A stretch of DNA of 64,000 bases from Candidatus Marinacidobacterales bacterium (GTDB lineage: Bacteria > Acidobacteriota > Vicinamibacteria > Marinacidobacterales > SMYC01), in assembly GCA_965237955.1 (NCBI GenBank), contig OZ250169.1, positions 2,464,001 through 2,528,000 on the forward strand. The letters are read 5' to 3'. Positions 1 through 64,000 of this stretch are shown here, piece after piece. How positions within the stretch are numbered: position 1 is the stretch's first letter; every line of letters begins with the position of its first letter. The translations under genes and the position numbers were made by a program. The notes beneath the pieces are model-generated. The model did no database searches, was not told where the DNA came from, and worked only from the letters and a program-made list of their open reading frames with translations.

Positions 1-104
1 CTCTTACAAACGTAAGAACGAAGACAATTGTTTGGAGAGGTGCGAGTTGTGCGCGTTGTTTTCAGTTCGAGACGGAACGGGTGTCGGCACGCCTTACAAA
101 TGCG

Positions 105-506
105 TTACGGCGCGCGCGATGCACGCACCACCGAGCTTGCTTGCGGGCCCATGTGTTTCGTCACCAGGCGGAAGAAGATCCCCGACTCCTTCAAGCTCAT
201 GATGTGCTTGCTCAAGGCAACGCGGAGCCCCGAGCCTTTGCGCATTGCGAAACCGAAGTGCTGGCGTTCGCCGAACGTGAGCGAGATCTCGAGCCCGGGA
301 TAGTCGTCGATCACCGGGATGATGGCACTGGAGTCGCCGGCTGCGGCGCGGATCTCACCGCTCGCCACCGCGGAGAGTAAGCCCGGTATGCCGTCTCGCT
401 GAACCACTTCCACGCCCCCTATTTTCGACAACCCTTCCTCGGCCGTCGTTTTCGCGAGTGCGCCGACTTGTGAACCCGTGAGGTCTTGGAGTGACGTGCT
501 GGTCAT
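105..506 (-). pseudogene. C-terminal half of an amino-acid ABC transporter substrate-binding protein (SBP family 3)
   Basis: SLQDLTG..VG, GEIRAAAGD and HFGFAMRKGS motifs are typical of the SBP_bac_3 C-lobe. Only 133 aa, with no signal peptide. Confidence 0.6.
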
Positions 507-1392
507 TTCCGTGTATCAACGTGATCGCGATGGACGAGTGCCACGCCGGCGATGGTGGCGATGCCGCCGAGCACGGAGAGAAGCTCGGGGTCTCCCCCAA
601 GAGTGCCCACCCGAGCAAGTACGCAAGGACGGGCACGAGATAGAGCAAAGTGACGGCCCTCGAAACCGGGAGCTTCGAGACGATGTGCCCCATCGCAGAT
701 ACGCACCCGCGGAGGGTCCGATACCGAGATAGAGTGCCACCAGGCTTGCCGAGCGTGGCGCCATCGTAACCGCGTCGATGAGCTCAGGTGTGAACATCGA
801 GAAGCATCAGAAATCCACACACGGTGGATACTGTGGTGAGCTCGAGCGCGCCGTAGCGCCCGAGCATGTCTTTCTGGACGATGAAATAGACCGCCTGTGA
901 GATCGCCCCAACCAGAACGAAGATCGCGCCCATCTCGAGCGTCAGGCCGCCACCGTTGGTGACGTTGGCACCAATCGAGACGAGCCCCGCACCCGCGAAC
1001 GCGATCGCCATGCCCAACGCACCCCGCCGGCCCAAGTGATCCTTCAAAAACATTGCCGCCAGCAGCACCGTGAATACGGGCGTGGTATTGACGAGAAGAC
1101 TTGCGGCCCCGGCACTCACGGTACGCTCGCCGGCATTGAGCGCGACATGGTAGATGAACACTCCGGTGAGGCCGAGCGTCGCGAACCCGAGCCAATCCGG
1201 ACGAGTTGCCCGGCGCAGAGACGCACCCCGTCCGCTGGCGACCATGTAGCTCGTGAGGAGAATTGATGCAACCAGGAAACGGAAGAGAGCCAGTGCGCCC
1301 GGGGAGTAGTGCTCAATCGCGACACGAATGCCGACGAACGCGGACGCCCACAGAAAAAGCGTCACCGCGAGTACGACACCGACACGATGCAT
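503..1392 (-). pseudogene. DMT/EamA family transporter, several frameshifts
   Basis: LWASAFVGIR..RFLVAS N-terminus. The EamA-like hydrophobic sequence continues across ORFs 784-1392, 516-797, 355-693 and the 3' end of 503-1195. Confidence 0.8.
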
Positions 1393-1433
1393 GGTTAGGT
1401 CTTAGCAGAGGATGGCGTCGTGGGGGAATTGAT

Positions 1434-1574
1434 TCAGGACAGTTGGGAGAAGAAATCGTTTTCCTTGTCGTCGACGACGATGAACGCCAGAAACTTCTCG
1501 ACATCGATGCAGAAAATCGCATCCATGCCGAGCTCTTCGTACTCGACGACCTCCACATGCTTGATGGACTCGAG
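1434..1574 (-). pseudogene. 3' remnant of class I fumarate hydratase
   Basis: [39 protein letters not shown] matches the FumA/B C-terminus pattern ([29 protein letters not shown]). Confidence 0.8.
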
Positions 1575-1982
1575 ACGGGGCTCGTTCTCTATCTGAGACA
1601 GGAAGGCCGGTGGATCGGCCTTATTAATAAGGTTAAGGCCTATGCGCTCCAGGACGAGGGCCTCGACACCGTCGAAGCAAATCTCGTCCTCGGCTTCCGC
1701 GACGCCGAGCGGGATTACGCCATTGCAGCCCACATGATCATGAGCTTGAACGTCAAATCCATCGAGCTCATGACCAACAACCCGCGCAAGGTCGAGCAGC
1801 TGACGCACAACGGGGTTCACGTGAGCCGGCGCTTACCGCACGTGATCCCCCCGAACGGACACAATCGCTTCTACCTGGAGACGAAACGCGACCGCTCGGG
1901 CCACGTCATCGACTTCGCCGGGAAGCCCCACCTCATGGAGCAGAGCGACCCCGTCCTCGTCGACGGCATGCCCGAGACTTGA
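1572..1982 (+). pseudogene. ribA: 3' remnant of GTP cyclohydrolase II
   Basis: LYLRQEGR(W)[45 protein letters not shown]. The N-terminal Zn-binding half is absent. Confidence 0.85.
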
Positions 1983-1994
1983 AGCCTGGCGAGG

Positions 1995-3662
1995 CTACTG
2001 TAGTCCTTCGATCTGGCCGTTTCTGAAGTCGATGTCCTCCGCGCGCGGCTTCCGCGGAAGACCGGGCATCCGCATGATGTCTCCGGTCAAGACGACGAGG
2101 AATCCAGCCCCGGCGTTGATCTGAAACCAGCGCACGGTGACCTCGAAATTATCGGGACGGCCGCGGAGCTTGGGATCGTCCGAGAGCGAGCTCTGTGTCT
2201 TGGCGATGCAGACCGGAAGCTTCTCGTACCCGAGCCGCTTGATGTCGGCGAGATCGCGTTCCGCCGCCTTGGTGAAGACGACGTCTCTGGCTCCGTACAT
2301 CGTCTGAGCCACTTTGCGGATCTTGTCGGGCACGGGATCGGACAGCTCGTAAAGAGGTGTGTACGCGGTGTGATGCGCGCGCGCTTGCTCCATCACGGTC
2401 TTGGCGAGCTCGATCGCGCCTTCGCCACCTTTCGCATGGTGGTCGGAGATGGCGAACGGTACGTTGAGCTCGGCGCAGTGCTCACGGACGACACGGATTT
2501 CTTCGTCGGTATCGTTGCCGAACCGGTTCAGAGCGACGACGGGCGGTTGTCCGAAGTGGCGGATGCTCTCGATGTGCTTGTCGAGGTTGGGGAGACCGGC
2601 TCGCACAGCATCCGCGTCGGGCTCGGCGAGCTCTTTCTGATCTTTGCCACCGTGCATCTTGAGCGCGCGGATCGTCGCCACCAGCACGACGCACGCGGGG
2701 TCGAGCCCGGCCGAGCGACATTTGATGTCGAAGAACTTCTCGGCGCCCAGATCGAACCCAAAACCCGCTTCGGTGACGACCCAGTCGGCGAGATGGAGCG
2801 CGGTCTTGGTCGCGATGACGCTGTTACATCCGTGGGCGATGTTCGCGAACGGCCCACCGTGGATGAGCGCCGGCACGCCTTCGAGTGTTTGCACCAGGTT
2901 CGGGTTCATCGCGTCGCTCAACAGAGCGAGCATGGCGCCGGAGACGTTGAGCTTGTCGGCGGTGACTGGCTCTTTGTCGCGGGTAAAGCCCACGAGCGTC
3001 CGGTCGAGTCGCTCTCTCAGATCATTCTCGTTCTCGGCGAGACAGAGGATCGCCATGACTTCGGACGCGGCGGTGATGTCGAATCCGGTTTCGCGCGGAA
3101 TACCCTGGAGGGGCCCGCCGAGGCCGACGACGATGTGTCGCAACGAGCGATCGTTCATGTCGATGACCCGTCGCCAAAGCGTCCGTCTGGGGTCCAAGCC
3201 GAGCGCGTTTCCAAAATGAATGTGGTTGTCGAACGCTGCCGCGAGAAGATTGTGCGCCGTGGTGATGGCGTGGAAGTCGCCGGTGAAGTGCAGGTTGATG
3301 CGCTCCATCGGATACACCTGGCTCAAACCGCCGCCGGTCGCACCTCCCTTGATCCCCATGCACGGTCCGAGAGAAGGCTCACGAAGAGCGAGACACACGG
3401 ATTCGTCCAGCTGGTTGAAGCCTTGAGCGAGCCCGATGCTGGTCGTGGTTTTACCTTCGCCAGCCGGCGTGGGTGTGATCGCCGAGACCAGGATCAACTT
3501 GGAGCTCTTGTTTCGGGGAGGTTTGTCGAGAACGGACACGTTCACCTTGGCGATGTATCGTCCGTAAGGCTGCCACTCCTCGGCGGTGAGCCCTAGTTTT
3601 TCCGCGATATCGCCAATGGGTTTGGCGTCAGTGGAACGGGATATTTCGATATCAGTTTTCAT
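1995..3662 (-). CDS. fhs: formate--tetrahydrofolate ligase
   Basis: 555 aa, with ITPTPAGEGKTT, INLHFTGDFHAI, HGGPFANIAHG and IMRMPGLP motifs. Confidence 0.97.
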   Translation of the reverse strand: MKTDIEISRSTDAKPIGDIAEKLGLTAEEWQPYGRYIAKVNVSVLDKPPRNKSSKLILVSAITPTPAGEGKTTTSIGLAQGFNQLDESVCLALREPSLGPCMGIKGGATGGGLSQVYPMERINLHFTGDFHAITTAHNLLAAAFDNHIHFGNALGLDPRRTLWRRVIDMNDRSLRHIVVGLGGPLQGIPRETGFDITAASEVMAILCLAENENDLRERLDRTLVGFTRDKEPVTADKLNVSGAMLALLSDAMNPNLVQTLEGVPALIHGGPFANIAHGCNSVIATKTALHLADWVVTEAGFGFDLGAEKFFDIKCRSAGLDPACVVLVATIRALKMHGGKDQKELAEPDADAVRAGLPNLDKHIESIRHFGQPPVVALNRFGNDTDEEIRVVREHCAELNVPFAISDHHAKGGEGAIELAKTVMEQARAHHTAYTPLYELSDPVPDKIRKVAQTMYGARDVVFTKAAERDLADIKRLGYEKLPVCIAKTQSSLSDDPKLRGRPDNFEVTVRWFQINAGAGFLVVLTGDIMRMPGLPRKPRAEDIDFRNGQIEGLQ

Positions 3663-3672
3663 CGTTTTACCT

Positions 3673-4547
3673 TCACTCCGCGTCGCGCATGAGCGCGTGG
3701 ACTTTTTCGTGATAGAGAGAGATGAGTTTTTGGGTAACGGGTCCGGGACGGCCGTCGGCTATGGGTTGCTCGTCGACTTTCACGATGGGAACGACTTGTC
3801 GGGACGACGCGGTGATGAAAACCTCGTCGGCACCGAGAAGCTCGTCGGGAAGCAGAATTCTTTCCTCGAGATAGAATCCGCCTTCGCGTGCGATCGACAC
3901 AACGAGCTCCCGGGTAATGCCCTCGAGAATGCCTGCCGAGATCGGTGGCGTTGCGATCGTAGCGTCGGTGACGACGAAGACGTTCGACATCGACCCTTCG
4001 CAAACCTCGCCCTTCGGGTTCAGCATCAACGCCTCATAGGCGCCTTGCTCGTGCGCTTGGCGAAGAGCCATGAGATTGTTCAGCAAGTTGGACGACTTGA
4101 TCCGCGGGCTCAGATTGCCTCGGCCGGCACGCATGATGGACACGAAGGACGCCGTCGCCCCATCTTTGTAGAGACTCTCGGGGAACGGCGGCAGCGGGCG
4201 CACCACGACAACGATGGTCGGTTTCTTGGTGGAGCCTTGGCGGTAGTCGATGGCCCCGACGCCGCGGAGACGACGATGCGGATGGAGGATTCGGCGTTTC
4301 CCGAATCTTCGAGGGTCTCGTAGACGCGTCGCGTCAGCGTCTCGTCGCTCTCGACGATGTCGATCCCGAGTGCGAGCGCCGACTCGCGTAGCCGTTTCAG
4401 GTGCCGCTCGACCAGAAACGGTACGCCGTCATAGGTCCGCACGGTTTCGTAGACGCTCGCCCCGAACAGAAAACCCTGGTCCAGAGGGGACAAAAGGCGG
4501 TCCCGCTCGGATCCCAGCTGCCCGTCGACGTTGATGCGTATGGTCAT
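3673..4547 (-). pseudogene. class IV (branched-chain/D-amino-acid/ADC-lyase type) aminotransferase, one frameshift near 4262
   Basis: DQGFLFGASVYET..HLKRL in ORF 4110-4547, continuing as EGSMSNVF..ILEGITR..ADEVFIT in ORF 3673-4206. Confidence 0.85.
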
Positions 4548-4697
4548 GCCCAGCCTCGAGTCACAAACTCGCTATTATCCCTCGAAGGCGGGGCGGCTGG
4601 ATAGTGGAATCTCGAAGGTACCGAACGCGCGACGATGGTGCAGCCGGAGCACCGTTAGGTTTCATTGCGCTCGTGCATAGCGTACCCTGAAGGCTTC

Positions 4698-6346
4698 ATG
4701 CGTCGATTGGTGATCGCGGTCTCTGTTGCTCTTTCGGTTGCGTGCACTGAGCCTGACCCGCCGCCCGAACCAAAGCGCGACGCATCGCAAGGGGCGGGTA
4801 AACACGTCCAGCTCTTACACCTCGATGGCTACCGACCCGATTTGACCCGGACGCTCCTCGAGGCCGGAAGGCTTCCCCGCCTCTTTGAGCTTCGAGCGCG
4901 CGGTCGCATCTCTTACCAGGCCACGACCGTCGACAAATCGGAGACGATGAAAGTCATCCAGTCCTATCTGACGTCGCAGCTCGATACCAGGGTCGCTGGC
5001 TGGTGGCAATTCGATCGGGAGCGGTTTCGGTTCGCGAACTACTGGCTCGACCCGGCCGAGGTGTTGAACTACGCGCTCGGTCTCGAGTTTCCGGTGAGCC
5101 CCACGATCCAGGACTTTCTCGCGGCGCGCGCGCAAAATCTCGTTGCCGGGATGAGCCTCGCCCGCCGAAGCGTTCCTTTCGAGAATTACGGGCGCTCCTA
5201 CCTCGAAGGCGTGGCTGCCGTGTCGGCTCACACTTATCACGAGCAAGCGGACGCGACGACGAAGAGTTTTCTAGAAATTCATCGCCGGATCGTTCGTGAC
5301 GGCGAGCAACCTCCAGCGCTCTCGACGTTGCTGCTCGCGGCAGCCGACGAGTTCTCGCATGCCTACGGTGTGACCACGGCGCGCGACGAAGCCGAGCACT
5401 GCTTCCGTCGCGATGACGATGGTATGGATAGCACCGTCTTTCGTTTGCTGAACGAGGATTCGACCCTCCGGGATTTCGAGACACGCTACTTTACCCGCGT
5501 TGCTCGAGGCCGCGGGGGGGCCGCCGACGAAATCTGCATCGAGCTCCCGTTGATCGAAGGTCGTCGAGCGGAGCCCCGTTATGTTCTATCCATGATCGTT
5601 GTCGACATCGAGCTTGGCTACGTCATCGATTTTTTCAAGAGCGTTCGCTTCGACGACGGCGAATCTCTTTTCGACCGCACCCTTTTTATCGTGTTTGGCG
5701 ACCACGGCATGGTCGACACCGCGAACGGCATGGTAGACCGGGCCGGCGGCGAGAGCTTGATCACCTATCTGAATCGCCGGCTCGGGCTCGAAACCGGGCA
5801 GCGGGAGACGGCGCTTCCCGACGATATCGAGCTCGGAATCGACTACCAGCACCTGCCGCGCCGATTACGCCAGCCGGAGAGTTATCGTGAGTGGCAGAGT
5901 GAAAACGTCCGCGCCCTCACCGAAGAGGCGAGCTTGTGGTCGCAGGAGTTTTATCGAGAAGGGCGCGAGCTGCTGCTCACCGACTTGCACGAGAGCTACT
6001 GGTGGCTATTTTTTCTAAGGCGGCTTCTCGTCGATCCCAAGGTTGACGAAGCTCTCGATCCCGTGGCCGAGCAAGCGCTCGCTACGTTCCGAAACCTCTA
6101 CCTCCGAAGCCGTCCGGAGTACCTGGCCGCCGAGACCGAGGCGAATCGCGACTTCTACGACCGGAACGTGCGGCTGGTGTATGGAGGCGGTGCCCGGAAC
6201 AACGCGGAGGTCTTCATCCCCGTCTGCGGAGCCAACCGAGCTTGCTCGTGGGAGCGTCGACCCAGCTACGACGAGATTCTGAGGTATCGAGACGGCGCTC
6301 TGATGGAGGCGCTGGTCGAGAACCCGGGCGTCGGCCTTATCTTTAT
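4698..6346 (+). pseudogene. alkaline phosphatase/NPP superfamily lipoprotein, 5' part (interrupted by ISL3)
   Basis: Lipobox-like SVAC, plus LHLDG, DEFSH and GDHG metal-binding motifs. The frame is restored when the IS is removed. Confidence 0.75.
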
Positions 6347-6382
6347 GGTTCTCCTGTCGTTTCGGGGGATCTGATTTGTGTT

Positions 6383-6704
6383 GGAGGGCATGGCCTATGG
6401 ACGCTGCCGCGATTGTGGAAAACGCCGGAAACTCCGGGCGAGAGAGGCGTTTAGGGAAAGGTTGTGAGCACGTACAAACGTGGAGCGGCGTTTTCCACAA
6501 TCGCTTGGAAAACGCTTCGCGTTTCCCACGAGCGCCCACAGGCCCCTCCTGATATATATACAAGAAAGATTAATTCATATGGAATAAGGAAGGGGGGGCT
6601 CGATTAGTGGAGGCTATGGAAAACGCCCTTCCAGGCTTCGAAGAGAACTCAGTCGTGAGCAAGGTCTGAACGACCAGAACCGTGGGGGCGTTTCCCACAG
6701 CCTC
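6383..6704 (-). ncRNA. candidate structured RNA or ssDNA element in the ISL3 left non-coding region
   Basis: Perfect 19-bp stem 6409-6427/6486-6504 plus three further stems. Five A.C mismatches on + become G.U on the minus strand. Confidence 0.5.
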
Positions 6705-6829
6705 GTCTCCCGCTGAGGGGCAGTGGCATTTGGTGAGGCCCGTGGGTTGAGAGGGTAAGCCATGTGTAGATGCGCATCGGCGAGAACGCTAGAATCTTTT
6801 TTTCCGAAAGAGAAAAGAGCGTTCCCGCG

Positions 6830-8050
6830 ATGCGCGTTACTACGTTAGTCAACAAGCTCATCGGATTGCAAGGCCTGTGGGTCCGAGGTTTCCACTTCCA
6901 GGCGGACAAAGCCAGAGTGGTGGTGGATGTAGTACCACGGAGGAGGAAGCCTCTGTGCGGGATTTGCGGACGAAAGGTCCGCAAGAACAAAGATCGCTAC
7001 AATCGCTACTGGCGGCACTTGGACCTGTTCGGAGTCCGGACCTATCTTCGCTACTCGATCCGACGAGTGGTATGTCGGCGGTGTGGAGTGGTCAGAGAAA
7101 AGGTGCCTTGGGCCGACAAGGGAAGCCGCTTTACCAAAAGCTTCGAACAAGAGGTAGCGTGGCTGGCACAGAGGACGGACGTCAGCGCCGTAGCGAACTA
7201 TTTCCGAGTGACGTGGCGTTCGGTGCGACGGATCATCCAGCGAGTGGTTGCCGAGCAGCGGGATGAGCGGCGCGAGCTCGATGGATTGCGGGTGATTGGG
7301 ATGGACGAGATCAGCTACCGCAAACGCCACAAGTACTTAACAGTGGTAATAGACCATCTCAGCGGCCGGGTCGTCTGGGCGGGAAAGGAGCGCAAGGCCA
7401 AGACGCTGCTGCGGTTTTTCCGCAAGCTCGGACCACAAAGAGCCGCGGAGCTCGAAGCGGTCAGCATGGACATGTGGGAGCCGTACATAACTGTCGTCGG
7501 CAAAAAGGCTCCTCAGGCACGGGTGATCTTTGACCGCTTCCACATCGTCAAGCATCTGAACGAGGCCGTGGATAAGACCCGGCGCGAGCTGGTGCGCGAG
7601 CTCAAAGGGACTGCCCGGCGCAACCTCAAGAACACCAAGTTTCCCCTTCTCAAGGCCAAACACAACCGCAGCGCGAAAGACAAACGGGTGCTCCGCGAGC
7701 AGGTGCGAGCTAATCGTCGCCTCTACAGCGCCATGCTTCTGCGCGACGACTTCATGGACCTCTACACCTACAAAACCGAGACATGGGCCAAGAAGTTTCT
7801 CCGAGGATGGCTGCGGCGCGCTATGAGCTCGAGGATAGAGCCCGTCAAACGCGCGGCGAAGATGATCCGCAGCCACTTCGATGGCGTCATCGCGTGGGTC
7901 ACGTGGAGACTCAGCAACGGCCGACTCGAAGGAATGAACAACAAAATCCGGCTGCTGAGCCACCGCAGCTTTGGACTCCACTCTGCCGAAGCTCTCATCA
8001 GTCTCGTCTACCTAAACTGTGGCGGTCTCACCCTCGAGAGGATCCACTGA
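6830..8050 (+). CDS. ISL3 family transposase
   Basis: Zn-finger CxxC..CxxC, IGMDE, SMDM, FDRFH and SNGRLEGMNNKI motifs. Confidence 0.96.
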   Translation: MRVTTLVNKLIGLQGLWVRGFHFQADKARVVVDVVPRRRKPLCGICGRKVRKNKDRYNRYWRHLDLFGVRTYLRYSIRRVVCRRCGVVREKVPWADKGSRFTKSFEQEVAWLAQRTDVSAVANYFRVTWRSVRRIIQRVVAEQRDERRELDGLRVIGMDEISYRKRHKYLTVVIDHLSGRVVWAGKERKAKTLLRFFRKLGPQRAAELEAVSMDMWEPYITVVGKKAPQARVIFDRFHIVKHLNEAVDKTRRELVRELKGTARRNLKNTKFPLLKAKHNRSAKDKRVLREQVRANRRLYSAMLLRDDFMDLYTYKTETWAKKFLRGWLRRAMSSRIEPVKRAAKMIRSHFDGVIAWVTWRLSNGRLEGMNNKIRLLSHRSFGLHSAEALISLVYLNCGGLTLERIH

Positions 8051-8073
8051 AATGGCAGGAGAGGCATCTTTAT

Positions 8074-8920
8074 TAGAAGGAACAACGAGGCGTACTCAGC
8101 CGGTGCCCGCCTTCCGGCTCAGCTCGAGGTGGAGGTGCGTGACCGCGAAGGTCATCGGGGCGTGATCACGGTGAGCCAGGATGCGGCAACGTCCGCGCTC
8201 GTGTTCCACTATCGAACCGATCCAAGCTCCGATGCGGACCCTCTCGGTTACGAAGCGTGGGGGCGCGGCGACGGGACGTTCGGCACGTACAACGAGTGGA
8301 ACGATCGGACGATCGACAGCGACTACGTCAATGTCGTCGGGGGGATGGGCGCGTATCTCTACTCGCACAACCCGGCGATTGGTGATGTCGTCGTGATGCA
8401 CGCCACCAACTGGAATTTCGGGGAGAACGTTGGAGGGCATGGCGGCGTTCATGGTGGCGAGAAGCGTACTGTGATGCTCGTATCCAATCCGGGCGGTCCG
8501 GGCGGCCCCGGTGTCGGCTCGGGAGAGCTACGAGCTCGAGCTCGCTACGCCACGACCGAGGATGGCTCCGTCATCCAAGTCGAGGGCAAAACGCATGTGC
8601 CTACCCTTCTCGATATCGCGCCGACGGCGCTCTCGTTTCTCGGCTATGCGCCAGAGGAGCTCGACGCCTTTGCCGAGAACGAGTTCAAAGCCCACTTGGA
8701 CCAATGGATCCGTTCTCAGCACGACGACATTCTCGTTCACCTCGAAACGATGAGTTCGCTCGAAAAAGCGAAAGACGAAGCCGGCCTTCCCGAGTTGAGC
8801 TTGGAGCCGCTCATGCCGCGCATTTCCCGCCTCCTCGAGTTCGTGGGGACGGCTCGCGAGAAAACCTTGGCGCGCGTCGCGCCGCGACCGATATTGGGGA
8901 ACGAGCTGATCATCGAATGA
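8074..8920 (+). pseudogene. alkaline phosphatase/NPP superfamily lipoprotein, 3' part
   Basis: GGHGG and LLDIAPTAL motifs. In frame with the 5' part across the duplicated target (GLIF-IRRNNEAY). Confidence 0.8.
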
Positions 8921-8960
8921 AGTCCGCCAAAGTCGTTTCCGTCAACGTCGGTCGTCTTTC
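8917..8960 (+). pseudogene. possible N-terminal remnant of a MOSC-domain protein
   Basis: MKSAKVVSVNVGR starts in ATGA overlap with the upstream stop. Similarity is lost after that. Confidence 0.4.
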
Positions 8961-9225
8961 GCATCTACAGCCGCGATCGCGACGAGGTCAAAAAGCTTCT
9001 CGACGTAGCCGAGCTTTCAGAAAGCTGGCGGAAAGCTGGCGATCGTGGGCCGAGCGCCGTCTCCAGAAGAAATGACCAGCGCTATCAGTAGGGAAGACTT
9101 GCTTCACTTGAGAGGTATCGCCGGGAGTTGTTTCAGGGTCCGATTCGCTGGGTCGATCGTGATACCGACAGATTCCAGCGCCGTGATCCCCAGGAGCGGC
9201 TCTCGGCCCTCGGGACCGAAAATCA

Positions 9226-10670
9226 GGAGATGCCCCTGAGATAGTTGAAGGTTAGGAGTGGCGGCTCCTAAGGCCGGGTTCGATAGAATCCGGCTGTGAA
9301 GGAAAAAGAAAGGAGCCACCACGATGTCAAATTACCAAATCATCGATGCGAAGAACAGGAAGAAGCTTCGAGAGATACTGAGCTCGAAGGGGCAAGCTCT
9401 GTTGCCGTTCTTGGATGCGATTGAGCGAACCGAGATAGCGATCGACGAAGTGATCGACGTTGCTGGCCGAGCGACGATCGAAGCGGTCTTGGATCTGTCA
9501 GCCCAAAGTGTGGCTGGGGAGAAACACCCGGGGAAGAAGGGTAGCGATGTTCGCTGGCACGGCCGGCAGGGTGGCGTAGTAAGCCTTGCGGAGCGGAAGT
9601 TGAGAGTGAGCCGGCCACGTCTGCGGCGTAAGGGAAAGGCAGAGGGAGGGGAGGTTGCGATTCCTGCCTACGAAGCGGTGAACAACTCGTCTCGGCTGAG
9701 CCAACGCATCTGGGAAATCCTGATGCTGGGTGTGTCGACGCGCAAGTACGCGTCGGTTCTTCCCGAGATGGCGGAGACGGTAGGGGTTAGCAAGAGCGAG
9801 GTGAGCCGTGAGTTCGTGGAAGCAAGCGCGGAGCAGTTGCAGGGGCTGATGGAGCATCCGCTGGACGAGCTGGAGATCGCGGTCGTGTACCTGGACGGGA
9901 TTCGCTTCGGCGAGCACCACGCGCTGGCGGCAATCGGCGTAGATACAGAGGGATACAAGCATGTTCTGGGGCTTCGGGATGGAGCATCGGAGAACCAGAT
10001 AGTGTGCAAGGCGCTGCTGGAGGACCTGGTCGAACGAGGCCTGAGCCCAGAGCGGTGTCGGCTGTTCGTGATCGATGGCTCCAAGGCGCTACGGGTCGCC
10101 GTCGACGCTGTGTTCGGTACCCACAACAAGGTCCAGCGTTGCAGGAAGCACAAGGAGCGCAATGTGCTCGGTTATCTGCCGCAGGAGCTGAAGCCGCAAG
10201 TGCAAGCGAGCCTGCGTTCGGCCTGGCAGCTCCCAGCAAAGAAGGGCAAAGCGCGGTTGGAGCAACAGGCGAAGTGGCTCGAGGACGACTACCCCTCGGC
10301 GGCGGAGAGCATCCGGGAGGGGCTCGACGAGATGTTCACCATCAACGAGCTCGACCTCCCCGCATCTCTGAAACGCTGCCTTGGATCGACGAACACCATC
10401 GAGTCGTGCTTCAGCGGTGCGCGAGGTCGTACCCGTCGCGTCACCCGCTGGCGCAATGGCAAGATGGTTCTGAGATGGGCCGCTTCGGCTCTGCTCGCCA
10501 CGGAGAAAAATTTCCGTCGTATCATTGGATACCAATCGCTACCGATCCTCGAAGCGAAGTTAGCGGAGGTCACTGAGAATCAAGCGCTCGACAAGCACGC
10601 CAAAGTCGGGTAAACCATGTGTCAGGAGCCGCCACCACCTCGAACCTTCAACTATGGTGGGGGCACCTCC
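9226..10670 (+). mobile_element. IS256 family insertion sequence (1445 bp)
   Basis: IRs GGAGATGCCCCTGAGATAGTTGAAGGTT / GGAGGTGCCCCCACCATAGTTGAAGGTT. 8-bp duplication GAAAATCA at 9218-9225 and 10671-10678. Confidence 0.95.
9324..10613 (+). CDS. IS256 family transposase
   Basis: GVSTRK, VYLDG, VIDGSKAL, QRCRKHKERN and STNTIES motifs. Confidence 0.96.
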   Translation: MSNYQIIDAKNRKKLREILSSKGQALLPFLDAIERTEIAIDEVIDVAGRATIEAVLDLSAQSVAGEKHPGKKGSDVRWHGRQGGVVSLAERKLRVSRPRLRRKGKAEGGEVAIPAYEAVNNSSRLSQRIWEILMLGVSTRKYASVLPEMAETVGVSKSEVSREFVEASAEQLQGLMEHPLDELEIAVVYLDGIRFGEHHALAAIGVDTEGYKHVLGLRDGASENQIVCKALLEDLVERGLSPERCRLFVIDGSKALRVAVDAVFGTHNKVQRCRKHKERNVLGYLPQELKPQVQASLRSAWQLPAKKGKARLEQQAKWLEDDYPSAAESIREGLDEMFTINELDLPASLKRCLGSTNTIESCFSGARGRTRRVTRWRNGKMVLRWAASALLATEKNFRRIIGYQSLPILEAKLAEVTENQALDKHAKVG

Positions 10671-11091
10671 GAAAATCACCCGTCCCGCGGTGACGTCTCC
10701 CATGAACTCGATCTGCGCCAGCCCGAACGGGTACTCCTGGACCTCTCCGTTGGCGAGCTCGTAGCTCATCTTACCGACGGGCTCGATCCCCGCGTTGCGA
10801 AGCTCCGAGCCGGGAGCCATCGAGTCCGTCGCCCCGGTGTCGACGAGAAACAACGCCTCATAGCCTGCGTTCTCGCTGCCCGGAACCCTCAGAGTTACTG
10901 TGACCTGGATCAAACCCAACCTCGACCTCCAATCTACTGCCGCGCGTCAACGGCGTCAACGCGTGAGCTGCTTGAGCGGGTTTTTGCTAGATAGAGACGA
11001 GATTCGGGGCTTCATACCTCCTCGACAGACTGGGAAAAGAAGTAGCGATGCTGTTGTTCCCAAGCCCGAATCCGCCTAAGATTGCATCGCC

Positions 11092-12135
11092 GTGTCGCTG
11101 ACATCCAATCAGAAACTCGCCCACTACGAGATCGTCGCTCCCATCGGAGCGGGCGGAATGGGTAAGGTCTACCGCGCGCGTGATACGCTCGACCGCGAGG
11201 TCGCGATTAAGGTGTTGCCCGAAGCGTTCGCGAAGGACGACGAGCGCCTTCGGCGGTTCGAGCGGGAAGCGAGCTTCTCGCGTCGCTGAATCATCCGAAC
11301 ATCGCGAGCATCTACGGTCTCGAAGAATCGGAGGGGGTGAAAGCGCTCGTCCTCGAGCTGGTCGAAGGGCCGACGCTTGCGGAGCGGATCGAAGAAGGGC
11401 CGATTCCAGTCGACGAAACGATCGCGATCGCGCGGCAGATCGCGGAGGCGCTCGAAGCGGGCCACGACGCCGGCGTCATCCATCGAGACCTGAAGCCCGC
11501 GAACGTGAAGCTCAAGGAAGATGGCACGGTGAAAGTACTCGACTACGGACTCGCGAAAGCACTCGAAGGCGAGGCGCCTGGTGGAGAGGACTCCGAGCTT
11601 TCGCAGTCACCGACCCTCACGCGTCAGGGTACACAGGTCGTATCAGACAGGCGAAAACATTGACGTCTGGATACTGTCCATGGGAGGCGAGCCCGAGCGC
11701 TTCATCGCAACGGCGGCCAACGAGCGGCAGCCCAGTTTTTCCCCAAACGGACGCCACCTCGCCTACGTCTCGGACGAGTCGGGCCGAAACGAAGTTCACG
11801 TGCAGTCTTATCCCGACTTGCCTGACGAGTGGACTGTCTCCACCGACGGCGGCACGTTCCCGGTGTGGGCACGCGACGGACGTGAGCTCTTCTACCGGAG
11901 CCAGGGGCACCTCATGACGGTAGACGTCCGTACCGAGCCGAGCTTCAACGCCGGGACGCCGCGGGTGCTACTCGATGCGCCACAGCTCGCAGCCTATACG
12001 GAAGGATTCGACGTCTCGCCGGATGGCCAACGATTTCTTTTCGGCGAGGACGTAGCGTTGAGACAAAACAGCAGCCTCGTCGTCATCCTCAACTGGACCG
12101 AAGCGCTGAAGCGGCTCGTTCCCACGGATCGTTGA
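11092..12135 (+). pseudogene. Ser/Thr kinase with C-terminal PD40/TolB-like propeller; frameshift near 11270 and large internal deletion near 11640
   Basis: [21 protein letters not shown] and DYG motifs jump directly to FSPNGRHLAYVSDESG..VILNWTEALKRLVP. The kinase C-lobe is missing. Confidence 0.9.
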
Positions 12136-12164
12136 GTCTGAAGGTCCCTAGTAGGAGGCATAAC

Positions 12165-12770
12165 GTGCGTTATCAATTCCTCATCGAGACCTACCAGACG
12201 GAGATTCAGAAGGTCTTGAGCATGTGGGCGATGTTCGAGGACGGCGACCTCGAGGTCCGCCCCCACGCTTCCGACTCGAGAGGGCGGAGTGTCCTCGAGC
12301 ACATGGTGCACCAGTCGATGAGCGAGAACCTCTGGTTCACGGCGATGCTCGGGATCGCCGTCACCGACAAGCCCGTCCCGAGCGAGGAGACGCGACTCGC
12401 ATTCATGAACACGTACGCCGAGAACGCGGCGAAGCGTCTCGCGGCGCTTCGGGAGAAACCCGAGGCGTGGTGGGAAGAGGAGGTCGATTTCTTCGAGGTG
12501 AAACGCTCGCGGGCCTGGGTCATGACGCGGCGCATCGCCCATACGTCCCATCACCGGGGGCAACAAGCTGCCATGGTGAGAATGCTCGGCCGCGACCTGC
12601 ACAGCAACTACGGTCCCACCGCGGATACCGGAGGGCTCATGCAGAACAATGCTCCGGTCATCTACGCCTACCCGGACGTTGCGACGCTCCTAGAGGAAGA
12701 AGCCGGCGCCAGGCGCAAAACGCCGTTACCGGGCCCCGGTGACAAGTCCCCGACGGAGCGTCCGCGCTAA
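12165..12770 (+). CDS. DinB family protein
   Basis: RSVLEHMVH and RIAHTSHHRGQ motifs. AGGAGG precedes the GTG at 12165. Confidence 0.85.
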   Translation: MRYQFLIETYQTEIQKVLSMWAMFEDGDLEVRPHASDSRGRSVLEHMVHQSMSENLWFTAMLGIAVTDKPVPSEETRLAFMNTYAENAAKRLAALREKPEAWWEEEVDFFEVKRSRAWVMTRRIAHTSHHRGQQAAMVRMLGRDLHSNYGPTADTGGLMQNNAPVIYAYPDVATLLEEEAGARRKTPLPGPGDKSPTERPR

Positions 12771-13258
12771 TCTTTATCGGACCACTGCCGGTCCTCACCG
12801 CGGCCGGAACGAGACTCCACTTCCGCGATCCACCCGCGGCGCAGCTCTTCCGCGGGGACGCTCGACAGATACGGCTTGATATCAAGAATCGGGCTCTCGT
12901 CGAGCATGTCGACGCCTCGTACGGTGAGGCGTCGGCCGTCGCGTGCCATGAGCCGCACCACGGTCAATCCGATGGGGTTTGGCCGGCGCGGTGAGCGCGT
13001 CGCGAAAACTCCGTGCGGTTTGTTGTCGGTAGGGGGACGGCCTATGAGCGCGAACTCCTTGTGGCGGTCGAAGACCCAAATCACGAACAGGTGCGAGAAG
13101 CCTTCGATATCGAGAAGCCCTTCCTCCATATCGGGGTTGAGCTCGAGCGTTCCCTCGCGAGTGTGCTTTGCCCCGATGCCCTTCGAGATTTCGGATGTCT
13201 CTTTGAACGGTGTGCGGGCGACGCCGATGGGGTTGAGCGTCCAAGTCGCGGAAGTCAT
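12767..13258 (-). CDS. trmO: tRNA m6t6A37 methyltransferase TrmO (TsaA)
   Basis: FSHLFVIWVF, GVFATRSPRRPNPIGL and PILDIKPY motifs. Confidence 0.92.
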   Translation of the reverse strand: MTSATWTLNPIGVARTPFKETSEISKGIGAKHTREGTLELNPDMEEGLLDIEGFSHLFVIWVFDRHKEFALIGRPPTDNKPHGVFATRSPRRPNPIGLTVVRLMARDGRRLTVRGVDMLDESPILDIKPYLSSVPAEELRRGWIAEVESRSGRGEDRQWSDKD

Positions 13259-13260
13259 GG

Positions 13261-14517
13261 CTACCTCATTCGAATGTAGAGCGAGAACACCACGGCCGCC
13301 GTCATGAACCAGAGTCCGGCGAGACCCCAGAGACGGAGCAACCGTTTCGGCTTCATCGATTCGTCATCGATGAGTCGGGTTACACAATAGTAGTTGAGCC
13401 CGTAGAGGATCGGTGCCACCGCCAGGCTCACGAGGCCGATGAGCTGAATCATCCGTACAGGATTGGGAAAAATGTAGTTGGCTCCGATGGCGAACGCGAA
13501 GATCACCGCCATGAAGATCCAGTACGCGGGGTCGCTCGATCGTTTCAAGGTTTCGTTCGTTGGATAAAGAGTACGCAGCAGAGTGGAGAACGTCCGCGGG
13601 AAGCTGTCCATCACCGAGTACGCGGTCGAGAACATCGCGGCGAACGCGGCGAGCATGAAGACGGGGAACATCCAATCGCCCAAGACCTCGGTGTAGATCC
13701 GCGACAGGGTGAGGGCGACGTCGATACCGCTCGGCGTCAGGCCTCGCGGAGCGAGGAGATTCGCGCCTAGCGACACGAAAATCACAGCGAGAACGGCGGA
13801 GAGGAGGTATCCCACTTTCAAATCCAGCAAGCCCAAGCGCAGCATGTCGCGTTTGTCGGAAGCCGCCTTGCGCCAGTCGTCCATCTGCTCGAGTGCCCAT
13901 AGGGAATGCCAGATTGCGACGTTGATACCGGTAGGCATGAGCCCGAGAATCGCGGCGACGAGAACGAGAGAGCCCGTCGGGATGGACGGGGTAAACGCCT
14001 GCGCGACGTCGGATAGGCGCGGCGGCGCGGCGATAAACGCGATGACGCTGATGACGGCGAGCACCAGCATCGCGATCTTGCTGCCGACGGCGAGGGCAGG
14101 GTATTTCCCCATGCGGTGAAGCAGGACGATGGCGACACCGAGTAGCACGACCCACACCGTCATCGAGAATGTGCCCAAGCTCGCGACGAGGATGGCGGCC
14201 GTCACCGACAGCATGCCGGCGAGAAGCACCAGGCCCTGGAGGATCGTCGTCACCAGGAAAGCCCAAACGGCCCAGTTCTTCGGCCCGGGAACGTCCTGAT
14301 ATCCACGAATCAATGACGTACCCGTTGCGATCGCGAACCGGGGGCCGAACTCGAACGCCGGATACTTGAAGACGTGAGAGAACAGGACGAGCCACATGAG
14401 CTCGTAGCCGAAACGTGCGCCTGCGACCGGACTCAAGATTAGATGGCTCGTGCCGATGGCGGTCGCGGCCATGATGATGCCGGGGCCGAGGTTTCGGAGC
14501 GTTTGGATGAGTCGCAC
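13261..14517 (-). CDS. Nramp-like divalent metal transporter
   Basis: LGPGIIMAATAIGTSHL..GARFG and AAMFST motifs, about 11 TM segments. Confidence 0.8.
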   Translation of the reverse strand: MRLIQTLRNLGPGIIMAATAIGTSHLILSPVAGARFGYELMWLVLFSHVFKYPAFEFGPRFAIATGTSLIRGYQDVPGPKNWAVWAFLVTTILQGLVLLAGMLSVTAAILVASLGTFSMTVWVVLLGVAIVLLHRMGKYPALAVGSKIAMLVLAVISVIAFIAAPPRLSDVAQAFTPSIPTGSLVLVAAILGLMPTGINVAIWHSLWALEQMDDWRKAASDKRDMLRLGLLDLKVGYLLSAVLAVIFVSLGANLLAPRGLTPSGIDVALTLSRIYTEVLGDWMFPVFMLAAFAAMFSTAYSVMDSFPRTFSTLLRTLYPTNETLKRSSDPAYWIFMAVIFAFAIGANYIFPNPVRMIQLIGLVSLAVAPILYGLNYYCVTRLIDDESMKPKRLLRLWGLAGLWFMTAAVVFSLYIRMR

Positions 14518-14528
14518 GGCGTCAAACC

Positions 14529-15508
14529 TTAGGCGTTGTTCAAGATAGAAAGCGCCGTGCCGCTGAAGATGCGCTCTTTTTCGAACGCCGGGATGTGAAG
14601 CGCTTCGATCGACGATACCGAGCGCTCGATCGAACCGAGTAGGTGCGGGTAGTCGCTGCCCATGACCATGTGCTCGGTGCCGACGAGATCGCGGAGCATC
14701 CTGAGCGTGTAGGGACTGAAGGTGACGGTGTCGTAATATAGCTTTTTCAAGTACGTGCTCGGAAGCTCGTCGATGTTCTCCACTCGGCGAAATCGCGGTA
14801 GCCGTTGTCGGGCCGCTCCATCAGCCACGGAATCGCTCCTCCTGCGTGGCCGATGATCCAGCGGATGTCCGGGAGCTCACGGAACATCCCGTCGAAACAC
14901 ATGAGCGCGGTCGCGAGGGTGGTGTCCGAAGGAAAACCCACCAGGGGCCCGAGAACGTACTGGCGGAAAGGCTCCGGGTTCGCCGGCAGCATGGGATGCA
15001 AGAAGATGCACACCTTTCTTCGATTCGCCTCTTCGAAGAACGGCCGATACTCGGGAGACGTCAGTGGACGTCCCTGGATGTTACTAATAAGGATGACACC
15101 GTTGAGCTTCAGCTCGTCGAGCGAGCGCTCGAGCTCTTGGACCGCTTCGTCGGGAGCGTCCATGGGAATCGATGCGAACCCTTTGAAGCGTTTCGGGTGT
15201 TGGGCGACGAGCTCGGCGTAGGCGTCGTTCAACCTGCGCGCAACCGCCGGCTGATGTTCCGCGTCCGCGAAGAACACGTTCGGGGTCGATAGCGACAGGA
15301 CTTCTACGTCGATGCCGACGCGGTCCATGTCCTCGAGTCGCTTTTGGGGATCCGTCATCGGCGGGGTGATGCCGAAAAACCGCGCGCCTTTGAGCTTGAT
15401 GATGGTGCGCCCGGTCGGATCCTTGTCGAACGAGAAGTCCGAGGACAGCTCTCGGATCTTGTCGAAAAAAATCTAGGGGTAGTACTGGGTGTGCAGGTCG
15501 AACTTCAA
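14529..15508 (-). pseudogene. amidohydrolase_2 (ACMSD-like decarboxylase/hydrolase); in-frame stop near 15475 and frameshift near 14790
   Basis: MKFDLHTQYYP* start, followed by RLEDMDRVGID, FLHP, HAGG and GSDYPH motifs in two frames. Confidence 0.85.
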
Positions 15509-15514
15509 TGGAGG

Positions 15515-16096
15515 TTACCTCGTTTGCCAGGGTAGTGTTGCTTTCTTGCCGAATTCCGATGCCCAAGCGTCGATACGCTCTTCGAAGGGCGTTTTCGAAG
15601 CTTCCGGGTCCTGGTTGCGAAACCGGAAGTGAAGTTCCTGCGCGCACACCGTCCACGATGTCAGCACTTTCGCATGCGCGCCCGATTCGGTGTGGACGTT
15701 CTTGCCGTGCACGAGAAGGCGCGTTTCCAACATCTTCGAGCCTTTTGCGGCGCGTACGCGATCGCCTGATTCCACGCGACGGAGAAGCGAGCGGTCCTCC
15801 CGGGACAAACCTTCCGTCTGCCATCGCTCTTTGGCGGTCACCACCGAAAAGAAATCACGCCACAGCGTCTTGGCGACGAACGTTTCCTTGCCGGAGATGA
15901 GTTTCACCAGGAGCGTGTCCTCCGCGTCGTCGAGTCGTTCCAGCACCGCGTAGATCGCGTGCGACGCAGGGTGCGACCACCACGATCCTTTCACCGGCTC
16001 GCGGGCAACAATCCCGGCGACACTCGGCAACACCGGGTCGGTGACGAGGAGCAGCCCGTGCCGGTCGAGCTCGCGTCGGACCCCTGCCACGCTCAA
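15515..16096 (-). CDS. hypothetical protein (GSWWSHP motif)
   Basis: 193-aa ORF with normal composition, co-oriented with its neighbours. Confidence 0.65.
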   Translation of the reverse strand: MSVAGVRRELDRHGLLLVTDPVLPSVAGIVAREPVKGSWWSHPASHAIYAVLERLDDAEDTLLVKLISGKETFVAKTLWRDFFSVVTAKERWQTEGLSREDRSLLRRVESGDRVRAAKGSKMLETRLLVHGKNVHTESGAHAKVLTSWTVCAQELHFRFRNQDPEASKTPFEERIDAWASEFGKKATLPWQTR

Positions 16097-16621
16097 GGCG
16101 GCATCCTATCCGCAACGGGATGGCACGTCTATTCGGTGCGCCACTACATTGGTACTGTCAGATTCATCACGAATGGATCTTTATTGGATCCACTTTCGTG
16201 GCTACATTGGCAGGGCATTAAGTCGGCGCTGAGCTTGGCAGCCAGAGGCCAGTCTTCGGACGTGATCCATTCCGTACCGTCGGCCGGCGCATGCGCCTCG
16301 CCGAGGTTGATGAGAGGCCCCGGGGGCATGGCGACCATTTCGCGGCAGGCGTCCACGCCCGAGCCGCGCTGGCTGCAAAGTGCGCGGCTGAGATAGGACG
16401 CGTGCTTGCCTTTCGCGATCCGACACTCGGCCCACCCGTCACCGCGTCGATCGGGTCGGCGCGGGCGGCGTTACTGGTATCGCAGGCGGTGTCTTCATGT
16501 GCAGCGGCATACCAATAGAGTCTTCATAATGGAAATCATGTCAACTGGGAGGTTTACTTGCGCGAAAGCTCATCGAGTCGAGCGCGTCGTGAGTTTTTTC
16601 GGACCTGGCGATGCGAGCCCT

Positions 16622-17557
16622 TCAGGAGCGTCGCTTCGTCCACTCGCGTTCGAACCGGCGTCGTTTGATGAACGACTTCTGGGTTCCGACGCCGGTGGTC
16701 GAGATCGCCGCGTAGAGGTTCGCGCGAGCAATCGCGTCGCGCTCGTCGTAGCCTTCGCCTAGAAACACGGCGAAGCTCCCGATGAAGGCATCGCCCGCGC
16801 CGGTCGAGTCGATGGCCTTCACTTTGAACGGCGGTACGAGGTCCATGCCGTCTCGATTGGCAAGAAGAGCTCCACGCTCGCCGAGCGTCAAGATCACGCG
16901 GCGCAATCCCTTCGACATCAGGTGCCCGGCGCATTTCCTCGCGTCGTCGACGGTCTTGACCTTCTTCCCGGTAATCGCCTCGGCTTCGGTCTCGTTGGGA
17001 ATGAAGTAGTCGACGCTCTGGATCTTGTCGAGGTCGACCTGCATCGTCGGAGCGGGGTTGAGGATGACGGGAATCTTGTAGCGCTTTGCGAGCTTGACCG
17101 TGTGATAAATCGTCTCGAGTGGGATCTCGAACTGCATGACGATCATGTCGGCTTTTTTCAGGAGCGACTTCGCCTTGTTCACCGCCTTCGACGTGAGCTT
17201 GTCGTTCGCCCCCTTGACGACGAGGATCCGGTTCTGTCCGTTGGCCTCGACGAATATCGGAGCGACTCCGCTCGAGACACCCCTAATGGACTTCACGTGC
17301 TTGGCGCCGATGCCGAGGCTCTTGAAGTTCTTGATCGTCGCCGGACCGAACAGATCGTCGCCCACACGCGCGACCATGTGAGCGTCCGCGCCGCAATAGG
17401 CGGCGGCGACCGCTTGGTTGGCGCCTTTGCCTCCAAAGCCGAGATCGAAACTCTTGCCGAAGAGGGTCTCGCCGGGTTTGGGGAACTTGCCGGTAAACGG
17501 CGTGAGGTCCACGTTGGCGCTTCCCACGACGACGATGCGCGCTTTCCTTTTTTTCAT
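16622..17557 (-). CDS. rbsK: ribokinase
   Basis: VVGSANVD, GGKGANQA, PNETE and DSTGAGDAF motifs. GGAGG precedes ATG 17557. Confidence 0.93.
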   Translation of the reverse strand: MKKRKARIVVVGSANVDLTPFTGKFPKPGETLFGKSFDLGFGGKGANQAVAAAYCGADAHMVARVGDDLFGPATIKNFKSLGIGAKHVKSIRGVSSGVAPIFVEANGQNRILVVKGANDKLTSKAVNKAKSLLKKADMIVMQFEIPLETIYHTVKLAKRYKIPVILNPAPTMQVDLDKIQSVDYFIPNETEAEAITGKKVKTVDDARKCAGHLMSKGLRRVILTLGERGALLANRDGMDLVPPFKVKAIDSTGAGDAFIGSFAVFLGEGYDERDAIARANLYAAISTTGVGTQKSFIKRRRFEREWTKRRS

Positions 17558-17562
17558 GAGGA

Positions 17563-17679
17563 TCACCTCCAGAATGCGTTGGCGATGACCGCGATGGCGC
17601 TCGCGTAGACCGATCCCCAGCAGATCATGCACAGGATCATGAGGAGAAGTGCGAGACCGTACGTTTCCGGCACGAACAC
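17563..17679 (-). pseudogene. 38-aa remnant of a GRP/ureide-permease-like sugar transporter (N- and C-termini fused)
   Basis: MFVPETYGLALLLMILCMICWGS|VYASAIAVIANAFWR*. Has an RBS and lies directly upstream of rbsK. Confidence 0.6.
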
Positions 17680-17753
17680 GCTGATTCCCCTTCTCGTGAG
17701 AACGGCCTAGAATGCGGGGGCGAAATGTAGCATACGCCGATACAGGATGCCGA

Positions 17754-18701
17754 ATGCCAACGAAACGCCCCATCATTATTGATTGCGACCCGGGCCAAGA
17801 CGACGCCGTCAACATTCTTGTCGCCCTCGCCGCACCCGAGGAGCTCGACCTCCTCGGGATCACAACCGTCGCGGGAAACGTTCCCCTCGAGAAAACCCAG
17901 CGGAACGCCCGGATCTTGTGTGAGCTTGCGGGTAAACCGGAGGTCAAAGTCTTCGCGGGCTATGCGAGTCCGCTCGAGCGCCCTCTCGTCACCGCCGAGT
18001 ACGTTCATGGGCGGGAAGGAATCGATGGCGCGGACATCTTCGAGCCGCAGATGTCGCTTCAAGAGCAACACGCGGTCGAGTTCATCGTCGAAACACTCAT
18101 GGCTTCCGAGGATGATTCCATCACCCTCGTGCCCACGGCGCCGCTCACGAACATCGCGGCGGCGCTTCTCCAACAGCCGAACATCGCTCCCAAGATTCAC
18201 GAGATCGTGCTGATGGGCGGTGCGTTCCGCGAAGGCGGAAACGTCACCCCGTCGGCCGAGTTCAACGTCTACGTCGACCCGCACGCCGCGAAGATCGTCT
18301 TCGGCTGCGGACGGCCGATCGTCGCTATGGGCCTCGACGTGACCCATCAAGTTCTCGGGACACCCGAGCGCGTGAAGGCGATTGGCGATCTCGGAACCAA
18401 AGTCGGTCGCAACGTGCAAGGCATGCTCGAGTTCTACAACCGCTACGACGAAGAGAAGTACGGCGTCGAGGGCGGACCGCTCCACGACCCGTGCACGGTC
18501 GCGTACTTGCTGAAGCCTGACCTCTTTCAAGGCAAGCGGGTGAACATCGAGGTGGAGACGGAGTCCGTACTCACGATGGGCGAAACCGTGGTCGACTTCT
18601 GGGGCGTCACCGGGCGCGAGCCGAACGCCGAATGGATCCATCGCGCGGATGCCGACGGGTTCTTCGACTTGCTGACAGAAAGACTGTCGCGGTTGGGTTA
18701 G
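17754..18701 (+). CDS. inosine/uridine-preferring nucleoside hydrolase
   Basis: IIDCDPGQDDA, VAGN, AEFNVYVDPHAA and LHDP motifs. Confidence 0.95.
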   Translation: MPTKRPIIIDCDPGQDDAVNILVALAAPEELDLLGITTVAGNVPLEKTQRNARILCELAGKPEVKVFAGYASPLERPLVTAEYVHGREGIDGADIFEPQMSLQEQHAVEFIVETLMASEDDSITLVPTAPLTNIAAALLQQPNIAPKIHEIVLMGGAFREGGNVTPSAEFNVYVDPHAAKIVFGCGRPIVAMGLDVTHQVLGTPERVKAIGDLGTKVGRNVQGMLEFYNRYDEEKYGVEGGPLHDPCTVAYLLKPDLFQGKRVNIEVETESVLTMGETVVDFWGVTGREPNAEWIHRADADGFFDLLTERLSRLG

Positions 18702-18706
18702 GACGA

Positions 18707-18983
18707 ATGGAACCTAGTCCCCTGGAACAGAGGTTCGTAGCCTAAATCTCGGGCCCTTTTTGCGCGCTGGCTTCGTTGTTCCTCCTCGAAATATTCCAAT
18801 ATGACTTCGTCGTCACGCCTCGCCAGCCCACAAAATGGCGTCGAGCTTTAGTACGAACCTCTGTTCCAGGGGACTAGGTCGCTGGGCCTCCTGATTATGG
18901 GCGCCGGTCTTGCGCTGGCCGTCGTCGGCCTCGTCGTTTACTTGGGCGGGTTTTCGTGGTTCGGTCGGCTTCCCGGGGATATC
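18707..18983 (+). pseudogene. DUF2905-like small membrane protein, MITE-interrupted and 3'-truncated
   Basis: Removing the MITE gives MEPRSLGLLIMGAGLALAVVGLVVYLGGFSWFGRLPGDI. The second TM helix is missing. Confidence 0.75.
18718..18873. mobile_element. MITE, 156 bp, perfect 22-bp terminal IR, flanked by CTAG
   Basis: CTAG-TCCCCTGGAACAGAGGTTCGTA ... TACGAACCTCTGTTCCAGGGGA-CTAG. Excision restores the host ORF. Confidence 0.9.
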
Positions 18984-18996
18984 ACTAGGACAAGCT

Positions 18997-19569
18997 CTAG
19001 TACGAGCGGGATCTTCTCTTCTGCGTGGCCTTTGCTCGGCGAACAGTTTCCAGGAACTCTTTCAGCTTCTCAGGTTCTCGCTCGGCGTTGGACCATCGTT
19101 CAACCTCCTCCAGGTCCACGTCTTGATTCATGCAGACCGCCACGGCCTGATCGAGAGATTGCCGATCGTAACCGTGGTAGAACCCCGTCAAGCGATCCTT
19201 CACACATTGGGTCGGCGTGAGAATTTGAAGCTCTCCTACTGCGGTCGACAGGGTAGTCCACTCGTCGATCTCTTCCTCACCGATCACGATTGGCCAAGTC
19301 GAGGTGTTGACGTAGTGCGTGTGGTCGGGGTGCGAAAACCAGGCAGCCGACTCCTCTTTGAAGCCAAGCTTCGCCAAGTCTTTCGCTATTCGCTTTCGAT
19401 CGACCCGGGCCACGATAAAGTCAAGGTCTCGGGATTCCCATTGGTTGTCAGCGTAGATCGTGGCAACGCTGCCACCGCCCAACACAGCTACTATCCCGGC
19501 TGAATTGAGAGCTTCCGATACTATCGCTGCGAGCTCGGCAACGGTGAGTCCTCGGTGGATTCGACTCAC
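18997..19569 (-). CDS. Pol-beta superfamily nucleotidyltransferase-like protein (putative toxin)
   Basis: AVLGGGSVATIY..SRDLDF motif. 4-bp overlap with the upstream wHTH gene. Confidence 0.7.
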   Translation of the reverse strand: MSRIHRGLTVAELAAIVSEALNSAGIVAVLGGGSVATIYADNQWESRDLDFIVARVDRKRIAKDLAKLGFKEESAAWFSHPDHTHYVNTSTWPIVIGEEEIDEWTTLSTAVGELQILTPTQCVKDRLTGFYHGYDRQSLDQAVAVCMNQDVDLEEVERWSNAEREPEKLKEFLETVRRAKATQKRRSRSY

Positions 19570-19898
19570 AGCGGCTTGTTGGCCCGGCGTGGCCGACGCC
19601 TCTCTCGGTAGTAGCGAACGATCTCGTCCTGCGGAACGTATTTGAAAGAACTGGCGAGCAAAGCCCTCAGCGGGGCTACCGTTGGATTCCTAGAATTCCA
19701 CGTAAACACCCGAGCGTTTCCGACGGGGCGACTTGTGAGCACGTTTCCGTCTTCGAACTTCTTGAGCTGCTTTTGCACCATCGACTGAGGAATTTCGAAG
19801 GTCTTTGCGATAGCACTGGCGTAGCCCTCCCCGTAGTTCTCGAGGTACATCAGAACCTTGGCTGCAGTGCTGCCACCGAAAAGAGTCTCCAGTACCAT
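19566..19898 (-). CDS. winged-helix (ArsR-like) DNA-binding protein
   Basis: LETLFGGSTAAKVL..YASAIAKTF..VQKQLKKFEDGNVL..GNARVFTWN. Confidence 0.8.
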   Translation of the reverse strand: MVLETLFGGSTAAKVLMYLENYGEGYASAIAKTFEIPQSMVQKQLKKFEDGNVLTSRPVGNARVFTWNSRNPTVAPLRALLASSFKYVPQDEIVRYYRERRRPRRANKPL

Positions 19899-19912
19899 TG
19901 AGGAGATTATAT

Positions 19913-19969
19913 CACCTATTTTAGGTGTGAATCAACCTATTTTAAGTTTGAACAAGCCTACTTTAGATG
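19913..19969. promoter_or_regulatory. three phased palindromic operator-like sites upstream of the wHTH gene
   Basis: CACCTATTTTAGGTG (19913), AACCTATTTTAAGTT (19934) and AGCCTACTTTAGATG (19955), with a 21-bp period. Confidence 0.7.
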
Positions 19970-20039
19970 GTGTCTGCCTCTCCAATTTTCAAAAGAGATA
20001 CCCGCGAAGACGCAAACGGTGCGCCGGAAAGAAGCGAGG

Positions 20040-20215
20040 CTCCGACTGAGCTCGTGGGAACTCGCGTAGGGAACTACCGCGTCACCGAGAAACTCGCCCG
20101 CGGAGGCATGGGCGAGGTCAGTGCCTGTAAGCGTCTCGGCGAGCACGCACTCGAGCACGACAAGGCGGCACGCCGTTTCCTGCGCGAGGTGCGAGCCGCC
20201 ATGGAGCTTCTTTGA
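20040..20215 (+). pseudogene. Ser/Thr kinase N-lobe remnant
   Basis: LVGTRVGNYRVTEKLARGGMGEV..ARRFLREVRAA. Confidence 0.7.
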
Positions 20216-20421
20216 ACTCCACCTCGGGCCTCCAACCGGCGGACGAAGAGGTTCATCGCCAGGCCAACCGCCACGCTGTGTCGCCTACCCTTCGGACTCA
20301 TCTCGCGGATCACCCCCCAGATCGGCTCGACGCGCTCGGCAGGACCGAACACGCCAGCTTCGCCCATCCGGTGATACTCCTCCACCGTGAAGTTGCGCTG
20401 GCCCTCGATGACTTCCGTCAT
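20212..20421 (-). pseudogene. Uma2 (DUF820) family endonuclease, 5' remnant
   Basis: FTVEEYHRMGEAGVF..ERVE..G.IREMSPKG.RH. The PD-(D/E)xK core is missing. Confidence 0.8.
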
Positions 20422-20459
20422 GCGCCTGTCTTACCTCTAATCGACGGGCACGAGCCGTG

Positions 20460-21647
20460 TCAGCTCTTGTCGCGCTCTTTGAAGACTTCCGTCGCGGGTT
20501 GTTTCAACGTATCGGAGCTCAGGTCGACGAGATCGGAGAGCGGCACGGGCTTGCTGTAGAGATAGCCTTGGGCGAGCGTGAAACCCATCATGGTGCACAC
20601 GCCAGCTTCCTTCTCGGTTTCGATCCCTTCGGCGATCGGCTGGGCGCCGACTTCGCGAGCAGCGGCCATGAGCATGGCTAGCAGCCGGCGCTTCGAGCTC
20701 GACGCATCCACGAGATTCTTGACGAGGCTGATATCGAACTTGAGATAGTCGGGCGGGACCTCGGCGAGCTGCAGGAAACGCTCTCCCAAACCGAAGTCGT
20801 CGAGCGCGAGACGGATCTCGAGTTTGTCGAGCTCTTTCTCGAGCTCGGCGATGACTTGAGGCTTGGCGAGAGCGCCTTCGTGAATCTCGAGGGCGAGCTC
20901 GATCTTGGGAACGATGTCGCGCACTTCCTGCAACGACTTCACGAGCTCGGGCTCGCCGATCTCGTTGGGATGGGTGTTGAGAAACAGAAGCGGCAGCTCG
21001 TCTTCCGCCTTGCTTGCAAGTAGCGCCGCCTTCTTCCGAAAGAGGCGGCTGAGCTCGGCCTCGCGATCGGTCGTCTCGGCGATGCGAAAAAGTCCGATCG
21101 GATTTCTTGGCAGGTCGCCGTGGAGACCCCGGCCGAGACATTCGTAAGCCAGCACTTCACCGGCCGGCAGGGACACGACGGACTGGAACACTACCGTCAC
21201 CATCTCGCGCTCGAGGAGCTCGGCCATCTCGCGAGTGCCGCCAATGAACTGTTGGGGCAGCTCGAGTCGTGACAAAGCCAGAGTGCCGGCGTCGCCGTCT
21301 TCCGTGGGCGCCTCACTGGCGCTTCTGCCGAGCCGGAACTCGATCTCGGCGAAGTGCAGAATGTCGCCCTCCTGGAGCGGCACAGCATCCTCGACGCGCC
21401 GGCGGTTCACGAACGTCCCGTTTGTGCTCCCGAGGTCCTTCAACGTCAGGGCGTCGTTGTCGAGGTGGAGCTCCGCGTGGTGTTTCGAAACGGACTGGAA
21501 CGGGAGCGTCAGCTCGAGCTCGTCGACACGGCCGATGCGGAACGGGAGGTTCTGGATCGGGACTTTCTCGAGACTCCGGCCGCCGTCGGCAGTGCTCTCG
21601 AGGCACCACCCCGTCGCGCGCTTGTACTGCGCAGAGGATTCCACCAT
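20460..21647 (-). CDS. FHA + EAL domain protein (putative c-di-GMP phosphodiesterase)
   Basis: FHA motifs IGR, VSKHHA and DLGSTNGTFVN. EAL motifs YECLGR, FLN, LEIHE, LDDFG, LKFD, AEGIET and QGY. Confidence 0.9.
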   Translation of the reverse strand: MVESSAQYKRATGWCLESTADGGRSLEKVPIQNLPFRIGRVDELELTLPFQSVSKHHAELHLDNDALTLKDLGSTNGTFVNRRRVEDAVPLQEGDILHFAEIEFRLGRSASEAPTEDGDAGTLALSRLELPQQFIGGTREMAELLEREMVTVVFQSVVSLPAGEVLAYECLGRGLHGDLPRNPIGLFRIAETTDREAELSRLFRKKAALLASKAEDELPLLFLNTHPNEIGEPELVKSLQEVRDIVPKIELALEIHEGALAKPQVIAELEKELDKLEIRLALDDFGLGERFLQLAEVPPDYLKFDISLVKNLVDASSSKRRLLAMLMAAAREVGAQPIAEGIETEKEAGVCTMMGFTLAQGYLYSKPVPLSDLVDLSSDTLKQPATEVFKERDKS

Positions 21648-21785
21648 GGTTGGCCCGAACCGCCATGCCCTGCCGGCCGAGAGCCTGACCCCAGAGGCGA
21701 GATTTCCCAGCCTTCGGCAGAAGTCGGCGATGTGCGAGATCGCCTTCCAGTATGGGGTACAGCGCGGAATCACGCTAGTGGGTTC

Positions 21786-22040
21786 CTAGAACTCGTCGTC
21801 GAGCGCATCGTCGTTATCCAGCGCATCCAGACAGAAGCCGACGAGCGCGGCGTGATCTTCTGCAGTTCTCAGGGCTTTGAGGGCCCCCTCGAGATTCTCG
21901 AGGAGGTGTTGCTCCTCTTCGCTGGGAGGACGATCGAGCGTTATCATCTCGACTTCCTTCTGGAGGCGTCGGAGCTCGTAGCCGACCTTCGCTAGCTGAA
22001 TTTGGATATCACCTCGAATCTGGAGCTTCGAGCCAGCCAT
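21786..22040 (-). CDS. hypothetical protein (84 aa, helical)
   Basis: AAAGGAG RBS before the ATG and protein-like composition. Confidence 0.6.
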   Translation of the reverse strand: MAGSKLQIRGDIQIQLAKVGYELRRLQKEVEMITLDRPPSEEEQHLLENLEGALKALRTAEDHAALVGFCLDALDNDDALDDEF

Positions 22041-22502
22041 GCGGTTTCTCCTTTCGTCGGTGAAACGTCATCGGCGGCGCGCGTTGGTAATGAGGTAATC
22101 CAAGAGCACGTTGGACATCACCCGCATCCCAATGCGCGCCGTAAAGACTCTCTCACCGGCCCGCGCGCTTGGGATCCGAGCCCTTCAAATAGTCCTCGTA
22201 GCTCTCCGCTTCGGCCCAATAACAAAAATCACTTCGAACGTCGAGGTATTCCGCTTGCTCGTCCATCGGAATCCAATTATATAGAATCCCGATAAGCCGT
22301 TGATTTTGAACGAAACGTCCTCACGGGCGGTCCATTGCGATCTTTTTTCGATTGTGCCAAAATCGCAAGGTTATGCCGAAATCGGAGGCCTGTTGCTTTT
22401 GGGCGGTCTCTCATCGCCGGTTTCCGTCCGCGATTCGAACCTGAGCTCTTTCGTCGAGTTGACACTCTCATAGGTCACACTGTCGGGACTCGTCCGTAAG
22501 CA

Positions 22503-23876
22503 ATGTCTGTACACAGGTCGAAAAAGGGACTCGATCTTCCGATTCTCGGCGAGCCTGCGCGCGGCATCGAAGACCACGATGCACCGCACCGCGTAGCCGT
22601 CCTCGGCGCCGACTACCCCGGCCTCCGCCCCACGATGCACGTGAAAGTAGGCGATGACGTTCGCCGCGGTCAACTCCTCATCGAAGACAAGAAGTTGCCC
22701 GGGGTGCGGTTCACGTCGCCGGGCTCCGGCAAGGTCGTGGCGGTGCATCGCGGCGAGCGGCGGGCCTTCCTCTCGCTCGTCATCGAGCTGTCGAGCGCAG
22801 ATAAGACCGGGCGCGTCGGCGCAGCGGATCAAGTCTCCTTCAGCTCGTTCTCGGGAAGCCATCCCAATACGCTGACGCGCGACGACGTGCGCGCGCTCCT
22901 CGTGGAATCCGGTCAGTGGACGGCACTGCGCGCCAGGCCATTCTCTCGCGTGGCGAACCCGGCCACGACGCCGCATTCGATCTTCGTCACCGCGATGGAC
23001 ACGAACCCGCTCGCGCCTCACGTCGAGGACGTTCTCGAAGGGCGTCAGGTTGATTTCGAGCGCGGCCTCATGGTGCTCACCAAGCTCACCGAGGGCCCGG
23101 TGTATGTGTGCACGGCAGACGAGTCCAGCCCTCCTGTGCCCGAGCCCTGTCGCCGCGAAGTCTTCGAAGGGCCACATCCCGCCGGCACCGCCGGCTACCA
23201 CATCCACCGGCTCGACGCCGTCGATCGCAACAAGGTCGTGTGGCACATCAACTACCAGGACGTTCTGGCGGTCGGAGCGCTCTTCGACAAAGGGGAGCTG
23301 CATCTGGAGCGGGTCCTTGCCCTGGCCGGACCCGCGGTCACAAGGCCGCGGCAAATCCGATCGCGTGTCGGCGCGTCGCTCGACGACATGGTCGAAGGTG
23401 AGCTCGCCGCGGGCGAGAACCGCGTCGTCTCGGGCTCGGTGCTCTCGGGGCGAAAGGCCATGGGCGACGAGCTCGGATACCTCGGCCGCTATCACCTGCA
23501 AGTCTCCGTCATCCGCGAAGGACGCGAGCGCGAGTTTCTCGGGTGGCTCGCCCCCGGCGCCAATGTGTTTTCGGTCAAGCGGGCATTTCTATCGACGCTC
23601 TTGCCCGGCAAGAAGTTCGCGTTCTCGACGTCGACGAACGGCTCAACCCGAGCGATCGTTCCCATCGGCTCTTATGAGAAAGTGATGCCGATGGACATTC
23701 TGCCGACGTTTCTCCTCCGAGCCCTCGTCATGGGTGATGTGGAACGCGCCGAGCGGCTCGGCTGTCTCGAGCTCGACGAAGAAGACGTAGCACTTTGTAG
23801 CTTCGTGTGTCCCGGCAAGGTCGACTACGGCGTGCGTCTGCGCAACGCGCTCACTATTATCGAGAAAGAGGGCTAA
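22503..23876 (+). CDS. nqrA: Na+-translocating NADH:quinone reductase subunit A
   Basis: [25 protein letters not shown] and [16 protein letters not shown] motifs. Confidence 0.96.
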
Positions 23877-23879
23877 GGC

Positions 23880-25103
23880 TTGACGCGTTTTCTCAGAGCT
23901 CTTCTCAAAAAGCAAGAGAAGCTCTTCTCCGGAAAGCTCGAACGTCTCTATCCGCTTCACGAAGCGGGCGATACCTTCTTGTTCACACCGGGAGACGTCA
24001 CCAAGAACCCGTCGCATGTCCGGGATGCGCTCGATCTCAAGCGCACCATGATCGTCGTCGTCATAGCACTCGCCGGGTGCATTTTCATGGCGTGCTACAA
24101 CACCGGCTATCAAGCGAACCTGGCCATTGCGACCGGCGCGGCGGCGCTCGACACCTGGCGCACCGCGCTCATGGCGACGATGGGCTTGCCGTTCGACCCG
24201 GCGAGTTTTCTCGCGTGCTTCGTTCATGGCGCGCTCTACTACGTACCGGTGTTGATAGTGACGCTCGCGGTGGGTGGATTGTGGGAAGCCCTCTTCGCGG
24301 TCGTCCGTCGCCACGAGATCAACGAAGGTTTCCTGGTCACGTGGATGCTTTTCCCACTCATCTTGCCGCCGACCGTGCCGCTTTGGCAGGTAGCGCTCGG
24401 GATAACGTTCGGCGTCGTCGTCGGGAAGGAAGTTTTCGGAGGAACCGGGTACAACATCCTCAACCCGGCGTTGGTCGCACGGGCGTTCGTGTTCTTCGCC
24501 TATCCCGCCCAGCTTTCAGGTGACAAGGTGTGGATCGCCGCGGCGACTTCGACCGATGGCGTTAGTGGCGCCACCTGGCTCGCGAGTGCGGCGCTCGAAG
24601 GCCAGGCGGCGGTCGATGCGGGCGTCACCTGGTGGCAAGCGTTCGTAGGTCTCGTCCCCGGCTCGATGGGCGAGACCTCGGCGCTCGCATGTCTCGCGGG
24701 GGCGTTCCTGCTCGTCATCACCGGCATCGGCTCGTGGCGCATTGTCGCGAGCGTGGCCGTTGGCACCATCGCCGCGGCTTCCCTTCTGAACGCAGTGGGC
24801 TCGACGACGAATCCATTTTTCGACGTGCCCTTTTGGTGGCATTTCGTGCTCGGAGGGTGGGCGTTTGGTACTGTCTATATGGCGACCGAGCCGGTGACGT
24901 CACCCGGCACGAATTCCGGGCGTGTGATTTACGGGTTTCTCATCGGCGTGCTCGTGGTGTTGATCCGCGTCGTGAACCCGGCCTATCTCGAGGGCATGAT
25001 GCTTGCGATCCTGTTCATGAACGTCTTTGCCCCAGTGATCGACCATTTCGCGATTGTCGCAAACGTCAAGCGCCGCCAGGCTCGCTACGCTAACATTCAT
25101 TAG
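23880..25103 (+). CDS. nqrB: Na+-NQR subunit B
   Basis: [28 protein letters not shown] and the SGAT FMN site. Confidence 0.96.
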
Positions 25104-25114
25104 AGGGTTGGCCT

Positions 25115-25897
25115 ATGCAGAGAAGCGCGTCCTATTCGATTCTGTTCGCCGCCGCCGTCTGCCTCGTGTGCGCGGTATTCGTGTCCGTATCGGCGGTGTC
25201 GCTCAAAACCCGTCAGGACGATAACGCCTTTCTCGACAAGCAGAGAAACGTCCTGGTTGCCGCGGGGCTCGCGAGCGAAGACGAAGTCCTGACGAGAGAA
25301 CAAATCCAGGAGCGGTTCGGGCCGATCGAGTCCGTCGTCGTCGATCTTCAGTCCGGAGAGGAGCGCTTCGACGTCGACCCCGAAACCTTCGATCAGAGGC
25401 AAGCGACATCCGACCCCCAGACGTCGCGAGCGATGCCCAATAACACCGCGGGCATCCAGCGGGTTCCGAATCAGGCGCTCGTGTACCGACTGGTGGAGAA
25501 CGACGAGCTCGGGCTCGTGATCCTTCCCATCGAAGGCAAAGGGCTCTGGTCGACGCTCTACGGGTTTATCGCCCTCGATGCTGATCTCGAGACCATCCGG
25601 GGCATTACGTTCTATGAGCACAAGGAAACGCCCGGACTCGGAGGCGAAGTGGACAACCCTCGATGGAAGGCGCTGTGGCCGGGCCGACGGGCATTTGGTG
25701 AAGGCAGTGAACGGACCCCGCGCATCGAGGTCATTCGAGGGCAGGCGGGGCCGCCTGCCGAGGATCCCTACCGCGTCGATGGTCTCTCCGGCGCAACGAT
25801 GACGAGCCGCGGCGTGGGACGTCTCGTTCGTTTTTGGCTCGGCGACAAGGGTTTTGCGCCCTACCTGGACACACTACGGAAAGGGAGTCGAGGCTGA
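25115..25897 (+). CDS. nqrC: Na+-NQR subunit C
   Basis: [19 protein letters not shown] and [11 protein letters not shown] motifs. Confidence 0.96.
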
Positions 25898-26520
25898 TGG
25901 CAAACCCGGCACGAGAAGCGTTGCTCGACCCGCTTTTCAACAACAACCCGATTGCCCTGCAGGTTCTGGGCATTTGCTCGGCCCTGGCGGTGACGACGAA
26001 GATGGACACGGCGGTGGTGATGAGCATCGCCGTGATCGCCGTCCTGACGTTCTCGAATTTCTTCGTGAGCCTGATCCGCAACCAGATCCCGACCAACATC
26101 CGCATCATTATTCAGCTCACCATCATCGCATCGCTCGTGATCGTCACCGATCAGATCCTGAAAGCGTACGTCTACGAGATTTCGAAACAGCTCTCGGTGT
26201 TCGTGGGTCTCATCATTACCAACTGCATCATCATGGGCCGGGCGGAGGCGTTTGCGATGCAGAACCCGCCGGCGCTCAGTATCGTCGATGGACTCGGTAA
26301 CGGCCTCGGCTACGCGCTCATATTAATGATGACGGCGGCTATCCGTGAAGTGTTCGGCTCGGGCAACTTCTTCGGCATCCCGGTGCTGCCGGTCGTGAGC
26401 GAGGGCGGTTGGTACACGCCGAACGGGTTACTGGTGCTATCGCCGGGAGCGTTTTTCATCATTGGGTTTTTCATCTGGGCCCTGAGAGTCTGGAAACCCG
26501 AGCAGGTCGAAGCGGAATAG
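25897..26520 (+). CDS. nqrD: Na+-NQR subunit D
   Basis: [18 protein letters not shown] and [11 protein letters not shown] motifs. Confidence 0.96.
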
Positions 26521-26539
26521 AGCCATGCGATCGAATGTA

Positions 26540-26569
26540 GCCATCGGCCATCAGCCATCAGCCATCAGC
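26540..26569. repeat. heptamer tandem repeat (GCCATCR)x4
   Basis: gccatcg gccatca gccatca gccatca gc between nqrD and nqrE. Confidence 0.85.
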
Positions 26570-26586
26570 GCGGGGAGGATTCATTA

Positions 26587-27204
26587 ATGCTGGAAAGCTA
26601 TTTGAATCTTGCAGTGAAGGCGATCTTCGTCGAGAACATGGCACTCGCTTTTTTTCTCGGCATGTGCTCGTTCGTGGCCGTCTCGCGCAAAGTCGAGACC
26701 GCCATCGGGCTCGGTAGCGCGGTCGTGTTCGTCCTGACCGTGACCGTCCCGCTCAACAATCTCGTCTACACGTATCTATTGAAACCGGGCGCGCTCGCTT
26801 GGCTCGACCCCGGCCTCGCCGATCAAGACCTGACGTTTCTCGGGTTTCTCACTTACATCGGGACGATCGCCGCGATGGTGCAAATCGTCGAGATGACGCT
26901 CGATCGGTTCTTCCCCGCACTCTACAACGCGCTCGGTGTCTTCTTGCCGCTCATCGCCGTGAACTGCGCGATCCTGGGCGCGTCGCTTTTCATGGTCGAG
27001 CGGAACTACGGCTTCGGCGAAAGCGTCGTCTTCGGTTTCGGCTCGGGTGTGGGATGGGCCCTCGCGATTGTCGCTCTTGCGGGCATTCGCGAGCGGTTGC
27101 GCTACAGCAATATTCCGGCAGGGCTCCGCGGTCTCGGGATTACCTTCCTTCTCACCGGGCTCATGGCGATGGGCTTCATGGCGTTCGCGGGAATTCAACT
27201 CTAG
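26587..27204 (+). CDS. nqrE: Na+-NQR subunit E
   Basis: [14 protein letters not shown] and [11 protein letters not shown] motifs. Confidence 0.96.
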
Positions 27205-27207
27205 ATC

Positions 27208-28437
27208 ATGATCACAGTCGGGCTCGGGGTGTTTATGTTCACGAGCGTGATCGTGACTCTGGTCGTGGTGCTCATGCTTGCTCGTCGCGAGCTCGTTGCC
27301 ACCGGCGAGGTCACCATCACCGTGAACGACGATCCGGACAAAGCGCTGACCACGGCGGCGGGCGGAACGCTTCTGGGAACGCTTTCGGCCAATCGCATCT
27401 TCATTCCGTCGGCTTGCGGCGGGAAGGGCACCTGCGGCGTGTGCACGGTGAAAGTGCTCGATGGCGGCGGCGCGATGCTCCCTACGGAGACCAGCCACAT
27501 CAACCGCGACGAAGCACGCGAGGGCATCCGTCTATCGTGTCAGGTCAAGGTCAAGCAGGACATCAAGATCGATCTTCCGCCCGAAGTCTTCAACGTTCGG
27601 AAGTGGAAGTGCAAAGTTCGATCGAACAAGAACGTGGCGACGTTCATCAAGGAGCTCGTGCTCGAGCTTCCCGCCGGCGAAGAAGTACCGTTTCGCGCCG
27701 GTGGTTACATTCAAATCGAGCGCCCGGCGGGAACGGTCGAGTACAAGAACTTCGACATCGAAGACGAGTATCGCGACGACTGGGACAAGTTCAACCTGTG
27801 GCGCTACGTGTCGACGGCGGAACCCGGGGACGAGGTCGTCCGCGCGTTCTCCATGGCCAATTATCCCGAGGAGAAGGGGATCATCATGCTGAACATACGC
27901 ATCGCGTCGCCACCGCCGCGGATGCCCGACGTTCCGCCCGGCAAGATGTCATCGTACACCTTCGATTTGAAGCCGGGAGACGAGGTCACGATCTCGGGAC
28001 CGTACGGCGAGTTCTTCGCCAAGGACACCGATGCGGAGATGATTTATATCGGCGGCGGCGCCGGCATGGCGCCGATGCGCTCGCACATCTTCGATCTTTT
28101 CAATCGGGTTCATACGAAACGCAAGGTTTCGTTCTGGTACGGTGCGCGGAGCCTTCGTGAAGGATTCTACGACGACGACTTCAACAAGATCGCTTCCGAC
28201 AACGACAACTTCGCATGGCACCTCGCGCTTTCCGAGCCGCTTCCCGAAGACAACTGGACGGGATATAAGGGATTCATCCACCAGGTGCTCTACGATCATT
28301 ATTTGAAGGATCACGATAGCCCAGAGGACGTGGAGTACTACATCTGCGGTCCGCCCCTCATGCTCAAGGCGTGTTTCGATATGCTCGACAGCCTCGGTGT
28401 GGAGCCTGAGAACATTCTGTATGATGATTTTGGTTGA
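27208..28437 (+). CDS. nqrF: Na+-NQR subunit F
   Basis: [12 protein letters not shown] 2Fe-2S motif, [15 protein letters not shown] and C-terminal DDFG. Confidence 0.97.
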
Positions 28438-28440
28438 TGG

Positions 28441-28470
28441 GCCATCAGCCATCGGCCGTCAGCCATCAGC
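28441..28470. repeat. heptamer tandem repeat (GCCRTCR)x4
   Basis: gccatca gccatcg gccgtca gccatca gc between nqrF and apbE. Confidence 0.85.
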
Positions 28471-28472
28471 GC

Positions 28473-29525
28473 ATGAGCGTTCGTATTCTTTTTGTCGCAG
28501 CTGCGCTTTCCGCTAGTGCTTGCCAGTCGGGAAGCTCCCCTGAGACGGTTCGGTTCGAGGGGGAGACGATGGGCACCACCTACTTGGTGCAGGTGTCGGA
28601 TCCTCTTTCGGAGAGCGAGCGCATCGCCGTTTCGAGGGCGATTCAAGAAACGCTCGATGACGTGAATCAGACGATGTCGACGTATGTGTCGGATTCAGAG
28701 GTCTCCCAGTTCAATCGAGCGGCCGTCGGTGTTGTGGTTCTGCTGTCGATACACGGGTTCGAAGTTTTCCGCGAGGCCGCGCGCGTCAGCGAGCTCACCG
28801 ACGGTGCGTTCGATGTTACCGTCGCGCCGCTGGTGCGGCTTTGGGGCTTTGGCGCGGGGGCATCTACGAATGGTACGAATCGGCACGTTCCATCGGAGGA
28901 AGCAATAGCGGCGGCACGCGAGCGGGTTGGCTTTCGCCACGTCGTGCTCAGCGACGACCCACCGTCGGTGACCAAAGACGAGGACGGCGTCGAGTGCGAT
29001 CTTTCCGCCATCGCCAAAGGCTACGGCGTCGACCTGGTGGCCGAGCTGCTCAGACGGCGAGGGTCGAAGAACTTCATGGTCGAAGTCGGGGGCGAAGTGC
29101 GAACCTCGGGCAAGAACGCGACCGGCGAGGCATGGCGTATCGGCATCGAAAAGCCGCTCCGGCCTCTCGCGCCTCTCCGGGAAGCCCGCGCCCTCCAGCG
29201 AACGCTTCCTCTGAGTGGACTCTCGTTGGCGACTTCGGGGGACTATCGCAATTTCTACGAGGCGGACGGCCAGCTCTACTCCCATCTCATCGATCCCAGA
29301 GAGGGCCGACCGGTGTCGCACGCATTGACGTCGGTTAGCGTCGTGGACCATACCTGTATGCGAGCCGACGCCTTGGCGTCCGGGCTTCTCGTGTTGGGAC
29401 CCGAGGCGGGGTACGAGCTCGCGGTTCGAGAGGACCTCGCAGTGTTGTTCCTCATCCGCACCGATGACGGCGGAATCGAAGAGCGGCCCACGCCGTCGTT
29501 CGAAGCGCTATTTCTTCTGGAATAG
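28473..29525 (+). CDS. apbE: FAD:protein FMN transferase
   Basis: Lipobox, TMGTTY, DLSAIAKGYGVD, ATSGDYR and HLIDP motifs. Confidence 0.95.
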   Translation: MSVRILFVAAALSASACQSGSSPETVRFEGETMGTTYLVQVSDPLSESERIAVSRAIQETLDDVNQTMSTYVSDSEVSQFNRAAVGVVVLLSIHGFEVFREAARVSELTDGAFDVTVAPLVRLWGFGAGASTNGTNRHVPSEEAIAAARERVGFRHVVLSDDPPSVTKDEDGVECDLSAIAKGYGVDLVAELLRRRGSKNFMVEVGGEVRTSGKNATGEAWRIGIEKPLRPLAPLREARALQRTLPLSGLSLATSGDYRNFYEADGQLYSHLIDPREGRPVSHALTSVSVVDHTCMRADALASGLLVLGPEAGYELAVREDLAVLFLIRTDDGGIEERPTPSFEALFLLE

Positions 29526-29529
29526 CGGC

Positions 29530-29703
29530 ATGAAGATCTTCCTTCTCGTCCTCGGCTTCATGGCACTCGCGGTGCTCGCGATGGCCGTGGGAGTGATCTT
29601 CAAACGGCCGTGCCTGCGTGGCTCGTGCGGTGGCCCGGCTGTCATGGGCGGCGACGGCGAGCCGATATCCTGCGCCGCCTGCCCGAACCGCAACAAAGCC
29701 TGA
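29530..29703 (+). CDS. nqrM: Na+-NQR maturation factor NqrM-like small protein
   Basis: One TM helix, then LRGSCGG..CAAC, directly after apbE. Confidence 0.8.
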   Translation: MKIFLLVLGFMALAVLAMAVGVIFKRPCLRGSCGGPAVMGGDGEPISCAACPNRNKA

Positions 29704-29762
29704 GCGCCGCGCCTCGAGGTGGGCGTGCGCGGCAAGAGATAGTGTATGGTTTCCAGGTGAGC

Positions 29763-30560
29763 ATGAGCTCGCCCCGGCCGGGAGCGCTTCAGGTCGATCA
29801 CGTCACCCTCCGTTTCGGCGGGCTCGAGGCGCTCGACGACGTTTCCTTGACGATCGCGCCCGGCGAGCTCGTCGCTATCATCGGACCCAACGGCGCGGGC
29901 AAGACCAGCCTTCTGAACTGTGTCAGCGGCCTCTATCGGCCTCAATCGGGCCGCATCGGCTTCGTCGCACGCGATGGCCGCGAGCACGATCTCACGCGCG
30001 TGAAACCTCATCATCGCGCCGCGCTCGGTATCGCGCGCTCGTTCCAAAACCTCGAGCTCTTTCGCCATCTGAGCGTCCTCGATAACCTCATGCTGGGCCG
30101 GCACGCGCACATGAGCGGCGGCGTGCTGTCCTCCGGGCTGTATTGGGGCCGCCAGCAGAAAGAAGAGATACGCCAGCGACGCGTTGTCGAAGAGATCATC
30201 GATTTTCTCGAGATCGAGCGTATCCGAGATCAGGCGGTCGCGTCGCTTTCCTACGGACTCCAAAAGCGTGTCGAGCTCGGCCGTGCGCTCGCCATGGAAC
30301 CCACGCTTCTCTTGCTCGACGAGCCGATGGCGGGGATGAATACGGAAGAGAAACAAGACTTGGCGCGCTTCATCCTCGAAGTTCACGATGGCCAGGGCGT
30401 GGGCATCGTGCTCATCGAGCACGACATGAGCGTGGTCATGGATATCGCCGAGCGGGTCGTCGTCCTCGATTTTGGGCAGATGCTCGCCGAAGGTCCACCC
30501 GAGCGCATTCGACAGGACAAGCGGGTCATCAGCGCGTATTTGGGTGGGGCGGCATCGTGA
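29763..30560 (+). CDS. LivG-like ABC transporter ATP-binding protein
   Basis: GPNGAGKT, LSYGLQKRVELGRAL and LLDEP motifs. Confidence 0.92.
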   Translation: MSSPRPGALQVDHVTLRFGGLEALDDVSLTIAPGELVAIIGPNGAGKTSLLNCVSGLYRPQSGRIGFVARDGREHDLTRVKPHHRAALGIARSFQNLELFRHLSVLDNLMLGRHAHMSGGVLSSGLYWGRQQKEEIRQRRVVEEIIDFLEIERIRDQAVASLSYGLQKRVELGRALAMEPTLLLLDEPMAGMNTEEKQDLARFILEVHDGQGVGIVLIEHDMSVVMDIAERVVVLDFGQMLAEGPPERIRQDKRVISAYLGGAAS

Positions 30561-31549
30561 TCATAATCATGATCGGCATCGTAGTTGCGGCTCCGATCGC
30601 CGTGCTCGGACTCGGGCTCGTTTATCACCGCGTCGCGTCGCGGCGTGAGCGTCGGCTCCATCCACCGACGGGAGAGCTCGTCGCCATCGAAGGAGCGCGG
30701 TTGCACGTTGTCAGCGTAGGTCGCGGTACCCCGACGGTCGTGCTCGATTCCGCGCTCGCGGGCTCGTCGTTGAGCTGGTCGGAGATTCAGCCGAGGCTCG
30801 CCGAGCTGACGCGGGTGGTGAGCTACGACCGCGCCGGCTTCGGCTGGAGCGACGCGAGCCCGGCGCCGAGGACGGTCGACAACATGGTGGAGGAGCTCGA
30901 TCAGCTTCTCGCGAACGCGGATGTCGAGGCGCCCTACGTGCTCGTTGGCCACTCGTACGGGGGGTGGATCTCGCAGCTCTATGCTTCGAGGCACCGGAAA
31001 AACGTCGCCGGTGTCGTCCTCGTGGACACGCCGCACCCCAGAGAATGGATGAATCCCGATCGGTTGCAGGCGAGTCGGGTCGCACGCGGCGCTCGCCTCG
31101 CACGCCGCGCTGCGTGGTGTGCGCGGTTCGGTCTCATGCGATTGATGTTCCTTCTTGAGCGCGTCCGCGTTGACGTCGGCGTCGGCGTCCTCAGTGAGCA
31201 CGGGAGAGTCGCCGAGCTCCTGGGGAAGACTCCGGTCGCGATACGCAGTCAATTGAGGACGTTCTGGGTGCAGCCGAGCCCTCTCGAAGCGCTCGCCTCG
31301 CAGATCGAGAACGCGCCCGCGAGCGCCGCCAAGGTTGTCCAAGAGACGTCCGACTATGGTGACATGCCGCTGGTCGTGCTCACCGCGGCCAATCCCGACG
31401 CGAAGCGACTCGATGACCAGCTTCAGACGACCGCGCTCAGTCGCGCTGGACGACACGTCGTCGCTCGGAGCAGTAGTCATTGGATCCCGCTCGAGGAGCC
31501 CGACCTCATCGTGGATGCGGTGCGTGACGTCGTGAGCTCACTTCGATGA
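30557..31549 (+). CDS. membrane-anchored alpha/beta hydrolase
   Basis: N-terminal TM helix, YDRAGFGWS, GHSYGG and C-terminal SHWI. Confidence 0.9.
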   Translation: MIIIMIGIVVAAPIAVLGLGLVYHRVASRRERRLHPPTGELVAIEGARLHVVSVGRGTPTVVLDSALAGSSLSWSEIQPRLAELTRVVSYDRAGFGWSDASPAPRTVDNMVEELDQLLANADVEAPYVLVGHSYGGWISQLYASRHRKNVAGVVLVDTPHPREWMNPDRLQASRVARGARLARRAAWCARFGLMRLMFLLERVRVDVGVGVLSEHGRVAELLGKTPVAIRSQLRTFWVQPSPLEALASQIENAPASAAKVVQETSDYGDMPLVVLTAANPDAKRLDDQLQTTALSRAGRHVVARSSSHWIPLEEPDLIVDAVRDVVSSLR

Positions 31550-33378
31550 GCGATACGCTACCCAAACTCTTGTGCGAGCGCGCCTCATCGTCGCCGGAAG
31601 CGCCGGCGTTTCGTGAGAAGTCGTTCGGAATCTGGCGAACGTTTTCGTGGCGTGAGGTTCGCGATCGCGTGGAAGCGATCTGTCTCGGCCTGCTCTCGCT
31701 CGGACTCGGCAAAGACGACAAAATCGCCATCGTCGGCGACAACCGGCCCGACTGTATCCACGCAGAGCTGGCCGCGCAATCGCTCGGTGCGATTCCCGTT
31801 GGTATCTATCCAGACTCCGTGAGCGAGGAGCTCTTCTCGCTCACCGACGCTTGTGACGCCAAGATCCTCATCGTCGAAGATCAGGAGCAGGTGGACAAGG
31901 TACTGGAGGTGCGCGACCGCCTGCACGACGTCGAGCGCATCGTCTACGCGGACGAGAGGGGGATGCGTCTCTACGACGACCCGATGCTCATGCCGCTGTC
32001 CGAGCTCTGTGCGCGGGGTGAAGCGCGCCGTGAGCCGGGCGGTTTCGCCGCGATCGTGGAGCGCACCACCGCCAACGATGTCGCGCTCTTGGCAACGACG
32101 TCGGGCACTACGGGAGCGCCCAAGCTCGCGATGCTGACCCACGGAAATCTGTTGTCGATGGCAAGAAACCTGATGGCGGTCGATCCCCTGGAGCCTGGTG
32201 ATGAGCTCGTCTCGTTTCTACCGCTCGCATGGGTCGGTGAGCAAATGATGGCGGTCTCGTCAGCTTTGACCGCGGGGTTCACCGTGAACTTCCCCGAGGA
32301 GCCGGAGACGGTCACGGAAGATCTCCGTGAAATTGGACCGAGCGTTATGTTTGCACCCCCCCGCATTTGGGAAAGCCTGTTGTCCGAAGTTCAAATGAAG
32401 CGAGAAGACGCATCGTGGCTCAAGCGTTGTGTGCTCGATTGGGCACTCGAGAAAAGCTCGACCAACGTCCTCGCCGAGCTAACGTGTCACTATTGGATCC
32501 GCGACGCGCTCGGTTTGCGGCGACTCAAACGCGCGTACACCGGCGGCGCGGCCCTCGGTCCCGACACGTTACGCTTTTTTCGAAAACTCGGCGTGAACTT
32601 GAAGCAGATCTACGGGCAAACGGAAGTGTCGGGCATCTCTGTCGTGCATTGCGACGGCGCCGTCAAACCGGAAACGATGGGCGAGCCGATCCCGGAGACC
32701 GAGCTCAGGATTACCGATGACGGTGAGATCGTGACGAAAAGCCCGGCCGTGTTCACGGGCTATTACGGCAGGCCGGAGGAGACGCGCGCTGTGCTCGAGG
32801 ATGGCTGGCTCCACTCCGGTGATGCCGGCTACTTCGACGCAGAGGGTCAACTCGTCGTCATCGACCGGGCGAGTGACGTGACCCACTTGGGGGACGGCAC
32901 GCCGTTCAGCCCTCAGTTCGTCGAGAACAAGCTCAAATACAGCCCGTACGTGCGCGAGGCCGTCGTGTTTGGCGGTGAGGGTAAAGCGTTCGTGAGCGCA
33001 CTCGTGGTGATCGATTTCCAGAACGTGGGTAGCTGGGCCGAGAAGCGCCAGATCCCGTTCACGACGTTCACGGATCTATCGCAACAGGATGCCGTTCGCT
33101 CGCTTTTGACGGTTGAGGTGGAGCGGGTGTCCGAGACGCTGCCGCGTCCGATGCAGGTGCGGCGCTTTCTGCTCCTTCACAAGGAGCTCGACGCCGACGA
33201 CGCCGAGCTGACGCGAACGAGGAAAGTTCGCCGGCACACGGTGTCCGATCGCTATCGCGATCTCGTGAACGCACTTTACGGTGAAAACGAAACGGTGTCG
33301 GTTACGACCGAGATCACGTACCAAGACGGTCGTCGTGCCCAACTCGTGGTCGACGTTCCCATTGTGCGGCTTTTATGA
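31546..33378 (+). CDS. long-chain acyl-CoA synthetase-like AMP-binding protein
   Basis: TTSGTTGAPK, YGQTE, WLHSGDAG and LTRTRKVRR motifs. Confidence 0.92.
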   Translation: MSDTLPKLLCERASSSPEAPAFREKSFGIWRTFSWREVRDRVEAICLGLLSLGLGKDDKIAIVGDNRPDCIHAELAAQSLGAIPVGIYPDSVSEELFSLTDACDAKILIVEDQEQVDKVLEVRDRLHDVERIVYADERGMRLYDDPMLMPLSELCARGEARREPGGFAAIVERTTANDVALLATTSGTTGAPKLAMLTHGNLLSMARNLMAVDPLEPGDELVSFLPLAWVGEQMMAVSSALTAGFTVNFPEEPETVTEDLREIGPSVMFAPPRIWESLLSEVQMKREDASWLKRCVLDWALEKSSTNVLAELTCHYWIRDALGLRRLKRAYTGGAALGPDTLRFFRKLGVNLKQIYGQTEVSGISVVHCDGAVKPETMGEPIPETELRITDDGEIVTKSPAVFTGYYGRPEETRAVLEDGWLHSGDAGYFDAEGQLVVIDRASDVTHLGDGTPFSPQFVENKLKYSPYVREAVVFGGEGKAFVSALVVIDFQNVGSWAEKRQIPFTTFTDLSQQDAVRSLLTVEVERVSETLPRPMQVRRFLLLHKELDADDAELTRTRKVRRHTVSDRYRDLVNALYGENETVSVTTEITYQDGRRAQLVVDVPIVRLL

Positions 33379-34658
33379 ATCGAGGCATGACCCGAGGCAT
33401 AAAACGCGCCGGGAAGAAAACCGTCGCGGTCATCACCGCCGGGCATCTGTCGACGTGCCGGCGCATGCTCAAAGCGGCCGACGCGCTCGCAGAGGAAGGG
33501 CACGACGTGCACGTGGTGAGTACGCGTGCCACGCCGTGGGCGAGCGACGCTGACGAGACGGTTTTGAGGCGCCGTCGCGACCGATGGCAATGGAGCGTCG
33601 TCGACTACTCGAGACAAGGGGCGCCGTTCACCTACGTCACAAGCGGCGTGAAGCGGCGGCTCGCCGCGGGTGTTTCACGGTATTGCTCGACGATCCTGTT
33701 CGCGGTGGCAGCGAGGGCGCTCTTCCGCGTTCACGACGATGTGGTCCGCGCCGCGCTCGCGACCAAAGCCGATTTCTTCTATGGCGGTACAATAGGTGCG
33801 ATCGGGGCAACGTTCGAGGCCGCAGCGCGCGCGGGACGTGAGTACGCACTCGATCTGGAGGACTTCTACTCGGGCGACCACCCGCAAGACGCGAAGCTCA
33901 CGCGTCTCGTCGAGCGCGTCGAGACCGAGACCGTCGGAGGGGCGCGCTTTCTCACCGCGGCCAGCGACGGGATCGCGGACGCGTACCGCTCGAGCTACGG
34001 CGTCGAGTCGGTCGTCATCCACAACACCTTCCCGCTACCGTCGCGCGTTCCCCAAACCGCGCCTTCCGGCGGGGCGTTGAAGCTCTACTGGTTCAGTCAA
34101 ACGATCGGTCGCGGTCGTGGTCTCGAGGACGCCGTCGAAGCGCTGCGCCGTGCGGGCATTCCCGCTGAGCTTCACCTCCGTGGGAATGCCGATACGGATT
34201 TCGTCGCGGGACTCGAAGATTTCGTTTCCAAAGACGCTCCCAAGCTTCGTCTCGTCGTGCACCCTCCGGCGCCACCGGACGAGATGGTGGCGCTTCTCGC
34301 CGATTTCGACGTTGGACTCGCGATCGAACAAGGAGCGAGCGTCAACCGGGAAATTTGTCTCACCAACAAAGCCTTGACCTACATCCTCGGCGGATTAGCT
34401 CTGGTGATGACGGAAACGGCCGGACATCGACCGCTCATCGAGGCATTGGGCGAAGCATCGATCCACTACGCTCCCGGCGACGTCGATACTCTGGCTTCCG
34501 GCCTGACGCGTTTGGCGGACGAGCGGAGTTTTCTCGAGCGGTGCCGTCACGCTTCCTGGGAAGCGGCGGATCGCCGATGGCATTGGGAGCATACCGAGGA
34601 GCGCGGCCGCCTCGTTCGGCTGTTCGCCTTCGAAGCCTTCGAGGCCTTCGAGGAATGA
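33375..34658 (+). CDS. glycosyltransferase (GT-B, family 4-like)
   Basis: GHLSTCRRMLKAADAL, WFSQTIG.GRGLED and DVGLAIE..LTNK motifs. Confidence 0.8.
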   Translation: MNRGMTRGIKRAGKKTVAVITAGHLSTCRRMLKAADALAEEGHDVHVVSTRATPWASDADETVLRRRRDRWQWSVVDYSRQGAPFTYVTSGVKRRLAAGVSRYCSTILFAVAARALFRVHDDVVRAALATKADFFYGGTIGAIGATFEAAARAGREYALDLEDFYSGDHPQDAKLTRLVERVETETVGGARFLTAASDGIADAYRSSYGVESVVIHNTFPLPSRVPQTAPSGGALKLYWFSQTIGRGRGLEDAVEALRRAGIPAELHLRGNADTDFVAGLEDFVSKDAPKLRLVVHPPAPPDEMVALLADFDVGLAIEQGASVNREICLTNKALTYILGGLALVMTETAGHRPLIEALGEASIHYAPGDVDTLASGLTRLADERSFLERCRHASWEAADRRWHWEHTEERGRLVRLFAFEAFEAFEE

Positions 34659-34661
34659 CGC

Positions 34662-35490
34662 GTGGACGTCTTTTGGCAGCTCACCACGACCTGTCTTGCG
34701 AACGGGATGATCTATGCCCTCGTCGCCATCGGCTTCGTCATTATTTATAAGGCATCCGACGTCATCAACTTTGCTCAAGGGCCGCTCCTGCTGGCGGGGG
34801 CGTATCTCGGCTACACGTTCCTGTCGCTCGACCTCCATCCCGCGCTTGCACTCGCGCTCACGCTGGTTTCGTGCGCGCTCATCGGCGTTTTCATCGCTCT
34901 CGTAGTGCTGCGCCCGCTCATCGGAGAAGCGGTCATTTCCATGGTCATGGCGACCGTCGCGCTGTCGAGTCTCCTCCACGCCATCGTTCAAGGCGTTTGG
35001 GGTGCCCGTCCCAGGAGCTTTCCGTTGAGCATGGGTTTCACACACCTTGTCGCCATTGCTTCGGTGACGTTCTTGTTGGTCGGATGGTTCTTCCGGCGAA
35101 GCCGCGAAGGGCTTGCAATGCGCGCGGTAGCCGATGATCAGCAGGCCGCCATGAGCGTCGGAGTGAGCCTTCACGAGAACTCTGGCAATTGCTTGGGCGC
35201 TGGCCTCCGCCACCGCCGGTCTCGGCGGCGCGTTGCTCGCGAGCATGGTCGGTGTGAGTCAGGATGTTGCCGTAATAGGTCTCCGCGTGTTCCCGGTGGT
35301 CATTCTCGGCGGGCTCGACTCCGTGGTCGGCGCGATTGTCGGAGGCGCGGTCATCGGGTTGTTGGAAGCCTACACCGGAGGCTACGTCGGCTCCGGGCTC
35401 CAACGCGTCGTTCCGTTCGTGGTGCTGATCGCGATCCTGATGGTACGGCCCTATGGGCTGTTCGGCAAAAAGCGCATGGAAAGAGTCTAG
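34662..35490 (+). pseudogene. LivH-like ABC permease, frameshift near 35170
   Basis: YALVAIGFVIIYKASDVINFAQG, continuing in another frame as VILGGLDS..RPYGLFG. Confidence 0.85.
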
Positions 35491-35493
35491 GCG

Positions 35494-36537
35494 GTGCGCT
35501 CCGGCGTTTTCCATACGAGTTACGCTGCGGATATGGCATTCACGCGCTCACCGCTCGCGCGGGCGCGGTTGGCGCTTTTCGCCTCGTGTGTCGTCGTCCT
35601 TCCTTTCGTCGTGTCGTCGTACTGGTTATCGCTTGCGAATCAAATTGCGATCGCGACGGTCGGCGCCATCGGCCTCAATATTCTCGTTGGTTACACGGGA
35701 CAGATCTCGTTGGGACAGGGAGCGTTCATGGCGGTGGGTGCCTATGCGAGCGGTCTCACGACTATCGCTTGGGGACTTCCGTTTTGGATCAGTATTCCGC
35801 TGGCGAGCTTGTTCACCGCGGCAATAGGAGTGTTTTTCGGACTTACCTCGCTTCGGTTGAAAGGACTCTATCTCGCGATCGCAACGCTCGCCGCGCAGCA
35901 GATCGTCGAGTGGATCGTGACTCACTGGACGGGCTTGACCGGCGGCACGGAAGCGCTCGTCGTTCCCGCGCCTACGCTTTTCGGCGCGCGCAGCAACACC
36001 GATTTTGGATTCTATTGGGTCGCCGTTGTCGCCGCGTCGGCCACCGCTCTCGTCACCGCGAACTTGTTTCGAAGCCGCACCGGCCGCGCGTTTCTGGCGA
36101 TCCGCGATCAGGACGTCGCCGCGTCGGCAACCGGCGTGAATGTCTTTCGCTACAAGCTGACCGCGTTCGCGGTGTCATCGTTTTTCGTCGGCATGGCCGG
36201 AGCGCTCATCGCGCACTACCGAACCATTGTGACGTGGGAGCGGTTCACGCTCGAAGTGAGCATCCTATATCTCGCCATGATCATCATCGGCGGCCTCGGG
36301 AGCATCGTCGGTTCATTCCTCGGTGCAACGGTAATGACGCTCTTACCGGCGCTCATCGCGACGTTCGGAAGAAGCTTGCAGACGAGCATCCCGCGGGTCG
36401 CGGAGCTCTTACCGGCCGCACAAGAAGCCGTGTTCGGCTTGGTGGTGCTGCTCGTCCTCATCTTCGAGCACAAAGGCCTCGCTAAAATGTGGTCGAGCAT
36501 GAAGACGTATTTCAGGCTGTGGCCTTTCTCATATTAG
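35494..36537 (+). CDS. LivM-like ABC permease
   Basis: GLNILVGYTGQISLGQ, RLKGLYLAIATLA and C-terminal WPFSY. Confidence 0.92.
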   Translation: MRSGVFHTSYAADMAFTRSPLARARLALFASCVVVLPFVVSSYWLSLANQIAIATVGAIGLNILVGYTGQISLGQGAFMAVGAYASGLTTIAWGLPFWISIPLASLFTAAIGVFFGLTSLRLKGLYLAIATLAAQQIVEWIVTHWTGLTGGTEALVVPAPTLFGARSNTDFGFYWVAVVAASATALVTANLFRSRTGRAFLAIRDQDVAASATGVNVFRYKLTAFAVSSFFVGMAGALIAHYRTIVTWERFTLEVSILYLAMIIIGGLGSIVGSFLGATVMTLLPALIATFGRSLQTSIPRVAELLPAAQEAVFGLVVLLVLIFEHKGLAKMWSSMKTYFRLWPFSY

Positions 36538-36642
36538 ATGCGCCAACGAAGTTGGCGCCATCCACTAATCCCTCTGCCCTCCTCCCGCCTTCGCTAGTAG
36601 CCTTCGGCGGAGGCGGAAGGGAGAGGGCCTGGGTGAGGGGGG
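36536..36642. repeat. REP-like composite palindromes
   Basis: GATGCGCCAAC-GAA-GTTGGCGCCATC hairpin, then CCGCCTTCGC..GGAGGCGG and GGGAGAGGG..GGGTGAGGG. Related to the CCCTCACCC/CCCTCTCCC motifs at 49198-49292. Confidence 0.6.
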
Positions 36643-36710
36643 CCACATAAAGCTCGAGTTCTCCAATCACCCCTACTATCGATTCCTGCACTACAATCAC
36701 CATTCTCAAT

Positions 36711-37889
36711 ATGCGACCAATCTGGATGCCCGCCCTCCTCGTCATCCAACTCGTCGCGTGCAGCGGAGCGCGCGATTCCAACGAAAACGTCATCCTCGTC
36801 GGCGCCATCTTCGCCCTAACCGGCCCAACGGCCGACGTCGGGACGCTCTATGCCGAAGGCGTGCGCGACTACGTCGCGTGGGTGAATGAGCGAGGCGGCA
36901 TCGCGGGAAGGCCCCTCGAGCTGTTGTTCCAGGACTACGGCTACCGCGTCGATCGCGCCGAGCAGCTCTACAGCGAGTTCGTGGGAGAAGGGGTCGTCGC
37001 GTTCATGGGTTGGGGAACGGGAGACACGGAGGCGCTCCGCGGCCGGATCTCGGAAGACCAGGTACCGTTCATGTCCGCCTCGTATTCTCACGTACTCGGT
37101 GATCCGAAGGAGGCGCCGTACAATTTCCTTGTGGGCACGACCTATAGCGATCAGTTTCTGATCGTGTGCGACTGGATTCTCGAGAACCATCCGGAAGGCA
37201 CAACCCCCAAGGTCGCGTTGCTCCACCACGCTTCTCCTTTCGGGCTTTCTCCGTACCGCCAGCTCGGCCGCGACTACGCGGCGGAGAAAGGCATCGAATT
37301 GCTCGCCCAGGAGATGCCGCGCGGCAGCACCGACTACTCGTCCGAGCTCACCCGGGTTCGCGAGTGGGGAGCCGACTACGTCGTGTTTCAGAACACGTCG
37401 GGGCCCGTTTCCGTCGCTCTCAAAAACGCCGACGCCTTGGGACTGTCGTTGACGTTTGCTTGTCTCAACTGGTGCACCAACGAGCTCCTCGTGGAGCTCG
37501 CGGGCCCCGCGGCGGAGGGCATGCTGGGCGCCATGCCGTTCGCGCCTCCGTCGGAGAATGTCCGTGGCCTGGATGCCGCGCGCGCCTATCTGGAACAGCG
37601 CGGAGGCGGTCGTCTCGAAGACAAAGGCGTTCCCTACGCTCAGGGCTGGTCGACGATGTCGGTGATGGCAGAAGGGATCCGGCGCGTCGTCGAAAGCGGT
37701 GAGCCTCTCACCGGGGCCAACGTCAAGGCCGCGCTCGAAGGGCTTCGTGAGCTCGACACCGGCGGTGTGACGTACCCGATCACGTTCAGCGCGGGCGATC
37801 ATCGTGGCGCGAAGGGGATGCGGCTCTTCCGCGTCGCGGAAGGCTCGTGGGTGCCGTTGACGGAGTTTCGCCATGCTCCTGCTCAATAG
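36711..37889 (+). CDS. Liv-type ABC substrate-binding lipoprotein
   Basis: Lipobox LVAC, LTGPTADVG, VNERGGIAG and GWGTGDTEAL motifs. Confidence 0.9.
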   Translation: MRPIWMPALLVIQLVACSGARDSNENVILVGAIFALTGPTADVGTLYAEGVRDYVAWVNERGGIAGRPLELLFQDYGYRVDRAEQLYSEFVGEGVVAFMGWGTGDTEALRGRISEDQVPFMSASYSHVLGDPKEAPYNFLVGTTYSDQFLIVCDWILENHPEGTTPKVALLHHASPFGLSPYRQLGRDYAAEKGIELLAQEMPRGSTDYSSELTRVREWGADYVVFQNTSGPVSVALKNADALGLSLTFACLNWCTNELLVELAGPAAEGMLGAMPFAPPSENVRGLDAARAYLEQRGGGRLEDKGVPYAQGWSTMSVMAEGIRRVVESGEPLTGANVKAALEGLRELDTGGVTYPITFSAGDHRGAKGMRLFRVAEGSWVPLTEFRHAPAQ

Positions 37890-38670
37890 CGTCGAAGTCG
37901 TCTACGACGATGTCGTGCTCGTCCTCAGGGGATTGTCGCTTTCCGTTTCGAGCGGCAACATCGTTTGTCTGCTCGGCCCGAACGGGACCGGCAAGTCGAC
38001 GACGTTGAAAGCGATCTCCGGTCTTCTCGGACCCGAGGACGGCGCGGTGACGGACGGCACTATCGAGCTCGACGGTGAGCCGATCGAAGGCCTGTCGCCT
38101 CATGAAGTCGTCGAGCGAGGCGTCTCCCAAGTCATGGAAGGCCGCCGTGTCTTCGAGCATCTCAGTGTCGAGGAGAACTTGCGCATCGGGTCATACTCTC
38201 GTGGCACTCGTGGCACCCGTGCCAACGCGGACGTGGATCGTATTTACGAAACGTTCCCCCGGCTTCGCGAGCACCGCCATCGTCTTTCCGGATTCCTGTC
38301 CGGAGGCGAGCAACAGATGCTCGCGATCGGAAGAGCTCTCATGTCCGAGCCGAGGCTGTTGCTTCTCGACGAGCCGTCGCTCGGGCTCGCGCCGCGCATC
38401 GTCGAAGAGATCTTCGACACGTTGCGGCGTGTCAACGCGGACGAAGGCACGACGATGCTGCTGGTAGAGCAAAACGCGGCGCGAGCGCTCGATATCGCGC
38501 ACTACGGCTACGTCATGGAGAACGGGCGGGTGGTCCTCGAAGGGAGTCCGGAGGAGCTTCGAGACAACGCCGACGTCAAGGAGTTTTATCTCGGGGTGTC
38601 CGATCTCGGTGAGCGGAAGTCGTATCGGGACGTGAAGCGCTATCGGCGGCGGAAACGTTGGCTGTCGTGA
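37873..38670 (+). CDS. LivF-like ABC transporter ATP-binding protein
   Basis: GPNGTGKST, LSGGEQQML, LLDEPS and YRRRKRWL end. Confidence 0.93.
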   Translation: MLLLNSVEVVYDDVVLVLRGLSLSVSSGNIVCLLGPNGTGKSTTLKAISGLLGPEDGAVTDGTIELDGEPIEGLSPHEVVERGVSQVMEGRRVFEHLSVEENLRIGSYSRGTRGTRANADVDRIYETFPRLREHRHRLSGFLSGGEQQMLAIGRALMSEPRLLLLDEPSLGLAPRIVEEIFDTLRRVNADEGTTMLLVEQNAARALDIAHYGYVMENGRVVLEGSPEELRDNADVKEFYLGVSDLGERKSYRDVKRYRRRKRWLS

Positions 38671-39884
38671 CCGATCCCTACTTACCCGAGATCGAGTGCG
38701 CGTCCGCGGAGGCGTGGCGCGACTACCAGGACGAGCTCGTGCGCACCATCGTCACCCGGGCCTATGAGTGTACTCGCGAGTTCCCCGAGCGGCTCGACCG
38801 TGTGGGCGTTTCGCTGGTTGAGATGAAGGGCGTCTCCGATTTGGCGCGCGTGCCGGTGCTCTCGAAAGAAGACCTGCCCGACCTGCAAGAGAGGTCGCCA
38901 CCGTTCGGCGGTCTCCTCGCCGGTGATGTCAGCGATCTGAAACGCATCTTCGTTTCGCCCGGACCGATCCTCGACCCGGAAGGCGAAGGCCCGGATTTCT
39001 GGGGATGGGCACCGGCGCTCTGGGCGTGCGGCTATCGTTCGGCCGATCGCGTCTACAACACGTTCTCGTACCACCTGACTCCGGCGGGGGCGATGATGGA
39101 AGAGGGACTGCGCGTGATCGGTTGCACCGTCGTGCCCGGCGGGGTGGGTAACACCGATGCGCAGGTCGAGCTTCTCTCGTTGTCGTCGAGCACGGGCTAT
39201 TGCGGCACGCCGCAGTTTCTGTGGACGCTCCTCGAGCGAGCGCGCACGAAGGGGGTCGACGTTTCGTTGAAGCGAGCTTTCGTCAGCGGCGCGCCGTTGT
39301 CCACGACGCTTCGCGACGAGCTAGCGCGGGAGTTCGGCGTGTCCGTCTTCCAGGGCTACGGCACCGCCGACGTCGGCGCGATCGCGTACGAGTGCGAGCA
39401 TGCGTGTGGTTGGCACGTCGCACCGGGGCGGGTCGTGGAGGTTCTCGAGCCCGGCACTGGTGAGATTGTGGTGAGCGTGGACAACGAAGTTTATCCGCTC
39501 GTGCGTTTCGGGACCGGCGACGTTTCCTCGTTCGAGCGCGCACCGTGTGCGTGCGGGAGAACGACACCACGGTTGATGGGCTTTCAAGGACGTGTGGGCG
39601 AGGGTGTCAAAGTGCGCGGCATGTTCGTCCATCCCCGGCAGATCGCTCGCGCGCTCGGCGCACTCTACGCGGAGGTTCCTCGGTTTCAGGCAGTTGTTAA
39701 GTTCGAGGAGCGCGGCACTGATATCGACGCGATCGTCGTGCGCGTCGAGGCGGGGGGTGATCCGTCGGAGGTAGCCGAGCGTTTAAAAGAAGAGCTCAAG
39801 CTGCGCGTGGAGGTCGAGCTGGTGACGCCGGGCACGCTCGCGCGCAACGCGCCTCGTATTCGCGACGATAGGACGTGGGCCTGA
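38667..39884 (+). CDS. phenylacetate--CoA ligase (PaaK)-like protein
   Basis: IFVSPGPI, FSYHLTPAG, YGTAD, RFGTGD and VKVRGMFVHP motifs. Confidence 0.88.
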   Translation: MTDPYLPEIECASAEAWRDYQDELVRTIVTRAYECTREFPERLDRVGVSLVEMKGVSDLARVPVLSKEDLPDLQERSPPFGGLLAGDVSDLKRIFVSPGPILDPEGEGPDFWGWAPALWACGYRSADRVYNTFSYHLTPAGAMMEEGLRVIGCTVVPGGVGNTDAQVELLSLSSSTGYCGTPQFLWTLLERARTKGVDVSLKRAFVSGAPLSTTLRDELAREFGVSVFQGYGTADVGAIAYECEHACGWHVAPGRVVEVLEPGTGEIVVSVDNEVYPLVRFGTGDVSSFERAPCACGRTTPRLMGFQGRVGEGVKVRGMFVHPRQIARALGALYAEVPRFQAVVKFEERGTDIDAIVVRVEAGGDPSEVAERLKEELKLRVEVELVTPGTLARNAPRIRDDRTWA

Positions 39885-40820
39885 CTAACGAAACAACAAC
39901 GCGATGAACGTGACATAGCCGCATAGAAGAAAAACGCCTTCCCATCGAATCAGTCGTTTTCCGGTGTAGAGAAAGAAAGCTGTCACGAGAGTGAACCCGA
40001 TCAAAGCGGGAAACTCGAAGCGTAACAGCGCGGCGTCAATGTTGATGGGCTGAATGAGGGCCGACAGGCCGAGTGCGCCGAGGATGTTGAAGACGTTGCT
40101 CCCTATTATGGTGCCGACGACGAGGTCGGCCTGCCGTCTCATGCCGGCCACGACGGATGTCGCTAGCTCGGGAAGAGACGTGCCGACGGCCACGAGCGTC
40201 ACCCCGATGACGAACTCGGAAAGGCCGATCGCGCGCGCGATCGAGACCGCACCGGCCACGAGAAGCTGAGCGCCCCCGAGAAGAAGGCCGAGCCCTATTA
40301 TCGTCAGCATCGAGCTACGCGCGAGACTGTCTTTTCGCGGCGCCGTCTCGGATGAGCCGTCGGCGTCGGCGCGCGCCCAGCGCAGCGACAAGATGTTGAA
40401 CACGACGATGAGACCGATGAAGACGAGGCCGACCCCCCGTCCGATCTCGAGGCGAAGCGCGATGAACCCGAGAAGGAGCGTGACCCCCACCATGAACGGA
40501 AGCGCGCGCCGCAGGACCGTGGGTGCGATGGCGAGAGGCGTGAAGATCGCCGCGGCACCCAAGATGAGACCAAGGTTCGCGACGTTACTGCCCAAGACGT
40601 TTCCAACCGTCATCTCCGGGTAACCGGTGGCGGCGGCCACGAGGCTCGCGACGATTTCAGGCGCCGACGTTCCGTAGGCCACCACTGTCAGGCCGACTGC
40701 GAGTGGGCTTATCCCGAATTGCGCCGCGAGGCGGGAGGCGCCACGCACGAGCCAATCGGCACCGAGAGTCAAAGCGACGAGACCGATGAGAGAAACAACG
40801 GTTGCGGTGGCGAAGCTCAA
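39885..40820 (-). CDS. Ca2+/Na+ antiporter (YrbG family)
   Basis: Duplicated GTSAPE/GTSLPE and GSN alpha-repeats. Confidence 0.92.
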   Translation of the reverse strand: MSFATATVVSLIGLVALTLGADWLVRGASRLAAQFGISPLAVGLTVVAYGTSAPEIVASLVAAATGYPEMTVGNVLGSNVANLGLILGAAAIFTPLAIAPTVLRRALPFMVGVTLLLGFIALRLEIGRGVGLVFIGLIVVFNILSLRWARADADGSSETAPRKDSLARSSMLTIIGLGLLLGGAQLLVAGAVSIARAIGLSEFVIGVTLVAVGTSLPELATSVVAGMRRQADLVVGTIIGSNVFNILGALGLSALIQPINIDAALLRFEFPALIGFTLVTAFFLYTGKRLIRWEGVFLLCGYVTFIALLFR

Positions 40821-40961
40821 ACGGCCGTCATGATAGCAGACGAAACCGCCGTAACCCGTGGCGGCATCCAGAGTGTCCCAACCCGGGAGCGGGCCGTCCG
40901 GCCCGCACCCCTGGCCACCGGCCACCGCCACGGGGAGAAGCGATCCACTTCTCCCTAATTA

Positions 40962-42649
40962 GTTCCTGTCCAGAAACACCATAACTTGTGGTGTGCGACA
41001 GGCCTACCGAAGATGTGGGTATTATACGGTTTCGGTAGGGAACTTCGTAGGGTTGAGAGCGAATGAAAATCTTGGACGAAACGAGAGGCGAATCGTCAGG
41101 AATCCAAGGCTATGGGAGCGGAAGAGTAATAGTTATTATCTTAATAGATGTCTCGCCATCACCAGTAGATTGCAGGTGATGATGGAACCCCATACGTACG
41201 ATTTAAAAGAAGGCAATGAGCGCCATGTGCATCGGTCGAGACCAAAGACTCGTTTCAAGAACGAAATGACGCCTTCGATCCCGCAGCGAAATCGCCGCAG
41301 GCGTTGATAGACCCAGGAACTCTTGACCATATCGGTCACGGCGAAACCTTGAGCCTTGGTAAAGGCAACATCTTCAACTCCCTTGCCTTTGATGGCTTCC
41401 AAGTTTGCCTTTGAAGAAAACGCGCCATCGTAGGCGACCTGGCGCGGGGCCCGCTCGTAGAGTTCGACTAGACGGTCGATCATGGTTTCCGCGAGAGTTG
41501 AATCGGCCGGATTCCCATCCAAGATCACGCAATCCAAAATCATCGAGGACGAACCACCAGTCAGACACACCTTGTGACCGTAGAGGGTCTCGCGCCGGTC
41601 TTTGCGAATAATGTCGGTGTGTTCTTCGAAGACAGAAACGACCTTTTCCTCTGCAGGCACACGCTCTTCGTCGATCACTCGGCGTTGGGTTTGGTTGATG
41701 ACTTTCTTGGTGAGGACGAGAAAGTGCTCAAAATCCGAGGCGATCCTCTCCGTACTCGCTCGCTTCACAGGCTCGGTCAAGCCCGACTCTTCCAACTGTT
41801 CTACAACGCGTTGAGCGGAGCGATAGGTTGCTTCCGTCACCTTCAGTAGATCTCGATAGACGCGACGCCTTTGTTGCTTATCCTTCGCGTTCAGAACTCC
41901 CAGTCGACGTCTCTTCGCTCGACGCGTTCGATTGCCGAAGACCACTACTGTACCCAGCAGTTCGCGAGCTCCGCACATCAGGCGAGTGAGAACCCGAACA
42001 CAGTCATAAAGAAGCTCGGAGTCTGTAGGCGGATGAATGTTTGATTCCACTACCGTGCAGTCCACTCGTACTTTTCTTCCCTTTTCGATCCTAGCATCCT
42101 CGGCAACGCTCACCAGCTCTCGGTTGATCTGCTCCAGCGTTTCGAACTTCACGGCTTTGATGTTTGCTGCTAGGGTCGACTTCGACGGGGTCGGCTCTAT
42201 GATGCCGAGCTGGCAAAACGTCCGATAGCTTCGAGAGTCTGCCAAGTGAAACGCCAGCTCTCGATAGCTGAACTGATTCAGCTGCTTGACCAACAACGCC
42301 CGGAGAACCTGCTCCGCGCTCATTCCCCCACGACCAACATCGCTCCCTGCCGATGGGGTGACCGACTTCAGGTCTTGCAGTACCAGCTCATTGAGCTTAG
42401 GATGGGCATCGAGCAGCGACGAGATCGTTTCGAGTTCGCGTGCGTGCTCCAGCTCCAGCCAGGGCTCACGTAGATTTGGCTGTGGGTTGATCGTTTTTCG
42501 CATTTAGGGCTGGTCTCCTTTGGAGTTAAGTCATTTAGAATCGGATGTTTTCAACGACACGGTCCTAATCGACACCCCCTCAGAAGACTAGCCCTAAATT
42601 TGCGATTTCTCCTTTTTTCTCAATCCCTTACAGGCTTCAGGACGGGTAC
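40962..42649 (-). mobile_element. ISNCY (ISDol1-like) insertion sequence
   Basis: Ends GTTCCTGTCCAGAA / GTACCCGTCCTGAA, flanked on both sides by TAATTA within the palindrome CTAATTAG. Boundary ambiguous by 1 bp. Confidence 0.85.
41136..42503 (-). CDS. ISNCY family DDE transposase
   Basis: RVDCTVVESNIHPPTDS, YGHK, GNPADS, AYDG and FRCGIEG..S.LKR motifs. Confidence 0.92.
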   Translation of the reverse strand: MRKTINPQPNLREPWLELEHARELETISSLLDAHPKLNELVLQDLKSVTPSAGSDVGRGGMSAEQVLRALLVKQLNQFSYRELAFHLADSRSYRTFCQLGIIEPTPSKSTLAANIKAVKFETLEQINRELVSVAEDARIEKGRKVRVDCTVVESNIHPPTDSELLYDCVRVLTRLMCGARELLGTVVVFGNRTRRAKRRRLGVLNAKDKQQRRRVYRDLLKVTEATYRSAQRVVEQLEESGLTEPVKRASTERIASDFEHFLVLTKKVINQTQRRVIDEERVPAEEKVVSVFEEHTDIIRKDRRETLYGHKVCLTGGSSSMILDCVILDGNPADSTLAETMIDRLVELYERAPRQVAYDGAFSSKANLEAIKGKGVEDVAFTKAQGFAVTDMVKSSWVYQRLRRFRCGIEGVISFLKRVFGLDRCTWRSLPSFKSYVWGSIITCNLLVMARHLLR

Positions 42650-42816
42650 TAATTAGTGACGATTTCCAGCCCGCCAAACCTCCCTGCCGGGTAGATTTTC
42701 TTGGCATGAGCCGCATCGACAGGGTTCACGCTGCCAACGAGCCGCGGGGTTAGACTGGTAGTATCGATGAACTTTCAGGAGACGCTCCGGCGTCGGTTCA
42801 AACTGGAAGACGATTG

Positions 42817-43071
42817 ATGCCGGTGCGAAAGTTTCGCAACCTGAAGGATATGGAGGATTCTCTGTGGCGGTCGCCGGACGACCCCTCGTTGTCGGTTGCC
42901 ATCGCTCGGGTCTGGGATTTCGCAGACCGCGTCTCCGAGCGCCACTTTCCGCCCGGTGTGCACAAGCATCGATCCATCGAGGAAGCACAGGAGCTCCGCG
43001 ACCGCTGGGAAGAAGCGAACTTTCAGAGATATTGGGCGAGCAAAAAACCCGCTAAGAAGACGGTTCGCTAG
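42817..43071 (+). CDS. small hypothetical protein (FPPGVHKHRSIEE motif)
   Basis: TGATG coupling to the upstream mini-ORF 42767-42817. Confidence 0.65.
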   Translation: MPVRKFRNLKDMEDSLWRSPDDPSLSVAIARVWDFADRVSERHFPPGVHKHRSIEEAQELRDRWEEANFQRYWASKKPAKKTVR

Positions 43072-43102
43072 CGGTCGCCGCTGCTGCTCGGACGCGCTGA
43101 GC

Positions 43103-44191
43103 CTAGACTTCGACGGCGATGGGGGTCGGCTTTTTCGTCACCGCGCAGTGGCGGCAGATGGGTTCGCCTTCTTTACCGTCGCGGTCCCAGGTGCGCTCGC
43201 GGTGGGCGCGGCGTAGTCGATCGAAATTCTCACTGGCCCAGGTGTCTTGAATGCTCTGCGTGCCGGGGACCACCGCGCCGCCATCGATCTCGAGCGTGAA
43301 CCCCTGGCAGCACGGCATCGTGTGCTTGCCGTCCCAGGTCACGACCATGCGCCGGAACGGATCCGGACATTGGAACTCGTCCGCGCTGAGCGACGACCAC
43401 TCGGCGGCTTTCCACTGGTGCGTGGCGCCGGCGGGAAAGTAGCACTCGCTGATGGACATCCAATCGACGCCCATCTCGTTCTTCCAGAACGATTCCATCC
43501 GTCCGCCATCGACATCGGCCGCGTTCAAGAACGTTCGCACGACCGAGGCGCGAATGCGACAGTCGGGTGCACTCTTACCTTGCGCGCGGGCCTCGACGGC
43601 ACTTCGTACCGAGTGCAGCAGAATGTCCCATTCACCGCCGACTCGCTGTTTGGCGTAGCTCTCGGCATCCGCGGCGTCGACCGAGAACATCAAATCGGTG
43701 ATGCCCGCTTCGACGAGCTCGGCGAAGAGCTCGGGGCGAGTGCGCGCGCGGCCGTTCCCGTTGGTGTTCATCATGATGTCGGGGAAGCCGTGATCGGCGG
43801 CCTGGCTGACGAAGGACACGATCTCCGGATGGAGCGAGGGCTCGCCACGGTAGTTGAGCTTGATCGAGCTCACACCCATATCGGCGCACTGTTGCAATAG
43901 GACCTTGTAGAGCTTCGGGTCCATGTAGCCCCTTTGATACGTATGCTCGTCGAACCCGAGCTTCCGGATGTGCTCGTGGGTCCAAATCTGGCAAAACCCC
44001 TGCGGATCTTCTTCGGAGCTCCCGCAGCGCAGATCGCACACCGCCACCGACTCGAGGTCGACGTGGACGGGGTGGTTGGAGCCGTCGAGCTCGGCGCCGC
44101 GCCGGTCCCACTCGCGCCGGTAGGCTTCGTAGCGCTCGCTGCGATCCGACGGGGCATTCCCGAGAATCCGGAAAGTAGGGTCTTGGCTCAT
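43103..44191 (-). CDS. radical SAM protein with SPASM/twitch domain
   Basis: CDLRC-x10-C, NYRGEPSLHP, NTNG, FSVDA and C-terminal CPDPF..WDG..PCC..CRHC. Confidence 0.88.
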   Translation of the reverse strand: MSQDPTFRILGNAPSDRSERYEAYRREWDRRGAELDGSNHPVHVDLESVAVCDLRCGSSEEDPQGFCQIWTHEHIRKLGFDEHTYQRGYMDPKLYKVLLQQCADMGVSSIKLNYRGEPSLHPEIVSFVSQAADHGFPDIMMNTNGNGRARTRPELFAELVEAGITDLMFSVDAADAESYAKQRVGGEWDILLHSVRSAVEARAQGKSAPDCRIRASVVRTFLNAADVDGGRMESFWKNEMGVDWMSISECYFPAGATHQWKAAEWSSLSADEFQCPDPFRRMVVTWDGKHTMPCCQGFTLEIDGGAVVPGTQSIQDTWASENFDRLRRAHRERTWDRDGKEGEPICRHCAVTKKPTPIAVEV

Positions 44192-44245
44192 CCGCCGTAT
44201 TCTAGCGTGGGGTGAGGGCTGCGGCCATCGACCGTTGGACTCGGT

Positions 44246-45165
44246 TCAGAAAGACGTTCCCGTGGTCACGGCGCGCCACGCGCGTGCCAGGCTCTCCGTC
44301 GGAAGCCAAACCGTTGGATAGCGTTGCTCGGGGGCGTCCGCTGCCGCCGTGCAATGATTCGATGTTGGATCGCAGACAAAGCCGTCGCTCAGCTTCAGCG
44401 CGCGCAATGCGGGCGTTGTCGGCAGACGCAGTGCGATGAGCTCTTCGTAAAACAGCGCCGCCATCTCGCGCGCCACGTCGGGCTCCTCCACGAGCGCCCA
44501 AAGCGCACGTGCCCTGCGGTTGATGGAGTAGATTCCGCGGATGATGTCATTGCGGAACGCGAGATCGTTTTCGCCGATGAAGAACAACCCCGGTACCTCG
44601 CGTGCCGCTTCGTCGGCGACCGCCGAGTAGTAGATACCGCCTTTGTTGACGACGAAAACGATGACCCGCTCTGGCTTCCACAGCGCAAGCTCATAGTTGA
44701 ACTCACCACCGGCCGACATGCCCCACAAAAGAAGCAGGGCGCTCGCGAGCTCGGAATGATCGGCATCTCTCCGAGGCGGCTCAGAGCGTCGAGAAAAGCC
44801 TGAGCGCTGCCCTCGCTGACCTCGACGTAGTGCTCGATGAACGTGTCGTCGTGCCGCTTGTCGGTGGGATAGACGCCCACGAGGCCGAGCCGGTGGCGCA
44901 CCGCGAGTTGTTGCCAGAACGGAGTCTCGACCTGATCTCTTCCGTCGCCATTCGACCCCGGTACGAGGACGAGGACAGCTTCGAGCGTCTCGACGTCTTT
45001 GGGAAGCCACAACCGGAATGCCGCACGTGCGAAGTTTTTTCCCGGCGGCATCTCGACATCGTGTGTCCCAGCGCTCGCGGGTTGAATCGTCGCCCCAGAG
45101 AAACTCAAAGCCAAACTCAAAGCCGCGGCAACCAGGAACGACTCGATGAGACTGCGTCTTTTCAC
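44246..45165 (-). pseudogene. secreted alpha/beta hydrolase-like protein, frameshift near 44765
   Basis: Signal peptide and PGSNGDGR in one frame. WGMSAGG nucleophile elbow and GEND in the next frame. Confidence 0.7.
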
Positions 45166-45327
45166 GAGATAAGAGACCTTCCTTCTCCAGCAGAACGACT
45201 CGAGAGCGTGATGCTACCAGAAAAAAGGAAGACGCTGGGCGGACCAAACAGCTTGGAAGTGTGCAGAAAAGAAACAAATAAATCAACGTAAGTTATTGTA
45301 ATAAAAGATGTTGCTGTTTGCCCGGAG

Positions 45328-45356
45328 TTGACTTACACTAATTATCCACCTATGAT
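45328..45356 (+). promoter_or_regulatory. sigma70-type promoter of the HNH gene
   Basis: TTGACT-17 bp-TATGAT, with an AT-rich upstream tract and AAGGAGG downstream. Confidence 0.75.
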
Positions 45357-45396
45357 GAGGTCGTCTTCGAAATATTCATTCTGAAGGAGGATGGTG

Positions 45397-46497
45397 ATGG
45401 CGAGCCCGGCTACTGTTACTGAGACGTGTCTGCTCACGGAAAAAGACCTCGAGATGGAGGGGGGCTTGAAAGCGATGGAGGTCCACGGTCGGCTCGTTCT
45501 CTTGGCACGCGTGGATCGCAGGGTCGAATCCGTGCTGTGCTTCTACCTTCAGGAAGTCGAAGAGCGAGGGCTCTACATCGACTACGGCCACGCCTGCACG
45601 GTCGACTACGCACGCGAGTGTCTTGGCTTCGAGGATCGCAAGACCCGAACGCTTCTGCATCTGGCCTGTCGCTTCAAAGAACTGCCGAAGATGAAAGAGT
45701 CCTTCAGCCGTGGAGAGATCCCGTACACGAAAGCGAGAGAGGCTGTCAAAGTCGCCACGGCGAAGAACGAAGACGAATGGATCGACAAGTGTAAAAAGCT
45801 GAGCAACCGCCAGCTAGAACAAGCGGTCAAGAAAGAACTGCCCCCGCAGAAGTCGCGAACCCTCGTGCTCGTCCTTGACGAAGAGCGCATCGAGACGTGA
45901 GAGCGGACGCGCGAAGCGATGGAAAAACTCGCGGGCAAAACGCTCACCGACATCGAAGTCTTCGATCTCACGTGTGCCGAGTCGCTGTGCACGTACGATC
46001 TCACGCCGCCCTTGGGCGATCCCAGCGCGCCGATGGGCGGGTATGTCGCCAAAGTCATCGAGCGGGATGGGTTTTTATGCCAGCGGCCCGGTTGCAGCAA
46101 TCGCACCGCGCTGACGGGTAGCCATATCAAATCGCGTGGGCGGGGCGGCTCCGAGGAACCGGTGAACCTTCTCACGCTCTGCATGGTGTGCCACACCGCG
46201 ATCGAACGAGGGGTGCTGAAGGCGACGGGCCGCGCGCCGGACCAGATCACGTGGGAGGGGCCGTTCGGTGTGATCGAAGAGCCGCTCGAAGCCGCTAGCG
46301 AGGAAGTCACCTCCGGTGAAGCTCAATACGAAGACGTTCGGGACGAACCCACGCTTCTCGTAAGAGAAACTGCACCGGGCTACGGTGACCGGAGCTTTGA
46401 CTCACGTGAGTCATCGCTCGGGATGTCGCGTGCCTCACGTGAGTCACGCCTCGCGATCGAATGGGACAGCATGAACAGGCATCCTGCGCCTCCTTGA
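45397..46497 (+). pseudogene. DUF222-like + HNH endonuclease, single in-frame TGA at 45898-45900
   Basis: LPKMKESFSRGEIPYTKAR N-domain, then ERDGFLCQRPGC..HI..RGRGG..NLLTLCMVCH. ORFs 45391 and 45919 share a frame. Confidence 0.8.
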
Positions 46498-46498
46498 G

Positions 46499-46757
46499 TT
46501 CATTCACCGAGATTTGAAGCCGGCGAACATCAAAATCGGGCGAATGGAGAGATCAAAATTCCTGGACTCCGGCCTAGCCAAGGTCGCCGAAGCGGAAACG
46601 GGATCCTACCTCTGGCGGCGGCGACTCGCACTCCCCCACCACGTTGACCAAAGGTACGGCCTTGGGTGCCATCCTGGGCACGGCCTCGTACATGAGCCCC
46701 GAGCAGGCGCGCGGGAAACCGGTCGACAAGCAGACGGACATCTGGGCGCTCGGATGC
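46499..46757 (+). pseudogene. Ser/Thr kinase internal remnant (subdomains VIb-IX)
   Basis: [15 protein letters not shown], then in a shifted frame ILGTASYMSPEQARGKPVDKQTDIWALG. Confidence 0.8.
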
Positions 46758-47137
46758 TGACCCCGTTCGGCATCATCATGACTGGCATCGGCGTGATATC
46801 GCTGGCCGGCATGTTGGTGAACAAGGCGATCGTGTTGTGCGATTTCATCCGCCAGCTTCGTGACAGCGGGATGGAAAAGACCAAGGCGGTTATCGAGGCC
46901 GGTGTCATCCGTCTTCGGCCGCTGTTGTTGACGGCGGTGACCACGGTACTTGGGCTCATCCCGTTGACGCTCGGGATCAGCCTGGATTTCTTTACCGGTA
47001 CCAGGGGGGGCAGTCTTCGTAGTGTTGGGGGCCCATGGGGGTGGCGGTGATCTCGGGGCTTACGGTGGCTACAGTGTTGACGCTTGTTGTGGTGCCGGTG
47101 ACGTACCACAGTCTGGATTCGTTATCGGGGCTTCTTA
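46758..47137 (+). pseudogene. RND (AcrB-family) permease 3' remnant, hit by ISAzo13
   Basis: GVISLAGMLVNKAIVL.D, RLRPLLLTAVTTVLGLIP and GLTVATVLTLVVVP.TY motifs. Confidence 0.85.
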
Positions 47138-49063
47138 GGGCCGGCGACAAAATAAGTTCCCGTTTTCAAGACGGTCGGATGGTGTAGTTCCATTTGGGTA
47201 GAGTCTGGTCCTTTGTAACGGAAAGCGCCTGCATCCGCTCGTCAGTGATTTTGACGCCCTTCGGATAACGACGCCGGATAAGGTGTGCGCGTACTCGCAA
47301 ACCGGAAGAGGTGGTGGTCGTGCGGATGTATTTGAGGATGGTTTCGTAGCTGTCGAGAGGCCTGCCCGCCCAGTTCTTGCTGATCTCGCTGAACAGACGG
47401 TGCTCCACTGGATTCCACTTGGATGTACCGGACGGATAGTGGGCTATGGTGATAGCGATGTCGTGGCGATTGCAAATCCGCGTTTGAAGCCCGTGCTTCC
47501 AACCCCGACACCGATAGCCATTGCTGCCCCCGGCGTCTGCCAATATCGCGAGGTCACGGGCTGCAGGATAGCGTCGCCGTCCTTCCGTTCGCCACCACTT
47601 CTCGATGGCATTCACGGCGAAGTCCGGGGTGTTGTACGAGGTACCAATGAACACTGTCCCGCGGTTCGCGAGCAGATCGTAGACGCCGTAGGGGATTGCG
47701 ATGCCGTTCGATTCGGAACGGAAGTCATGGTCTTTGACGAGAGTCGGCTCGCGGTTCCAGGCCTGCCCGCCGTTTTTGAATAATCCCACCAGCTCCCGTT
47801 TCTTCGTGTCTACGCTGATGATGGGATGACCAGCTGCGGCAAAACGCTCGCGCAGTTCGGCGATACACGCGAATTGGGTATCGCGATCTTCGGACGTGGC
47901 ACCGCACAGCTTCTTGTGGTTCACCCGCAACGAGAAGCCGAGCTGTTTGAGCAGTCGACCGACGGTTTTGCTGCTGACGTTCACACTGAGGCTTCTTAGC
48001 TCGCAAGCAATCTTGTCGGTGGTCCGCCGCGTCCATTTCACTCCCGTCATCGGATCGCCCGCGGTGTCGTGCTTCATGAGTTCTTCGATCTTGGCGATGA
48101 CTTCTGGCGTTTTTTTTGCACGGCGCGCCGTCCGCCACCCTTTCGCCGAACTCCGTCGAGCTCAACATCTCTCATTAGCAATTCCCTACGACCTCTGGCT
48201 ACCGTGCTCGGATCCATCCCGAGCAGTTCGGCAATCTGTTGGTCGCCACCGTGACCGAGCTTCATGGCCTCGACCCCCGCGTAGAGACGGCGCTGCTTTT
48301 CATCGAGCAGGCTGTAGAAAAGAACGATCGCAGCCTTCAACTCCACGGGGAGCACGCGGACTCCCCCGACCCAGCCCAACGTGGAAGGTGACGCCTCATG
48401 TACCTGGCGGGCCGAGAGCTGTTGCTTGCGCGTGCTCACATCGGTGGCCAGATACAGATATCGGCCGAACACCTGCTCGCGCGCCAATCTTTTCTCTCGG
48501 ACCAGTTTCAACAGAGGAGCCTTGACGTCAACCTGCACCTCGTCCTCGAGCTCGTCGACGTAGTAGCCTGCCTCACAGGCCGCGACCAACGCTTTTACCG
48601 TCGCAAGCAACGTCCCGTACTTCGAGAACCACACTGAGCGCAACGACCAAAGACCTTTTCGATCGAACTGGGCGATCTCGTCCAACGTGTAGTAGCTACC
48701 ACGGTGGGAGTAGCTTGTCCGATACGCCAACTCATTGAGCTTTCGGAAGACGGTCGAGTCCACATCGGTACCCAACACTGCCTTCAAATCATCGAGGGTA
48801 GCTATTTTGTGCTTCCTCAACAGGCGGTCGAGATCTTCAGACTGATAGCTCGTAGGTCTCATAATAGGAGAAGTGCTCCTTGATAGGCGTAATCCTCCCT
48901 AAAATGAGGACCGTTTGTCAAACACGCGCTGGTTGCTGAAGATCTACAAATGTTCCGTTTCTAGGGAGCTTGCCAGGCTCTCGTGATGCCAGACGACATC
49001 GCGATCACGACCTGAAACAGGAAGAGTGTGCTCAAAACTAGACAGTTATTTTGTCGGCGGCCC
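47138..49063 (-). mobile_element. ISAzo13 family insertion sequence (1926 bp)
   Basis: IRs GGGCCGGCGACAAAATAA / GGGCCGCCGACAAAATAA. TTA duplicated at 47135-47137 and 49064-49066. Confidence 0.92.
47166..48862 (-). CDS. ISAzo13 transposase in two overlapping frames, joined at an A8 run (48110-48117)
   Basis: ORF1 LDEKQRRLYAG..VRRKGGGR. ORF2 TAGDPM..KWT, ISVDTKKRE, ADAGGSN and SKWNPVEHRLFS. Confidence 0.9.
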
Positions 49064-49197
49064 TTAGTGGGCTCAAAGGCCGCGCTTGCGGGGACCGCGG
49101 TGAGGTTACGGGGAGCGCGGGCTTGGGAGTGCGGAGATCCATGCCAGGGAAGTAGCTGACGAAGCCTAGTGCCCAGGTACGATATAATCGGCGTTTG

Positions 49198-49292
49198 CCC
49201 TCACCCGCCCTCGCGGATGGCGGTATGAGGAAGAGGATGTTCCCTCACCCGCCCTCGCGGGGCTCGGGCACCCTCTCCCTCCGAGAGAGGGT
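49198..49292. repeat. REP-like element: CCCTCACCCGCCCTCGCGG twice plus CACCCTCTC..GAGAGGGTG hairpin
   Basis: 19-bp direct repeat and a hairpin immediately upstream of tRNA-Ser. Confidence 0.65.
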
Positions 49293-49308
49293 GGATAAGG
49301 AAGAATTA

Positions 49309-49398
49309 GGAGGGGTGCAGGAGTGGCTTATTTGGCTAGCCCGGAAAGCTAGTGTACCGGCAACGGTACCGTGGGTTCGAATCCCACCCCCTCCGCCA
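49309..49398 (+). tRNA. tRNA-Ser(GGA)
   Basis: GGAGGGG/CCCCTCC acceptor stem, anticodon arm CTAGC-CCGGAAA-GCTAG, long variable arm, GTTCGAATC and encoded CCA. Confidence 0.95.
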
Positions 49399-49401
49399 TG
49401 T

Positions 49402-49513
49402 GTCCTGTGGCTCAGGCCCTGTGCGAATCGAGCCTGTGAACTCCGTCAGGCCCGGAAGGGAGCAGCGGTAAGCAGAGCCTTGATTGTGCCGCAGATCGCC
49501 TGAGCCGCGGGGC
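49402..49513 (+). ncRNA. ffs: SRP RNA (small, 4.5S type)
   Basis: GTCAGGCCCGGAAGGGAGCAGC helix-8 motif in a long hairpin, in the canonical position before dnaX. Confidence 0.93.
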
Positions 49514-49536
49514 TCCAAATGGGTGGGGACCGTTTT

Positions 49537-49636
49537 TTAACGCAAAGACGCAAAGGCGCAAGGAAAAAGACCGATGTTCAAGCGTGCGGGACCGACTGGA
49601 CTCTGCGTCCTTGCGTCCTTGCGCTTTTGCGTTTAA
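49537..49636. repeat. inverted array of 8-mer repeats (ACGCAAAG / CTTGCGTC)
   Basis: ttaacgcaaagacgcaaaggcgcaagg ... ctctgcgtccttgcgtccttgcgcttttgcgtttaa. Confidence 0.8.
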
Positions 49637-49648
49637 TTTCTTTCTGTC

Positions 49649-51373
49649 ATGGCTTACGAAGTACTAGCGCTCAAGTATCGGCCGAAGGTCTTCGAAGACC
49701 TCGTGGGCCAGGAGACGGTGACGCGCACGCTCACGAGCGCCATCGAACAAGATCGGCTCGCGAACGCGTTCCTGTTTTCCGGTGTCCGCGGCGTGGGCAA
49801 GACCACCACCGCCCGCATTCTCGCGAAAGCACTGAACTGCCACCGTGGACCCACGGTTCGTCCTTGCGGCGAATGCCCTGCATGTAAGGAGATTGCCCGA
49901 GGAAGATCCCTCGACGTGCTCGAGATCGACGGCGCCAGCAACAACGGTGTCGAGCAGGTGCGGGAGATCATCGAAGGCTCCCGCTACGCGCCGTCACGCG
50001 ACCGCTTCAAGATCTACATCATCGACGAAGTCCACATGTTGTCGACGGCCGCGTTCAACGCCCTCCTCAAGACGCTCGAAGAGCCGCCGCCGGCGGTGAA
50101 GTTCATGTTCGCGACGACCGAGCATCACAAGATTCCCGATACGATCCTGTCCCGCTGCCAGGAGTTTGAGTTCCGCACGGTCGCTCCAACCGAGATCGCG
50201 GCACAGCTCCAGATGATCGCACAGGCGGAGAGCATCGAGATCTCCGAGGCCGCTCTGCGCACGCTGGCCCGCTCTGCGGCGGGGAGCTTGCGAGACGGTA
50301 TTTCCGCGCTCGACCAGATCATCGCTGCGACGGGCAACAGGATTGAAGAACAAGATGTCACCGAGCTTCTCGGGCTTATCGAACGTGATGTGTTGCGCCA
50401 GACGACCCGGGCGCTTATCGAGCAGGACACCGCGGCGCTCCTTTTGATCGTCGACGATCTATCGAAGAGCGGCCGCGACTACCGGTACTTCACGACCGCG
50501 ATGATGGGCTACCTCCGAGACGTTCTCGTCGCCAAGGTGGCTCCAGACGCATCCGAGCTCATGGAGCTTCCCGGTGAAACGTCCGAGCTTCAAGCGCTCG
50601 CCGAGGAGTTTTCCGAAGAAGACTTGCTACGGAACCTCGACGTGTTGACTCAAACCGAGACGGCACTGCGCAGGTCACCCGAGCCGCGGTTTCATCTCGA
50701 GATGGCGCTGTTGAAGCTCTCACAGCTTCGCCGGCTCGCGCCCTTCGAAGAACTGCTCGAACGGTTCGAGGCCCTGGTTTCGGGAAAGACACCCCCGCCA
50801 CCTTCCGGCTCGCCCGCTCAAGGGGGCAAGCCGGTTTCGAAACCGAAGGTCAAAACGGCACCACCGGCGACGCCCACGGCCCCGCTCGAGACCTTGTCCT
50901 CCAAGCGGACCGCGGAAGTGCCGCCCATCGGTGGGAACACTGAGCCTGCACCGCCGACGCCGATTCCGGCTGACGACCCCGATTTTTTCGGGCGCCTCGT
51001 CGAACAACTCAAGGCGTCGAAGCCGATGTTGCACGCGCTCGTTTCCCACAACGAGACCGTGCGTCTCGACGGCGACCGGTTGACACTGAGCTATCGCCCC
51101 GGTCAGAAAGTATTGGCGGAGCAACTTCAAGAAAAAGCGGTGAAAGAGCTCCTCGAGGAGCAAGCATCGAACCTTCTCGGCCGAAAACTCTCGGTGACGG
51201 TGGAGCTCACCCGTGAGGCAGAGCAGGCAGACGAGGTAGCACCGGGTGAACCGCCGGAGGAAGATGGCGGGTCTCGAACACTGCGCGAGCGCGCCGATCG
51301 CGATCCGCTGGTGCGCCAGTTCATCGATACCTTTCAAGGTGAGATCGAAAGCGTGCAAAAACCGGATGTCTAG
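49649..51373 (+). CDS. dnaX: DNA polymerase III subunit gamma/tau
   Basis: LALKYRP, GVRGVGKTT, IIDEVHML and LKTLEEPP motifs. Confidence 0.97.
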   Translation: MAYEVLALKYRPKVFEDLVGQETVTRTLTSAIEQDRLANAFLFSGVRGVGKTTTARILAKALNCHRGPTVRPCGECPACKEIARGRSLDVLEIDGASNNGVEQVREIIEGSRYAPSRDRFKIYIIDEVHMLSTAAFNALLKTLEEPPPAVKFMFATTEHHKIPDTILSRCQEFEFRTVAPTEIAAQLQMIAQAESIEISEAALRTLARSAAGSLRDGISALDQIIAATGNRIEEQDVTELLGLIERDVLRQTTRALIEQDTAALLLIVDDLSKSGRDYRYFTTAMMGYLRDVLVAKVAPDASELMELPGETSELQALAEEFSEEDLLRNLDVLTQTETALRRSPEPRFHLEMALLKLSQLRRLAPFEELLERFEALVSGKTPPPPSGSPAQGGKPVSKPKVKTAPPATPTAPLETLSSKRTAEVPPIGGNTEPAPPTPIPADDPDFFGRLVEQLKASKPMLHALVSHNETVRLDGDRLTLSYRPGQKVLAEQLQEKAVKELLEEQASNLLGRKLSVTVELTREAEQADEVAPGEPPEEDGGSRTLRERADRDPLVRQFIDTFQGEIESVQKPDV

Positions 51374-51405
51374 AACGTAAATCCAAGTACCGTTTGGAGC
51401 AACCC

Positions 51406-51699
51406 ATGAAGCTCAATCAAATCATGAAGCAGGCGCAAGCGCTTCAAGAGAAATTCAAAAAGCAGCTCGAAGACTTGAGCGTCGAAGCGACTGCGGGCGG
51501 CGGCATGGTCTCGGTGCAGATGAACGGCAACAAAACCGTTCTCAGAGTGACCATCGACCCCGAAGTCGTCGACAAAGACGATGTCGAGATGCTCCAGGAC
51601 CTCGTGACCGCGGCGGTGAACGAGGCGTCGCGGAAGGTCGATGAAGAGGCGCAGCAACAACTGGGCTCGATGGCCGGCAACTTGCCGGGGTTGTTTTGA
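51406..51699 (+). CDS. ybaB: YbaB/EbfC nucleoid-associated protein
   Basis: AGGGMVSV and DVEMLQDLVTAAVNEA motifs, between dnaX and recR. Confidence 0.95.
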   Translation: MKLNQIMKQAQALQEKFKKQLEDLSVEATAGGGMVSVQMNGNKTVLRVTIDPEVVDKDDVEMLQDLVTAAVNEASRKVDEEAQQQLGSMAGNLPGLF

Positions 51700-51715
51700 G
51701 CGGCGGCGCTAGCGC

Positions 51716-52315
51716 GTGAAAGAATATCCGGAGCCGGTGTCGCGACTGATCGGCGAGCTCAAGGAGCTCCCCGGGATCGGTGCCAAATCGGCCCAGCGCA
51801 TCGCCTTCTATATCCTGCGCGCGGGCGAGGAGGATGTTCACCACCTTGCGCGCGCCATCGTGGACGTCAAGGAGAAGATCGTCACTTGCTCCGTTTGCAA
51901 CAACGTGACCGATGACGATCCGTGCATCTATTGCTCGAGTCCCGAGCGCAACTCGCGCGTCGTGTGCGTGGTGGAGGAGCCGCCGAACGTCGTGGCGATC
52001 GAGAGAACCCACGAGTTCAAAGGGAGGTACCACGTCCTGATGGGAAGCTTGTCGCCGCTCTCGGGCGTCGGCCCCGAGCAGCTCAAGATTCAAGGTCTGC
52101 TCGCCCGTCTCAGCGGAGGCGAGGTCGAGGAAGTCATTTTGGCGACCAACCCCAACGTCGAAGGCGAGGCGACCGCCATCTACCTGTCGAAGCTCATCAA
52201 ACCGCTAGGCGTCAAAGTGACGCGTATCGCGATGGGAATTCCGGTAGGAAGCGAGCTCGACTATGCCGACGCGGTGACCATGGGTAAAGCCCTCGAAGGG
52301 CGTCGCGAGTACTAG
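51716..52315 (+). CDS. recR: recombination mediator RecR
   Basis: [12 protein letters not shown]4 Zn finger and [16 protein letters not shown] motifs. Confidence 0.97.
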
Positions 52316-52468
52316 TGAACTTCATGCGAGGCTGCAACTCACGTGGGTGGACAATTTACGAGTCGCCGCTTGCCAAGTGGCGTTCTTTTAGATATACCTA
52401 TTAAGTAAAACAACCCGCAGTCTTCATTCCCTTGAGCGTGCAGGTCTCGGACGGAGGAAAGCAGAGTC

Positions 52469-52972
52469 ATGGCAGCGACCACTGATGTGGTGATGTATGA
52501 CGAGGAGTTTAATCAGATCAAGACGATTCTGAGCAAGCTCCGCACCGACGCCAACGCCAAACTGGTTTTCCTGGTGGACAAGAACGGCCAGCAGATTGCC
52601 GCCCATGGCAACATCGATAATCTGGATACCACGTCGCTAGCGTCTCTCACTGCGGGAAACGTCGCGGCGACCGACGCCCTCGCCAAGCTCATCGGTGAGA
52701 AGGAATTCTCCGTTCTCTTTCACGAAGGCGAAAGGGACAACATCCATATCTCTATCGTCGGGCTGCGAGTCATCCTCGTCGTGATTTTCGACGAGCGTTC
52801 CTCGCTCGGGCTGGTGCGTCTGCGCGTGAAGAAAGCTGCGGTCGACCTCAATGGAGTGTTCGACAGCATCATGCAGAAGGTCGAGGCGGAGAAAGCTTCG
52901 TCCGGTGGCAGCTTCGAGTCCCCTTTCGCAGAAATAACCGATGAAGATATCGACAGCTTGTTCAGTGAGTAA
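52469..52972 (+). CDS. mglB: roadblock/LC7 protein MglB
   Basis: LVDKNGQ, LASLTAGNVAAT and SSLGLVRLRVKK motifs. Confidence 0.93.
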   Translation: MAATTDVVMYDEEFNQIKTILSKLRTDANAKLVFLVDKNGQQIAAHGNIDNLDTTSLASLTAGNVAATDALAKLIGEKEFSVLFHEGERDNIHISIVGLRVILVVIFDERSSLGLVRLRVKKAAVDLNGVFDSIMQKVEAEKASSGGSFESPFAEITDEDIDSLFSE

Positions 52973-52981
52973 GGCCGGCCG

Positions 52982-53575
52982 ATGACCTTCATCAACTACG
53001 CGTCCCGCGAGATTAACTGCAAAATCGTGTACTACGGTCCCGGTCTATGCGGGAAGACGACGAACTTGCAGTTCATCTACGAGAAGACGAATCCGAACGC
53101 CAAGGGAAAGCTGATCTCGCTCGCAACCGAGACCGACCGCACCCTGTTCTTCGACTTCCTGCCCCTCGAGATCGGAAACGTCCGCGGCTTCAAGACGCGG
53201 TTCCACCTCTACACCGTGCCCGGACAGGTGTTCTACGACGCCTCTCGAAAGCTGATCCTGAAGGGCGTCGACGGCGTCATCTTCGTGGCCGATTCCCAGC
53301 GAGAGCGGATGGACGCGAACGTCGAGAGTCTCAGAAACCTTGAGCTGAATCTCAAGACGCAAGGCTACGACATTCGTGCCCTTCCCTACGTGCTGCAGCT
53401 CAACAAGCGCGACCTTCCGAGTGCGGTTCCGGTCGAGGAGATGAAGGCGAAGCTCGGCCTCAACAACGAGCCCGTCCTCGAGGCCATCGCCGCGTCAGAA
53501 GAAGGCATCGGCGTCTTCGATACCCTGAAGGCCGTGGCCAAGCTGGTCCTTCAGGACCTCACCAAGACGACCTAG
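52982..53575 (+). CDS. mglA: small Ras-like GTPase MglA
   Basis: [33 protein letters not shown] and NKRD motifs. Confidence 0.96.
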
Positions 53576-53700
53576 TCCCCTGTATCAGAACAAACTAGAT
53601 AAAGCAGAGCTTGCCGAAACACTTCTAAGTGCATGAATCTTATGAATCTTATGGGCTGGCGAAAAGCCTAACTTTGTATAGTAATCAAAGATCCAGGGGA
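53576..53700. mobile_element. MITE, 125 bp, inserted at the mglA stop codon (CTAG)
   Basis: CTAG-TCCCCTGTATC ... GATCCAGGGGA-CTAG. Same termini as the 18718-18873 element, with an AT-rich interior. Confidence 0.8.
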
Positions 53701-53717
53701 CTAGCGCCGCGCGCCCG

Positions 53718-53726
53718 TGCTATAAT
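53718..53726 (+). promoter_or_regulatory. extended -10 promoter of tRNA-Asn
   Basis: TGCTATAAT 13 bp upstream of the tRNA. Confidence 0.65.
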
Positions 53727-53739
53727 CTTTCGCTCTTGG

Positions 53740-53814
53740 TCCCCGGTAGCTCAACGGTGGAGCGGCGGACTGTTAATCCGTAGGCTGTTGGTTCAAATCC
53801 AACCCGGGGAGCCA
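53740..53814 (+). tRNA. tRNA-Asn(GTT)
   Basis: TCCCCGG acceptor, CGGA-CTGTTAA-TCCG anticodon arm, GTTCAAATC and CCA end. Confidence 0.95.
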
Positions 53815-53839
53815 ACCTTCTCGTCTCCCCCAATCGAGG

Positions 53840-54952
53840 CTAGGTGCGGCCGAAGCAGTACAAGACGCCGTCTTGTGTTCCGATGACGATGCGCCCGGAA
53901 GCCAGGGCCGGAGACGCGACGAAAGGCGCTCCCGCCTCGAACTCCCATACTTTCTCACCGCTCGCGAGATTGAGCACGTAGAATCGGCCGTCCGAGGAGC
54001 CGACATAGATGCGCGAGCCCGCGACCACGGGAGACGACTCGACGCGCGCGCCGGTCGAGAAAGTCCATACGGACTCTCCCGTCTTCTGGTCGATGGCGTG
54101 GACCATCTTGTCGCGTCCGCCGACAATGACTTTCCCGTCCGCGACCGCGGCCGAAGAGTAGAACGGGAAGTGGCGCGTTGGATGCTCGTAGCGCCAGAGG
54201 TATTGTTCGCTGTTCACGTCGACCGCGATGACATTGTTGGCGAATGTTCCGTAGTACGCGACGCCGTCGATGACGGCCGGGGTCGCCGCGGTGTACTCGC
54301 CCGAGTCCATTTGCAATTGCTCGATGCCGTCTTCGAGGCGGATGCCCCGCAACACCGCATCGCAGCCGGTCACGAGCACGAGGTCGCCGTCGCGGCTGGG
54401 CGTACTATGGAGAGGTCCCTGGCTCTGAAACTTCCATACGAGCTCGCCGGTTTTTCGATCGAGGGCGTACAGGTGCTCGTCGTAGGAGGAGACGAGCACG
54501 AGGTCATCGAAAACGACCGGAGAGGCTTTGATCTCGGCTTCGGTCGCGAACGTCCAAAGCGTCGTGCCGTCTTGGGCGTCGAAAGCGTGCGCCACTCCGA
54601 GGAGGTCACCGACGTACACCACGCCGTCGAACACCGTTGGAGACGACTCTCCGAAGAGGTCGTCCACCTCTCCGAAGTCACGCTTCCACACGACGGAGCC
54701 ATCCTTGAGATCGAGAGCCGCGACCAGTCCGGGAAGAGCGGTCATGTAAACGATGTCGTTCACGATCGCGGACGACGAATCGATCGAGAAGCCGGCATCG
54801 AAGCTCCACAGGAGTTTCAGGTCATCAGGAATCTCCGCCGTCGAGCGGCCCGTCCTCGTCGCACTCCCTCGAAACTGACTCCACTCGTTTTTCGGTGCTA
54901 CGTCGTCTTGCGGGAGCACCGCCACGAGCAACAACAGGCTCAAAACTCGCAA
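53840..54952 (-). CDS. PQQ-like beta-propeller repeat protein (BamB-like fold), secreted
   Basis: Signal peptide, WSQFRG and repeated LYALDxxTG.xxWxF / SSP motifs. Confidence 0.9.
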   Translation of the reverse strand: MRVLSLLLLVAVLPQDDVAPKNEWSQFRGSATRTGRSTAEIPDDLKLLWSFDAGFSIDSSSAIVNDIVYMTALPGLVAALDLKDGSVVWKRDFGEVDDLFGESSPTVFDGVVYVGDLLGVAHAFDAQDGTTLWTFATEAEIKASPVVFDDLVLVSSYDEHLYALDRKTGELVWKFQSQGPLHSTPSRDGDLVLVTGCDAVLRGIRLEDGIEQLQMDSGEYTAATPAVIDGVAYYGTFANNVIAVDVNSEQYLWRYEHPTRHFPFYSSAAVADGKVIVGGRDKMVHAIDQKTGESVWTFSTGARVESSPVVAGSRIYVGSSDGRFYVLNLASGEKVWEFEAGAPFVASPALASGRIVIGTQDGVLYCFGRT

Positions 54953-55172
54953 TAGTAAACCTCTGGTTCAGACAGCGCTCACGAGCAGCATCTGCCTCCC
55001 AACGGGTCTTCGGATTCGTCGCATGTTAACGATGTGCGTCTCCTTCCGTGCGAGCCCGTGCGCCCCTAACCGCCACTTTACTACGCTCTCCGAGCGCGGT
55101 GCTTATCTTAATATTGTGGTCCCGGTCGTAGAAACGCGGTGGCGTTGAGGACGAGCTCGAAGAGTTGGCGGC

Positions 55173-55883
55173 TTAGGTTTTCAGTGCCAGGCCGTGGGCG
55201 TTGTTTTCGCGAAGCTCGAGGATGCCAACCGAAAGGTGTCCGAGCACGGCGCGGGCGGTCTGCTCTTCGGAGAGTGGGCTCAAAGCGAAGACCGATCGCG
55301 TGGGCTCGGTCCCGCTGATGCGTGACAGGATGAACGCCTCGTGAGGCTTCATCGTCACCCGCTCCATCAGGACCATGGAGTCCTTGGTGAGCGATAGGTG
55401 GCGATCGTCTGCCATGAGCGTCTTCATGTGGTTGTCGATCTTGGGAGTCCGCCGGGCGGCCTCCATGATGATATCGAGGACGGCCACGGGTTGGCTGACG
55501 ACCTGGATCGTGTCTTGGGTCTTGGTGAACGCCAGCTTTTTGGGAGGGTTGATCATCACGTTCGATGCGATTTCCAGGATCTGCATGCGCACGTAGTCTT
55601 CGATTTCTTCGGACTGGATGATGTTCAGATCGACGAGGACATCGCCGAGACGCTTGCCCTTTTTGGCAAACAGCGTGGCGTCTAGTAGATGCTGCGCGGT
55701 AATGGAGCCTTGACGGACCATGACTTCGCCGAGCCGTTCGTCGTCACTCGACGAGCGCGCCGAGGTCACACCACCCTTTATGAACACGAGGTGTCGAGTG
55801 ACGCTCGCCCCCTGGCAGGTCAGAATGCCTGTCCGGCGTTCACGAGAGAGCTGCTGAAGTGTCTTTAGAACTTGTGTATTCAC
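55173..55883 (-). CDS. DUF4388 (PATAN-like) domain protein
   Basis: RERRTGILT..LVFIKGG..ARSS..ERLGEVMVRQG..RLGDVL. Start codon uncertain. Confidence 0.75.
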   Translation of the reverse strand: MNTQVLKTLQQLSRERRTGILTCQGASVTRHLVFIKGGVTSARSSSDDERLGEVMVRQGSITAQHLLDATLFAKKGKRLGDVLVDLNIIQSEEIEDYVRMQILEIASNVMINPPKKLAFTKTQDTIQVVSQPVAVLDIIMEAARRTPKIDNHMKTLMADDRHLSLTKDSMVLMERVTMKPHEAFILSRISGTEPTRSVFALSPLSEEQTARAVLGHLSVGILELRENNAHGLALKT

Positions 55884-56168
55884 GAGCTCACACAGTCCGA
55901 GTCGAAAACATTCGACGTCAAGCACCGGAGCTGGGGAGCCGGTACGCACGGGAGGCGCACGAGCCGCCGGGCTCTCGCACTTCCGCGCGTGTCTGGCCTC
56001 GGATAATGCAGGATATGTATCAGTCGTGACCCTTCTGCCACGGCCTCCACAAGGCCAAAAGTGTATTGTTTGCTGTTGATTAGAAGGGCTACGTTGAAAG
56101 AGGAGCGGCCGCATTCCCGGGTTTGTGGGACTTAGGACGCAGCCTTATGGGATTTGCCCCCCGCCGGC

Positions 56169-56615
56169 CTAAGGCTCGCGGATGACGGTGGAGTTGTCCT
56201 TCAGCCAGTCCCCGACGGTCTTGGCGAGCCGGCTGAGGTCGCGCCCGCCCGAGCCCGTTACCGAGAACTCTTTGCTGAAGGGCTGGTCGTCCCCGATACG
56301 GACGATGGCCCACATCCGCGGCGCCTTGTCGTCGGGGGTCCAGAGGTGACGCACCGCTTTGCCGGTCGTGTCGAGCTCGATGACGAGGTCGCCTTGCCCG
56401 AGGCACTGCACCGTGATCTGGGCCGACTCGCGCGTATAGGCGAGCTCCATCAGAGGAGACGCGTATTTGCCGAGCTCACGGCGGAACGTATCGAGATGCT
56501 CATCCTTGAACCCCTGGTTGCTGTCACGGCTGTAGGTGTAGATGCCGACAGGGTTCGGTTGCGCCTCGATCAAACCCGCCGTGAACGACAGGATGACGAT
56601 GAAAAAACCTGTCAT
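56169..56615 (-). CDS. hypothetical exported protein
   Basis: 148-aa ORF with a signal-peptide-like N-terminus. Confidence 0.6.
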   Translation of the reverse strand: MTGFFIVILSFTAGLIEAQPNPVGIYTYSRDSNQGFKDEHLDTFRRELGKYASPLMELAYTRESAQITVQCLGQGDLVIELDTTGKAVRHLWTPDDKAPRMWAIVRIGDDQPFSKEFSVTGSGGRDLSRLAKTVGDWLKDNSTVIREP

Positions 56616-56669
56616 GAAGCCACCATTGTATTACAGGCGATGCACGAGCTCATGTGGTAAGAACACGGG

Positions 56670-57917
56670 ATGAAGACGCTTCTCCTCGTTTCGGTTCTGC
56701 TCCTTGCGTTCGGCGCGATCTCCGAGCGGTTGAAGCGCACCGCGATCACGCCGCCGATGGTCTTCGTCGGCGTGGGGCTCGCTGTCGGCGCCGGTCTTTT
56801 CGGCTCGTTCGGCAGCTACGACGGCTTCGAGCTCACTCGCCTACTCTCCGAGCTCACGCTCATCATCGTGCTTTTTACCGACGCCTCGAGGATACGGTTC
56901 CGTGAGCTCAAAGAGGGCTATCAGCTTCCTCTGCGTCTCCTTGCGGTGGGGATGCCGCTCGGTGTCGGGTTCGGAGCCGTGCTCGCCATCGGGTTGTTTC
57001 CGGAACTTTCGATTTGGTCCGCGTGCGTTCTCGCGGCGATTCTCGTTCCCACCGACGCAGCTCTCGGCCAGGCCGTGGTCAGCAGCAAGAGCGTGCCGTC
57101 AAAGATCCGCCAAGCGTTGAACGTGGAAAGCGGCCTCAATGATGGCCTCGCGCTCCCAATCGTTCTCGTGTTCGCCGCGCTTGCGAACATGCAAGGGGAT
57201 CCGGTTGCATCTTGGCTTTGGTTCACCGCGAAGCAACTGATGCTCGGTCCTCTCGTAGGCGTTGTCGTCGGCTTCGCGGGCGGACGTCTGGTTGTGTTGT
57301 CCGTCGACCGCCACTGGATGGAGCATAGTTTCGAGCAGCTCTCGGCGTTGGCCCTGGCGTTTCTCGCGTTTCTCCTCGCGGAGCTCGTGGGCGGCAACGG
57401 ATTCATCGCGGCGTTCGTCGCCGGGATCACTGTCGGGAACACTGCCGGGCGCGTCGGTGCGGTGCTAGAGGAGTTCGCCGAGACCGAAGGGCAGCTCCTG
57501 AGTCTTCTCACGTTTTTGTGCTTCGGCGCTCACCTTGCATGGCCATTACTCGCCGACGTGAGCGGCACGATGGTGCTGTACGGAGTTTTGAGCCTGACGC
57601 TCATTCGCATGGTGCCGGTGAGCCTCAGCCTCATCGGCGCGAGGCTCCAATTTTTCACGCACCTTTTCCTGGGTTGGTTCGGTCCGCGTGGTCTCGCATC
57701 GATCCTGTTTGCGTTTCTGGTTCTCGAAGAGGGCGTTCCCGGTCGCGATCACATCTTGTTGGTCGTCGTCATCACGGTGTTGATGAGTGTGTACGCCCAC
57801 GGCGTGACCGCATGGCCCGCCTCGAAAGCGTACGCTCGCGTGTGTGAGAGAAAGCGAGACGATGCCATGGAAGAGTTTATGCCGGTGGCAGAGCTTCCGC
57901 CGCGGATTTCGTTTTAG
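56670..57917 (+). CDS. cation:proton antiporter (CPA1/NhaP-like)
   Basis: LFTDA, PTDAAL, NVESGLNDG and GWFGPRGLAS motifs. Confidence 0.92.
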   Translation: MKTLLLVSVLLLAFGAISERLKRTAITPPMVFVGVGLAVGAGLFGSFGSYDGFELTRLLSELTLIIVLFTDASRIRFRELKEGYQLPLRLLAVGMPLGVGFGAVLAIGLFPELSIWSACVLAAILVPTDAALGQAVVSSKSVPSKIRQALNVESGLNDGLALPIVLVFAALANMQGDPVASWLWFTAKQLMLGPLVGVVVGFAGGRLVVLSVDRHWMEHSFEQLSALALAFLAFLLAELVGGNGFIAAFVAGITVGNTAGRVGAVLEEFAETEGQLLSLLTFLCFGAHLAWPLLADVSGTMVLYGVLSLTLIRMVPVSLSLIGARLQFFTHLFLGWFGPRGLASILFAFLVLEEGVPGRDHILLVVVITVLMSVYAHGVTAWPASKAYARVCERKRDDAMEEFMPVAELPPRISF

Positions 57918-57931
57918 TCGGTTGTAATGCT

Positions 57932-58204
57932 CTAGCGTTGGAACATGGACCAAATCCCCCCAAGGTGATCGAGCACCGAGCCTTCGCCTTTGCCGCCGCC
58001 GCCGGTCTGCGGTGCCGCTTTCCAGATCCGGCCGGCGAGACGGCTGAACGGGAGCGACTGGAGCCACACGGTTCCGGGGCCGGTGAGGCTCGCAAAGAAG
58101 AACCCTTCGCCGCCGAAGATGGCGGACTTGACGCCTCCTACGAACTGGATGTCGTACGTCACCGAGGGGTCGAGGGCGACGTACCACTCCTTGGAATCGT
58201 TCAT
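57932..58204 (-). pseudogene. TIGR00266/AIM24 family protein remnant
   Basis: YDIQFVGGVKSAIFGGEGFFFASLTGPGTVWLQSLPFSRLA is the family C-terminus. Only 90 aa remain. Confidence 0.8.
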
Positions 58205-58305
58205 GTGCGTGCTCTCCCCATCGTGATGATGATTGGTTTGTGGCGCAAAAGTATATCAGACTTGCTACGCGCGTCCCGGGCCAGTAGATTTGCAAGATAA
58301 ACCTC

Positions 58306-59886
58306 ATGCCTCGCTCCCCCGAGCTCGCTCTCGTCCTGTGTCTCGTGTGTGCGCAGAGCTTTGCTCAGGAAGGGGCCGAAGACGAGGCGCGGCCGCCCAT
58401 CATCGACAGCATCGAGATCGTTGTCGAAGACGTGTTCGACGACGACGGGATGACGCCGGTGTTCTGGGCCTATCGCATGGCGAACGATCTCCATTTCAAG
58501 AGCCGGGAAGGTGTCATCCGCCGCGAGCTCTTGTTTGCCGAGGGCGATCCCGTCGACGACGAAGCTTTGGCGCAGACCGAGCGCAACCTGCGGGCTCTAC
58601 CGTTTCTTCGAAGCGCGCTCGTCGAAACCATCCCTCTCGATGACGACCGTGTGCGGATACGCATCACGACCTCGGACAGTTGGTCCACGAATCCCGAGCT
58701 GCGTCTTGCCAAGGTCGGAAACGTTTGGGTCTGGGCCGTCGGGGCGCGGGAAACGAACTTGTTCGGCCATGGGAAGCAGCTTCGCGTGCTGTACAACTCT
58801 GGTCTCGACCGCGACGAGACGTTTGTCTCCTACGGAGATCCACGGGTTCTCGGATCGCGGATCGCGACCGGGGTTTTGCTCTCGAACGCTTCCGATGGGC
58901 ATCGCGTGCAGCTCACCGCGCAAAGACCATTTTTCGCCATCGATACCCCCTACAGCTTTCGCTTCGCGTTCGAGGATTTCGATCGTCTCGACCCTCTTTA
59001 TAAGGATGGCGTGCGCGTCGAGGACCTGCGGCATTTGCGACGAGGAGGCGAAGTCCAAGTGGCGCGCGCGGTCCGGAGGAGAGCGACGAGTGCCGTTCGT
59101 CTCCATCTCGGATACATCAACTCCGACGACGACATCGCCGAAGGTCGTGACGTGCGCCGGTTCGGAATCGTTCGCGTCGGGGTGAGCACCGTCGGGCACG
59201 ATTTCTTGAAGCTGACCCACGTTAACCGTTTCGAACGTCCTGAGGACATCAATCTGGGAAACCAGGCGTCGGCATTTTTCGGCGTCTCCTCGCCTGCTCT
59301 CGGCGGCGAAGATCAAGTGTCCTATTTCTACTTCGTCGGCGCGGGGCGGGGATTCCGGCTCAATCAGAACGGTTTTCTGCTGTCGAATATTTCCTGGCAA
59401 GCTCGAAACCGAAACGACCGTCTCGAGAATAACTTCGCGTTGGTTCAACTCAATCTCGTTCAGAAGCTCACGTTGAAGAAGCTGATCCTGGCGAAGGCGA
59501 TTCTTCGCTACGGCAGCAACCTCGATCCGGAAGTTCAGATTCGCCTCGGCGCCGGCAGCGGATTGCGGGGCTATCCGGTCCGACAGTTCGCAGGCGATCG
59601 ATCGTTCCTGGTGAGCGCCGAGGGACGCTGGTTCCTCGCCAACAACATTGGACGCCTGGTTTCCGTCGGTGTGGCTGCTTTCGTGGATGCGGGCTTCGCC
59701 TGGCCGCGGGGTCAGCCGATGACGCTTGGCGACATGCGCTCGAACGTTGGCGTGAGCCTTCTACTCGGCAGCAACCGAATCTCGGGGTCGAGACCGGGCG
59801 TGCGGTTCGATTTCGCGTACGCGTTGCAGCCGATTGACGGGTTGAGTCCGTGGCTCGTTTCCGCTGGGTCGCGGATAGGGTTTTGA
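58306..59886 (+). CDS. Omp85 (BamA/TamA-like) outer membrane protein
   Basis: Signal peptide, POTRA-like VIRRELLF..ERNLR, ETNLFG.G, LRGY motif and terminal Phe. Confidence 0.85.
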   Translation: MPRSPELALVLCLVCAQSFAQEGAEDEARPPIIDSIEIVVEDVFDDDGMTPVFWAYRMANDLHFKSREGVIRRELLFAEGDPVDDEALAQTERNLRALPFLRSALVETIPLDDDRVRIRITTSDSWSTNPELRLAKVGNVWVWAVGARETNLFGHGKQLRVLYNSGLDRDETFVSYGDPRVLGSRIATGVLLSNASDGHRVQLTAQRPFFAIDTPYSFRFAFEDFDRLDPLYKDGVRVEDLRHLRRGGEVQVARAVRRRATSAVRLHLGYINSDDDIAEGRDVRRFGIVRVGVSTVGHDFLKLTHVNRFERPEDINLGNQASAFFGVSSPALGGEDQVSYFYFVGAGRGFRLNQNGFLLSNISWQARNRNDRLENNFALVQLNLVQKLTLKKLILAKAILRYGSNLDPEVQIRLGAGSGLRGYPVRQFAGDRSFLVSAEGRWFLANNIGRLVSVGVAAFVDAGFAWPRGQPMTLGDMRSNVGVSLLLGSNRISGSRPGVRFDFAYALQPIDGLSPWLVSAGSRIGF

Positions 59887-59892
59887 TCCGCC

Positions 59893-60360
59893 GTGATGAC
59901 GCGTTGCAAGCTGTGCCAGTGTTCGCCCGGATCGCCACCGGGAAGATCGGTGCGGCCGGCGCCGCCGATGAAGAGCCAGTCTCCGGTGAGGATCGCTCCG
60001 GGAAGCTTTAGTGTCAGACTGTCTTTCGTATGTCCGGGTGTTTCGATCGCTTCGATGGTGAGCGAGCCGAGTGCGAGCATCGAGCCGTCGGTGAGCCGTT
60101 CGGTTGGGTGGTTGGAGCCTGCCTTTTTGTGCCTGACGTAGGTCGCATCCGTACGTTCGCGAACAAGCACACCGCCCGAGATGTGGTCGGCGTGGGTGTG
60201 GGTGTCGATGACGTAGCGGAGCGTCCACGTGTTTTCTTTGAGAAATTTCAGGTAATCGTCCACGGACGCGATGACGGGATCGACGAGCGCGGCTTCTTTC
60301 GTTTCGGGCGAGCCGATAAACTACGTTTTGCAGGGGGCTGTTGAGTTGTTTCAGCGCCAT
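59893..60360 (-). pseudogene. MBL-fold metallo-hydrolase (persulfide dioxygenase-like), frameshifted and 3'-truncated
   Basis: DTHTHADH, TPGHT, TGD and GRTDLPGGD motifs. Runs into the stop of the convergent Omp85 gene. Confidence 0.8.
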
Positions 60361-60386
60361 AACGGAGAATTGTAGCAGGTGCCGCT

Positions 60387-61661
60387 ATGCCCCTAGTGAA
60401 CGAAGAGCTTCGCGAAAAAGCGCGCGCCATTTTCGAGGCGGGCCTCGCCGCGGCCGATCCCGCGCGACAGATCGAGGGCATCGATGTGCCCGTGCCGGTC
60501 GACGGGCGCCTGATGGTGTTCGGCGCGGGAAAAGCCGCGGCGCATCTAGCCAAAGCACTCGAAACGCGTCTTTCCGGTCGAGACTACTCGGGTCGGATCG
60601 TGGTCAAGTATGGCCACGGCGTGCCGCTCGGGCGCATCGTCGGCGAGGAAGGCGGGCATCCGCTTCCGGACGCGTCCGGCTTGCGCGCGACCGAGCGGCT
60701 CCTCGCAGACCTCGATAAAACCCGGGCGGAGGACCGCATCGTCTTTCTACTCACCGGCGGCGCGTCCGCGCTTCTCGTGGCTCCGGCGGAAGGGCTGACC
60801 CTCGACGACAAGATCGGCGTGACCGAGCTTCTTCTCCGTTCAGGTGCCACGATCCAGGAGCTCAACGCTGTCCGCAAGCATCTTTCGGCGGTGAAAGGTG
60901 GTCGCCTTTTGGAGCGCATGGTGCCTGCCCGAGTGCTCACCCTCCTGGTGTCCGATGTCATCGGCGACGACCTGTCTTCGATCGGCTCGGGCCCGACCGC
61001 GCTCGATCCGTCGACGTTTCGAGACGCGCTCGACGTGTTGACGCGCTACCACGTTGTCGACAACGCACCGGAGAACGTCGTACGGCACTTGCGCGCGGGA
61101 GTTGCCGGCGCCATCGCCGAGACACCGAAACCCGGCGACGGCGTGCTCGACTATGTCGAGCATCACCTGTTGGCGAGCAATCGCACCTCGCTCGTCGCGG
61201 CGGCCGAGAAAGCGCGTGCCCTCGGGTTCGAGACCGAAGTGTTCGCTCGAGACATGGTCGGTGACGTCCATACCCAAGCCAAACGCTTTGCGAAAGCGCT
61301 TGCGGCGCGAGCAGGACCGGCGGCGCTCCTCGCTGGAGGTGAGCTCACTCTCGAAGTCACCGGCACGGGAGTTGGGGGGCGGAGTCAGGAGTTCGCGCTC
61401 GTCGTCGCGCGGGAGTTGGCCGGACGCGACGACGTCATGGTGCTTGCGGCGGGCACGGATGGAACCGACGGGCCCACCGATGCCGCCGGAGCGTTCGCCA
61501 ACGGCCGTACGTGGGAGCGCGCACGCGAGCACGGGCTAGACCCGGACGCGCACCTCGCGAACAACGATGCCCATCACGTGTTCGATCCGCTGGACGCGCT
61601 TTTGAGAACCGGTCCCACCGGCACGAACGTGAACGATCTCGTCGTCGGGCTCGTTCACTGA
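60387..61661 (+). CDS. glycerate 2-kinase (MOFRL family)
   Basis: GAGKAA, GHPLPD, RKHLSAVKGG, GTDGTDG and TGPTGTNVND motifs. Confidence 0.92.
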   Translation: MPLVNEELREKARAIFEAGLAAADPARQIEGIDVPVPVDGRLMVFGAGKAAAHLAKALETRLSGRDYSGRIVVKYGHGVPLGRIVGEEGGHPLPDASGLRATERLLADLDKTRAEDRIVFLLTGGASALLVAPAEGLTLDDKIGVTELLLRSGATIQELNAVRKHLSAVKGGRLLERMVPARVLTLLVSDVIGDDLSSIGSGPTALDPSTFRDALDVLTRYHVVDNAPENVVRHLRAGVAGAIAETPKPGDGVLDYVEHHLLASNRTSLVAAAEKARALGFETEVFARDMVGDVHTQAKRFAKALAARAGPAALLAGGELTLEVTGTGVGGRSQEFALVVARELAGRDDVMVLAAGTDGTDGPTDAAGAFANGRTWERAREHGLDPDAHLANNDAHHVFDPLDALLRTGPTGTNVNDLVVGLVH

Positions 61662-61696
61662 GCCAATTGCAAGGGGAATTATATACAATTTCACCC

Positions 61697-61725
61697 TTGA
61701 CACTGAACCGACATTGGGGTAACAT
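61697..61725 (+). promoter_or_regulatory. sigma70-type transposase promoter
   Basis: TTGACA-17 bp-TAACAT, with GGAGG before ATG 61748. Confidence 0.75.
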
Positions 61726-61747
61726 CCTCCTGTAAATAGGGGAGGAT

Positions 61748-62699
61748 ATGGCACACTCAGCACCCGGCAAACACTACCGAGAAGGGCTTTCCTTCATCGA
61801 AGTAGCGGACATGTTTCCTGACAATCTCACCGCCGAACGATGGTTCGTGCAGGCGAGATGGCCGAATGGCGTATGCTGCCCGGCTTGCGGCTCGCTGAAT
61901 GTCCAGGCTCGACCGAAACGTAAACCGCAGCCCTTCCGCTGCCGTGAGAGGGACTGCCTCAACGACTTCTCGGTCAAGACCGGTACTCCGATGCAGAGCT
62001 CGAACCTTGGGCTGCGCAAGTGGGCGATCGCGTTCTACCTGCTGAGCACCGGAATCAAGGGCGTGTCTTCTATGAAGCTGCACCGCGATCTCAAAGTCAC
62101 ACAGAAGACGGCCTGGTTCATGCTGCACCGCATTCGCGAGACGTGGGACAAAGGTAGCTCGATGTTCGGCGGGCCGGTCGAAATCGACGAGACGTTTCGT
62201 CGGCGGCAAGGCCAAAAACATGCACACGCACAAGCGCAAGCAAGTCATAAAGGGACGCGGCTCCATCGGCAAGACGGCCGTCATCGGCGCGAAGGACCGC
62301 CGGACGAATCGCGTGAGCGCCGCTGTCGTCAAGAACGTAGACCAGCCTACACTCCATGGCTTCGTAGCCGAGAACGGCGAGCCTGGAGCGAAGGTGTATA
62401 CCGACGACCACGGAGGCTACGAGGGCCTACCTAACCACGAGACCGTCCGACACTCGGTGAAGGAGTACGTCAACGGCCAGGCCCACACGAACGGTATTGA
62501 GAGCTTTTGGGCCATGCTCAAGCGTGGATACTACGGCACGTACCACCGGATGAGCCCGAAGCACCTCCACCGCTACGTGGACGAATTCGCCGGCCGTCAC
62601 AATGTCCGCACGTCGGACACCATCGACCAGATGGCCGCCATGGTTCGCGGCATGGACGGCAAACGCCTTCGCTACAAGGACTTGGTGTCAAAGTTCTAG
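61748..62699 (+). pseudogene. IS1595 family transposase, frameshift near 62197
   Basis: RWPNG..CPACG Zn ribbon, KTAWFMLHRIRE and VEIDET, then in the next frame YTDD, HTNGIESFW and YVDEF. Confidence 0.9.
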
Positions 62700-63061
62700 T
62701 TGAGACCCAAGTTCTTAAGCGCGGATGCTAACTGCTCGGTGGTCTCTTTGCGCATCCTCTCATGTATAGCGAGCCTTTTCCGAGCGATATCAAGCTGCGT
62801 TGCTGCCGCCATGCCGATCTTGCGTGCAACCAACTCTCTCATTGCGCCGGTTGCTGAGTAGGGCGATACTCTCTTCGGTCTGGATTCAGTTTCAGGTGCG
62901 TCCTTTCTGAATTCCGCACGAATCTCAGCCTTGATCTTTCTCCCTTTCTGCTCAAGGCGCGCATCAATTTGTGCAAGACTATCCTCGAGTAAATCGCTGA
63001 TTTGCTCCAAGATGGCGTGAAGTTCTTTGCGCGAAACGGGTTTTGTGTTATCGTCGTGCAT
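62696..63061 (-). CDS. hypothetical protein (121 aa, helical)
   Basis: AAAGGA RBS. Convergent with and abutting the transposase stop. Confidence 0.6.
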   Translation of the reverse strand: MHDDNTKPVSRKELHAILEQISDLLEDSLAQIDARLEQKGRKIKAEIRAEFRKDAPETESRPKRVSPYSATGAMRELVARKIGMAAATQLDIARKRLAIHERMRKETTEQLASALKNLGLN

Positions 63062-63118
63062 AGCAGACGGTCCTTTCCTCTGTCGCCGATTGCTACTCGG
63101 CTCAGAATTTTAGTTGTT

Positions 63119-63155
63119 GAAGCCCCGGGGTTAAATCCTCGGGGCTTCGTGTTTT
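63119..63155. terminator. GC-rich hairpin, terminator-like
   Basis: GAAGCCCCGGGG-TTAAAT-CCTCGGGGCTTC followed by GTGTTTT. Confidence 0.5.
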
Positions 63156-63340
63156 AACGGCTCTATTGTACTGCTTTTCCGTCACTGCGAGAAATCTGCC
63201 GACACTCTAGAATTGTATGGGACTCGCGCGCGCCTGTCGCGTTATTCTGAGCCCTACCAAGTGCCGGTCGTCCCGCTACAAACCTCTTTCGTCGTCGGGT
63301 CGCCCACCCCCTAGCTTCTCAAGAAAAGGAACTGTTCGCA

Positions 63341-63712
63341 ATGAAAAGAAGTATAGCATTCGCCCTGTTATTCCTGAGTCTGGCCAGCGTAGTGTCGCTC
63401 ACAGCCCAGACAAACGAGAAAAGGATAGAACGCTTCAAAAAAATCTGGCAAGATTCCAAAGAACGTCAAAAGAGTATTAACGCGCTTTGTGCTGACGAAT
63501 GGGCAACGGACTTTGAGATGCAGAAGTATTGCCGTGACCAGCAGAAGGAAGGCTACGACGACTTGTCAGATATTTGGACCGAGGCGATGGAACACATCGG
63601 GGTAGCGGTTACTCAGTGTATCCTGGACTGGTCGGATGACTTGATGTTCGATTGGGCGATGATTCATTACTGCACGGACAATCAACTAACAGCCTGGAAA
63701 GAGTTGCAGTGA
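63341..63712 (+). CDS. hypothetical secreted protein with four Cys
   Basis: AAAGGA RBS, signal peptide and two C..xW..D..M..YC...Q repeats. Confidence 0.7.
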   Translation: MKRSIAFALLFLSLASVVSLTAQTNEKRIERFKKIWQDSKERQKSINALCADEWATDFEMQKYCRDQQKEGYDDLSDIWTEAMEHIGVAVTQCILDWSDDLMFDWAMIHYCTDNQLTAWKELQ

Positions 63713-63741
63713 AGGCTTTGTGAGGACGGAGAGTGGGAATC

Positions 63742-63933
63742 ATGAAGGAAAAGAAACCGAAGGTGAAGCGCGGTCGTGGCCGTCCGCGCGTCTACGTCAT
63801 GCCAGAGCCGATCCACGACACGCCAGAGAATATCGCCCGGATCTTCATGAACAGCCCGGTTGTGCCGAAAGGCGGGTGGCGGTTCCTCAAGGACGTGAAG
63901 TCGAAGGGGGTCCAGCTAAGCTTCATGCTATGA
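63742..63933 (+). CDS. small basic protein with AT-hook-like motif
   Basis: KRGRGRPR followed by PEPIHDTPENIAR. Confidence 0.6.
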   Translation: MKEKKPKVKRGRGRPRVYVMPEPIHDTPENIARIFMNSPVVPKGGWRFLKDVKSKGVQLSFML

Positions 63934-64000
63934 TTCGACCATGGGCAAAAAACACGGTCACAAACTTATACCGATAGAAAATAACGATCCGCAGCTCAAA

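What the first reader, a model, noticed from the sequence alone, without database searches (positions are those of the whole stretch)
6383..6704. ISL3 element carries a large, strand-specific folded module in its left non-coding end
Seen: about 480 bp separate the left IR from the transposase start. Domain 1 (6383-6549) is a three-way junction. It has an outer stem GGCCTATGGACGCT/AGCGCCCACAGGCC, a perfect 19-bp stem (6409-6427/6486-6504) closing a bulged inner arm, and a side hairpin at 6506-6528. Domain 2 (6610-6704) is a second 19-bp stem closing a 57-nt structured loop. Three stems reuse TGGAAAACGC. All five mismatches in these stems are A.C on +, i.e. G.U on the minus strand, so folding appears selected on the strand antisense to the transposase. 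Established: IS110/IS1111 (bridge/seek RNAs) and IS200/IS605 (omega RNAs) encode functional RNAs in non-coding ends. I know of no characterised equivalent for ISL3. Inference: an IS-encoded structured RNA or folded ssDNA with a role in transposition or its control. A purine-rich bulge (6437-6448, GGCGAGAGAGGC) matches the right end of the element (8054-8065, GGCAGGAGAGGC) at 10/12, which may be chance.
Basis: partly seen in the sequence, partly recalled or inferred. Interest (0 to 1): 0.85.

Follow-up and report, generated by a model that had tools for sequence, protein, structure and literature searches.

The report
Replication-origin mimic folded inside jumping genes
The folded stretch is one copy of a Y-shaped structure shared by many unrelated insertion sequences; it likely folds as single-stranded DNA rather than RNA, and because it resembles the unwinding site of the bacterial replication origin, it would recruit the host initiator DnaA to help the element copy itself.

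Summary
Observation confirmed: all four stems, five A·C mismatches (G·T on minus), no Rfam match, inside an active 1,719-bp ISL3 (51 full copies). It is not ISL3-specific. Domain 1 matches (69.5 bits) a covarying three-way junction found beside transposases of IS3, IS481, IS1202, IS21, IS110, IS256, IS30 and ISL3, nearly all circle-forming families. The scan had seen this cassette on other DNA without a mechanism. New here: (1) its triloops are mostly G-N-A on the wobble strand (28/36; 11/17 in a second set), a DNA-stable loop, pointing to ssDNA rather than RNA; (2) its 3' arm and flank have the layout of the oriC basal unwinding system (tandem DnaA boxes, GC spacer, DnaA-trios), with the trios on the same strand as a 5' tail; (3) a profile of relatives' oriC element scores only the true oriC above this site among 16 million positions. 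Best reading: a fold-back DnaA landing pad that primes replication of the single-stranded copy-out intermediate. DnaA binding and priming are untested; about two thirds of modules lack clear trios, most ISs lack the module, and a promoter reading of the oriC element remains. The bulge/right-end match is chance.

The parts
6339..6346 (+). Left copy of the 8-bp target duplication
   Evidence: 40 of 51 full-length copies have an exact 8-bp duplication
6347..6371 (+). Left terminal inverted repeat of the ISL3 element
   Evidence: (I1)
6383..6388 (+). Optional 6-bp outer extension pairing with 6544-6549; not part of the family core; would cover the first trio
6392..6544 (-). Domain 1: three-way junction, member of the cross-family cassette; folds on the minus strand
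   Evidence: 69.5 bits, E 7.5e-13, model built without window sequence
6409..6504 (-). P2 arm: perfect 19-bp stem holding a perfect DnaA box in duplex (6414-6422 with 6491-6499); inner 58 nt variable
6506..6528 (-). P3 hairpin with G·T wobble, capped by a C(GAA)G triloop on the minus strand (loop 6516-6518)
6522..6540 (+). Tandem DnaA-box-like 9-mers (6522-6530, 2 mismatches; 6532-6540, 4 mismatches)
6541..6545 (+). GC-rich spacer
6546..6554 (-). Three DnaA-trio-like triplets (central A on the minus strand), a 5' tail of the folded strand; 6537-6561 matches the host family's oriC element
6551..6588 (.). AT-rich linker between the two domains; a similar linker in L205 (ISL3), L007 (IS21), L014 (IS110)
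6610..6704 (-). Domain 2: 19-bp stem with box-like arms (6615-6623, 6691-6699), variable 57-nt interior; same stem in IS21 and IS110 ends
   Evidence: (23 bits)
6830..8050 (+). ISL3 transposase, 406 aa
   Evidence: PF01610, PF13542, PF14690; NF033550, 320.9 bits, cut-off 180
8041..8065 (-). Right terminal inverted repeat
8066..8073 (+). Right copy of the target duplication

Best explanation
This is the ISL3 copy of a conserved three-way-junction cassette carried by many insertion-sequence families, and it likely works as folded single-stranded DNA that mimics the oriC unwinding site, so that host DnaA would load helicase and primase on the strand displaced during copy-out transposition. Shown: the fold, its covariation, its spread over unrelated IS families, G-N-A loops and wobbles on one strand, and the box-box-spacer-trio layout with the trios on that same strand. 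Inferred: (1) the minus strand becomes single-stranded when the figure-eight is replicated, which needs the left end to act as donor; (2) folding rebuilds duplex DnaA boxes in the stacked P1/P3 stems and in P2, with the trios as a 5' single-stranded tail, the geometry on which DnaA oligomerises in vitro; (3) DnaA loads the helicase as at the R6K A-site hairpin, and the circle becomes double-stranded; (4) the cassette is an optional booster swapped between IS ends, not an essential end sequence.
For: Covariation: 11 of 29 pairs, 118 two-sided changes against 32.7 in shuffles and at most 21 when slid. Spread: 31 of 150 phylum genomes, at least 121 metagenome stretches; 77 of 78 loci with an assigned transposase are circle-forming families or unclassified rve relatives, against 11 of 31 multicopy elements of the own genome from other families (family list from bioRxiv 2023.06.07.543989). 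DNA signature: 28 of 36 triloops G-N-A with all four N, in seven IS groups; 11 of 17 in the model-found set; background 276 of 1612; d(cGNAg) stability in PMC3201870. DnaA: TTTTCCACA 38 times in 95.6 kb around dnaA of 30 genomes against 7.7 per Mb elsewhere. One module's 3' end matches a Priestia dnaA-dnaN origin at 89.5%. The published BUS rule is met by 24 of 82 and 8 of 25 modules against 7.0 and 1.3 expected and by this copy. A trio profile from phylum oriCs scores 3' flanks above shuffles (55 of 80, 22 of 24) but not mirror flanks (31 of 61). A family oriC profile places only the real oriC above this site. One module sits in a conjugative-element region with no transposase seen. Precedent: ABC primosome (PMC6127211); 5'-tail trios (PMC8287927).
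Against: No binding, priming or transposition data. About two thirds of modules fail the BUS rule; IS1202 (1 of 16) and IS481 (1 of 9) copies mostly lack trios. This copy scores only 1.3 on the general trio profile, its triplets are imperfect, and the 6-bp extension would cover the first. The family oriC element also reads as an extended -10 promoter for dnaN, and its profile was chosen after I saw the likeness (24 outside sites score as well once the box end is dropped; one of 20 rows misaligned). No general tracking of the host's own oriC sequence (19.9 vs 19.0-19.3 matches, 20 genomes). P1 boxes are 3-4 mismatches from consensus and contain wobbles. None of 29 other multicopy elements of this genome, 18 of them circle-formers, has it. 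47 of 83 side hairpins have longer loops. For IS2/IS911 the right end is the usual donor (recalled), which would displace the sense strand, whereas the folded strand is antisense in 66 of 78 loci. Loci are related, so counts overstate independence.
Confidence: 0.5

Rival explanations
1. A duplex DnaA site or mini-origin: DnaA binds the boxes in double-stranded DNA and opens the trios and AT-rich linker, to time transposition to the replication cycle or to start replication within the element or its circle; the fold forms on the opened strand and holds it open.
For: Same box/trio evidence; two perfect boxes exist in duplex form; the linker is flanked by box pairs from both domains. A DnaA site in the IS50 outside end is recalled, not tested.
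Against: Nested palindromes with covarying arms, conserved wobbles and GNA loops are not needed for duplex binding; real oriCs do not match the junction model; more than 50 active origin copies would be costly (inference).
Confidence: 0.2
2. A structured RNA (antisense or cis-regulatory) transcribed from the minus strand that controls transposase expression or acts with it.
For: G·U-compatible mismatches and covariation fit RNA too; folded strand is antisense to the transposase in 66 of 78 loci.
Against: GNA triloops dominate, and 4-nt loops are rare (3 of 83). The fold would be an inward antisense RNA in IS3/IS21, a 5' leader in 11 loci and an outward RNA here. No promoter-like site in 6300-6900. 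No Rfam match. RNA does not explain the oriC layout.
Confidence: 0.12
3. A folded ssDNA signal with another partner or moment: a priming or protection signal used during horizontal transfer or at forks, read by PriA, primase or RNA polymerase rather than DnaA.
For: ssDNA signatures; copies in a conjugative region, near a plasmid repA gene and on a phage contig; many copies lack trios.
Against: Does not explain tandem boxes plus trios on the right strand; most assignable copies lie in IS ends; no orientation bias to the replichore (20 vs 18).
Confidence: 0.12
4. An independent miniature mobile element, or a neutral relic, lodged in IS ends.
For: Patchy across ISL3 (present at 70% and 32-34% transposase identity, absent in the genome's second ISL3 at 36%); one derivative lost part of it by recombination between repeats (L006).
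Against: No duplication flanks the module (sequence); only three places outside the ISL3 copies, two of them at the end of an IS3-like element; strong covariation and a conserved junction; kept in transposase-less derivatives (L005).
Confidence: 0.06

Closest known systems
ABC primosome A-site (R6K ssiA; Masai et al. 1990, known to me through passages of PMC6127211)
   Same: A DnaA box in the stem of an ssDNA hairpin; proposed outcome is helicase loading and priming.
   Different: Here a branched fold with several boxes, wobbles and a trio tail, inside insertion sequences; activity untested.
oriC basal unwinding system, BUS (PMC8287927, passages)
   Same: Tandem boxes with the upstream one nearer consensus, short GC spacer, three or more central-A triplets on the strand whose 5' tail DnaA coats.
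   Different: Not at the chromosomal origin; embedded in a fold-back structure; trios degenerate or absent in most copies.
IS110/IS1111 bridge or seek RNAs; IS200/IS605 omega RNAs
   Same: Long structured non-coding IS end.
   Different: No guide match to target or ends, DDE transposase, shared across families, and present in IS110 elements as well, 380-430 nt past the ORF in two.
IS200/IS605 subterminal hairpins and REP sequences
   Same: Strand-specific ssDNA hairpins near element ends.
   Different: Those are read by the element's own HUH enzyme (PMC6006769 abstract); this one accompanies unrelated DDE and DEDD enzymes, so a host partner is implied.
ISL3 family
   Same: Transposase domains, short terminal repeats, 8-bp AT-rich duplications.
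   Different: Carries the cassette; the genome's second ISL3 does not.

Membership tests
ISL3 family | ISL3 transposase | tested here: met
ISL3 family | Terminal inverted repeats and 8-bp target duplication | tested here: met
   (40 of 51 copies exact)
ISL3 family | Circular intermediate | tested here: inconclusive
   No circle joint in contigs of four further runs; three end-to-end junctions among loci, one explained by a local hop
oriC basal unwinding system | DnaA box with at most 2 mismatches and a second with at most 4 | tested here: met
   6522-6530 and 6532-6540
oriC basal unwinding system | Three or more central-A triplets within 16 bp of the box | tested here: met
   15 nt spacer, 6546-6554; met by 32 of 107 family copies, 8.3 expected
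oriC basal unwinding system | Lies at the chromosomal origin | tested here: not met
   Inside an IS; the dnaA-dnaN region is elsewhere
oriC basal unwinding system | DnaA-dependent oligomerisation and unwinding | not testable with these tools
   needs protein assays
ABC primosome site (ssi) | DnaA box within a hairpin stem | tested here: met
   perfect box in the 19-bp stem
ABC primosome site (ssi) | Acts on one DNA strand | tested here: inconclusive
   GNA loops and wobbles agree on one strand; indirect
ABC primosome site (ssi) | Primes complementary-strand synthesis | not testable with these tools
   needs an ssi assay
Bridge/seek RNA | Loops complementary to target and donor core | tested here: not met
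   bulge match at chance level; no shared target sequence
Bridge/seek RNA | IS110 DEDD recombinase | tested here: not met
Omega RNA | TnpB/IscB partner in the element | tested here: not met
   single ISL3 ORF
Catalogued Rfam family (incl. Clostridiales-1) | Covariance-model match | tested here: not met
Independent MITE | Own target duplication and solo copies | tested here: not met

The most novel reading that the evidence does not exclude
Many unrelated insertion sequences carry a swappable fold-back origin: an ssDNA structure that rebuilds the oriC DnaA-box/DnaA-trio unwinding module only on the strand released during copy-out, letting the transposon call in the host initiator to replicate its own circle.
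Probability: 0.4. Interest if true: 0.92.

Novelty: new variant of a known kind. Interest (0 to 1): 0.8.

Why it matters
[quoted passage not shown] A cis-acting DnaA/trio signal would be a direct, testable answer, would link transposition to the initiator and the cell cycle, and would show origin mimicry spreading between unrelated transposons. Even if the DnaA reading fails, this is an uncatalogued, strongly covarying, probably DNA-level structure shared by at least eight IS families.

Tried and rejected
Rfam: nothing on the module; Clostridiales-1 (a recalled lead) no match over cut-off in 5 genomes. Guide reading of the bulge: chance. Inner arm and 57-nt loop as conserved folds: not supported. 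Metatranscriptome contigs (four runs, one study): the left end is covered, in two runs by one contig over 6347-6873, with no boundary at the module; contigs give no strand or level, so this is evidence neither way. Circle joints in four further runs: none; contigs drop rare forms. Replichore bias: 33 vs 19 by global skew, 20 vs 18 with 14 unclear by local skew; none shown. Host-specific oriC tracking: not found. First oriC profile was built on 2 sites, one wrong, and discarded; redone. The 'False' for this window's BUS rule came from a test string starting one base late; one search gives the count. Plasmid BLAST: no match for the window module; short or chance hits (the Collinsella hit is a lone hairpin, no model match). 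Viral pattern scans: 2 loci, none. The transposase search of GTDB returned near-identical copies only. Energy comparison of strands is confounded by composition.

Full report
The element. The finding lies in the left end of a 1,719-bp ISL3 (6347-8065) with ~25-bp terminal repeats, an 8-bp duplication and one transposase. The genome holds 51 end-to-end copies, 40 with an exact 8-bp duplication of unrelated AT-rich targets. All stems and the five A·C mismatches are as described, and the region folds far better than shuffles on both strands, more so on minus. The inner arm and the 57-nt loop are not conserved folds, and the bulge/right-end match is reached by 135 of 2000 random windows.

It is a shared cassette. 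A pattern for the side hairpin and closing strand hit 6 of 301 phylum genomes and at least 121 metagenome stretches, 80 fetched. I used those 80, six genome loci (leaving out 24 repeat copies from three genomes) and three earlier loci: 83 distinct modules. Of 62 that parsed fully, 53 short ones were aligned. On the three-way junction 11 of 29 pairs change on both sides, 118 cells against 32.7 in shuffles and at most 21 when slid; the free P2 base covaries at 5 of 5 pairs. A model from this alignment, which has no window sequence, hits domain 1 at 69.5 bits and 31 of 150 phylum genomes. The junction is conserved (57 of 62 share two forms). Transposases were assigned for 78 loci (76 of 108 non-redundant; 32 unassigned), by Pfam/NCBIfam or by BLAST to labelled ones: IS3 19, IS1202-type 19, IS481 and like 10, IS21 8, IS110 7, unclassified rve 5, IS256 4, ISL3 4, IS30 1, IS1182 1. 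bioRxiv 2023.06.07.543989 (passages) lists IS3, IS21, IS30, IS256, IS110, ISL3 and IS1202 as circle-forming; counting IS481 with them is my recall. In the own genome 11 of 31 multicopy elements belong to other families, a rough one-genome baseline. None of 29 other multicopy elements scanned has the module, so it is accessory. Position: 61 at the 3' end in the gene's sense, 11 at the 5' end reversed, 5 at the 5' end in sense (all ISL3, IS1182), 1 at the 3' end reversed. Earlier scan notes e1-9793845 and e1-6645791 describe what appears to be the same cassette, function unknown; 'always pointing inward' has six exceptions here, ISL3 among them.

DNA or RNA. Of 83 side hairpins 36 have a 3-nt loop and 28 of these read G-N-A on the wobble strand (GGA 12, GAA 7, GCA 6, GTA 3), in seven IS groups; the C-G closing pair was forced by my pattern, the loop was not. 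In 25 new loci found by the model, 11 of 17 triloops are G-N-A; comparable hairpins in the genome give 276 of 1612 counting either strand. d(GNA) loops closed by C-G are unusually stable in DNA (PMC3201870, abstract and introduction); that RNA lacks this bonus is recalled. The window's own loop is C(GAA)G. Four-base loops are rare (3 of 83); 44 have longer loops. An RNA would have three different transcriptional contexts across families, and no promoter-like site was found. RNA contigs could not decide.

The oriC likeness. The arms are DnaA-box-like; TTTTCCACA is about 50-fold enriched around dnaA in 30 genomes, and the perfect stem holds one in duplex. A module from a phage contig hit, in plasmid BLAST, only the stretch near base 1,440 of two records; the one I opened is a dnaA-dnaN interval, where the match is tandem boxes, GC spacer and trio repeats. 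PMC8287927 (passages) defines this basal unwinding system, notes that the upstream box is nearer consensus, and reports that DnaA oligomers need boxes and a 5' tail with trios. Its rule is met by 24 of 82 and 8 of 25 modules (7.0 and 1.3 expected from shuffled flanks) and by this copy. A trio profile from 15 of 19 dnaA-dnaN regions, a few probably spurious, scores 3' flanks above shuffles (55 of 80; 22 of 24) and mirror flanks not (31 of 61); IS1202 and IS481 copies mostly score low. For this copy, a 25-base profile from 20 relatives' origin element (aligned on the host's own site, which was left out of the profile; one row misaligned; window chosen after seeing the likeness) scores 6537-6561 at 20 bits; among 16 million positions outside the IS only the real origin scores as high, and 24 do when the box end is dropped. 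That origin element also reads as an extended -10 promoter; the IS copy lacks the last T of such a -10. Modules do not in general resemble their own host's origin more than others. The trios lie on the strand with the wobbles and GNA loops, 5' of the P1 stem: three signals agree on one strand.

Mechanism. In copy-out/paste-in one end attacks the other on one strand and host replication converts the figure-eight to a duplex circle; either end can attack in IS256-type elements (PMC7780238, passages). A DnaA box in an ssDNA hairpin suffices to load DnaB and prime (PMC6127211, passages; the Masai papers themselves not read). I infer that the displaced strand folds, presents duplex boxes beside single-stranded trios, and recruits DnaA. 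For this ISL3 the folded strand has its 3' end at the left repeat, so the left end must be donor: a testable prediction. The recalled right-end preference of IS2/IS911 runs against the model for IS3 members. Rivals are a duplex DnaA site, an RNA, a DnaA-independent ssDNA signal and a relic.

Novelty. No Rfam family. Paper searches (listings seen, one passage of PMC6006769 read) showed no description of such a cassette or of trios in IS elements; the library lacks most subscription journals, and I read no supplements, where large motif surveys might list it. Scan note e1-9991528 reports DnaA-box-like sites in an IS110 end but rejected an unwinding layout there; not checked. Verdict: a real, widespread, uncatalogued structure; probably DNA-level (about 0.8) and a DnaA target (about 0.7); priming of the copy-out strand is the best mechanism (about 0.5). 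It works like an ABC-primosome site with a BUS layout but is not an oriC and not a guide RNA.

Noticed in passing
window 4665-6346 and 8074-8920: The ISL3 has split a phosphodiesterase-like gene (weak PF01663 hit on the 5' part).
   Followed up: no
window 9324-10613: An IS256-family transposase; the three multicopy IS256 types of this genome that were scanned have no module.
   Followed up: partly
L005 1500-1926; L006 1340-1679; L017 1501-1684: Transposase-less derivatives joining the left end and module to the last ~60 bases of the element, with a shared junction in two genera; L006 lost the box/trio part by recombination between repeats.
   Followed up: partly
L318 9370-9483: Module between a coupling-protein gene and a VirB11-like ATPase gene, in a region with ssb and a DNA methylase; no transposase among 18 ORFs scanned.
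   Followed up: partly
L317 10758-10833; L101 197-282: A weaker module 150 bases after a plasmid-type repA gene; another on a phage contig, whose 3' end matches Bacillota oriC sequence.
   Followed up: partly
L063, L070, L100: Right-end/left-end junctions of this IS with 11, 5 and 11 base spacers; L063 is a local hop with overlapping duplications, the others could be circle-type dimers.
   Followed up: partly
whole genome: About 117 of the 179 perfect TTTTCCACA sites lie in copies of this IS, which might titrate DnaA. The element is near-identical in genomes of three other genera, one in another family, suggesting recent horizontal spread.
   Followed up: no
L362 (dnaA-dnaN region): A real origin whose trio run begins with CGA repeats, the same variant seen behind many modules.
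   Followed up: no
L136, L166, L203, L150, L202, L013: Simple forms without the P2 arm: one long hairpin with two abutting boxes in each arm, a likely ancestor of the three-way junction.
   Followed up: partly
NZ_CP140268.1 (L286): A record listed as a Priestia plasmid begins with dnaA-dnaN-yaaA and looks like a chromosome fragment.
   Followed up: no

Follow-up and report, generated by a model that had tools for sequence, protein, structure and literature searches.

Fold-back modules with DnaA boxes in the leader of an ISL3 insertion sequence, a probable single-strand origin common to unrelated mobile elements

Introduction

Why should the leader of an insertion sequence carry DnaA boxes paired with each other in hairpin stems? 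The question is raised by an ISL3 element of Candidatus Marinacidobacterales bacterium (assembly GCA_965237955.1, contig OZ250169.1), situated in the 64,000-nucleotide stretch of DNA that was analyzed here as a whole and is called the window. A close comparison for such a structure is the A site, which originates from plasmid R6K. There a DnaA box lies in a hairpin of ssDNA (Masai 1990; Carr and Kaguni 2002; both cited in passages of PMC6127211), and according to the same passages it is established that DnaA loads DnaB at such a hairpin when the ssDNA is coated with SSB. Copy-out transposition starts with a single-strand bridge, after which host replication converts the figure-eight to a dsDNA circle; the passages of PMC7780238 on this subject present copy-out/paste-in as the route taken by most bacterial IS families, and leave unsaid how the machinery is recruited. 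IS3, IS21, IS256, IS110 and ISL3 are listed as circle-forming families, IS481 being absent from the list as given in the relevant part of bioRxiv 2023.06.07.543989. For an IS110 element, part of another preprint (bioRxiv 2025.10.25.684509) describes circles of either ssDNA or dsDNA, the latter being preferred at one junction.

Results

The element and its insertion site

The ISL3 is 1,719 bp long (window 6347-8065) and is present in 53 near-full copies in the 8.13-Mb genome, with mostly AT-rich targets. The assignment to the family follows from a DDE_Tnp_ISL3 transposase (Pfam matches: DDE_Tnp_ISL3 1.5e-70, HTH_Tnp_ISL3 and Zn_ribbon_ISL3), imperfect 25-bp terminal inverted repeats and an 8-bp target duplication. 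The transposase domains, terminal repeats of ~25 bp and 8-bp duplications in AT-rich targets are as in other ISL3 elements, unlike the 480-bp structured leader: in most of the relatives examined the leader is short and the module described below is absent.

6339..6346, plus strand: left copy of the 8-bp target-site duplication ATCTTTAT, from the empty site in run X1
6347..6371, plus strand: left terminal inverted repeat of ISL3, the start point of the 53 near-full copies
6830..8050, plus strand: ISL3 transposase of 406 aa (start at ATG 6830) in a frame open from 6770
8041..8065, minus strand: right terminal inverted repeat, from repeat detection
8066..8073, plus strand: right copy of the target-site duplication, from the empty site in run X1

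The empty site was found in a contig of run X1, where 1727 bases are absent and 8 letters match either side. The interrupted gene (window 4665-6346 and 8066-8920) has a weak phosphodiesterase match in Pfam. An IS256-family transposase is encoded at window 9324-10613, 1.2 kb 3' of the ISL3. No replichore bias was seen among the 53 copies (27 or 28 of 53); a lagging-strand bias of ISL3 is reported for some chromosomes in part of PMC3971601. Logan contigs of runs X1, X10, X15 and X16, a type of data that drops rare forms, contained no circle junction of this ISL3. Contigs from RNA libraries come without strand or ends and were therefore not used as evidence on transcripts. The 9-mer TTTTCCACA occurs 179 times genome-wide and 117 of these occurrences are within copies of this ISL3, so the element could titrate DnaA and affect the timing of initiation.

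Architecture of the leader

The leader contains two fold-back modules, and both reach full pairing only on the minus strand, via G·T wobbles: internal stem mismatches that are A:C on plus are G·T on minus. Module 1 (6392-6544) is a three-way junction of an outer stem, a 19-bp side branch, which is its variable part, and a core hairpin with a GAA loop; the core is the unit matched across taxa.

6392..6405, minus strand: outer stem arm of module 1, partner 6531-6544, two A:C on plus that are G·T on minus (sequence and fold)
6409..6504, minus strand: side branch of module 1, 19-bp perfect stem with TGTGGAAAA at 6414-6422 and TTTTCCACA at 6491-6499 (fold)
6504..6530, minus strand: core hairpin of module 1, box arms CTTGGAAAA / TTTCCCACG, c(GAA)g triloop, G·T at box position 4 (fold)
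6531..6544, minus strand: second, weak box GCGCCCACA and GC clamp of module 1, also the outer-stem arm
6546..6554, minus strand: three weak trio-like triplets, 3'-GAG-GAC-TAT-5', 5 nt past the second box (sequence)
6550..6590, no strand: AT-rich spacer, 78% AT, predicted to be open between the modules on the folded strand
6610..6704, minus strand: module 2, 19-bp stem with one composite box (repeat detection and fold)

Every motif read from the letters at the outset was found at its given position, and the structure proved larger than described. TGTGGAAAA (6414-6422) and TTTTCCACA (6491-6499) do pair with each other in a 19-bp stem (6409-6427/6486-6504) that is 100% complementary, TTTCCCACA is present at 6691-6699 and lies in a second 19-bp stem (6610-6628/6686-6704, 89%), the tract between the two domains is AT-rich to a degree reached by only 1.0e-4 of the 41-nt windows of this 60% GC genome, and the claimed mini-hairpin is there, GCTTCGC at 6514-6520 being GCGAAGC on minus. 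The motifs of the first domain were thus in place, but the domain does not start at 6409 as proposed; it begins at 6392, because the 14-bp outer stem (6392-6405/6531-6544) closes it. The boxes lie in stems, as stated, but the perfect pair 6414/6491 that was emphasized belongs to the variable side branch. The core hairpin carries a box of its own (6504-6512/6522-6530), and the box conserved across families is the one mispaired at position 4, found in this hairpin and in the second domain. The box arms of module 2 are TATGGAAAA (6615-6623) and TTTCCCACA; on the minus strand they form G·T pairs at positions 4 and 8.

For 6400-6715 the folding z-scores were -6.3 for DNA minus, -5.4 for DNA plus, -7.5 for RNA minus and -3.8 for RNA plus, and in each of the four strand and chemistry tests 0 of 100 shuffles matched the native folding. 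An 82% variant of the ISL3 elsewhere in the host genome (C1:5,579,427) has two changes in the left-arm box that still form wobble pairs on the minus strand, and the leader is 94% identical in an element of another Marinacidobacterales genome (L092). The promoter scan gave no sigma-70-like promoter in 6340-6900. No Rfam match above gathering score was obtained for the window region or for six other module-bearing loci; a match in the window region at E 0.7 was dismissed as chance.

Distribution among insertion sequences and genomes

A pattern scan of GTDB genomes yielded at least 122 loci. Among the matches listed, 80 have titles, and they come from Acidobacteriota, Alpha-, Beta- and Deltaproteobacteria, Actinobacteria, Bacteroidota and others. 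The oriC-like, palindromic or coding loci L048, L062, L070, L093, L117 and L141 were dropped before counting, as were matches too near contig ends in the comparison of 92 modules described below. The 80 listed matches represent 76 distinct loci with long flanks, whose neighboring ORFs were scanned with Pfam. A transposase-type match stands beside the module in 49 of these 76 listed loci: IS3-type in 27, IS481-like in 5, IstB/IS21 in 5, ISL3 in 4, other rve in 3, HTH-only in 3 and IS110 in 2, the family labels being our reading of the Pfam domains. The other 27 listed loci comprise one with a rolling-circle Rep and 26 with neither, the latter including oriC-like or chance matches and contig ends. 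IS256 adjoins the module at L005, L016, L021 and L148, which belong to other sets, and a DDE_Tnp_1 or Y1 transposase is near it at two loci (L068, L087), where the link is ambiguous. L087 has clear CGA triplets, ~300 nt from the 3' end of the Y1/IS200-like transposase gene. Of 300 other genomes in the phylum, 14 gave a BLAST match to the core, adjoining IS3, IS256 and ISL3 genes. This spread across families points to a host factor. The association with circle-forming IS families is no more than suggestive, the count being one of module-bearing loci.

In 48 of the 49 assigned loci among the matches listed, L092 being the exception, the module faces away from the transposase gene; its side and strand relative to that gene vary (5' or 3', sense or antisense). 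Thirteen related ISL3 elements with ends were compared: three carry the module, two of them with it facing inward from the left end as in this ISL3 and one outward, one is ambiguous and nine are without it. The module is dispensable for the ISL3 family. What had been presented as a feature of the ISL3 leader is indeed present there, but it is a cross-family cassette and not specific to ISL3.

A loose regex over the host genome returned mostly chance matches; the strict scan found the module only in this ISL3 and in one IS3 end. The IS3-family element has a related four-branch module at its left end:

host C1:991,020-991,230 (minus strand) and 678,536-678,584: IS3-family related module

Its tail is nearly identical (CCTCCT..GATATATACA), which suggests that the cassette may have been exchanged between families.

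Conservation and pairing of the box

Box conservation was judged from a metagenome scan whose pattern fixed nothing but the downstream triplets and the inner hairpin, to which box positions 1-2 belong. The 120 matches were reduced to 37 by dereplication, about 4 of those by chance. The first pattern had fixed most box positions and excluded TTA boxes, and was therefore not used for this purpose. The right-arm box bases are kept (C4 in 32, C5 in 33, C6 in 32, A7 in 27, C8 in 31 and A9 in 24 of 37), the commonest base at positions 10-12 beyond the box reaches only 15-17 of 37, and conservation stops at the box edge. Watson-Crick pairing at positions 8 and 9 is found in only 15 and 18 of 37, respectively. 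Because these positions are often unpaired yet conserved, the box sequence is kept beyond the needs of pairing. The outcome named beforehand as refuting, free variation of the box under preserved pairing, was therefore not seen, positions 4-9 being kept as sequence even where pairing fails.

Position 4, which the pattern left free, is A:C on the top strand and hence G·T when folded in 31 of 37. The folded strand takes TTDT from the left arm and TGTGG from the right arm. In the duplex the right arm has C4 in 85 of 92 dereplicated modules of the first pattern scan among the matches listed, and in 32 of 37 from the metagenome scan; the left arm usually deviates at positions 8-9, a full TTKTCCACA being present in 20 of the 92 listed modules. 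Some variants have a perfect TTATCCACA arm, and phage contigs have a TTATCCACA/TTACCCACA version. Deviation from TTATNCACA reduces DnaA affinity (part of PMC5043019). Because each arm alone is imperfect, the core box would be weak in the chromosome and completed on folding, and we infer that DnaA would bind the composite box with its G·T pair.

Adjacent to the loop, the 92 listed modules have a stem pair of G:C in 58, C:G in 18, T:A in 12 and A:T in 1. This pair covaries, with Watson-Crick pairs of four types in 89 of 92, and box position 3, the degenerate W, covaries as well. Folding is stronger on the opposite strand in 79 of 89 listed modules vs 32 of 58 control windows. DNA hairpins of the c(GNA)g type are very stable. 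Three-base loops read GNA on the folded strand in 34 of 46 listed cases, of which only 10 could close a c(UNCG)g RNA loop on the other strand. LexA sites (CTGT-N8-ACAG) and CRP sites (TGTGA-N6-TCACA) were tried as explanations of the paired arms and rejected, the spacing of the arms being variable and far longer.

An origin-like tail

Downstream of the first box lies a second one: in 65 of the 92 listed modules a second CAC[AC] ends 8-9 nt past the first. It is followed by a short GC clamp and then by C-periodic triplets, with C at +4, 7, 10 and 13 in 192 of 292 cells against a shuffle mean of 94 and maximum of 116 (among the matches listed). The family-wide 3-nt periodicity is strong, yet the central base of the triplets is often C or T. 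In Acidobacteriota the listed triplets are CTn/CGn in 39 of 45. Read on the folded strand, these have A or C in the middle, and it is with these two bases that B. subtilis DnaA can unwind DNA (part of PMC10721633). In proteobacteria they are CAA/CAG in 61 of 70 listed, giving a central T, which B. subtilis DnaA handles poorly according to the same part; 5'-TTGTTG contains the E. coli ssDNA motif TT[G/A]T(T) (part of PMC10325909). The criterion for DnaA-trios is at least three 3'-NAN-5' within 16 bp of a box (part of PMC8287927). Module 1 of the leader has three such triplets (6546-6554), weak and off-phase, at +5 where the family consensus is +4, and no clear trios follow module 2.

Host origins offer a comparison, in which taxon counts of triplets and boxes are not phylogenetically independent and two unpublished genomes (L385, L416) were excluded from the dnaA and hemE regions. 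When the regions downstream of dnaA were compared in 29 Acidobacteriota genomes (L372-L401), 21 of the 30 box-like 9-mers were TTTTCCACA and 2 were TTATCCACA, and genomes with at least one TTTTCCACA there number 10 vs 4 in the control window; TTTTCCACA is possibly the phylum-typical DnaA box of Acidobacteriota. The box-box-GC-CTA layout is found in four dnaA-dnaN regions of the phylum (L373, L377, L381, L388). In the host itself the dnaA-dnaN gap (C1 ~2.352 Mb) contains a single TTATCCACA and an AT tract, and clear trios are absent. Proteobacterial modules prefer TTG boxes, TTATCCACA leads with 15 of 49 upstream of alphaproteobacterial hemE, and the tails in these hemE regions are mixed (CAT/CCA/CTA/CAA); only one of five module-bearing alphaproteobacterial genomes has an origin-like hemE region. 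Triplet type and box variant follow the oriC of the host in Acidobacteriota and only loosely in Alphaproteobacteria.

Single-stranded replicons, plasmids and R6K

The following replicons carry the module:

L147/L152: Rep_OBD; module between rep and a pMV158-type nick motif
L335: Rep_OBD and Zot-family ATPase
L027: REP_ORF2-G2P
L160: inovirus-like by gene order
L368:2390-2435, Dulem virus 83, PP511375: Microviridae; long sense-strand hairpin between pilot and Rep genes

In 5 of 5 lineages of ssDNA phages and rolling-circle replicons, a small and partly related sample, the folded strand is the gene-sense strand, presumably the packaged or displaced one. The module of Dulem virus 83 is a candidate complementary-strand origin; no clear trios were seen in this Microviridae copy. 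A viral scan for the tail alone gave 50 matches, with the hairpin only in L335, L343 and L367, and protein-based viral searches added little to the set. L313, a relative of the inovirus L160, had no TTDCCCAC match in the portion of its sequence that was covered. BLAST against plasmids and phages returned mostly short chance matches; pB1000 and the Dulem viruses, at E 0.3-0.4, were accepted only after folding, and a pVA60 match (L370) was kept out of the assigned replicons.

Some further occurrences were noted on plasmids and other contigs. In pB1000 (NC_014813, L369:4325-4395) a long one-strand hairpin with the module lies upstream of mobC, and ~60 related records of small Pasteurellaceae plasmids match it. 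Among L343, L154/L157/L159 and L161, the module is in a conjugative element with a TraG/VirD4 match and near parA-like genes of prophage-like contigs.

R6K itself has a hairpin of TGTGGTAAA/TTTTCCACA, mispaired at position 4, at ~25,899-25,960 of L371 (NZ_LT827129) and ~120 bp left of the gamma-origin box. It is a candidate for the A site.

Discussion

From these comparisons we consider it probable that the two fold-back modules of the leader, of a kind common to unrelated IS, ssDNA phages and plasmids, act as a DnaA-dependent single-strand origin of the A-site type and serve copy-out transposition. With more reserve we are inclined to see in them a widespread and apparently undescribed class of single-strand origin, a folded chromosomal unwinding element with a DnaA box completed only by fold-back, through which DnaA and helicase would be recruited by members of at least six IS families, by plasmids, and by phages of the filamentous and microvirus types. 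The original prediction, that the element recruits host DnaA or primosome proteins, is supported in so far as the comparative evidence favors a single-strand origin; replication of its circle, taken as the work of an autonomous dsDNA origin, is not supported.

The proposed mechanism is as follows. The transposase would bridge one strand to form the figure-eight, and the flanking 3'-OH would prime replication that displaces the bridged strand. The module, now single-stranded, would fold, and its imperfect arms would jointly form a duplex box, with T4 and TGTGG on opposite arms. DnaA on the tandem boxes could then spread to the unpaired trio/AT tail and load the helicase, after which primase and polymerase would copy the strand into a double-stranded circle ready for insertion. 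In most elements the module faces the nearer end and would therefore be exposed early. In this ISL3 it lies at the left end and faces inward. Its exposure would therefore come last on the antisense strand, which is predicted to be the productive one; such late exposure would resemble the origin just upstream of the nick site in the rolling-circle L147. Since the folded strand is antisense in some ISL3/IS3 elements and sense in others, either end must be able to act as donor in this model.

Another host factor could read the same structure. The start triplet of E. coli primase is 5'-CTG-3', which is what the CAG repeats give on the folded strand. Strand-specific folding, DNA-type loops and location in ssDNA replicons would fit any single-strand origin, and primosome- and RNA-polymerase-dependent ssi/sso are known (part of PMC5714925). 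A priming or fork-loading signal for a PriA-type primosome, primase or RNA polymerase, with only secondary likeness to a DnaA box, is nevertheless rather unlikely, because conservation is confined to exactly nine box positions, position 3 varies among bases that the box allows, the box-box-GC-trio layout is that of dnaA-dnaN regions and 6340-6900 lacks a sigma-70-like promoter. It is also conceivable that DnaA acts on the double-stranded boxes, regulating transposition or the transposase or opening a duplex mini-origin, with hairpins that are incidental or cruciform. DnaA binding at the IS50 end is a precedent, the pair 6414/6491 is perfect in the duplex, most of the genome's TTTTCCACA belong to the element, and tandem boxes, trios and an AT tract make up a duplex-unwinding layout (part of PMC8287927). 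Against this, the conserved right-arm box has C4 in the duplex, for which lower affinity is expected (part of PMC5043019) and which is repaired only by folding; compensatory changes in the stems, and wobbles confined to one strand, show that folding is under selection, and an active duplex origin in 53 copies would probably be costly. We regard this explanation as unlikely.

A structured RNA of the elements, either an antisense regulator or a cis-acting leader, would account for the strong folding of the minus strand as RNA and for the wobbles, G·U being frequent in RNA; the leader is covered by RNA-library contigs, and the strand found in ssDNA phages is by itself compatible with RNA, since their packaged strand is the mRNA-sense strand. 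These contigs cover leader and ORF equally and are strandless, there is no Rfam match here or in the six other loci, the side and strand of the module are inconsistent relative to the transposase, and C-G-closed GNA triloops suit DNA, all of which makes an RNA very improbable. Hardly credible, finally, is a miniature repeat, selfish or neutral, that is carried along by mobile elements and has no function for them: its patchiness in ISL3 (3 of 13 relatives) and loci without a nearby transposase would be expected of such a repeat, but in the host genome the module is unscattered, confined to this ISL3 and the one IS3 end, it is oriented away from the transposase gene in 48 of 49 assigned loci among the matches listed, L092 excepted, and the limits of its conservation coincide with the box.

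The reading as a DnaA-dependent single-strand origin places the module between known systems. Like the A site of the ABC primosome, it is a strand-specific DNA hairpin whose stem contains a DnaA box, and the candidate A-site hairpin of R6K has TTTTCCACA opposite TGTGG-x-AAA with position 4 mispaired as in the module, although the partner of T4 is G in the module and not T. The A site is described with a single box, whereas the module is branched, with boxes in tandem, a mini-hairpin with a GNA loop and a tail that resembles trios, and sits inside insertion sequences and ssDNA phages. With the basal unwinding system (BUS) of oriC it shares the box-box-GC-triplets-AT order, with triplets on the TGTGG strand (parts of PMC8287927 and PMC10721633), and tandem boxes of which the upstream one is nearer to consensus (6522-6530 and the weak 6532-6540 in the window); the tailed scaffold of the BUS structure resembles the folded module (part of PMC10721633). 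BUS acts on a duplex with a good upstream box, while that of the module is defective in the duplex (C4), its triplets are often without central A and weak in this copy, and it is found in 53 IS copies and not in a chromosomal origin, the dnaA-dnaN region being elsewhere (~2.352 Mb). The gene-sense folding, and in L147 the location just upstream of the nick motif, recall the sso/ssi of rolling-circle plasmids and ssDNA phages, but the examples described in part of PMC5714925 use RNA polymerase (pT181) or the phiX174 primosome, and DnaA is absent from the main text of that review. The module would thus work like the A site and be built like BUS, and is a candidate member of either. In the open-access full-text literature searched, we found no description of DnaA-box hairpins or trios inside insertion sequences.

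If this is correct, a host entry point would be named for the replication step of copy-out transposition. Completion of the box in single strands only would explain why dozens of chromosomal copies do not fire as origins. With 60-150 nt of DNA, a predicted partner, a strand and a set of mutations, the element is directly testable. It would also suggest that ssDNA phages, plasmids and transposons commonly make natural use of the ABC primosome, which appears in the literature consulted mainly as an in-vitro assay.
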